From: Schaalia odontolytica
GTDB lineage: Bacteria > Actinomycetota > Actinomycetes > Actinomycetales > Actinomycetaceae
Length of the DNA: 32,000 bases
Assembly (NCBI RefSeq): GCF_005696695.1
Contig: NZ_CP040006.1
Location: 1,740,001-1,772,000 of the forward strand
Direction of reading: 5' to 3'
The notes under the pieces are model-generated. The model ran no database searches and was not told where the DNA came from. It saw nothing but the letters and a program-made list of their open reading frames with translations. Shown here one piece after another: positions 1-32,000 of the stretch. The number at the start of each line of letters is the position of its first letter. Positions within the stretch are counted from its first letter, which is position 1. The translations under genes and the position numbers were made by a program.

Positions 1-244
1 TCGCGGCCCCCACGAGAGAATCGAGGAGTTCGCCTGTTCTCGCCCGTGCCTCGTCCTCATCCCCTCCGAGGAGGCCGCCACGGCGCGCGCCCTCGGACGC
101 CGCGCTCACGCTCATGGTGCGCACGTGCGAGGCGAAGGCCAGCTGAATGAGCAGGAGGATGACGAGGACGACGAGGCCCTGGACGAGGACCGTCGAGACG
201 ACCTCAGATCCCTCCTCAGATGCCCGCAATCGAGTCCATCGCAC
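1..244 (-). CDS. TadE-like pilus assembly protein (partial; C-terminal part lies beyond the left edge)
   Basis: Hand translation of the minus strand just downstream of the Flp-like ORF gives ..RASEEGSEVVSTVLVQGLVVLVILLLIQLAFASHVRTMSVSAASEGARRGGLLGGDEDEAR... This is a short charged N-terminus followed by one hydrophobic helix, as in TadE/Rv3654c-type proteins, and it sits after tadC-flp. The start is ambiguous (GTG at 244 or TTG at 229). It is absent from the ORF track because it is truncated. Confidence 0.45.
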   Translation of the reverse strand, partial: MRWTRLRASEEGSEVVSTVLVQGLVVLVILLLIQLAFASHVRTMSVSAASEGARRGGLLGGDEDEARARTGELLDSLVGAA

Positions 245-386
245 GGTTAAAGATCTCCACGAGCCGCTCCGAGGCAACACCCCAGATGAGGACGACGAGC
301 GCGGCCGTCATGAGGGTGATGAGGACCCACCCGGGCACGTCGCCGCGCTCCCCGAGGGGAGCCTTCCTGAGAAAGAGTTTCTTCAT
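216..386 (-). CDS. Flp-type (DUF4244-like) small pilin, 56 aa
   Basis: Hand translation: ATG at 386, TGA at 216-218, giving MKKLFLRKAPLGERGDVPGWVLITLMTAALVVLIWGVASERLVEIFNRAMDSIAGI. It has a basic leader and a single hydrophobic helix. A strong SD (AAGGAAGGAAAC) lies just upstream, inside the tadC 3' end. The position between tadC and the TadE-like gene matches actinobacterial tad loci. It is too short for the supplied ORF track. Confidence 0.55.
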   Translation of the reverse strand: MKKLFLRKAPLGERGDVPGWVLITLMTAALVVLIWGVASERLVEIFNRAMDSIAGI

Positions 387-401
387 GACTGTTTCCTTCC
401 T

Positions 402-1298
402 TCACGGGGTGAAATCCAGGGCGATGAGCCCCGGATAGAGGGCGAACATGACAGTGACTGGCAGGATGAGGGAGACGACGGGCAGGAGCATCGCGATTTC
501 GCGGCGTCCACCCTCCTCCATGAGGGCAGCGAGAGAGCGTTCGCGCTGGTCCCGGGCCTGATCGTGCAGGACCGAGGCCAGGGGCGAGCCGCGCTCGATC
601 GCCGTAGTGAGCGTGCGGCTCAGGCGCGTGAGGGCCGGGGATTCGGTGCGCTCAACGAGGTTGGCGAGAGCGCGCACGGAGGGCGTGCCGTTGCGGATGT
701 GCCCGGCTGTCAGCGACAGCTCCGCCCCAAGAGGGCCTCCCGCGCACCCGGCGACGCGCTCGATGGCGGCCGGGATCGACTCGCCGGCCGCCACCGCGAG
801 CGCGAGGAGTTCCGAGCAGTCGGGCACGGCGGCGTCGATCGCGCGCTGGCGGGCGTGTGCGCGCATGGTGAGGAAGCGGTCCATGCCGGCGACCCCGAGG
901 AGGGTTCCGACGAGCGCGCAGGCGCACAGGGGAATCAGGGAGGCGCGCAGGGAGGAAACGTGGCGCGCGGCGACGAGGGCGCACGCTGCGACGAGGCCTG
1001 CCACCCCTGCGACTGCCTGGCGCAGCCGGAAGACGGACACGTCCGGGTTCATACCAGCCAGGGCGAGCCTGCGGGCGACGGATTCGCTGGTGGATCCGAG
1101 GGAATCGAGGGCTGAGGCGCTCATTCGGCGCGTCCACGCGACGAGCGCGGAGGGTGGCTGCTCCTGCACGCGGCCCTGCGCGACGCGGTCAACGAAGGAG
1201 GGGCGGCGCGCGAGGGCGGCGGCCAGGATGAGGACGAGGCCCGCGCCGGCGACGAGGGCGACGGCGAGGTCGAGGGCGCGCATGATCCACGGGTTCAT
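402..1298 (-). CDS. tadC: Tad pilus inner-membrane platform protein (type II secretion system F domain), TadC-like
   Basis: ORF 402..1421 trimmed to the internal ATG (MNPWIMRALDLAVALVAG..) at 1298, which overlaps the tadB stop as ATGA (1295-1298). It is a multi-TM protein with a T2SS-F-like soluble segment (AVPDCSELLALAVAAGESIPAAIERVA) and follows tadA-tadB. Confidence 0.8.
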   Translation of the reverse strand: MNPWIMRALDLAVALVAGAGLVLILAAALARRPSFVDRVAQGRVQEQPPSALVAWTRRMSASALDSLGSTSESVARRLALAGMNPDVSVFRLRQAVAGVAGLVAACALVAARHVSSLRASLIPLCACALVGTLLGVAGMDRFLTMRAHARQRAIDAAVPDCSELLALAVAAGESIPAAIERVAGCAGGPLGAELSLTAGHIRNGTPSVRALANLVERTESPALTRLSRTLTTAIERGSPLASVLHDQARDQRERSLAALMEEGGRREIAMLLPVVSLILPVTVMFALYPGLIALDFTP

Positions 1299-2161
1299 CG
1301 CGCGCCCCCAAGGTTCCTTGGGTCGGTGCTCAGGCGGCCCATGGCCTTCATGATCAGGTAGGCGATGACGCAGATGCCGGCCCCCGAGCACAGGACGGCG
1401 ATACCGCCCGGCGAGTTCCACACGTGTGCGCTGGCCCCGCCTCCCGACAGGAGGAGCAGGACGACCCAGGGGGCCGCGAGGCCGAGTCGGGCGGCGCCCA
1501 CGGTCCAGGATTGACGCGCCTCAAGTTCTCCGCGCACGCGCGAATCCTCGCGCAGGAGCGAGGCGAGGTCTTGCAGCAGGCGGGTCAGGTCCGCCCCGCC
1601 GACAGATCGAGCGATGCGCAACGCCTCGACGATGCGGTCGGCAACGGGGTCCGCGACCGTCTCTTTCATCGTGTCCAAAGCAGGCTCGAAGCGGCCATTA
1701 GCACTGTAATCGCGCGAGAACGCTTCGAAGGCGAAGCGCACGGGGACGGGCCCCTCCTCGGCCAGGTCGCAGAGCACCTGGGGCAGCGCAGTGCCCGCAC
1801 GCACGCCGGACACCATCGCGTCGATGACCTCCGGCCAGGCGGCCCGAACGGTCTTTGCGTGTGCGCCCAGGCGCGAGACGACCCACGCGTAGGGCAGGAA
1901 CGCGACGCCGACGGAGACGATGAGGGCGACGGGCCAGGCTCCCGTGACGGCCAAGATAGCGAGCGCGACGACGATTCCGACTCCGAGGCTCAGCGCGACG
2001 AGGCGCGCGGCCGTCAATCCGGGGATGCGGGCGCGGGCCACGTCCTCGCGCAGGCGCTTCCACGGCCCCCACGGGCGCCACGCCGGCGGCGGCGTGAACC
2101 AGGGGGACACGGCTAGGACGAGGCCGATCCCGAACACGAGCCCGCACACGATCGCAATCAC
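1295..2161 (-). CDS. tadB: Tad pilus inner-membrane platform protein (type II secretion system F domain), TadB-like
   Basis: ORF 1295..2371 trimmed to the GTG at 2161 (VIAIVCGLVFGIGLVLAV..), which overlaps the tadA stop as GTGA (2158-2161). The Arg/Pro-rich N-terminal extension in the ORF track looks non-coding. Hydrophobic helices flank a T2SS-F-like cytoplasmic domain. Confidence 0.8.
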   Translation of the reverse strand: MIAIVCGLVFGIGLVLAVSPWFTPPPAWRPWGPWKRLREDVARARIPGLTAARLVALSLGVGIVVALAILAVTGAWPVALIVSVGVAFLPYAWVVSRLGAHAKTVRAAWPEVIDAMVSGVRAGTALPQVLCDLAEEGPVPVRFAFEAFSRDYSANGRFEPALDTMKETVADPVADRIVEALRIARSVGGADLTRLLQDLASLLREDSRVRGELEARQSWTVGAARLGLAAPWVVLLLLSGGGASAHVWNSPGGIAVLCSGAGICVIAYLIMKAMGRLSTDPRNLGGAR

Positions 2162-3372
2162 GCCGGTCCCCAATCCAGAAGGGACGCGAGGTCGAAGCCG
2201 GCGGCGGCAAAACGATCGTGCAGGTCGAGGCCGCCCGTTCCTCGTGCGCACCGGTGCCCATCGAAGCGGAAGAGGGTGGCTGTCTCGATCCGGTTTCCTT
2301 CGACGCGCCCGGGGACCGCCATGATCTCGGCGACGTGGCGCTGCCCGTCCGCGCCCCGCTCGACGTGACACACGAGGTCGATGGACGAAGCCAGGGTCGG
2401 GGTGACGAATCCCGTCGTCACGTTCTCCCCCGCCAGGAGCGGCAGGATCGACAGCTTGTCGAGGGCCTCGCGGGCCGAGTTCGCATGCACGGTCGCCATG
2501 CCCGGCACGCCCGCATTGAGGGCCACCAGCAGGTCGAGGGCTTCAGGGCCTCGGACCTCGCCAACGATCAGGTACTCGGGGCGCATACGCAGCGATTCGC
2601 GCACGAGGTCACGCAGCGTTATCTCGCCCGTCCCCTCCGCGCCGGCCGGGCGCGTCTGCATCGCGACGTGGTCCCAGTTGGCCAGACCCAACTCGAAGAC
2701 CTCCTCGCAGGAGATGACGCGGCGCGACCTGGGCAACTCCCCCGCGAGCGCGCGCAGCAGCGTCGTCTTCCCAGCCTGCGTGCCTCCCGAGACGAGGACG
2801 GAGAGCCCCACAGAGACGGCGGCCGCCAAAAAATCCCGCATCGGAGGAGCGAGCATGTCAACCGCGACCAGGTCATCCAGGGTACGGGCGCTCTGGATGT
2901 GCTTGCGGATATTAACGCTCCACGACGATCCCGTGACGGGCGGAATGACGACGTGGAGGCGCTCCCCTCCCGCGAGCATCGCATCCACGAAGGGGCTGGA
3001 CAGATCGAGCCTGCGCCCGGAGTGGTGGAGCATGCGCTCGACGAGCGCGCGCACGTCCTCGTCGGTGAGGATCAGGCTGGTCAGCTCGGCGACACCCGCA
3101 CGGGCCACGAACACGCGCGACGCCGCATTGATCCAGATTTCCTCGACCGAGGGATCATCCATGAGCGCCTGAAGCGGGCCCAGACCGCAGATGTCATCCA
3201 TGAGGTCCGCTTCGACCTGCTCGCGGGCCGCGGGCAGCAGGTCGGGCGCAAAACGGTCGATGGCGCGGTGAATGAGCAGACGCACGGATCGAGGGTCTCG
3301 GGCCGCGTCGACTCCACCCGCGGCTAAATCCTCACGCACCCGTGCGGCGAGCGCGCGCGTCGTGGCTTCCAT
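2158..3372 (-). CDS. tadA: TadA/CpaF-family type II/IV secretion ATPase
   Basis: 404-aa ORF with a Walker A motif (VSGGTQAGKTTLLRAL) and the CpaF-like signatures EEIWINA and LRMRPEYLIVGEVRGPEA. SD AAGGAGG lies upstream of the ATG at 3372. It is the first gene of the tad operon. Confidence 0.93.
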   Translation of the reverse strand: MEATTRALAARVREDLAAGGVDAARDPRSVRLLIHRAIDRFAPDLLPAAREQVEADLMDDICGLGPLQALMDDPSVEEIWINAASRVFVARAGVAELTSLILTDEDVRALVERMLHHSGRRLDLSSPFVDAMLAGGERLHVVIPPVTGSSWSVNIRKHIQSARTLDDLVAVDMLAPPMRDFLAAAVSVGLSVLVSGGTQAGKTTLLRALAGELPRSRRVISCEEVFELGLANWDHVAMQTRPAGAEGTGEITLRDLVRESLRMRPEYLIVGEVRGPEALDLLVALNAGVPGMATVHANSAREALDKLSILPLLAGENVTTGFVTPTLASSIDLVCHVERGADGQRHVAEIMAVPGRVEGNRIETATLFRFDGHRCARGTGGLDLHDRFAAAGFDLASLLDWGPA

Positions 3373-3515
3373 CGCTGCGCCTCCTTGCTACAGACCAAGC
3401 CAATGTGTCGAAAGTAACAGAGTTTTTCGGCAAGGAGCAAACCCACATCCATTCAATCCTCCTCGCGCCCGCGCGGGGAGAAGCGCACGGCCCCAGGCCG
3501 CGATACGTTAAGGCA

Positions 3516-4694
3516 ATGACCTCCCGCAAGAGCCCCCTCGAACTGGCAGCCCTGGCCACCGCAGCCGTCCCCGGCATGCGCGTCACCGCCCTGCGCCCGC
3601 CCACCTACAGCGACGAGCTCTCCACCGTGACCGGCATCGAAGACGCCGCCGGACACCGCTGGATCGTCACCTGCCCCCACGAGGAGGTCTCCGGACCCGC
3701 ACTCGAGGCGACCTCCGGCATCCTGGATCGGCTCGGCCAGGCACACGACCACGACTACATTCCCTTCGACGTGCCGCGCCTGGCAGGCCAGGTAAAGACC
3801 AGCGACGGCGGTACCGTCTACGTCCACCGCGACCCGGGCGGCACCGCCCCCACGGACGAGGACCTCGACACCGATCCCCTGCTGCCCGCGTCCCTCGGAC
3901 GCGCCCTCGCGGCCCTGCACAACCTCCCCGAGACCGTCTTCTCCTCGATCGGCCTGCCCAGCTACACGGCCATCGAGTGCCGCGATCGCAACCTCGCCCT
4001 CCTCGACGAGGCCGCCCGCGAAGTCGCCATCCCCGCCGCCCTGTGGAGCCGCTGGGAGGCCGCCCTCGAGGACGTGTCCCTGTGGCGCTTCCCCTCCGCA
4101 CCCATCCACGGCGATATCCAGGAGCGCTGCCTGTCCGTCAAGCGCGGCTCACTGCTCGCCATCGGCGGCTGGACCAGCGCACACGTCGGCGACCCCGCAC
4201 TCGACATCGCATGGGTCCAGGCCACCGCCCCCGACGCATTCCTCGACCGTTTCCGCGAGACCTACGGCCACGAGCGCCGCGCCACCGACCTGCACGTCTT
4301 CACGCGCGCCCAGCTCCTGTCCGAGATCGCGCTCGTGCGCTGGCTCGTGCACGGCCTGCACGCCGAAGACCCCTCCATCGTCGAAGAGGCCCGCTCAATG
4401 CTCGACGACCTGGCCAAGGACCTCGACGGTGAGCCCCTGCTGCCCTCGCACGCATCCGCGATGGGGGCGCGCATCTCCCTGACCCCCATCGAGTCCCCCT
4501 CCGCCTCGCCGATCGAGGCCTCGGAACCAACCCCGAGCGCGGCGGACGAGACCGACGACGACTCCAACGAGCCCACCGTCCCCGTGTCGCGCCCGGCCTC
4601 CGCGCTCAAGCGCAAGCTCGCCGAGGGCGAGGTCGACCCGGCCGCCCCCACGGAGCGCCTCAGCCTCGGCCCCGACGGCACGCTGCTGCGCTAA
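3516..4694 (+). CDS. Phosphotransferase (APH/choline-kinase fold) family protein, probably catalytically degenerate, with an acidic disordered C-tail
   Basis: ORF 3342..4694 trimmed to the ATG at 3516 (MTSRKSPLELAAL..). The APH-type block HGDIQERCLSVKRGSLLAIGGWTSAHVGDPALDIAWV is recognisable, but it carries Cys in place of the HGDxxxxN Asn and Gly in place of the IDW Asp. Confidence 0.75.
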   Translation: MTSRKSPLELAALATAAVPGMRVTALRPPTYSDELSTVTGIEDAAGHRWIVTCPHEEVSGPALEATSGILDRLGQAHDHDYIPFDVPRLAGQVKTSDGGTVYVHRDPGGTAPTDEDLDTDPLLPASLGRALAALHNLPETVFSSIGLPSYTAIECRDRNLALLDEAAREVAIPAALWSRWEAALEDVSLWRFPSAPIHGDIQERCLSVKRGSLLAIGGWTSAHVGDPALDIAWVQATAPDAFLDRFRETYGHERRATDLHVFTRAQLLSEIALVRWLVHGLHAEDPSIVEEARSMLDDLAKDLDGEPLLPSHASAMGARISLTPIESPSASPIEASEPTPSAADETDDDSNEPTVPVSRPASALKRKLAEGEVDPAAPTERLSLGPDGTLLR

Positions 4695-4747
4695 CCGCGC
4701 CGCGCCGCACGCGGAACGACCACCCAGGGGCGCTCCCACGTCGAGAA

Positions 4748-4783
4748 CCGGGGCCCGTCAGGTTTCCACCTGACGGGCCCCGG
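4748..4783. terminator. Bidirectional intrinsic-terminator hairpin between convergent genes
   Basis: Perfect 16-bp stem, CCGGGGCCCGTCAGGT / ACCTGACGGGCCCCGG, with loop TTCC, between the stop at 4694 (+) and the stop at 4813 (-). Confidence 0.7.
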
Positions 4784-4812
4784 CCTCGTTGATCGTTGTG
4801 AAGGCGCGCGCC

Positions 4813-5205
4813 TCAGCGGGACTGACCGTCCCCCTGATGGGATGCCTCGAGAGCATCGACGCGGCGCTGCAGATCCTCCACCTGAAGGCGCAGAATCGCG
4901 GCCTCCTCGGTCAAGCGACGACGATCCTCGTCCGAACGCGACAGGTCCACCGAGAAACGCAGCGACAGGAGCAGCAGCACCACACCCGCCACGAAGAACC
5001 CGAGATTCAGCGGAACGACAACGCCCAGCTGGATCGCACTCCACTTCAGGATCGGCGGGAAGATGGACAGCAGCGCCGTGAAGAAGGCGATGCAGTACCA
5101 CCACAGGCCGTAGCGTTCCTTCAGGCCCGAGTTACGCATCTTGACGAACACCATCACCAGGATGATGATCGCGAACACCAGTCCAAGCACGTACGTGGGG
5201 CTCAT
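4813..5205 (-). CDS. DUF2304-family small membrane protein (partner of the upstream GT2)
   Basis: 130 aa with three hydrophobic helices followed by a charged coiled-coil tail (RRLTEEAAILRLQVEDLQRRVDALE). The start overlaps the GT2 stop (5202-5205). Confidence 0.8.
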   Translation of the reverse strand: MSPTYVLGLVFAIIILVMVFVKMRNSGLKERYGLWWYCIAFFTALLSIFPPILKWSAIQLGVVVPLNLGFFVAGVVLLLLSLRFSVDLSRSDEDRRRLTEEAAILRLQVEDLQRRVDALEASHQGDGQSR

Positions 5206-5957
5206 GCATTCTCCTCCGGCGCCTGGGTGACCTTCTCTCCGGGGCGCGACAGCGAAACCGCGAGGGCCATCGTCGCGCGCACCAGGAAGAGCGCCGATTT
5301 GATCGGGTTGTGGGAGGGCTCGCCGCCCGCGCGCGGGTGCATCTGCACGCCGACCTCGCGCACGACCAGGTGCGAGCGTGCCGCAATGACGAGCGCACCG
5401 ATCGTGTCACCCAAGTACTCGGCCGGGTAGTTGCGCGCGAAGAGCGAGAGCGCACGAGGACCGTAGAGCTTGAAACCGCTGGTCGTATCGCTCAAATGAG
5501 TCTCACACACGCGCGAGAGGATGAACGAGAAAAGGTTCATCGCCCACTTGCGCGGGCCCCGCGCGTGGTAGTTGCCCTTACCCGCGAAACGCGAGCCAAT
5601 GACGACGTCCGCGTGCTCGCTCGAGGCCGTCTCGATGAGCGTCTCGATCTCTCGCGGGTCGTGCTGGCCATCCGCGTCGAGCTGACACGCATACTCGTAG
5701 CCCATGCGCCGCGCGTACTGGAAGCCGGCGCGCATCGCGCCACCGACCCCCAGGTTGAGCGGCAGGTCGAGGACGGCCACGCCCGCGGCGCGCGCGATAT
5801 CGGCGGTCGCGTCCGTCGACCCGTCGGAGACCACGAGGATGTCCGCGAATGAAGGCTTCTCAACCTTCACCATCTCGAGGACGTCACCGAGCACCTCCTC
5901 CTCGTTCCACGCGGGGATAACGATGAGCAGGCGGGACTGAGCACTGGGACGGCTCAC
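5202..5957 (-). CDS. Family 2 glycosyltransferase (polyprenol-phosphate glycosyltransferase-like)
   Basis: 251 aa with the GT-A signatures LLIVIPAWNEEE, ILVVSDGSTDAT and QLDADGQHDP. It abuts the rmlA stop (5958). Confidence 0.9.
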   Translation of the reverse strand: MSRPSAQSRLLIVIPAWNEEEVLGDVLEMVKVEKPSFADILVVSDGSTDATADIARAAGVAVLDLPLNLGVGGAMRAGFQYARRMGYEYACQLDADGQHDPREIETLIETASSEHADVVIGSRFAGKGNYHARGPRKWAMNLFSFILSRVCETHLSDTTSGFKLYGPRALSLFARNYPAEYLGDTIGALVIAARSHLVVREVGVQMHPRAGGEPSHNPIKSALFLVRATMALAVSLSRPGEKVTQAPEENA

Positions 5958-6830
5958 TCAGCGACCCTCTCGCTCAAGCAGCTCGAGCAGGTAGGCGCCG
6001 TAACCGGACTTGACCAGAGGCTCGGCGCGCTGGCGCAGGCCCTCGTCGTCGATGAAGCCCATGCGCCACGCGACCTCTTCGGGGGCACCGATCTTCATGC
6101 CCTGGCGGGCCTCAACCGTACGCACGAAGGCGGTGGCGTCAGCGAGGGAGTCGAACGTGCCGGTGTCGAGCCACGCGGTGCCGCGCGGCAGGACCTCGAC
6201 CTTGAGCTTGCCAGCCTCGAGGTAGGAGCGGTTCACATCGGTGATCTCGTACTCACCACGCGCGCTCGGCTTGAGGTTGCGGGCGATCTCGACCACGTCG
6301 TTATCGTAGAAGTACAGGCCGGGCACCGCATAGTTCGACTTGGGGTGCTCGGGCTTTTCCTCGATCGACAGCGCGTTGAACTCCTCGTCGAATTCCACGA
6401 CGCCGTACTCACGCGGGTTGGACACGTGGTAGGCGAAGACGGCACCACCGTCGGGGTCGACGTGGCGGCGCAGCTGGGCACCCATGCCGGGGCCGTAGAA
6501 GATGTTGTCGCCCAGGACCAGGGCGGCACTGTCGTTGCCCACGTGATCGGCGCCGAGCACGAAGGCCTGCGCGAGGCCGTTGGGCTCGTGCTGGACAGCG
6601 TAGGAAATGTTGACGCCGAGCTGGCTGCCGTCGCCAAGCAGGCGATGGAACGACGGAGCGTCGTGGGGGGTCGTGATGACGAGGACCTCAGAAATGCCCG
6701 CCAGCATGAGGGTCGACAGCGGGTAGTAGATCATCGGCTTGTCGTAGACGGGGACGAGCTGCTTCGATGTCCCCAGCGTAATCGGGTTGAGACGGGTGCC
6801 CGAGCCGCCCGCCAGGATGATGCCTTTCAT
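5958..6830 (-). CDS. rmlA: Glucose-1-phosphate thymidylyltransferase
   Basis: ORF 5958..6881 trimmed to [46 protein letters not shown] (ATG at 6830, SD GGAGGC 5 nt upstream). This is the classic RmlA/RfbA N-terminus and the match runs the full length. Confidence 0.95.
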
Positions 6831-6874
6831 GTTGCCTCCGCTTCCCGGCGCGTCCTCGTGTGGGTCGCGCGTCG

Positions 6875-6904
6875 TTGACAATTATCCCTACACAACAGTA
6901 TTTT
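6875..6904 (+). promoter_or_regulatory. Candidate sigma-70-type promoter in the rmlA / rmlCD divergent intergenic region
   Basis: TTGACA (6875-6880), an 18-nt spacer, then TATTTT (6899-6904) on the plus strand. On the minus strand a GATAAT (plus ATTATC, 6881-6886) could serve rmlA. This rests on sequence pattern only. Confidence 0.3.
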
Positions 6905-7025
6905 TCCACAACTTTGCCCCCGCGCGCGCCCATGGGGCGGCGCACACCGCCGCGGGGGTGCAGATCGGATAGTATTTACATGGAATGTTGCGTCCGCACA
7001 AAAACCACGCACGTAAGGAAGAACC

Positions 7026-8453
7026 ATGGCGCCCACCGCTAAGCCCCTGGGGATTACGACCACGCCGATCCCCGGCTTTTTGCGCATTGATCTGACTGTT
7101 CACGGCGATAACCGAGGCTGGTTCAAGGAGAATTGGCAGCGCGAGAAGATGGTCGCGCTGGGCCTGCCGGATTTCCAGCCCGTGCAGAACAACATCTCGT
7201 TCAACGACGAGGTCGGGGTGACGCGAGGCATTCACGCGGAGCCGTGGGATAAGTTCGTGTCGGTCGCGACCGGCCGCGTGTTTGGCGCGTGGGTGGACCT
7301 GCGCGAGGGCCCGTCCTTCGGCACCGTCTACACGACGATCATCGATCCGGGCGTCGCGGTGTTCGTCCCCAAGGGCGTGGGCAACTCCTACCAGACCCTG
7401 GAGCCGAACACGGCCTACACGTACCTGGTCAACGACCACTGGTCGCCGGACGCGCGCTACACCTTCCTGAACCTGGCTGACGAGACGGCCGCCGTGGATT
7501 GGCCGATCCCGCTCGAGCGCGCCATCCTGTCCGACAAGGACAAGGCACACCCGCGCATGGCGGAGGTGACCCCCTTCCCTGCCCCGGCTCCCGTGGGTCG
7601 CCGCGCGCTCGTGACGGGCGCGAACGGCCAGCTCGGCCGCGAGCTCATGCGCGCGCTGCCCGAGGCAGGCTTCACGGTGACGGGCGTGGACCTGCCCGAG
7701 GTGTCGATTTCCGACGCCGAGCAGGTGGCCACTCTGCCGTGGGATGACATCGACGTGGTGATCAACGCGGCCGCGTGGACGAACGTCGACGGCGCTGAGA
7801 CGCCCGAGGGTCGCCGCGCGACCTGGCAGGCGAACTCGACGGGCCCGGCGATCCTGGCCCGCGAGGCCACGGCTCACGGCGCGACGATGGTTCACATCTC
7901 GACGGAGTACGTCTTCGATGGCACGCAGGACGTGCACCTCGAGGACGAGGCCCCCTCTCCCCTGGGCGCGTACGGCCAGTCGAAGGCGGGCGGCGACGCC
8001 GCTGTGGCCTCGACGCCGAAGCACTACATCGTGCGCACCTCCTGGGTTGTGGGCGACGGCAAGAACTTCCTGAAGACCATGGCATCCCTGGCAGATCAGG
8101 GCACTTCCCCCTCGGTCGTGTCCGACCAGGTGGGCCGCCTGACCTTCACCTCCGACCTGGCCAAGGGCATCATTCACCTACTGACCAGCGACGCCCCGTT
8201 TGGCACCTACAACCTGTCGGGCGAGGGACCGGTCATGAGCTGGGCGCAGATCGCCAAGCGCGTGTTCGAGCTGTGCGGCCGCAATCCGGAAGACGTCACC
8301 GAGGTGACGACGGAGGAGTACTTCGCGGGCCGCGAGGTGGCTCCGCGCCCCCTGTCCTCCGTCCTCGACCTGACGAAGATCAAGGCCGCGGGCTTCACCC
8401 CCGAGGATTCCTCGCAGCGCATCGACTCCTACGTCGCTTCCCTGCGCGGCTGA
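7026..8453 (+). CDS. rmlCD: Bifunctional dTDP-4-dehydrorhamnose 3,5-epimerase / dTDP-4-dehydrorhamnose reductase (RmlC-RmlD fusion)
   Basis: 475 aa. The N-terminal ~190 aa are an RmlC-like cupin (HGDNRGWFKENW, RGIHAEPWDKFVSV). From about residue 192 (nt ~7600) there is an RmlD-type Rossmann domain (ALVTGANGQLGRELMRAL, STEYVFDG, YGQSK). SD AAGGAAG lies upstream of the ATG at 7026. Confidence 0.9.
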   Translation: MAPTAKPLGITTTPIPGFLRIDLTVHGDNRGWFKENWQREKMVALGLPDFQPVQNNISFNDEVGVTRGIHAEPWDKFVSVATGRVFGAWVDLREGPSFGTVYTTIIDPGVAVFVPKGVGNSYQTLEPNTAYTYLVNDHWSPDARYTFLNLADETAAVDWPIPLERAILSDKDKAHPRMAEVTPFPAPAPVGRRALVTGANGQLGRELMRALPEAGFTVTGVDLPEVSISDAEQVATLPWDDIDVVINAAAWTNVDGAETPEGRRATWQANSTGPAILAREATAHGATMVHISTEYVFDGTQDVHLEDEAPSPLGAYGQSKAGGDAAVASTPKHYIVRTSWVVGDGKNFLKTMASLADQGTSPSVVSDQVGRLTFTSDLAKGIIHLLTSDAPFGTYNLSGEGPVMSWAQIAKRVFELCGRNPEDVTEVTTEEYFAGREVAPRPLSSVLDLTKIKAAGFTPEDSSQRIDSYVASLRG

Positions 8454-8471
8454 CCACCACACCGACGAGGC

Positions 8472-8503
8472 AGGCCCCGGGCACCGACAGGTGCTCGGGG
8501 CCT
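8472..8503. terminator. Hairpin between convergent rmlCD and the HD-domain gene
   Basis: AGGCCCCGGGCACC-GACA-GGTGCTCGGGGCCT, a 14-bp stem with one G:U pair. There is no clear U-tract on either strand. Confidence 0.5.
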
Positions 8504-8559
8504 CGCACATTCTGGGTTGATCTTGGGCAGCGCGCAGCGGATTCGCCCCGAACGTGCAC

Positions 8560-9051
8560 TCAGAGCAGCTGGCTGAGGATCTCCTGTGAACCGTGGATCT
8601 CCTTCACTTGAGCGACGAGCACGTCTGCGAGCTTCTTCGCCGCTACGTACTGCGTTGATTCGACGCCGTAGCGACTCGCGATGTCCGCAAGGCGCGCAGG
8701 GATGGTCGTGGCGCTGCCATCCTTCGATGTCAACATGTCCGCCAGGTTAAGCACCAGGAGTTCATCCGACTGGTAGGAGCTGTCGGGATCGCCGTGATGG
8801 AAGATCTCCGCCCAGTACGCGAACCCCAGGGAGCGCAGCAGCGCACCTCCGAGTTCCTCGTGCTCTGACTGTTCCTGAGCGAATTGATAGCCGACATCGT
8901 GCAGGTAGCCCATCACGAACATCTCGCGGCACTTGTCGTCCGACCAACCAAACAGGGCGCGCCCCAGCTCGGAGGCCTTCATGCCCACGCCGCGGCAGTG
9001 GCGCAAGCGGTTGTCGTCCATGCCGATTGCCGGCGTCGAGTCATTCATCAT
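8560..9051 (-). CDS. Small HD-domain metal-dependent phosphohydrolase (third gene of the island operon)
   Basis: 163 aa. HD-superfamily residues are spaced as H18 (RLRHCRGV), H51-D52 (GYLHDVGY), H64 (SEHEELG), H85/H86 and D104 (LNLADML). The ATG at 9051 overlaps the upstream stop as ATGA, and an SD (AAAGGA) lies at 9056-9061. Confidence 0.8.
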   Translation of the reverse strand: MMNDSTPAIGMDDNRLRHCRGVGMKASELGRALFGWSDDKCREMFVMGYLHDVGYQFAQEQSEHEELGGALLRSLGFAYWAEIFHHGDPDSSYQSDELLVLNLADMLTSKDGSATTIPARLADIASRYGVESTQYVAAKKLADVLVAQVKEIHGSQEILSQLL

Positions 9052-9935
9052 GCGATCCTTTGCGTGCCGTCGGCCAGATACCGCAGGAGATCCTCAAGCC
9101 TGCGACGCTGAGAGTCAGCGAGGCGCAGATCGAGGAGATTCTCCTTGAGTACCCATCGGAAACCCGTGGATTCAGAGTCGAGGGACACCTCGTGACCCTC
9201 GGACACCCCGTGAAACACGACGGTGAACTCCTGGCGCACTTCCCCATCAGAGTATGCGATGCGCACGTCCGGGTCCGTGTAGGTGCCGACAATCCCGGTC
9301 ACCCGCACGTCGAGGCCGGTCTCCTCCTTGAGCTCGCGGACCGCGCACTCGGCCAGGCTTTCGCCGAATTCAAGGGTGCCGCCCGGGAGCGTCCAATTCC
9401 CGCTGTCCCGGCGCTGGAGCATGAGGATGTGCCCCTCGCGCTCGATGGCGACCGCTGCAGCAGGGACGATCGAGTTGGCGGCCGGCGCATCGGGAGCGTG
9501 GGAGTAGTCCACGCGCGTGGTTCTCAGGGCCGAGGCCAGCCACGCCTCGACATCTGGGCCGGGGGTGACGACATTCTTGTCGTTCGTGGAGGGAACCTTG
9601 ATGAAGAGGATCTGCGTCCCCCGCTTCGAGCGCTGCGCGTATGTCGTCCCGGGTTCGATGACGTAGAAGTCGCCCGCACGGAACTCATGCTCCTCGCCGG
9701 TGTCCGTATCCAGGTACTGCGTCCACCCCGACAGCATGTACTGGTACTCGGTGGCCTGCGTATGAAAGTGCGGCTGCTCGCTCGCGTCGTCGGAATAGGA
9801 CGTGATCCCGATTTCAAGATCACTCGTGTCGTAGTGCGCGACCGCCTGCGGCCGAGAGAGGTTGCCCGCCAGGTACTGGCGCGACACGTGCTCCAGCGCC
9901 TGCCGGATCTCGCCTGACGTGATGGTGGAGAACAT
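9048..9935 (-). CDS. Cupin-domain / NUDIX hydrolase fusion protein (second gene of the island operon)
   Basis: The N-terminal half carries cupin motif 1, HFHTQATEYQYMLSG (HxHx4Ex6G). The C-terminal half carries a perfect NUDIX box, GTLEFGESLAECAVRELKEETGL (Gx5Ex7REUxEExGU, nt 9312-9380). I chose the start at ATG 9935 because it lies 8 nt after the SD AAGGAGG. An alternative ATG at 9941 overlaps the upstream stop as ATGA. Confidence 0.85.
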   Translation of the reverse strand: MFSTITSGEIRQALEHVSRQYLAGNLSRPQAVAHYDTSDLEIGITSYSDDASEQPHFHTQATEYQYMLSGWTQYLDTDTGEEHEFRAGDFYVIEPGTTYAQRSKRGTQILFIKVPSTNDKNVVTPGPDVEAWLASALRTTRVDYSHAPDAPAANSIVPAAAVAIEREGHILMLQRRDSGNWTLPGGTLEFGESLAECAVRELKEETGLDVRVTGIVGTYTDPDVRIAYSDGEVRQEFTVVFHGVSEGHEVSLDSESTGFRWVLKENLLDLRLADSQRRRLEDLLRYLADGTQRIA

Positions 9936-9937
9936 CG

Positions 9938-11218
9938 TCATCGCCTCCTTGGGGCCTTGTGTCGACTCTTCCTCAGCTGGCGCCTCAAGACAACGAGAAC
10001 GCCGATCGCGACGACCACACTCGCCAGGCACAGGGCGAGCACGAACCAGAGCGAGGGAAGAGTTTCGCCCTGGTTGAGGCCAATGATGGACATCGAGAAG
10101 AAAGAGATGATGAGCGTCGGGACGAAAAAGACTGCGGACGCGAAAGTGAGGAAGGTGTTCGTTCGTTCTGCGGCCTCGGCGTTTTCCTGGTTCGCGACGG
10201 CCTGGACGGACTGAGCGGTGTTCGCGAGCAGGCCGGACGCCCGCTCGAGCAGCCGTCGGTATTCTTCGATCGTCGCCTTGAGTTCGGCGACCTTGTGCGT
10301 CGCGAGGCTCTGCAGGGCCTCGTTCCCGGTCACGAGTTCGTTGACCTTGGAACGGCGTTCGAGGTTCCTGGACACGAGGAACGCCGTCGTCACGAACTGG
10401 GAGAGCACGCCGATTTCTCGCTGCGCCCGCCCGAGGCGCTGCGCGGCTTCTTCCGAGTCATCGCTGATCATGATCTGGAAGGGTTCGTTCTCCCAGAATT
10501 CGAACTCAATCCGCCAGTTCTCGAGGTTGTATTGCTCGTATTTGATGGGGATCGAGAACGCCTCAACGATGTTGCCCACGTCCGACGGCTCCGTGAAGTA
10601 CCCCTGCCCGCGGTTCAGCCAGATGCCGTTGTGCGGCCAGCGAAGGTTGTCGAGCTGGTCTGGCGAAACCGGCTGATAGATCGAGACGGTGCCGTTGCCC
10701 ATATCGAAAATCCGGCACCAGCGATGAAGGGCACGAAGCGGCTCGGAGGTATCACCGGAACGGGCCGGCAGGTTCTGGGTCAGCAGATCGACGTATGCAA
10801 TGCGCGTGTCGGCATCGATCTGCAGGGGCACGTTCGTTTTGTTCGCAGACACCCGCTGGATCATCTCCGGCATGGAAGCCATCAGCGCGTGAGCGACGGT
10901 CGGCGCCATGAGCTTTTCGAGGAGCGAGGAGATTTCGCCGTCGTGCGCACCATCGAGCGACACCTCGAGCTCGTACCTGTCGATGTCGCTCCACGGGTCC
11001 TCACGATGGGTTTCTGCGTCGATGGAGCAGTAGCGGTAGCTTTCGCCATCGTCCAGCAGGGGCAGAACGATCGGATTCTCGAACTCCATGGCCCGGCGAT
11101 GCCATCCGGACAGAATGACTGCCTGCGTCCCATCCGCGTACTGGCACTTCAGCAGGAAGCTCGGGCCCGCGTCCCAAAGCTGAGGATCAGACGCGTACGT
11201 CTTGCTGTAGGAGCACAT
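9938..11218 (-). CDS. CorA-architecture membrane protein: soluble N-terminal domain of unknown function, helical stalk and 2 C-terminal TM helices, with GLN replacing the GMN motif (first gene of the island operon)
   Basis: ORF 9938..11251 trimmed to ATG 11218 (MCSYSK.., SD GGAGGT 9 nt upstream). The C-terminus reads NTFLTFASAVFFVPTLIISFFSMSIIGLNQGETLPSLWFVLALCLASVVVAIGVLVVLRRQLRKSRHKAPRRR. This parallels the CorA layout of TM1, a G-M-N loop, TM2 and a basic tail. It is preceded by about 100 aa of predicted long helices (residues ~266-365). Confidence 0.7.
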   Translation of the reverse strand: MCSYSKTYASDPQLWDAGPSFLLKCQYADGTQAVILSGWHRRAMEFENPIVLPLLDDGESYRYCSIDAETHREDPWSDIDRYELEVSLDGAHDGEISSLLEKLMAPTVAHALMASMPEMIQRVSANKTNVPLQIDADTRIAYVDLLTQNLPARSGDTSEPLRALHRWCRIFDMGNGTVSIYQPVSPDQLDNLRWPHNGIWLNRGQGYFTEPSDVGNIVEAFSIPIKYEQYNLENWRIEFEFWENEPFQIMISDDSEEAAQRLGRAQREIGVLSQFVTTAFLVSRNLERRSKVNELVTGNEALQSLATHKVAELKATIEEYRRLLERASGLLANTAQSVQAVANQENAEAAERTNTFLTFASAVFFVPTLIISFFSMSIIGLNQGETLPSLWFVLALCLASVVVAIGVLVVLRRQLRKSRHKAPRRR

Positions 11219-11313
11219 CGCCCGGGCACCTCCATTCACAGTCGTTGACACGTAGTTGTCCGCAGCTCACGCGGCCCACAGCACGAGGCCGTGGGAACAC
11301 ACCGCTCTTTGAG

Positions 11314-11319
11314 ATTGTA
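11314..11319 (-). promoter_or_regulatory. Candidate -10 element (TACAAT) for the island operon
   Basis: The minus strand reads ..GACCGACTACAATCTCAAAG.. about 95 nt upstream of ATG 11218. There is no convincing -35. It lies downstream of the autolysin terminator. Confidence 0.3.
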
Positions 11320-11373
11320 GTCGGTCGCGCAGATGCCGCACCGGAGGGCAACATATGTGCGCGCCGCAGATAA

Positions 11374-11423
11374 ACGAGGCCGGGGCCAGCCACGCTGAAT
11401 CGCGCAGCCAGCCCCGGCCTCGT
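11374..11423 (-). terminator. Intrinsic terminator of the autolysin gene
   Basis: 13-bp stem, ACGAGGCCGGGGC / GCCCCGGCCTCGT, around a 24-nt loop. On the minus strand it is followed by TTTATCT, and it begins 14 nt after the stop at 11437. Confidence 0.7.
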
Positions 11424-11436
11424 CACAGAAGAACTC

Positions 11437-13497
11437 TCAGAAGTATGCCTTCATCATGGAGACCAGGTCGTAGCCGTAGTTCTTTGCGGCAGCCCAGCCG
11501 GTGCGGTTGGGGTTCTCCTGAATGCCCAGGTACTCGACCACGGGGGCCGCACCCTTGCGCACGTAGGTGAAGCGCGGGTCGACGACCGTGTTTGCGAGCG
11601 ACGCCGTGGTCACCGAGGAGTCCGCGTAGGCGCGCAGGTGCTGCACCTGGGCGCGGATGCCGGTGCGCACGTCCGGGAACGAGGCACCCTTCGCGCCGCC
11701 GCCGACCGCGCCAATGCCGGAGAAGTTGTACTGGCTGACGGTCACGTCGCCGCCGAATCGCAGCCAGCCCGTCTCCTTCATCGCCTGGACGAAGACCAGC
11801 TCGGGGGACACACCCTCGGCCACGGCCTCGTCGTAGACGATGGACGCGAAGTCGCGGATCGTCGGCGCACCGCCAGCGGCCAGCGCGCTCGGGTAGCTGT
11901 ATCCAGCCTGATCCCAGGCGTCTTCCATCGCGTCGATGGTCTCCGAGCGCGAGGCGGTGGGCGCGCTCATGATGAGGCGCTGACCGGACGCGTTCGTGAC
12001 AGAGGCGCTGCGCGAGGCGCTGCGGGAGGCCGCCGGAGCCTCGCTGCCATCCGCGTAGCCGAGCCACGCGCCGGAGGAAGCGAAGTTCGATGCGCGACCC
12101 TCGACGGTGACCGTGCCCGTCGCCATGGCACCCGAGTTCGGGTCCAGCCAGTACCAGGCGCCATCCAGGAGCCAGCCGGTGCTCATCGCGCCGGAGGAGT
12201 TCAGGTGGTACCAGGTGTCGCCCACCTTGGTCCAGCCGGTCATCATGGCGCCCTCACCATCCAGGTAGTACCACTTGCCGGCGTCGAGGAGCCAGCCGGT
12301 GACCATCTGGCCGCTTGAACGCATGTAGTACCAGCGGTTGTCATCCTCAGTCAGCTGCCAGCCGGTGAGCATGCGCGCGTCGTCATCAAAGAGGTACCAG
12401 GCGCCATCAACGTTGGTCCAGCCAATCGCGGCCGCACCGTTGACGCGCAGCCAGTACCAGTTGTTGCCATCCTTGAGCCAGCCGGTAACCATGACGCCGT
12501 CGGCGTTCATGTAGTACCAGGAGCCGGCGTCCTTCACCCAGCCGGTGGCCATGTCGCCGTCGGGACGCAGGTAGTACCACTTGCCGTCTTCCTTCTTCCA
12601 GCCCGTCACCATGGCGGTGGAGTCGTCGAAGAAGTAGCGGCGTCCGTTGATGGTGGACCATCCGCGGATCGTCTGCTTGTTGGAGCCAGCCCAGTACCAG
12701 CGGCCACCGGCAGAGAACCAGCCGGTCTTGGCTTCGCCGTTGGAGATGAAGCTCCAGGAGTCGCCCGTGGCGCGCCAGGTGCCCTTGCTCAGCCCGTAGG
12801 CCTGGGCGATGCCGGTCGCGTCGGCGACACCGAGGGAGCGCACGAAGCTCTCGTTGCGCAGGAGGGCCGCGTCGGATGCGGAGGTCACGAAAGCGTGCTC
12901 AACGATGACGCCGGTCATATTCTCTTCGCGAGCCTGGCGGATGACCGCGTAGTAGTCGCCGGTCGAGCCGTCCGGGTAGTCGTAGTAGGGGTTGTCACGC
13001 GTCTTGATGCCGCGATCAGCCAGCCCGAGGCCGGTGAGCTGCTTCTGGATCGCGTTGGACAGGGTGCGGCCCTGCGTGTGGGTGCCGTAGTTGTACGAGG
13101 AGGAATTCGGGTACCAGACCTCGGCACCCTTCGCGATGGGCGCGCCCGAGTTGAAGTGGATGGAGACGAGGGCGTCCGCATCCTCCGCAGCCGCCATCTC
13201 GACGCGGCTGGACAGGTCGGCGCTGGTGTTTTCCGAGGGACGAGTGTCCGTCGTGCGGGTCATAACGACGCGCACACCGTCGTAGCTTTCCAGCTCTTCC
13301 TTCAGTGCCAGGGAGACCGCGAGGGTCAGGTCCTTTTCACGCAGGCCGTTGGCGACCGCGCCAGGGTCGGAGCCGCCGTGCCCGGGGTCGATGGCAATCG
13401 TGATACCTGCTGCGTGCGCCGGCGGCACCAGGGCCGCTGCGGCTGCGCCGAGGGCCAGGGTGAGCCCGGCGACGATGGTCCTCCACGAGGAGCGCAT
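11437..13497 (-). CDS. Secreted bifunctional autolysin: N-acetylmuramoyl-L-alanine amidase (Amidase_3) + cell-wall-binding repeats + C-terminal N-acetylglucosaminidase-like domain
   Basis: 686 aa with a signal peptide (MRSSWRTIVAGLTLALGAAAAALVPPAHA). The Amidase_3 start is ITIAIDPGHGGSDPGAV, with ..SIHFNS.. and ..VIVEHAF.. following. Ten to eleven GW-anchored 20-aa repeats follow. After a Ser/Arg linker (SRSASRSAS) comes a glucosaminidase-like domain (ELVFVQAMKETGWLRFGG, NFSGIGA). SD GAAGGA lies upstream of the ATG at 13497. Confidence 0.9.
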   Translation of the reverse strand: MRSSWRTIVAGLTLALGAAAAALVPPAHAAGITIAIDPGHGGSDPGAVANGLREKDLTLAVSLALKEELESYDGVRVVMTRTTDTRPSENTSADLSSRVEMAAAEDADALVSIHFNSGAPIAKGAEVWYPNSSSYNYGTHTQGRTLSNAIQKQLTGLGLADRGIKTRDNPYYDYPDGSTGDYYAVIRQAREENMTGVIVEHAFVTSASDAALLRNESFVRSLGVADATGIAQAYGLSKGTWRATGDSWSFISNGEAKTGWFSAGGRWYWAGSNKQTIRGWSTINGRRYFFDDSTAMVTGWKKEDGKWYYLRPDGDMATGWVKDAGSWYYMNADGVMVTGWLKDGNNWYWLRVNGAAAIGWTNVDGAWYLFDDDARMLTGWQLTEDDNRWYYMRSSGQMVTGWLLDAGKWYYLDGEGAMMTGWTKVGDTWYHLNSSGAMSTGWLLDGAWYWLDPNSGAMATGTVTVEGRASNFASSGAWLGYADGSEAPAASRSASRSASVTNASGQRLIMSAPTASRSETIDAMEDAWDQAGYSYPSALAAGGAPTIRDFASIVYDEAVAEGVSPELVFVQAMKETGWLRFGGDVTVSQYNFSGIGAVGGGAKGASFPDVRTGIRAQVQHLRAYADSSVTTASLANTVVDPRFTYVRKGAAPVVEYLGIQENPNRTGWAAAKNYGYDLVSMMKAYF
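12103..12777 (-). repeat. Tandem in-frame ~60-nt repeats encoding cell-wall-binding (choline-binding-type, CW_binding) modules
   Basis: The xGW anchors fall at residues 260, 280, 300, 320, 340, 360, 380, 402, 422 and 442 of the autolysin (e.g. GWVKDAGSWYYMNADGVMVTGW). At the DNA level CCAGCCGGT recurs about every 60 nt. Confidence 0.9.
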
Positions 13498-13531
13498 AGT
13501 AATCCTTCATGTTGCTGATGTGACAGTCGTG

Positions 13532-13560
13532 ATTGTAGGTACTTATGTTGTAACTGTAAA
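13532..13560 (-). promoter_or_regulatory. Near-consensus sigma-70-type promoter of the autolysin gene, overlapped by an inverted repeat
   Basis: The minus strand reads TTTACA (13555-13560), a 17-nt spacer, then TACAAT (13532-13537), about 35 nt upstream of the ATG at 13497. The inverted repeat TGTAACT (13549-13555) / AGTTACA (13570-13576) brackets the -35. The local sequence is unusually A+T-rich. Confidence 0.55.
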
Positions 13561-13747
13561 CATGAGAATAGTTACACGCATGAACTGGTACGAACTAAAA
13601 GGATTCCTCTTTGCATATGAGACGAGGCCGGGGCCTCCTCTGCCCATGCGCACTGTCATCGGGACGCACCGACGCGCCATCGAAAGCACTCATGGCCAGG
13701 AATAACTCCACTCAGCGGCGTCAGCCCGAGGGAGAAAAACCGAAGGT

Positions 13748-14929
13748 CTACGCGAGCGCCGACCGAACCACCGCGGCCGCAGCGCGCGACGAGGCCTCGA
13801 CTGACCGATGCGCGCTCACCCAGGCGCGCGCACCCTCAGCACCCACCCAGGGGGCAGTCCCCGACGCGAGACCGACCATGGCCTCGGCGATCTCATCGAC
13901 ATCAAGAGAGCACGCGACTCCGAGTTCCCCCTCCGCGACGTCGCTGGCTGCCTGGCCTGGACCCGCGTAAATGACGGGAGTGCCCTGCGCAAGGGAGGCG
14001 AGGATCTTCGTCGGGTAGGCGTAGTCGTATCCGCCCGGCCGCAGCGAGGCGAGGGTCGCGGTGGCTCGCGCCATCCACCGGTCTGCCTCATCGGCGCTGA
14101 CGGCGGGGATCATCTCGACGCCGGTCACGCCTCGCGAGCGCTCGGCGAGGGCATCCCATCCGCTCCCCTGCCCCACGAACACGAGGCGCGCATCCCCGAG
14201 CCGCGCTCGCGCGCGCTCGAAGGCATCGACAAAGACCTCGGGGGCCAACCACTGGGCGACCGTACCCGCGTAGACGAAGACGGGACCGTCGCAGGTGGGG
14301 AATCCTTCCGGGGTGCCGGTAGCCACGGCGTCGGGCACGCGTACGCCGTTGGGAACGACCGCGACATCGCGCGCACCCAGGTCGCGCGCGCGACGGGCGA
14401 CCCCATCGGACACAGCGATGACGCGGCGGGCACCACGCAGCGCAAAAGACTCCAGCCCCGCAACCGTGCGCACAACGAGGCCGGGCACACCCGCGAGCGC
14501 GGCGGCATCCGAGACAATGTCGGCGCAGTAGTAGACGTAGGGGACGCGGCGTGCCGCACACGCAATGCGGACGGCGGCTCCGGTCGTCGGCGGGGGTTCC
14601 GAGACGACGACGACGGGGCGCGGACCGGTGAGCAGCCGGGCGAGGAGGGGCAGGTCAAAGGACATGTAGGAGACGTATCCGCGTACCGCTCCCGTGCGGT
14701 CGCGCAGGACGGGGGCGCGGCGAACCTCGACGAGGCCGCTATCCTCCCCCGCATCGACACCACCGTCTGCGAGCCGGCGGGCGTCGCGGGCGACGGAGGG
14801 AGCCAGGCGCGAGGTGAGGACCCGGACCCTGTCTCCGCCCGCGGCGAGCGCGCGGGCGAGCGCCCCGAGGCGCAGCGCGGCGGCCGTCGGCTCGGGTGTA
14901 AAGGTGCGGGTCGCCAGAGTGACTAGCAT
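13748..14929 (-). CDS. Family 4 (GT-B) glycosyltransferase
   Basis: 393 aa with a GT4-like N-terminus (MLVTLATRTFTPEPTAAALRLGALARALAAGGDRVRVLT) and a C-terminal GT-B half (YPTKILASLAQGTPVIY). The ATG at 14929 overlaps the 3' end of the dehydrogenase by 7 nt. Confidence 0.85.
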   Translation of the reverse strand: MLVTLATRTFTPEPTAAALRLGALARALAAGGDRVRVLTSRLAPSVARDARRLADGGVDAGEDSGLVEVRRAPVLRDRTGAVRGYVSYMSFDLPLLARLLTGPRPVVVVSEPPPTTGAAVRIACAARRVPYVYYCADIVSDAAALAGVPGLVVRTVAGLESFALRGARRVIAVSDGVARRARDLGARDVAVVPNGVRVPDAVATGTPEGFPTCDGPVFVYAGTVAQWLAPEVFVDAFERARARLGDARLVFVGQGSGWDALAERSRGVTGVEMIPAVSADEADRWMARATATLASLRPGGYDYAYPTKILASLAQGTPVIYAGPGQAASDVAEGELGVACSLDVDEIAEAMVGLASGTAPWVGAEGARAWVSAHRSVEASSRAAAAVVRSALA

Positions 14930-16227
14930 GCGGGGGCGCTTCCCCCGCCGATGGTGATGCGCGGGGTGCCGGCCCAGGCCTCGGGTGAGGTGATGGCGCG
15001 TCCGTCGACGAGGAGGCGCACGCCGGGCAGGTCAGCGGGGGCCAGGTCCCGGTAGGCGGCGTGGTCGGCCTGGACGATGGCGACGTCCACCGGCTCGCCG
15101 AGGTGGTAGGCGTCCCACCCGAAGGCTGCCAGCTCGTCATCCAAATACAGCGGATCGTGAACGCTCACCTGTGCCCCGGCCTCGCGCAGCGCGCAGGTGA
15201 GGTCAAAGACACCGGAGAAGGCGGTTTCCTTGACCCCGCCGCGGTAGGCGGCGCCCAGGACCGCGACGCGCAGCCCTTCGAGGGAACCGAGCAGGGCGGC
15301 GGCGCGGGAGACCGCGTAGGCGGGCATGCCAGCGTTCGCGGCGCGTGCGGCGGACACGACGGTCGCGTCCGGGTCGCCGGCCAGGTAGAGGCGCGGGTAG
15401 ACGGGGATGCAGTGGCCGCCGACCGCGATGCCGGGCCGGTGAATGTGGGAGTAGGGCTGGGAGTTGCAGGCCTCGATGACGCGAGCGACGTCGATGCCGA
15501 CCGTGTCCGCGTAGCGCGCGAACTGGTTGGCCAAGCCGATATTGACGTCCCGGTAGGTGGTCTCGGCGAGCTTGGCCATTTCGGCGGCCTCGGCCCCGCC
15601 CATGGGCCACACGCCGTTGGGGTGCGGCAGGTCGTCGCGCTCATCGAAGGAGAGGACGGCTTCATAAAAGCGAACGCCGCGCGCTTCGCCGGATTCGCTG
15701 AGGCCCCCGACGAGCTTCGGGTAGCGCGCCAGGTCGGCGAAAACGCGGCCGGTGAGGACGCGCTCGGGCGAAAAGACGACGTCGAAGTCGCGACCCTCGA
15801 CCAGGCCGGACATCTCCTCGATGAGGGGCTTGTATCGACCGCGCGTCGTGCCCACGGGCAGGGTGGTTTCGTAGGAGACGAGGGTGCCGGCCGTGAGATG
15901 AGCGGCCATCGAGCGGGTGGCGGCGTCCATGACGCGGAAGTCGGGGCGACTCTCATCATCGACGACGAGGGGCACGACCATGACGACCGCGTCGGCGCCG
16001 GGGATCGCCTCGGCGTACTCGGTCGTGGCGCGAAGGGCGCCGGAGGAGGTCAGTGGGGGCAGGTACTCGGCCAGGTGCGCCTCGCCCGGGAAGGGTTCAA
16101 CCCCCTCGTTGATAAGGGCGACCACGCGGGGGTTCACGTCCACGCCAACGACGCTGTGCCCGCCGCGCGCGTAGTGCACCGCCAGCGGCAAACCGATCTT
16201 GCCCATGCCGACGACCGCGATGCGCAT
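14923..16227 (-). CDS. Nucleotide-sugar 6-dehydrogenase (UDP-glucose/GDP-mannose dehydrogenase family; WbpA/WecC-like)
   Basis: ORF trimmed to MRIAVVGMGKIGLPLAVHYARGGH (ATG 16227). It has a Rossmann N-terminus and a catalytic Cys block (GIAVGGHCIPVYP). Confidence 0.9.
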   Translation of the reverse strand: MRIAVVGMGKIGLPLAVHYARGGHSVVGVDVNPRVVALINEGVEPFPGEAHLAEYLPPLTSSGALRATTEYAEAIPGADAVVMVVPLVVDDESRPDFRVMDAATRSMAAHLTAGTLVSYETTLPVGTTRGRYKPLIEEMSGLVEGRDFDVVFSPERVLTGRVFADLARYPKLVGGLSESGEARGVRFYEAVLSFDERDDLPHPNGVWPMGGAEAAEMAKLAETTYRDVNIGLANQFARYADTVGIDVARVIEACNSQPYSHIHRPGIAVGGHCIPVYPRLYLAGDPDATVVSAARAANAGMPAYAVSRAAALLGSLEGLRVAVLGAAYRGGVKETAFSGVFDLTCALREAGAQVSVHDPLYLDDELAAFGWDAYHLGEPVDVAIVQADHAAYRDLAPADLPGVRLLVDGRAITSPEAWAGTPRITIGGGSAPAC

Positions 16228-16300
16228 GCGGCTCCCCTTTCCGTCTCCGGCCTCGTTGTTCCCCTCCAGTGTAGTGCCCCGCCCCACCTACAATGGGGGC

Positions 16301-17416
16301 GTGGATCGCGCGCTCAATCTCCTGCTCTACCCGTCGAACCTGGCCTCGCCCGGGCGACTGGTGAAGATCGCGCGTTCGCTGTCCCCGCTTTTCTCGCGCA
16401 CGCACGTCGTCGGGATCGATCAGGGCGACCTGCCCACGGACGAGGCCGTGGCCCCCACCGTGCGCCTCACGCGGATTCGGGGCGCGTCCCTGGGCGCGCC
16501 CCTGGGTGGTCCGAGGGTCGTCGTGGCGTGGGGCGCTCGGGTGTATCGGCGGTTCGCGAGGCAGCGCGTCGCGGCTGTCTCCGCACAGAACTTGTTCCTG
16601 CTGCCCCTCGCGCACGCGTTGGCGCGGCGAACGGGTGCGGTGTTTGCGTACAACGCGCACGAGCTTGAGACCGAGACGGTGGGGTCGGCGGGGCTACGTC
16701 AGCGTCTCCAGCGCGTGATTGAGCGCCGCTATATCCACCGCGCGGACGTGGTGTCCGTGGTCAACGAGTCGATCGCGCAGTGGTACCGCGAGGCCTACCC
16801 CGGCGTGGATCCGGTGGTCGTGACGAACGCTCCGACGGGCTCGGATGGGGTCATCAACCTGCGCGGGCAGCTGGGGACCCCGCAGGACGCTCTCCTGTAC
16901 CTGCATTCTGGCTACCTGGCGCCGGGGCGTAACATTCCGTTGATTCTGCGCGCTTTTGAGCAGGTGCCGAGCGCGCACGTCGTCTTCGTCGGCGCGGGTG
17001 CCCTGCTGCCCGAGGTTGAGCGTGCGGCTACGACCCACCCGAACATCCACCGCCTGCCTCCCGTGGAGCCGGACCAGGTTCTGGCTATGACGCGCGGGGC
17101 TGACGTGGCGCTGTGCCTCATCGAGTCCGGGTGCCTATCGCACCGTATGTCCACGCCCAACAAGATGATGGAGGCCTTCGCGGCCGGTGTGCCCGCGCTG
17201 TGTTCTCCCCTGTCCGAGGCCCGCCGATACCTGGGCGATCAGGCCAACACGTGGGTGTTGGAGGATCCGGAGCGCGACCTCGTCGGCGCCCTGGAGCGCA
17301 TCACGCGAGAAGACATCGCGGCTTTCACGGCTCCCGCGATTCCCACCTGGGAGGAGGGGGCCGCCCGCCTGCGTGAGGCCTACGAGCGGGCCCTCGCCGC
17401 GCGAGTTCGCCGGTGA
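16301..17416 (+). CDS. GT-B fold glycosyltransferase (GT4-like)
   Basis: ORF 16199..17416. The 5' part overlaps the divergent dehydrogenase gene, so I trimmed it to GTG 16301 (VDRALNLLLYPSN..), which is uncertain. The C-terminal GT-B half reads VVFVGAGALLPEVERAA..STPNKMMEAFAAGVPAL. Confidence 0.75.
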   Translation: MDRALNLLLYPSNLASPGRLVKIARSLSPLFSRTHVVGIDQGDLPTDEAVAPTVRLTRIRGASLGAPLGGPRVVVAWGARVYRRFARQRVAAVSAQNLFLLPLAHALARRTGAVFAYNAHELETETVGSAGLRQRLQRVIERRYIHRADVVSVVNESIAQWYREAYPGVDPVVVTNAPTGSDGVINLRGQLGTPQDALLYLHSGYLAPGRNIPLILRAFEQVPSAHVVFVGAGALLPEVERAATTHPNIHRLPPVEPDQVLAMTRGADVALCLIESGCLSHRMSTPNKMMEAFAAGVPALCSPLSEARRYLGDQANTWVLEDPERDLVGALERITREDIAAFTAPAIPTWEEGAARLREAYERALAARVRR

Positions 17417-17437
17417 AACACAGGTTTCACAAGGGTT

Positions 17438-18721
17438 TCACGCGGCCACTGGGCGCGTGACGTCACCCCGGTCGTAGGAGCGCGCAGTCAGGACAGCCAT
17501 GACGAGCATACCCACCAGCAGCACAGCCATGAGGGCTCCGAGCACCGCGACCGTGGTCTCCACTCCGTAGGGGCTGCAGGCAAGCCACGCCAGCGGCGCC
17601 GCGCAGTACACGCACGCGAAGGCCAGCATGCGGCGCTGGTGGTAGGTCGCGACGAACACGTTTGAGAGCGGCGAGGTCGCGACCGTTAAGGCCAGCCAGG
17701 GGGCCAGGGATCGAGCGAAGTACCCGGCCGCCTCCCAGCGCGCCCCGAACACGAGGGGGAAGAGCGCGGGGCTCACCCACGCGAGCAGGGCGAACACGGG
17801 GATCGAGCATGCCAGCGCGATGCCGCCGACGCGCAGGGCGACGCGGGTCATCTCACCGGAAGGGGTGTCCGACAGGCGCGGCAGGTACACCTGCGACAGC
17901 GCCCCCGCGATGAGGGCGACCGGTGCTTGCAGGGCCAGCCACGCCAAGTTGAATTGGCCGAGCGACGCCACGGAATACGTGGCGATCAGCAGAGGGATCG
18001 CGCTCGTGCGCACCGCATCGACGACGACGTTGGGCACGCCCACGAGGGCCATCTTGCGGTAGCGCGAGGCAACCTCGCGCAGGGTCGGATCGGTGTCCAG
18101 ACGCTCGCGGGCGTCGCGGGCGCGCCACGACAGGTACGCGACGGCGAGGCCCTGGCCCGCGATCGTCGCCCCAATCGCCGCACCCAGGCCGCCACCGGCC
18201 ACGAAACCGCACACCAGCTGCAGGACCGCGATCCCGAGGGCGCGCACTACGGAGGAGCTCGCGATCGCCTGGAATCGCCGGTGGCGGGTCAGCCAGTAGG
18301 AGCACACCTGCCCCTGTGCCAGGAACAGGATGGAGACGCCAACGGCGAGCATCCATCCCGCGAGCGCGCTTCCGTAGCGCGCGCTCACCCACGGCCATGC
18401 GACGGCCGCAATGAAGGTAGCCAGAGCGGAGGCGACCAGCACGCAGCGCGAGGCGAGGCGGGCCAGGGAGCGGGCCGAGGCCTCATCCCCCGGGGCGGGC
18501 AGGACGATGCTGAGGTCGAAGCGGGCGCCCGCGACCGCGGCGCCGAGCGTGGCGGCGGAGGTAAAGATACCCAGGTAGCCCAGGTCCGTGTCCGTGTAGA
18601 GGCGGGCGATGCCGATCTGGGCGACGAAGGCGATGACCTGGGCGAGGAGGGTGCCGCCAAGGAGGGTGAGCACCTGCGCGAGGACGCCCGAGCGGGCGGG
18701 GCGGGCAGGTGCGTTCGTCAT
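17438..18721 (-). CDS. Polysaccharide flippase (Wzx-like, MOP superfamily)
   Basis: 427 aa and almost entirely hydrophobic, with about 12 predicted TM helices. The N-terminus (LLGGTLLAQVIAFVAQIGIARLY) is typical of polysaccharide biosynthesis/flippase proteins, and it lies in a glycan locus. Confidence 0.8.
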   Translation of the reverse strand: MTNAPARPARSGVLAQVLTLLGGTLLAQVIAFVAQIGIARLYTDTDLGYLGIFTSAATLGAAVAGARFDLSIVLPAPGDEASARSLARLASRCVLVASALATFIAAVAWPWVSARYGSALAGWMLAVGVSILFLAQGQVCSYWLTRHRRFQAIASSSVVRALGIAVLQLVCGFVAGGGLGAAIGATIAGQGLAVAYLSWRARDARERLDTDPTLREVASRYRKMALVGVPNVVVDAVRTSAIPLLIATYSVASLGQFNLAWLALQAPVALIAGALSQVYLPRLSDTPSGEMTRVALRVGGIALACSIPVFALLAWVSPALFPLVFGARWEAAGYFARSLAPWLALTVATSPLSNVFVATYHQRRMLAFACVYCAAPLAWLACSPYGVETTVAVLGALMAVLLVGMLVMAVLTARSYDRGDVTRPVAA

Positions 18722-18811
18722 GGACTCATTTAATCACCTGGGGCGCGCGGCTTGCCCCTAGGATGGTGGCATGCCCGCTCACCGATCCGCGCCTGCCCTC
18801 GGGTGGAACTC

Positions 18812-19915
18812 GTGAGGGTCGCCCTGACGAAGGGAACCCTGCTGGTTCCCCCGACCTACTTCGCGCTCTCGCACGCCCTCGCGATGCCGGAGCTCGATTG
18901 GCGGGCTTTCACACTCGCGGCACGCATCACCGATCCGGCCGTCACGGTCCCCATTGACGAGGCCGCTCCGCGCGCGCTCAGCAGCCCTCTCCCGCTTCGC
19001 ATGGCCGCGCAGGCACGAGGCATGGGACGGATGCGCCGCTCGATCACCGCCTGGAATCCGGACGTCATTCACCAGCATCAGGCGACCTGGTCCCTGCCGG
19101 CCGTGGGGGCTGCGCGGGAGACGGGGGTGCCCCTCGTGGTGACGCTGCATGGCGGGGACGCCTACCCGAGGCTCGGGCGCGGCGCGGGTGCCGCGTGGAA
19201 CGCACGCAACCGCACGGCCGCCCTTGAGGGAGCGACCCGGCTGCTGGCCGTCTCCCATTACCTGGCGGACGTCGCGCTGGGCGCGGAAGCCGATCCACAG
19301 CGCCTGAGCGTCCACTATCAGGGTGTGGACACGCACTGGTGGACGTCCGCCTCGAACACAACAGAGTCGCGCGAGGAACCCGTCGTCCTGTTCGTCGGCG
19401 CGCTCAGCCGTCTCAAGGGGGTGGACGACCTGGCCCGGGCGTCCGCCACCCTCGTGGGGCGCCGCCCGCATCGCCTCGTCCTCGTGGGCGACGGGCCGCT
19501 GGCACCCACACTGCGCGCGAACGCACCCGCCCACGTGACGTTCACGGGCCGACTGGATCGTGAGGGGGTACGCGACTGGATGCGCCGCGCCCACGTCCTC
19601 GTCCTGCCCACGAAGCCGACGCAGGGGCGGCAGGAGGCCGCGGGACTCGTGCTGCTCGAGGCGCAGGCGTGCGGCGTTCCCGTCATCGCATATCGCACGG
19701 GCGGCACGCCGGAGATGATCGCGCCCGAGGTCTCGATGCTGACGGCTGAACGCTCGCCGGACGCTCTCGCTCGCTCCCTCGACGAGGCATTGGCTTGGTC
19801 CGAGGACGAACGCGCGGATCGCGGGGTGGCGTGCCGGGCGTGGGTGACACGCGAGCGCTCGCTGCACGGATCCGTGGATCAGCTGCGCGCAATCTACGCA
19901 GACGTGACCAGGTAA
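18812..19915 (+). CDS. Family 4 (GT-B) glycosyltransferase
   Basis: ORF 18752..19915. The start is uncertain (GTG at 18803 or 18812). GT4 motifs are present: VVTLHGGD, VLFVGALSRLKG and LPTKPTQGRQEAAGLVLLEAQACGVPVIA (an ExFG-type E-x7-E region). Confidence 0.85.
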   Translation: MRVALTKGTLLVPPTYFALSHALAMPELDWRAFTLAARITDPAVTVPIDEAAPRALSSPLPLRMAAQARGMGRMRRSITAWNPDVIHQHQATWSLPAVGAARETGVPLVVTLHGGDAYPRLGRGAGAAWNARNRTAALEGATRLLAVSHYLADVALGAEADPQRLSVHYQGVDTHWWTSASNTTESREEPVVLFVGALSRLKGVDDLARASATLVGRRPHRLVLVGDGPLAPTLRANAPAHVTFTGRLDREGVRDWMRRAHVLVLPTKPTQGRQEAAGLVLLEAQACGVPVIAYRTGGTPEMIAPEVSMLTAERSPDALARSLDEALAWSEDERADRGVACRAWVTRERSLHGSVDQLRAIYADVTR

Positions 19916-19924
19916 CGCCGCGCT

Positions 19925-20908
19925 CTACAGGTCGACCGAGCGACCGGTGGCTGCCGAGGAGAGGATAGCCTCGACGACGCGGAGGTTATCCAAGGCCTCG
20001 TCCATGGTGACGTGCTCGCTTCCCACGCCGAGGATCGCGTCGCGGAAACGCTCATGTTCGAGGGCGAGGGGCTCGCGCTTGGTGAGCGCGTAGCGCACGA
20101 CCTGGCCCTCGCTCACCCCGCGGAAGGCGGCGATGGCGTCCCACTGCAGGGGCGCGTGGCCATTCTCGTAGAAGGTCAGGTCCCCCATCGCGGTGTCTGC
20201 GACGAGCGCGCCGCGCTCCCCCGTCACGATCGTCGTGCGGTCCTTGTAGGGGGTCAGCCAGTTGACGAGGTGGTTGACGAGGATGCCGCCGGCAAGGACG
20301 CCCGAGGCGACCATCATGTCCTCGTGCACTCGCCCAGAGCGCGCGGACGTGCGCGCGTAGATGCTCTCGTAGGGGGCGCCGGCCACCCACGCGGCCAGGT
20401 CCACGTCGTGCGTGGCCAAGTCTTTGACGACGCCGACGTCGCTGATGCGGGCGGGGAAGGGGGACTGCCGACGCGTTGCGATCTGCTCAATCGCGCCGAG
20501 CTGCCCCTCCGAGATCCGCCTGCGCATGTCGATGAGCGCGGGGTTGCAGCGCTCGACGTAGCCGACGGCGCCGACGAGTCCCGCGGCCGCGAAGGCGTCG
20601 CGGATGCGGCGGCCCGCCTCCACGCTCGTGGCAAGGGGCTTTTCGACGAGGGTGTGCACCCCGGCCTCGGCGAGCGCCAGGGCTGCGGCCTCGTGGTGGG
20701 CGGTGGGCGCTGCGATGATCGCGGCGTCGATGCCGGCCTCGATGAGTTCCTCGACGCCACCCAGGACGGGCAGGTCGCCGGCGACGCCGAAGCGGTCGCC
20801 GCCCGGGTCAGCGAGCGCGACGAGGTCCACGCCGGCGGTGGCGCGGGCGTTGCGCACATGGTGTCGGCCCATCGAGCCGATGCCGAGGATTCCGAGGCGG
20901 ATGCTCAT
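19925..20908 (-). CDS. Gfo/Idh/MocA-family NAD-dependent sugar-nucleotide 3-dehydrogenase (WbpB/WlbA-like)
   Basis: 327 aa with a Rossmann N-terminus (IRLGILGIGSMGRHHV) and the EKP motif (HTLVEKPLA). It sits immediately downstream of the aminotransferase (1-nt gap). Confidence 0.88.
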   Translation of the reverse strand: MSIRLGILGIGSMGRHHVRNARATAGVDLVALADPGGDRFGVAGDLPVLGGVEELIEAGIDAAIIAAPTAHHEAAALALAEAGVHTLVEKPLATSVEAGRRIRDAFAAAGLVGAVGYVERCNPALIDMRRRISEGQLGAIEQIATRRQSPFPARISDVGVVKDLATHDVDLAAWVAGAPYESIYARTSARSGRVHEDMMVASGVLAGGILVNHLVNWLTPYKDRTTIVTGERGALVADTAMGDLTFYENGHAPLQWDAIAAFRGVSEGQVVRYALTKREPLALEHERFRDAILGVGSEHVTMDEALDNLRVVEAILSSAATGRSVDL

Positions 20909-20909
20909 G

Positions 20910-22010
20910 TCAGGCCCCCGCTTCCGCGAGCGCGTTCACGGCCTCGGCGATGCGCTCCAGCTCGCCGGAAGTGAGAGATGGGTAGATCGGCAGGGAGAGA
21001 ACCTGGTCGGCTGCCTCGCGCGTGGCCGCAAGCTCCACACCGGGGGCGAAGCAGGCGAGGGATGGCAGCTCGTGGTTCGGGATCGGGTAGTAGACGCCCG
21101 AGCCGACGCCGTATTCCTCGCGCAGGGCGGCGGCAAAGCCGTCGCGGTCTTCGGCCACGCGGATCGTGTACTGGTGGTAGACGTGCGTGGCGCCGGGCGC
21201 GACGTGCGGGACGGTGACGCCTCGCAGGTGGGCGTCCAGGAAGGCGGCGTTGTCCTGACGCGCGCGCGTCCACGCGCCAACCTTCGTCAACTGCACGCGT
21301 CCGATCGCGGCGTGGATGTCGGTCATGCGATTGTTGAGGCCCACGATTTCGTTGGCGTAGCGCGTCTCCATGCCCTGGTTGCGCGCAAGTTTCACGCCGC
21401 GGATGATCTCGGGGTCGCTCGAGGTGACCATGCCGCCCTCACCGCTCGTCATGTTTTTGGTCGGGTAGAAGGAGAAGGCCGCGAAAGCGCCGAAAGAGCC
21501 GACCGCGCGCCCGTGCAGGCTCGCGCCGTGAGCCTGGGCGGCGTCTTCGAAGACCATAAGCCCATGCGCGTCGGCGATCTCCTGCAGCGCGTCCATGGGG
21601 GCGGGGTGACCGTAGAGGTGGACGGGCATGATGGCCCGCGTGCGCGGCGTGATCGCAGCCTCGACGGCGGCCGGGGACAGCGTGAACGTGAGCGGGTCGA
21701 TGTCGGCGAACACGGGGGTCGCGCCCGTGATGGCGACCGAGTTGGCGGTGGCCGCGAAGGTGAAGGAGGGGACGATGACCTCGTCGCCCGGACCGATCCC
21801 GGCGGCGAGCAGACCCAGATGCAGTGCCGAGGTCCCCGAGTTGACCGCGACCGCCTGCACCCCGGGTACCAGGGCGGCGCAGAACTCCTCCTCGAAGGCA
21901 GCGACCTGGGGCCCCTGGGCGATCATGCCGGTGCGCATGACGGCTGCGACCGCGTCGATCTCCTCTTCGCCGATGAGCGGGCGTGCGGGTGGGATGAACG
22001 GGTGCGTCAC
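20910..22010 (-). CDS. DegT/DnrJ/EryC1/StrS-family PLP-dependent sugar aminotransferase (WbpE/WlbC-like)
   Basis: 366 aa with a PLP-lysine block (FSFYPTKNMTSGEGG) and family similarity over the full length. The start overlaps the acetyltransferase stop (22007-22010). Confidence 0.93.
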   Translation of the reverse strand: MTHPFIPPARPLIGEEEIDAVAAVMRTGMIAQGPQVAAFEEEFCAALVPGVQAVAVNSGTSALHLGLLAAGIGPGDEVIVPSFTFAATANSVAITGATPVFADIDPLTFTLSPAAVEAAITPRTRAIMPVHLYGHPAPMDALQEIADAHGLMVFEDAAQAHGASLHGRAVGSFGAFAAFSFYPTKNMTSGEGGMVTSSDPEIIRGVKLARNQGMETRYANEIVGLNNRMTDIHAAIGRVQLTKVGAWTRARQDNAAFLDAHLRGVTVPHVAPGATHVYHQYTIRVAEDRDGFAAALREEYGVGSGVYYPIPNHELPSLACFAPGVELAATREAADQVLSLPIYPSLTSGELERIAEAVNALAEAGA

Positions 22011-22672
22011 TGCTGGTCCTCACGGGTTTGGTCGGGCATCTGCGCGCCATTCGGGGACGAGGCCTGGGCGGCCTCGGGCGACAGGGCGCCGTCTCGCTCG
22101 ACGTAGCGGCGGCCCGAGGCCGGACACACCCACGTGCGCTCCCCGGCCTCGTTCGAGGCTTCATCGGCGGCCACGAGCGGCACCCCGGCCTCGCCGACCC
22201 ACCCGACGCGGCGCGCGGGGACGCCGACGACGAGCGCGTAGGGAGCAACGTCGCGGGTGACGACCGCGCCCGCGCCGACCGACGCCCACTCCCCGATGCG
22301 CACGGGAGCCACGCACACGGCGCGTGCTCCGATGGCTGCTCCGCGTTCCACGGTGACGCCGACGCGGTCCCAGTCGCTCGCGCTCTTCAGGGTGCCGTCG
22401 GCGTTGATCGCGCGAGGAGCGTGATCATTCGTCAAGACGGCCGCGGGGCCGACAAACACTCCGTCAGCCAGGGAGGCGGGCTCGTAGACGAGCGCGTAGT
22501 TCTGGATCTTGCAGCGCGCACCGACTCTCACACCTTCGCCGATGTAGGCGCCACGTCCGACGATCGTCTCCTCCCCGATGCGCGCGTCCTCGCGCACCTG
22601 GGCGAGGTGCCAGACTCGCGCGCTGGGAGCGACGATCGCGCTGGGGGCGACGTCGGCGCTGGGCTCGATCAC
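22007..22672 (-). CDS. Left-handed beta-helix (hexapeptide) sugar N-acetyltransferase (WbpD/WlbB-like)
   Basis: ORF 22007..22699 trimmed to GTG 22672 (VIEPSADVAPSAIV..; SD GGAGAGGGAAG upstream). Hexapeptide repeats are present, and the C-terminal block GAGAVVTRDVAPYALVVGVPARRVGW closely recalls WlbB/WbpD. Confidence 0.88.
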   Translation of the reverse strand: MIEPSADVAPSAIVAPSARVWHLAQVREDARIGEETIVGRGAYIGEGVRVGARCKIQNYALVYEPASLADGVFVGPAAVLTNDHAPRAINADGTLKSASDWDRVGVTVERGAAIGARAVCVAPVRIGEWASVGAGAVVTRDVAPYALVVGVPARRVGWVGEAGVPLVAADEASNEAGERTWVCPASGRRYVERDGALSPEAAQASSPNGAQMPDQTREDQQ

Positions 22673-22749
22673 GATGCTTCCCTCTCCTTGTCGCTGCACG
22701 CGCGGGTGCGCTCACAGATACCCAACACTATAGGCGCGCGCCCATCCCG

Positions 22750-23448
22750 ATGTGCGACACTATTCAAATGCAGATCGGCTCCGACACGTGGGTGGTGATC
22801 CCAGCGTTCAACGAGGCGTCCGTCATCGGGGGCGTCGTCGCGGGAGTCCGCACCTTTTTTCCACGTGTCCTCGTCGTCGATGACGCTTCGAGCGACAACA
22901 CCGCCGCCGTCGCCCGCGCCGCAGGGGCATACACCGCGACACACCCGCTCAACCTTGGGCAGGGCGCCGCCCTCCAAACCGGATTCGATGCAGCCCTCGC
23001 CCGCGGGGCGCGATACGTGGTCACCTTCGATGCCGACGGCCAGCACGACCCCGCAGAGGCGGCGGCCATGGTCGAGCGGGCACTCCGGGAGGATCTCGCG
23101 TTCGTCCTCGGCTCTCGTTTTCTGTCGGGATCCCCGTCGTCGGCGGGTAGGGTCAAACGCGCCATGCTGCGACTCGGAGCTTTGGTGGCCCGGCTGCGCA
23201 CGGGCTTGGATCTCACGGACACTCACAACGGGCTGCGCGTGATCCGCGCCGACGCCCTCGCCCACGTGCATCTCACCCACGCACGCATGGCCCACGCCTC
23301 GCAGATCGTCTCCCAGCTGGCCGCCTGTGGCCTGCCCGGCGCCGAGCACCCGGTGACGATTTCCTACACGGACTATTCGCGGGCGAAGGGCCAGCCTCTG
23401 CTCAACTCCGTCAACATCGTCGTCGACCTCGCGTTGGGGGGACGATGA
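22750..23448 (+). CDS. Family 2 glycosyltransferase (paralog of 5202..5957)
   Basis: 232 aa with WVVIPAFNEASV, VLVVDDASSDNT and TFDADGQHDP. An alternative ATG at 22768 is equally possible. Confidence 0.88.
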   Translation: MCDTIQMQIGSDTWVVIPAFNEASVIGGVVAGVRTFFPRVLVVDDASSDNTAAVARAAGAYTATHPLNLGQGAALQTGFDAALARGARYVVTFDADGQHDPAEAAAMVERALREDLAFVLGSRFLSGSPSSAGRVKRAMLRLGALVARLRTGLDLTDTHNGLRVIRADALAHVHLTHARMAHASQIVSQLAACGLPGAEHPVTISYTDYSRAKGQPLLNSVNIVVDLALGGR

Positions 23449-23915
23449 GCGCCTACCTCGCCATCCGCATCCTCCTGCTCCTCGCCCTCGCGCTCACCGC
23501 GTGGTGGCTGGTGCGCCCGGTCTCCTCGGCCTCGTCGCTCGCGTTGCGCCGCATCGGCATCGGAGCGGTCGTCGCTGCGGCTATCGTGGCCATCCTCGTG
23601 CCCTCGCTGGCCAACACGGCTGCCCGCGCGGTCGGCGTTGAGCGAGGGGTCAACCTGATCGTCTACGGCCTCGTTATTGCGTTGATCGCGCAGATGGTGA
23701 CCGGCTATCGGCGCGAGGCCCGCGCCGAGGAGCGCATGGCTACCCTGGCCCGCTCCCTCGCCCTCGCACACATCCTTCCGCCCGACGATCCGGGGGATGC
23801 GAGCACCGAGACGGGCAGCTCACACGCTGATACGAGCGGAGTGGAACGCGCCGCTAACGGCCCTGCTTCACCGACAAACACGCCAGATAACGATATGGTT
23901 ACGAATGATGAGTAA
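23445..23915 (+). CDS. DUF2304-family small membrane protein (paralog of 4813..5205)
   Basis: 156 aa with three hydrophobic helices, a charged helix (YRREARAEERMATLARSLA) and an acidic tail. The ATG overlaps the GT2 stop as ATGA (23445-23448). Confidence 0.75.
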   Translation: MSAYLAIRILLLLALALTAWWLVRPVSSASSLALRRIGIGAVVAAAIVAILVPSLANTAARAVGVERGVNLIVYGLVIALIAQMVTGYRREARAEERMATLARSLALAHILPPDDPGDASTETGSSHADTSGVERAANGPASPTNTPDNDMVTNDE

Positions 23916-25227
23916 CGTGAATCTGCGACCGATCCAGCACTCGGCCGTCAACTTCGGACGCTTCGGCTTCCTGCGCGGCGCACTCGCCGTGCTCCTGGCC
24001 GGCGTCCTGTTCGTCGTGTCCTCCGCAGGCTTCGTCTACGCCAAGCTGAGCACTCAGTTCGCCAACCGCGTCGTCAACATCGACGCCTACGCGAGCGACG
24101 AACAGAACAAGGCCACCCCGGACTCCTTCGAAGGCCGTGCCGTCAACATCCTCGTGGTCGGCACCGACTCACGTAACGGCGCCAGCGGAGAGCTCGGCGC
24201 GGGTGACGCAGATGACGTTCCCGGCCTGCGTAACGACTCGACGATGGTGATTCACATCAGCGCGGACCGCTCCCGCGTGCAGATCGTCTCCATCCCCCGC
24301 GACACCCTCGTGGACATCCCGGCGTGTAAGCACCGCGATGGCACGACCAGCGAGCCGACCACGGACGATATGTTCAACAACGCGATGGTCTACGGCGCGG
24401 ACGGTGGCGACGAACCGGAAGACATCGGCCCCGGTATCGCATGCGTGCGATCGACCGTCGAAAAGCTCTCCGGCATGTCCATCGATGCCTTCATGGTCGT
24501 TGATTTCGCGGGCTTTATTAACATGATCGACTCCCTGGGTGGCGTGTGGTTCAACATCCCCGAGCGCATCGACGACGACTCCGCCCAGCTCTACATCGAC
24601 GAGGGCTGCTGGAAGCTGTCTGGCACGCACGCGCTGGCCTACATGCGCTCGCGCAAGGGCCAGGGCGACGGCTCCGATATTTCCCGTATCGGCCGCCAGC
24701 AGCAGCTGATTTCCGCGATGCTGCGTGAGCTGCAGGACAAGAACTACGTGACCGATCCCGGCTCGCTCATCAGCTTCCTGCAAGCCGCGATTTCCTCCGT
24801 GAACGTGTCCCCGAACCTGGGCAACGCCAGCTCGGACGCATCCCTGCTCATCAACGTCCTACAGAAGATCGACCGTTCCAACATTCAGTTCGTGACGATG
24901 CCGGTCGAGGAGCCCTCCTGGGATCCGAACCGCCGTATCCCCTCTGAGCCGATGGCCCGCAACGTGTGGAACGCCCTGAAGAATGACCAGGCTCTGCCCG
25001 TGGGCACGACCTACACGGACGGCAACGGCGCGCAGCTCGTGGTCCCCGATCCGACCGCGACGACGGCTCCTTCGACGCCCACTCCGACGCAGGCTCCGAC
25101 CACCGACCCCAGCTCGGAGGAGACGACCACGGATAACACCGCGCAGTCCGCCTCCGTCGCGAATAACGCGGCGAACGAGGAAGCTGCCAAGCAGACAGCC
25201 GCCACCTGCCCGCCGAAGAACCAATGA
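23905..25227 (+). CDS. LytR-CpsA-Psr (LCP) family glycopolymer-to-peptidoglycan ligase
   Basis: ORF 23797..25227 trimmed to MMSNVNLRP (ATG 23905). It has an N-terminal TM helix and LCP motifs (ILVVGTDSRNG, DSTMVIHIS, IVSIPRDTLVDIP). The C-terminal tail is Thr/Pro-rich. Confidence 0.9.
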   Translation: MMSNVNLRPIQHSAVNFGRFGFLRGALAVLLAGVLFVVSSAGFVYAKLSTQFANRVVNIDAYASDEQNKATPDSFEGRAVNILVVGTDSRNGASGELGAGDADDVPGLRNDSTMVIHISADRSRVQIVSIPRDTLVDIPACKHRDGTTSEPTTDDMFNNAMVYGADGGDEPEDIGPGIACVRSTVEKLSGMSIDAFMVVDFAGFINMIDSLGGVWFNIPERIDDDSAQLYIDEGCWKLSGTHALAYMRSRKGQGDGSDISRIGRQQQLISAMLRELQDKNYVTDPGSLISFLQAAISSVNVSPNLGNASSDASLLINVLQKIDRSNIQFVTMPVEEPSWDPNRRIPSEPMARNVWNALKNDQALPVGTTYTDGNGAQLVVPDPTATTAPSTPTPTQAPTTDPSSEETTTDNTAQSASVANNAANEEAAKQTAATCPPKNQ

Positions 25228-26606
25228 GCAATCCTCCTTCTTTTACGCCTGACCCGAAGCGACGCCGCCCCGGATCCGACGACGCTCACGTCGTCGGTGA
25301 GGAGGTGCGCGGTGGCGCACCCACTCCCCCGCCGGAGGCTCTGGCCCCGCAGATGTGGAGAATCTCGGACGACGAGGCCGCGGCGGCCCGCCCGCTGATG
25401 CCCCGCACGCTGGATCAGCCGCAGAGGGACTCTCAGTCGATTTTCCCGCGCCGCACCCCGGCCCAGCAGCCGCCGTCGTTCCAGCCGGCCTCCGCTGCTA
25501 ACCCGCCGTCCTACGCGCCGGGTTCCGGCCGTTCCTCGGGCTCGGGTACGTACGCCCCGTCGGGCAACGGGCCCCGACAGGTGACGATCAATCGCTCCCA
25601 GAGCGCACCCTCGCCGGCCCCCGCGCCGGCCGCTCCCACGGCCCCGGCTGCAAAGCCGAGGCGTCGCAAGCGCCGCCATCCGATTCTCAAGACACTGTGC
25701 CTGTTCCTGGTCCTCGTCCTCGCGTGGGGCGGATTCCTCATGTGGGATGCCAATACGAACATGGGTCGCGTGAGCGCCCTGTCGGGGGCCGCCGATACTC
25801 CGGGCACGACCTACCTGCTGGCGGGTTCCGATTCGCGCGCCGACGGCGCCGTCCAGGATGGCTTCAACGAATCCGAGCGCGCCGACTCGATCATGCTCGT
25901 CAACGTCGCCCCGAACGGACAGAAGGTCGCGCTGTCGATTCCGCGTGACACCTACGCGGAGATCCCGGGCGTCGGCTGGGACAAGATCAACGCCTCCTAC
26001 GCGTACGGCGGCCCGCAGCTGCTCGTGGAGACCGTGGAGAAGCTGACAGGTCTCACCGTCGATCACTTCGTGCAGATCGGCATGGGCGCCGTGCCCGACA
26101 TGGTGGACGCGGTCGGCGGCGTCGAGCTGTGCTACGACAACGACGCGGACGACCAGTACTCCGGCCTGAAGTGGAGCGCCGGCTGCCACACGGTGGACGG
26201 CACGACCGCACTGCAGTTCTCACGTATGCGCTACCAGGACCCGGAGGGCGACATCGGCCGCACGAAGCGTCAGCGCCAGGTGATTTCGAAGGTCATTTCC
26301 TCGGCTGCCTCGCCCTCGACCCTCGTTAATCCCGCGAAGACCCTGCGCGTGGAGCGAGCCGGTTCGAAGTCCTTCACAATTGACGAGGACTCCTCTGTTG
26401 TGACGGTCGCGTCGCTCGTGTGGGCGCTGCGCAGCGCCTCGTCGAATCAGATGATGGGTGTCCCCCCGATCGAGTCGCTGAACTTCACGACGAACGCCGG
26501 AGCCTCTGCTGTCCTGCTGCGCGATACGACCGCGGACGACTTCTTCGCCAAGCTGCGCGCGGGCAAGTTGACCACCTCGGACCTCAACCAGCTCCCGCTC
26601 GACTGA
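25224..26606 (+). CDS. LCP family ligase with a long Pro-rich cytoplasmic N-terminal extension
   Basis: 460 aa. The ATG overlaps the upstream stop as ATGA. About 152 aa of low-complexity Pro/Ser/Ala sequence precede a poly-basic stretch and a TM helix (ILKTLCLFLVLVLAWGGFLMW), followed by the LCP motifs (YLLAGSDSRADG, DSIMLVNV, LSIPRDTYAEIPG). Confidence 0.9.
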   Translation: MSNPPSFTPDPKRRRPGSDDAHVVGEEVRGGAPTPPPEALAPQMWRISDDEAAAARPLMPRTLDQPQRDSQSIFPRRTPAQQPPSFQPASAANPPSYAPGSGRSSGSGTYAPSGNGPRQVTINRSQSAPSPAPAPAAPTAPAAKPRRRKRRHPILKTLCLFLVLVLAWGGFLMWDANTNMGRVSALSGAADTPGTTYLLAGSDSRADGAVQDGFNESERADSIMLVNVAPNGQKVALSIPRDTYAEIPGVGWDKINASYAYGGPQLLVETVEKLTGLTVDHFVQIGMGAVPDMVDAVGGVELCYDNDADDQYSGLKWSAGCHTVDGTTALQFSRMRYQDPEGDIGRTKRQRQVISKVISSAASPSTLVNPAKTLRVERAGSKSFTIDEDSSVVTVASLVWALRSASSNQMMGVPPIESLNFTTNAGASAVLLRDTTADDFFAKLRAGKLTTSDLNQLPLD

Positions 26607-26624
26607 GCCCTCTCACCGACGCAC

Positions 26625-26666
26625 GAACCCCGGCCTCGTCTCTCACAGGGAACGAGGCCGGGGTTC
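26625..26666. terminator. Bidirectional intrinsic terminator between the second LCP gene and galE
   Basis: 15-bp perfect stem, GAACCCCGGCCTCGT / ACGAGGCCGGGGTTC, with a 12-nt loop. It is followed by TTTG on the plus strand. Confidence 0.75.
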
Positions 26667-26686
26667 TTTGCGTTCTACGAGGGCCC

Positions 26687-27682
26687 TCAGGAGCCGGGAA
26701 CGGTGATCGGGCGCGGACCCGCCTGCCAGCCCTCCCAGGCGGAGGTGAGGATCTCGTCGAGGCCGTTGTTGGCCTTCCATCCCAGGTCCACGCCGATGGA
26801 CAGCGGATCGCCGATCAGCTTGGGCGGGTCGCCCGCACGGCGGTCCAGCTCCTCGACCGGGAAGTCCCAGCCGATGACGCGGCGCAGGCCGTCGATGATC
26901 TCGCGGACGGAGGTGCCCAGGCCGGTGCCCACGTTGTAGGTGTGGTGGTCGGGCTGGCGCCCCTCGGCGAGCACGTCGAGGGCTGCGATGTGTGCCTCGG
27001 CCAGGTCCAGGACGTGGATGTAGTCGCGCACGCAGGTGCCGTCCGGGGTGTCGTAGTCGGTGCCGAAGATCTTGGCGCTCTCCCCGCGCTCGATGCGGTC
27101 GAGGACCATGGGGATCAGGTTCATGATGGCCGGGTCGGCCAGGTCGGGCCAGCCGGCGCCCGCGACGTTGAAGTAGCGCAGGCCGATCCACTTCAGGTCC
27201 CAGGCGCGCTCGCAGTCGGCCATCATCCACTCGCCGATCAGCTTGGTCTCGCCGTAGGGGTTGATGGGGTAGCCGGCCATGTCCTCGGTGACGACTTCGG
27301 CGGTGGGGATGCCGTAGACGGCGGCCGACGAGGAGAAGATCATCTGGTCGACGCCGGCGTCCTCCATGGCGGCCAGCACGTTCGCCATGCCACCGATGTT
27401 CTGCTGGTAGTACCAGGTGGGGCGTGCGACGGACTCGCCGACCTGCTTGCGCGCGGAGAAGTGGATGACGGCCGTGACGTCCTCGTCCACCATGAGGTTG
27501 GAGAGAACGGAACGGGCTTCATCGGTAGCGACATCGAGGCGAACCAGGGGCGTGTCCCCGATCCTGGCCGCGTTGGAAGTGGACAGGTCGTCGACGACGA
27601 CGACGCGATCCCCGCGCTGACGCAGGAGGCGGACAACGTGTGCGCCGATGTAGCCGGCGCCGCCACAAACGAGAATGCTCAT
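26687..27682 (-). CDS. galE: UDP-glucose 4-epimerase
   Basis: 331 aa: MSILVCGGAGYIGAHVV (GxxGxxG) and a YxxxK catalytic motif (NPYGETKLIGE), with full-length GalE-like sequence. Confidence 0.95.
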   Translation of the reverse strand: MSILVCGGAGYIGAHVVRLLRQRGDRVVVVDDLSTSNAARIGDTPLVRLDVATDEARSVLSNLMVDEDVTAVIHFSARKQVGESVARPTWYYQQNIGGMANVLAAMEDAGVDQMIFSSSAAVYGIPTAEVVTEDMAGYPINPYGETKLIGEWMMADCERAWDLKWIGLRYFNVAGAGWPDLADPAIMNLIPMVLDRIERGESAKIFGTDYDTPDGTCVRDYIHVLDLAEAHIAALDVLAEGRQPDHHTYNVGTGLGTSVREIIDGLRRVIGWDFPVEELDRRAGDPPKLIGDPLSIGVDLGWKANNGLDEILTSAWEGWQAGPRPITVPGS

Positions 27683-27745
27683 GGCTTCAGGATACGACGC
27701 GCCGCCCCCTCGCGGCTACCCGCGCGGGGCTTGTGTTGTGCGGCC

Positions 27746-28300
27746 TCAGCGCGCCTGGGAGACGCGCTGGGCGAGGGCCGCCCCCTTTGCGCTGGCCACG
27801 TCGCGTAGGTCCTTCTGGAAGTCGCGCATTGAGGCGCGCAGGGATTCGGCGCGTTCCCCTTCGCCGGCTCCGAGGATCCGGGCGGCGAGCAGCCCCGCGT
27901 TACGCGCGCCTGCGATCGACACGGTCGCGACAGGCACGCCTGCGGGCATCTGGACGATGGAGTGCAGGGAGTCGACGCCATCGAGGTGCTTGAGGGGCAC
28001 GGGCACGCCGATGACGGGCAGTTCGGTGAGCGCGGCGAGCATACCGGGCAGGTGGGCCGCTCCCCCGGCCCCCGCGATGATGACGCGCAGGCCGCGCTCC
28101 GAGGCGGATCGACCATAGGCCACCATGTCCTCGGGCATGCGGTGGGCGGAAACGACGCCGACCTCGCAGGCGATGCCGAATTCGGCGAGGGCGCCGACGG
28201 CCGCTTCCATCGTGGGCCAGTCGGAGTCGGAGCCCATGACAACACCGACGAGCGGGTTGTCGCCGGTGGCGGTCAGCTGGATGTCGAGCTCGGTGGTCAT
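27746..28300 (-). CDS. purE: N5-carboxyaminoimidazole ribonucleotide mutase (class I PurE)
   Basis: ORF 27746..28576 trimmed to MTTELDIQL (ATG 28300, SD GAAAGGA upstream). Signatures present: [39 protein letters not shown]. Confidence 0.95.
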
Positions 28301-28367
28301 GGGCGGTCCTTTCGGGAGGGAACGAGGCCGGGGCACCTGGTCCCTCGGCCGCGGACGGGTGGGAGGG

Positions 28368-29522
28368 TTAGCTGGTGGGGACCTCACCCTTGAGGGCGTA
28401 GACGGCTGCCCGGGCTCGCTCGAGGGCAAGAGCCGGGTCCTTTTCGACGACAGTGACGTGGCCGAGCTTGCGGCCCGGGCGCACCTCCTTGCCGTAGAGG
28501 TGTACCTTCGCTCCCGCTCCCCCGGCTGCGAAGGCCACCCCGAGGGCGCGCGCAGGCTGATCGTGAGCCGAGCCAAGGAGGTTCACCATGACGGAATATG
28601 TACCCGGGGCGCGCAGATCGGTGGACCCCAGCGGCAGGTCGAGGACGGCACGCAGGTGCTGCTCGAATTGGCTCGTGACGGCCCCGTCGATGGTCCAGTG
28701 TCCCGTGTTGTGGGGGCGCATGGCGAGCTCGTTGACGAGGACGCGCTCGTCCGCGCCCTCACCGACGACGAACATTTCCACGGCGAGGACGCCGGTGACA
28801 CCCAGCTCGGCGGCGATACGCTCGCCAATGCGGCGGGCCTCGGCGGCCGTCTCGGGCCGGATGCCAACGGCTGGCGCGGTGACCTCGGCGCACACGCCGT
28901 CGATCTGCACGGTGGAGGCGACGGGCCACGAGGCGATCTCACCCGAAGGGGTGCGCGCAAGGAGGGCCGCCACCTCGCCGGTGAAGGGAACCAGGGCCTC
29001 GGCCAGCAGAGGGCCGTTGCCCCACCAGGAGGACACGTCCGCGGGGCTATGAGCGACTGCCACGCCGTGCCCGTCGTATCCGCCGCGCGGGGTCTTGACG
29101 ATGAGGGGCCATCCGATCGTGGCACCGAATTCGGCCAGTTGGGCCTCGTCCTCGACGCGCGCCCACGCGGGGCACGGGATGCCCATCTCGGTGAGGCGCT
29201 CGCGCATGGCCAGTTTGTCCTGCGCGTACAGGAGGGCGCTGGCCGGGGGCTGAACGGAGACGAGGCGGGCAGCCTCCTCCATCGTGGGGGCCGGGATGTG
29301 CTCGTGCTCGAACGTGAGAACGTCCGCGCCGTCGATCAGCACGCGGACCGCGTCCAGGTCGGCGGGCTCACCCACCGCTTTGTCGACGGTCACCTGACCG
29401 GTCGAGCCGTCCGAGGCCTCGACGAGGGCCCGAAGGTTAATGCCGAGCGCGACCGCGCTCTCCTGCATCATGCGTGCGAGCTGTCCGCCGCCGATGACGG
29501 CAACAGTGGGAGGGGTCAGCAT
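28368..29522 (-). CDS. purK: N5-carboxyaminoimidazole ribonucleotide synthase (ATP-grasp)
   Basis: ORF 28368..29543. I prefer the ATG at 29522 ([19 protein letters not shown]). The sequence is ATP-grasp PurK-like throughout (RKLGHVT near the C-terminus) and lies upstream of purE. Confidence 0.92.
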
Positions 29523-29555
29523 CTCGTGTTCCACGCCTTTCAATGTACTCCGCTG

Positions 29556-30884
29556 CTAGAAGCGCCGCGAGCGGCGTCCCATGGACATGAGGGGGCCTTC
29601 GGGCATCACGCGATCGGGGTCGAGGGACGCGGGGATCGCGGCGACCGAGACGGTGAAGACCGGCGGCTTGTTCGTCTTGAGCTCGAGACGCCCGCCCATC
29701 GCCTGCGCGAGGTCGTGGGCCAGGGCCAGGCCGATACCCGTCGATCCGTGCCCGGAGACGCCCTTTTGAAAAATGTCGGGGGCCAGGGACTCGTCGATAC
29801 CCTCACCTTCGTCGCTCACCTCAATGACGACGCCACGCTTGGAGGTGCCCGCGTGCGCCCACACGCGCGTGGTCCCGTCGCCGTAGCGCAGCGAGTTTTC
29901 GATGAGGGTCGCCAGGACCTGCCCGAGCTTTCCGGCGTCGGCCAGGATCGGACGCTCGGCCTCGTCGAGGAAAACGAGCGGACGTCCCGCCGCCTCGAAC
30001 TGGTCCTCCCACTCCTCGCGGGCCGTGTTGAAGACCTCGAGAATGTGAATGGCCTCGGTCTGGCTGGTCTGACGCTTAGAAACGTCGAGGAGCTCCGTGA
30101 CCACGTTGGTCATGCGTTCCACCTGTTCGAGGCAGGTGCGGGCTTCGGCGCGCACCTCGTCCTCTGTGGAGATGAGTTCGATTTCCTCCAGGCGCATGGA
30201 CAGAGCGGTCAGCGGCGTGCGCAGCTGGTGGGAGGCGTCAGCGGCAGCCTGTCGCTCGGCTGCGAGTCGGCCCGCCATGCGTTCGCCGGTGCGAGCGAGT
30301 TCTTCGGAGACCAGGTCGATCTCTTCGATGCCGGACTTCTCCACGCGGGCACGCACGCCTCCCGAGCCGATCTGCTCAGCCTGGGCGGCCAGGTAGATGA
30401 GTGGGGCCGACAGCTCACGCGACAGGGAGCGCGCGAGTACCCAGCCGATCACCATGGAAGCGACCATGCCCCCGCCGAACAGCGCGCACGTCCACGCGAT
30501 GCGGTTCAGAGCGTTCGACGCCGACGCTGTGAGCTGGACAGAAACGCCGCTCGGAGACGAGGCCAGGGCGGTCATGGTCCGCCCAGGGAACGCCTTGCTG
30601 TTGGTGGCGAGGTTGGCCTCGGGAACCTTAATGCGGTAGCCGAGTTCGTCCCCGCGGCTGTTCGCCTGATCCGCTACGAGCGAGGCCAGGGTTGCGGGGT
30701 CGTTCCCCTCCCCCACGGCACGCCTACGCTCGATGTTTTGGAGGATGAGCTGCGCCTGAACGTCGAGGTTACGCTGTTCGGACGACCAGATGGAGACCGA
30801 CGCAAAGAAGGCGCCGGGCAGGCCCATCAGCACGCACACGACGGCGACGATGGAGACGATCATCCTCACCGCGCGAGCGCGCAT
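29556..30884 (-). CDS. Two-component sensor histidine kinase (2 TM + HAMP + HisKA + HATPase_c)
   Basis: 442 aa with an N-terminal TM helix, a second TM before the HAMP region, an H-box (ADASHQLRTPLTAL) and a G-box (GHGSTGIGLALAHDLAQAMGG). It begins 24 nt downstream of the response regulator. Confidence 0.9.
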   Translation of the reverse strand: MRARAVRMIVSIVAVVCVLMGLPGAFFASVSIWSSEQRNLDVQAQLILQNIERRRAVGEGNDPATLASLVADQANSRGDELGYRIKVPEANLATNSKAFPGRTMTALASSPSGVSVQLTASASNALNRIAWTCALFGGGMVASMVIGWVLARSLSRELSAPLIYLAAQAEQIGSGGVRARVEKSGIEEIDLVSEELARTGERMAGRLAAERQAAADASHQLRTPLTALSMRLEEIELISTEDEVRAEARTCLEQVERMTNVVTELLDVSKRQTSQTEAIHILEVFNTAREEWEDQFEAAGRPLVFLDEAERPILADAGKLGQVLATLIENSLRYGDGTTRVWAHAGTSKRGVVIEVSDEGEGIDESLAPDIFQKGVSGHGSTGIGLALAHDLAQAMGGRLELKTNKPPVFTVSVAAIPASLDPDRVMPEGPLMSMGRRSRRF

Positions 30885-30908
30885 GGCGGGCCTCCCTCAG
30901 CGACGCGC

Positions 30909-31586
30909 TCAGCGCGCGTTCTCGAAGCGGAATCCCATCCCGCGCACGGTGGTGATGTAGTGCGGGTCGGTCGCGTCGTCACCGAGCTTGCGGCGCAGCC
31001 ACGACACGTGCATGTCGAGAGTCTTCGTGGAGCCGGTCGGATCCGAGCCCCACACCTCACGCATGAGGGTGTCGCGAGCAACGACGGAACCGGCCTCGCG
31101 CAGGAGCACGCGCAGCAGGTCGAATTCCTTGGCTGTCAGGCTCAGCTCAACATCGCCCACGAAGGCGCGATGCGCAGCGACATCCATGCGGATGTCCTGA
31201 GCGCGCAGCTCGCCCTCGGCAGGTTCGGCAGCCTGGCGACGCAGGAGTGCCCGCACGCGAGCGAGGAGCTCCGCGAGGCGGAAGGGCTTCGTCACGTAGT
31301 CGTCTGCGCCCGCATCCAGGCCGACGACCATGTCGACTTCGTCCGTGCGCGCAGTGAGGATCAGAATCGGGACTCGGTTGCCCGAGGAACGGATCTCGCG
31401 GGCGACATCCAGGCCGTCCATGTCGGGCAGGCCGAGGTCCAGGACGACCAGGTCAACGCCGCGAACATCCGCGAGGGCTTCAGCGCCTGTCGCGTGTGCG
31501 CGCACGTCGTAGCCTTCCCTGCCCAGTGCGCGGGCGAGGGGCTCAGAGATGGCCGGATCGTCTTCAACGAGGAGAACTGTAGTCAC
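30909..31586 (-). CDS. OmpR/PhoB-family response regulator
   Basis: 225 aa with a receiver domain (VLLVEDDPAI, phospho-acceptor in VVLDLGLPDMDG, TKPF) and a winged-helix output domain (LTAKEFDLLRVLL, ITTVRGMGFRF). The start is GTG at 31586. Confidence 0.93.
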   Translation of the reverse strand: MTTVLLVEDDPAISEPLARALGREGYDVRAHATGAEALADVRGVDLVVLDLGLPDMDGLDVAREIRSSGNRVPILILTARTDEVDMVVGLDAGADDYVTKPFRLAELLARVRALLRRQAAEPAEGELRAQDIRMDVAAHRAFVGDVELSLTAKEFDLLRVLLREAGSVVARDTLMREVWGSDPTGSTKTLDMHVSWLRRKLGDDATDPHYITTVRGMGFRFENAR

Positions 31587-31592
31587 GCTTAC

Positions 31593-31598
31593 ATCTTA
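31593..31598 (-). promoter_or_regulatory. Candidate -10 element (TAAGAT) placed for a leaderless response-regulator mRNA
   Basis: The minus strand reads ..GAATTGCTAAGATGTAAGCGTGACTACA.. The hexamer ends 6 nt before the GTG start, and there is no SD between them. Confidence 0.3.
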
Positions 31599-31679
31599 GC
31601 AATTCTGAACCAAAACTTGCACCTTTCTTGACCCGTTATGCGGGCCGGTCAGGCACTCGTTCACACTGCGAGATGAACG

Positions 31680-32000
31680 TTATTTAACAACGCTTGAGAG
31701 CAGGTACGGCGAGACAGGACCGAAACCGCGCAAGTCTGCGGTCGGGAACTCTTCAAGCTCGTACCCGTCGCCAACCTCGCCAGCAGCGATGGCGGCAGCC
31801 GTGGTCGGATCGGTGAGGATTTTGCCAACCGGCGCAATGTCCACGAGGCGAGACGCGAGGTTCACCGTGGGCCCGAAGACGTCACCCGATCGAGAGAAGA
31901 CGTCTCCGCGCACGAAAGATGCTCGCACGGGCAGCATTTCGTCGTCGGCGTTCAGTCGCTCGATGAGGGCCGTGGCCACGCGCAGGCCAGTCGGCAGATC
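31680..32000 (-). CDS. Class III adenylate/guanylate cyclase catalytic domain protein (C-terminal part; N-terminus beyond the right edge)
   Basis: The C-terminal sequence ..LPVRASFVRGDVFSRSGDVFGPTVNLASRLVDIAPVGKILTD.. matches the conserved class III cyclase block (GDVFGxxVNxAxRL). The reading frame stays open to the window edge. Confidence 0.75.
   Translation of the reverse strand, partial: DLPTGLRVATALIERLNADDEMLPVRASFVRGDVFSRSGDVFGPTVNLASRLVDIAPVGKILTDPTTAAAIAAGEVGDGYELEEFPTADLRGFGPVSPYLLSSVVK

What the first reader, a model, noticed from the sequence alone, without database searches (positions are those of the whole stretch)
9938..11218. CorA-architecture protein with GLN in place of the GMN selectivity motif and an unassignable N-terminal domain
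Seen: the C-terminus reads ERTNTFLTFASAVFFVPTLIISFFSMSIIGLNQGETLPSLWFVLALCLASVVVAIGVLVVLRRQLRKSRHKAPRRR. That is TM1 (nt ~10082-10156), G-L-N (nt 10073-10081), a short loop, TM2 and a poly-basic tail, the same order as CorA (..YGMNF.. loop, TM2, basic sphincter). Upstream lie about 100 residues of heptad-like helices (EEAAQRLGRAQREIGVLSQ...KVAELKATIEEYRRLLERASGLL), comparable to the CorA stalk. Before that is a Trp/aromatic-rich domain of about 255 aa (WPHNGIWLNRGQGYF, NLENWRIEFEFWENEPFQIM) in which I cannot place any family motif. Established: the GMN motif is essential for Mg2+ selectivity in canonical CorA, and family members with altered motifs transport other ions or have non-transport roles. 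Inference: this is a sensor-gated pore rather than a housekeeping Mg2+ channel.
Basis: partly seen in the sequence, partly recalled or inferred. Interest (0 to 1): 0.7.

Follow-up and report, generated by a model that had tools for sequence, protein, structure and literature searches.

The report
CorA-like pore gene with Nudix/HD partners
This gene encodes a rare, divergent relative of the CorA magnesium channel that has lost the channel's ion-selecting motif. It is welded into a small operon with two nucleotide-cleaving enzymes, one of which elsewhere partners bacterial immune sensors, so it looks like a candidate membrane immune effector rather than a magnesium transporter.

Summary
The ORF is real: minus strand, 9938-11218, 426 aa, under purifying selection.

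- **The motif is mis-registered.** G380-L381-N382 lies in the poorly conserved periplasmic loop. The residues that align with CorA's G-M-N are S375-M376-S377. S375 and M376 are invariant in the family, and a sister clade has G-A-N at that position.
- **The N-terminal domain can be assigned by structure.** Sequence searches find nothing for it. A confident AlphaFold model (pLDDT 87) matches only CorA structures, over almost its whole length.

So this is a full CorA-fold protein without a GxN filter. It belongs to a very rare actinobacterial family: 56 clusters among 5.8 billion proteins, and 17 of 185,579 species genomes.

It is the first gene of a translationally coupled cassette: CorA-like, then cupin-Nudix, then HD. 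The cassette recurs with unrelated flanking genes in Schaalia, Corynebacterium, Lawsonella and Coriobacteriaceae.

Full-length relatives of the cupin-Nudix (53-63% identical among those listed) are far more numerous. In 4 of 4 sampled cases they sit directly behind TIR-STAND-TPR immune-type proteins.

My best reading (about 0.45) is a conflict or defence module: a ligand-gated, non-selective CorA-type pore with its own ligand-degrading hydrolases, analogous to CRISPR CorA plus NrN. A sister clade coupled to IspF and a glycosyltransferase keeps a metabolic or cell-envelope role alive as a rival.

The parts
9938..11218 (-). CorA-like protein CDS (426 aa; stop TGA 9940-9938). The ATG at 11218 is preferred over the GTG at 11251.
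   Evidence: ORF list and sequence. Homologues all begin MxxYxxTY at this ATG. Pfam CorA 29.6 bits. AF2 plus Foldseek give the CorA fold. dN/dS about 0.1.
11229..11233 (-). GGAGG ribosome-binding site, 10 nt upstream of the ATG
   Evidence: Read directly from the sequence.
10574..11218 (-). N-terminal alpha/beta cytoplasmic domain (aa 1-215). It carries the family motifs GWHxR (38-42), RVSANK (122-127; consensus RVSANR), DLLTQNLPARSG (144-155), RWCRIF (166-171) and LRWPHNGIWLNRG (192-204).
   Evidence: Secondary-structure order in the model matches the order recalled for the CorA cytosolic domain. Foldseek hits are CorA only. No sequence-level family hit.
10328..10570 (-). Two long cytoplasmic helices (aa 217-297), in the position of CorA helices alpha5/alpha6. 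They contain YNLENWRIEFEFWEN (230-244) and RNLERR (284-289).
   Evidence: Model helices H217-243, H245-250, H255-292 and H294-297. Conservation.
10079..10321 (-). Continuous 81-residue stalk helix running into TM1 (aa 300-380). TM1 is about aa 354-379 (nt 10082-10159).
   Evidence: Model helix H300-380. TM1 is the most conserved region of the family, with a mean top-residue frequency of 0.80.
10088..10096 (-). S375-M376-S377: the true positional equivalent of the CorA G-M-N motif
   Evidence: Ungapped phmmer alignment to MjCorA IYGMN. S375 and M376 are invariant and S377 is 23/29. The sister clade has G-A-N in the same columns.
10073..10081 (-). It is a variable start of the periplasmic loop.
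   Evidence: G 20/29, L 10/29, N 11/29. The loop (aa 380-389) has mean conservation 0.43.
9941..10051 (-). TM2 (aa 390-411) and the poly-basic cytoplasmic tail (aa 412-426)
   Evidence: Model helix H390-420. Sequence read.
9048..9941 (-). Cupin-Nudix fusion protein CDS (297 aa). The ATG at 9941 overlaps the CorA-like stop (ATGA). A second in-frame ATG at 9935 lies 8 nt after GGAGG (9948-9944). The cupin HxH..E motif is at aa 58-65. An intact Nudix box is at aa 187-209 (nt 9315-9383).
   Evidence: Pfam NUDIX 74.9 bits plus Cupin_2/3/1. Invariant H58, H60, E65, G187, E203, E206 and E207. AF2 pLDDT 92.4. It follows the CorA-like gene wherever the contig extends in the main branch.
8560..9051 (-). 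HD-domain phosphohydrolase CDS (163 aa; H18, H51-D52). Its ATG at 9051 overlaps the Nudix stop (ATGA).
   Evidence: Pfam HD 27.3 bits, cut-off 22. Present in Schaalia, Corynebacterium and two actinomycete MAG loci. Absent in Lawsonella and Coriobacteriaceae.
11375..11422 (-). Strong hairpin terminator of the upstream amidase gene. It marks the 5' boundary of the cassette's transcription unit.
   Evidence: 20-bp stem with 15 GC pairs, followed by a T-rich tail.

Best explanation
**Shown**
- The gene encodes a complete CorA-fold protein: a cytoplasmic alpha/beta domain, long helices, an 81-residue stalk helix continuous with TM1, and TM2.
- It belongs to a rare actinobacterial clade in which the GxN filter position reads S-M-S.
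- It is the first gene of a translationally coupled cassette: CorA-like, then cupin-Nudix, then HD. The cassette travels as a unit between unrelated chromosomal sites.
- Close full-length relatives of the cupin-Nudix are otherwise coupled to TIR-STAND-TPR immune-type proteins.

**Inferred**
- The cassette is a biological-conflict (anti-phage or abortive-infection type) module.
- The CorA-like protein is its membrane effector, presumably a pentameric pore that is no longer Mg2+-selective.
- Its large cytoplasmic domain has nine invariant arginines plus invariant Glu/Asp/His within the family. I infer that this domain binds an anionic nucleotide-type ligand of the NDP-X class; ADP-ribose-like is my guess.
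- Ligand binding would open the pore and collapse the membrane potential or ion balance.
- The active Nudix (NDP-X to NMP + P-X) and the HD phosphohydrolase would destroy that ligand. This would hold the pore shut at rest and reset it afterwards, as NrN or SAM-AMP lyase do for the type III CRISPR CorA effector.
- The source of the ligand is not encoded in the cassette and is unknown.
For: **Fold and motif**
- AF2 pLDDT 87.3, pTM 0.77.
- The 50 listed Foldseek PDB hits (of 57 at E<=0.001) are all CorA; best E-value 2e-8.
- GMN register.
- TM1 is the most conserved segment, as expected for a working pore helix.

**Rarity and mobility**
- 56 clusters, 95 representatives among 1.84 billion, and 17 species genomes.
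- Flanking genes are unrelated in C. casei, C. pelargi, Lawsonella, Coriobacteriaceae and Schaalia.

**Coupling**
- ATGA overlaps in the window, and 1-8 nt overlaps in L001 and L007.
- All three genes are under purifying selection.

**Partner enzymes**
- The Nudix box and cupin metal motif are invariant.
- The cupin-Nudix family has at least 648 members.
- Four of four sampled non-CorA contexts (L109, L110, L111/112, L117) place it 12-18 nt after, or overlapping by 4 nt, a 944-997 aa TIR_2 + NPHP3_N/AAA_16 (+TPR in some) protein. These sit beside further TIR proteins.
- Those partner proteins hit PADLOC TIR-containing models (4 of 4) and the Avs1b model (2 of 4).
- Nudix-only relatives lie in a plasmid region with FtsK/SpoIIIE, GntR and transposase genes, and in a plasmid Nudix-GntR-HD trio.

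**Precedents**
- CRISPR CorA effectors are obligately paired with signal-degrading NrN, DEDD or SAM-lyase enzymes (PMC10600005).
- Nudix domains are tied to NAD+/ADPr conflict systems (PMC7159879).
- Plant NUDT7 dampens TIR-NLR signalling (bioRxiv 10.1101/2021.11.09.467869).
Against: - The cassette and the 32-kb window contain no signal generator and no recognisable phage sensor.
- PADLOC gives only weak hits limited to the TM region.
- No copy lies in a recognisable defence island, phage, or plasmid.
- In Schaalia the cassette is fixed inside a cell-wall polysaccharide locus.
- The sister clade, and the P0056 member (32% identical; the only one of its group whose flanks were read), are coupled to a genuine-scoring IspF. 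The sister clade also has an orthologous GT2. This looks metabolic, not immune.
- The Nudix substrate cannot be inferred: Foldseek hits span CDP-, UDP-, Ap4A-, ADPR- and NTP-specific enzymes with similar scores.
- Pentamer formation, ligand binding and conduction are untested.
Confidence: 0.45

Rival explanations
1. Cell-envelope or metabolite-linked channel or sensor. The family's cytoplasmic domain monitors an NDP-X or cyclodiphosphate intermediate, such as an NDP-sugar, CDP-ME2P or MEcPP. The coupled enzyme sets the level of that intermediate: IspF in the sister clade, cupin-Nudix plus HD here. The membrane domain adjusts ion flux, or exports something, in step with wall-polymer or isoprenoid precursor supply.
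For: - The sister clade shows GT2 - CorA-like(YGAN) - IspF in L026, L027 and L029, and GT2 - CorA-like - LytR_C in L028.
- Two of the three linked IspF genes were scanned (L026, L029); both pass the NCBIfam equivalog-domain cut-off, at 155-161 bits against 116.
- The GT2s of L026 and L027 are 49% identical to each other.
- P0056, the most divergent hit (32% identical), is also followed by IspF.
- The window cassette lies inside a ~22 kb rhamnose-type wall polysaccharide locus, between fused rmlCD and an autolysin, and it is fixed there in the 11 Schaalia-like loci L009-L019.
- The C. pelargi copy lies near PS_pyruv_trans and an NTP_transferase.
- Cupin folds commonly bind sugars, and Nudix enzymes hydrolyse NDP-sugars (general knowledge).
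Against: - The same cupin-Nudix family is overwhelmingly attached to TIR-STAND-TPR genes. That is hard to fit with wall-precursor housekeeping.
- The window's GT2 is unrelated to the sister-clade GT2.
- The C. casei, Lawsonella and Coriobacteriaceae copies have no envelope genes nearby.
- The extreme rarity argues against a general housekeeping role.
Confidence: 0.27
2. Ordinary divalent-cation transporter, as NCBI annotates its relatives ('CorA family divalent cation transporter'). It may be specialised for another metal (Mn2+, Zn2+, Co2+, Ni2+) that the co-transcribed metal-dependent hydrolases need.
For: - CorA fold and a Pfam hit above threshold.
- The sister clade retains a GxN motif, G-A-N.
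- The periplasmic loop is rich in acidic residues.
- Nudix, HD, cupin and IspF are all metalloenzymes (general knowledge).
- Sources name relatives CorA family transporters.
Against: - The G and N of GxN are both replaced (S-M-S), and this is invariant in the clade. Established mutagenesis of CorA indicates GMN is essential for Mg2+ transport (from my own knowledge).
- No NCBIfam transporter model matches.
- A profile of the family finds no CorA in the PDB by sequence.
- There is no precedent for translational coupling of a metal channel to Nudix/HD genes.
- The Nudix partner functions without any channel in TIR-STAND loci.
Confidence: 0.13
3. One reading: G-L-N is a variant selectivity filter (GMN to GLN) that retunes ion selectivity in the way GxN variants do in ZntB-type proteins.
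For: The tripeptide exists at the C-terminal end of the predicted TM1 helix, which ends at residue 380. G..N occurs at these positions in about a third of family members.
Against: - It is not conserved: sequences read GLE, GSE, GTD, DSE, ETG, NEG and others.
- It is offset by five residues from the GMN columns in every alignment.
- The loop is among the least conserved parts of the protein.
Confidence: 0.04

Closest known systems
Type III CRISPR-associated CorA effector with NrN / DEDD / SAM-AMP lyase (Bacteroides fragilis Cmr system; PMC10600005)
   Same: - A divergent CorA-family membrane protein whose only sequence-detectable CorA similarity is the C-terminal TM region.
- A large, distinct cytoplasmic domain with conserved arginines.
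- Obligate pairing with a small-molecule-degrading phosphoesterase gene.
- Proposed pentameric ligand-gated pore.
   Different: - No cas10, cas genes or CRISPR array in the window.
- PADLOC CorA models match only aa 332-416, so the cytoplasmic domains are not detectably homologous.
- The partners are cupin-Nudix and HD, not DHH/DEDD/lyase.
- No signal synthase is linked.
- The ligand is unknown.
Canonical CorA Mg2+ channel (T. maritima, M. jannaschii, E. coli; Pfam PF01544, MIT superfamily)
   Same: - Overall predicted fold over nearly the full length.
- Long stalk helix continuous with TM1, two C-terminal TM helices, and a basic cytoplasmic end.
- The conserved P-x-x-x-x-x-x-[FY]-x-M core of TM1 aligns without gaps.
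   Different: - G-M-N is replaced by S-M-S.
- The MPEL-type loop is absent.
- About 10-14% identity.
- The cytoplasmic domain is about 70 residues longer and has a wholly different conserved motif set.
- Operon-coupled to hydrolases.
- Extremely rare.
Sister clade of uncharacterised actinobacterial 'YGAN' CorA-like proteins (e.g. Nakamurella antarctica EH165_00070, P0145)
   Same: - Homologous over the whole cytoplasmic domain and TM1 (hhalign probability 99.95%, E 6e-38).
- Shares E47, D144, R166, H196, Y230, E238, R321 and the SANR, LPxR and RWPH motifs.
- Also translationally coupled to an enzyme that cleaves an NDP-X pyrophosphate.
   Different: - Keeps a GxN motif (G-A-N).
- Has extra C-terminal TM helices (450-512 aa).
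- The partners are IspF and a GT2 rather than cupin-Nudix and HD.
TIR-STAND-TPR + cupin-Nudix gene pairs of Actinomycetota (uncharacterised; loci L109-L112, L117)
   Same: Closely related cupin-Nudix (55-60% identical, full length), placed immediately downstream of and coupled to a large upstream gene.
   Different: The upstream gene is a cytoplasmic TIR-NTPase-repeat sensor/effector instead of a CorA-fold membrane protein. No HD gene was found there by tblastn.
Eukaryotic TRPM2 (ADP-ribose-gated cation channel with a NUDT9-homology Nudix domain). This is a functional analogy from my own knowledge; it was not tested.
   Same: A cation-channel function physically tied to a Nudix module that recognises or hydrolyses the gating nucleotide.
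   Different: Unrelated channel fold. In TRPM2 the Nudix domain is fused to the channel, whereas here it is a separate gene. ADP-ribose as the ligand is only a guess here.

Membership tests
CorA / MIT superfamily (Pfam PF01544) | Profile match at or above Pfam's gathering score | tested here: met
   29.6 bits against a cut-off of 27. The match covers only aa 304-413, profile positions 185-292, so it is marginal.
CorA / MIT superfamily (Pfam PF01544) | Two C-terminal TM helices, the first continuous with a very long stalk helix | tested here: met
   Model helices H300-380 and H390-420 at pLDDT mostly 73-98 (one 10-residue block at 65).
CorA / MIT superfamily (Pfam PF01544) | N-terminal alpha/beta/alpha cytoplasmic domain followed by two long helices | tested here: met
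   Foldseek gives only CorA entries among the top 50, with about 400-430 aligned columns. It includes the E. coli cytosolic domain 5n77_A, target-normalised TM-score 0.54. The secondary-structure order fits the CorA order recalled from memory. Residue-level superposition could not be inspected.
CorA / MIT superfamily (Pfam PF01544) | Homopentameric funnel | not testable with these tools
   Only monomer prediction was available.
Mg2+-transporting CorA (and GxN transporters such as ZntB) | G-M-N (or G-x-N) at the periplasmic end of TM1 | tested here: not met
   The aligned positions are S375-M376-S377, with S and M invariant.
Mg2+-transporting CorA (and GxN transporters such as ZntB) | Divalent-cation transport activity | not testable with these tools
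   Needs complementation or flux assays.
Type III CRISPR-associated CorA effector | Encoded in a type III CRISPR-cas locus with cas10 | tested here: not met
   No cas or CRISPR genes among the window's genes, nor in the flanks of homologous loci.
Type III CRISPR-associated CorA effector | Adjacent NrN (DHH), DEDD nuclease or SAM-AMP lyase | tested here: not met
   The neighbours are a cupin-Nudix and an HD protein.
Type III CRISPR-associated CorA effector | Homologous cytoplasmic (SAM-AMP-binding) domain | tested here: not met
   PADLOC CorA HMMs (446-457 positions) match only their last ~90 positions, at E 3e-5 and 8e-3.
Recognised anti-phage defence system (PADLOC-DB v2) | Significant full-length match of the cassette's proteins to a catalogued system | tested here: not met
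   The CorA-like protein gives only the TM-region hit. The Nudix domain hits candidate PDC-S07 (2e-13, domain only). The HD gives a weak Cas3-HD hit at 0.004.

The most novel reading that the evidence does not exclude
The clade is a CRISPR-independent, nucleotide-gated CorA-type pore: a bacterial counterpart of 'channel plus Nudix' systems. Its cytoplasmic domain would recognise an NDP-X signal, such as a TIR- or NADase-derived ADP-ribose species or, given the IspF-coupled relatives, a cyclodiphosphate such as MEcPP. Its dedicated Nudix and HD enzymes would set the threshold. This would define a new three-gene immune or stress module and a second, independent recruitment of the CorA fold as a ligand-gated effector.
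Probability: 0.3. Interest if true: 0.8.

Novelty: new variant of a known kind. Interest (0 to 1): 0.62.

Why it matters
CorA-family proteins were long read as magnesium channels. The CRISPR-associated CorA showed that the fold can be re-used as a signal-gated membrane effector, always paired with an enzyme that destroys the signal.

This cassette would be a second, CRISPR-independent example, with a different cytoplasmic domain and different hydrolases.

It also connects two otherwise separate observations: an uncharacterised cupin-Nudix that accompanies hundreds of TIR-STAND immune-type genes in Actinomycetota, and a membrane pore.

If the ligand were identified, it would say what that widespread Nudix acts on, and so what those TIR-STAND systems produce.

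It also matters for annotation. Relatives are labelled 'CorA family divalent cation transporter', which the S-M-S motif makes doubtful.

Tried and rejected
- **Family profile against PDB sequences.** Only chance coiled-coil hits, and no CorA. The CorA relationship rests on Pfam, one weak phmmer alignment and the predicted fold.
- **NCBIfam on the CorA-like protein.** Nothing.
- **Plasmid collection, by DNA and by protein.** No CorA-like copy.
- **IMG/VR scan.** No CorA-like copy, and only two Nudix-only relatives.
- **BFVD fold search.** One phage CorA and nothing else.
- **JGI metagenome scan with the sister-clade profile.** Two true relatives. The other 78 loci matched only the C-terminal CorA-like region (query residues ~211-425). 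An earlier attempt failed because no block was conserved enough.
- **Foldseek and PDB sequence search on the cupin-Nudix.** Hundreds of Nudix enzymes with near-equal scores. No substrate call is possible, and the CDP-Chase top hit is not discriminating.
- **PDB and NCBIfam on the HD protein.** Uninformative.
- **Is the window's GT2 (5202-5957) the counterpart of the sister-clade GT2?** No similarity.
- **Literature searches.** Searches for CorA + Nudix + defence, ispF + CorA-like, and Nudix + TIR + STAND + cupin found no description of this cassette.
- **GTG start at 11251.** Rejected in favour of the ATG at 11218. Homologues start at the ATG, and a GGAGG precedes it.
- **429-aa antisense ORF (9959..11248, plus strand).** Rejected as a high-GC shadow ORF.
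Full report
**1. The observation**

The window is high-GC actinobacterial DNA. It is 90-97% identical and syntenic to Schaalia/Pauljensenia (oral Actinomycetaceae) contigs.

An ORF runs on the minus strand from 11218 (ATG, preceded by GGAGG at 11233-11229) to the TGA at 9940-9938. G-L-N is at nt 10081-10073. TM1 is at about 10159-10082.

The gene is real:
- It has the third-position GC bias of the neighbouring genes.
- dN/dS is 0.08-0.12 against four Schaalia orthologues.
- It has 56 homologous clusters in a 5.8-billion-protein collection.
- Pfam CorA matches residues 304-413 just above threshold, 29.6 against 27 bits.

**2. Two corrections**

*The GMN register is wrong.* phmmer aligns TFLTFASAVFFVPTLIISFFSMSIIGL with KILTMVTTIFAVPMWITGIYGMNFSYL of M. 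jannaschii CorA without a gap. G-M-N therefore falls on S375-M376-S377.

In an alignment of 29 family members the string P-T-L-I-I-S-F-[FY]-S-M-S-I-I is almost invariant. S375 and M376 are 29/29. In contrast G380 is 20/29, L381 10/29 and N382 11/29; other members read GLE, GSE, GTD, DSE, ETG and so on.

A sister clade found with a profile search of 1.84 billion representatives has V-Y-G-A-N-x-x-E-L in exactly these columns. Profile-profile alignment of the two clades (probability 99.95%, E 6e-38) ends with ISFFSMS opposite GVYGAN.

TM1 is the most conserved part of the protein (0.80). The loop holding GLN is among the least conserved (0.43).

*The N-terminal domain is unassignable only at the sequence level.* Pfam, NCBIfam and a family profile against all PDB sequences give nothing.

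An AlphaFold2 model built on the family alignment is confident (pLDDT 87.3, pTM 0.77). It shows a beta-rich alpha/beta domain, two long helices, an 81-residue helix running into TM1, and TM2.

The 50 Foldseek PDB hits shown (of 57 at E<=0.001) are all CorA, from T. maritima, M. jannaschii and E. coli. Their E-values run from 2e-8 to 2e-5, and the full-length CorA chains among them align over about 400-430 columns. They include the isolated E. coli cytosolic domain 5n77_A at a target-normalised TM-score of 0.54.

The protein is therefore a complete CorA-superfamily member with a family-specific, very strongly conserved cytoplasmic face. Its motifs are GWHxR, RVSANR, NLPARSG, RWCRIF, LRWPHNGIWLNRG and YNLENWRIEFEFWEN. 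Nine arginines are invariant within the clade. E47, D144, R166, H196, Y230, E238 and R321 are invariant even across the sister clade.

**3. The surroundings**

The stop codon overlaps the ATG of a 297-aa cupin-Nudix fusion (ATGA at 9941-9938). The stop of that gene overlaps the ATG of a 163-aa HD-domain protein (ATGA at 9051-9048).

The Nudix box and the cupin HxH..E metal motif are invariant in the family. The HD protein has its H...HD residues. A strong terminator hairpin of the upstream autolysin gene (11422-11375) marks the start of the unit.

The trio lies in the middle of a ~22 kb wall-polysaccharide locus. That locus holds rmlA, fused rmlCD, rmlB, several glycosyltransferases, a flippase-type protein, two LCP ligases and two GT2+DUF2304 pairs.

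**4. Relatives elsewhere**

The CorA-like family is very rare: 17 of 185,579 species-representative genomes, all Actinomycetota.

Wherever the contig continues, the cupin-Nudix gene follows directly. This holds in the Schaalia group, C. casei, C. pelargi, Lawsonella, a Coriobacteriaceae MAG and two further actinomycete MAGs. The HD gene follows in all but Lawsonella and the Coriobacteriaceae MAG. The flanking genes are different in every genus, so the genes move as a cassette.

No copy was found on plasmids or in viral contigs.

The cupin-Nudix family is at least ten times larger than the CorA-like family and highly conserved: at least 648 hits, with the 25 aligned members (top full-length hits) showing 65% mean column identity.

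I sampled four full-length relatives (55-60% identical) that are not next to a CorA-like gene. All four lie 12-18 nt after, or overlap by 4 nt, a 944-997-residue protein with TIR_2, a STAND-type NTPase (NPHP3_N/AAA_16) and, in two cases, faint TPR hits. These sit in neighbourhoods with further TIR-kinase, TIR-WD40, DUF4062-STAND or Card1-like genes. All four proteins hit PADLOC's TIR-containing models. Two also hit the Avs1b STAND model, at E 2e-9 and 3e-11.

A rough NJ tree places the five known CorA-linked Nudix proteins other than the window's own lineage in one group, apart from the four sampled TIR-linked ones. The window's lineage (window, P0147) forms a separate branch at the base of the tree.

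Nudix-only relatives (45-50% identical to aa 143-287) occur in two other settings. One is a plasmid region of Streptomyces with FtsK/SpoIIIE, GntR and transposase genes. From memory, this resembles the pSAM2 immunity factor Pif. The other is a Nudix-GntR-HD trio on Thermoactinomyces plasmid pTvu19, whose HD is distantly related to the window's HD.

The sister clade tells a different story. In four independent loci the 'YGAN' CorA-like gene has a GT2 immediately upstream; the two compared (L026, L027) are 49% identical to each other, and the L026 copy is unrelated to the window's GT2. In three of these loci an overlapping IspF gene follows, and the two scanned (L026, L029) pass NCBIfam's ispF cut-off. 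P0056, the most divergent hit (32% identical), is also followed by an overlapping IspF.

**5. How it most likely works**

Shown: a CorA-fold membrane protein lacking the GxN filter, locked by translational coupling to two active-looking phosphohydrolases. One of these belongs to a family whose usual partner is a TIR-STAND immune-type protein.

Inferred: the cassette is a conflict module. The CorA-like protein would be a ligand-gated, non-selective pore. The Nudix and HD enzymes would remove the gating nucleotide.

This is the logic established for the type III CRISPR CorA effector. [quoted passage not shown] Nudix domains are a recurrent part of NAD+/ADP-ribose conflict systems (PMC7159879). 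A plant Nudix, NUDT7, restrains TIR-NLR signalling.

The many invariant arginines fit an anionic nucleotide ligand. ADP-ribose-like is my guess from the TIR link, not a result. I put this model at about 0.45.

**6. Rivals**

*Metabolic or envelope role (about 0.27).* This is supported by the IspF/GT2 coupling of relatives and by the cassette's position in a wall-polysaccharide locus. The common denominator of IspF and Nudix is cleavage of an NDP-X pyrophosphate, so the cytoplasmic domain could sense such a metabolite.

*Plain divalent-cation transporter supplying metal to the hydrolases (about 0.13).* It fits the fold and the annotation, but not S-M-S, the rarity, or the channel-free TIR-STAND context of the Nudix.

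**7. Comparison with what is known, and novelty**

Membership of the CorA superfamily is supported by the Pfam threshold, the fold and the TM architecture. Membership of the Mg2+-transporting GMN group and of the CRISPR-CorA group is not, because defining features were tested and not met.

Searches of the held literature found no description of a CorA-like/cupin-Nudix/HD cassette, or of the TIR-STAND/cupin-Nudix pairing.

I rate it a new variant of a known kind: a CorA-fold effector plus a signal-degrading enzyme. Interest is moderate to high. The mechanism is unproven and the IspF link is unexplained.

Noticed in passing
L003:7240-7370 (Lawsonella clevelandensis-type contig): The Lawsonella orthologue (420 aa, the same product on more than 900 contigs) stops right after TM1, at 'gat aaa aaa tag'. 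A TM2 plus basic tail (LLPSGSVFILVICLITSFIALGIYWAVCSSHRRRRKQ) is readable in the -1 frame immediately downstream. This could be a fixed frameshift, phase variation at the A6 tract, or programmed -1 slippage.
   Followed up: partly
L003:2806-4104: Lawsonella carries a second CorA-like paralogue, 25% identical, 2 kb upstream of the cassette next to a GntR gene. Its TM1 end has neither GxN nor S-M-S.
   Followed up: partly
L026:6177-8918, L027:3323-6132, L029:4038-6988, L028:6259-8353, L006:67-1724: The sister clade of CorA-like proteins (G-A-N motif, extra C-terminal TM helices) is flanked by an upstream GT2 (L026 and L027 copies 49% identical) and, overlapping its stop, an IspF (two of the three scored; both pass the ispF cut-off). 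This is an unexplained, conserved linkage of a CorA-fold protein to the MEP pathway enzyme.
   Followed up: partly
L109:2996-6897, L110:3148-6897, L111:3011-6897, L117:4035-7906: An uncharacterised two-gene unit, TIR-STAND(-TPR) followed by a tightly coupled cupin-Nudix, appears to be common in Actinomycetota. It sits among other TIR-kinase, TIR-WD40 and STAND genes. It looks like an undescribed accessory of TIR-NLR-type defence.
   Followed up: partly
L113:4721-6576 (Thermoactinomyces vulgaris plasmid pTvu19); L114:3004-6381 (Streptomyces plasmid): Stand-alone Nudix genes, 45-50% identical to the window's Nudix domain, occur in two settings. One is a Nudix-GntR-HD trio on a small plasmid. The other is next to XRE, GntR and FtsK/SpoIIIE genes on a Streptomyces plasmid, an arrangement reminiscent of the pSAM2 pif immunity gene (recalled from memory).
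   Followed up: partly
L016, L013, L019: Records labelled Sanguibacter keddieii 250_SKED, Arachnia sp. MAG and Xylanimonas sp. MAG carry DNA 90-95% identical to this Schaalia locus, and L016 and L019 are syntenic beyond the cassette. These are probably mislabelled or contaminated assemblies.
   Followed up: no
L018:5001-7169, L019:3437-4449; proteins P0045, P0053: Some MAG copies show frameshifts within the CorA-like and Nudix genes, or apparent CorA-Nudix fusion ORFs of 509-550 aa. These are likely assembly errors, or occasionally pseudogenes.
   Followed up: no
window 4813-5957 (-) and 22750-23915 (+): Two separate GT2 + DUF2304 gene pairs sit in one wall-polysaccharide locus. The locus also has a fused rmlC-rmlD gene (7026-8453) and an rmlB placed 18 kb away (26687-27682).
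   Followed up: no
window 9959-11248 (+): A 429-aa ORF lies antisense to the CorA-like gene. It has the wrong codon-position GC pattern, so it is a shadow ORF typical of high-GC DNA.
   Followed up: yes
window 11437-13497 (-): A large autolysin combines an Amidase_3 domain, choline-binding-type wall repeats and a glucosaminidase domain. It lies directly upstream of the cassette and ends in a 20-bp hairpin terminator (11422-11375).
   Followed up: no
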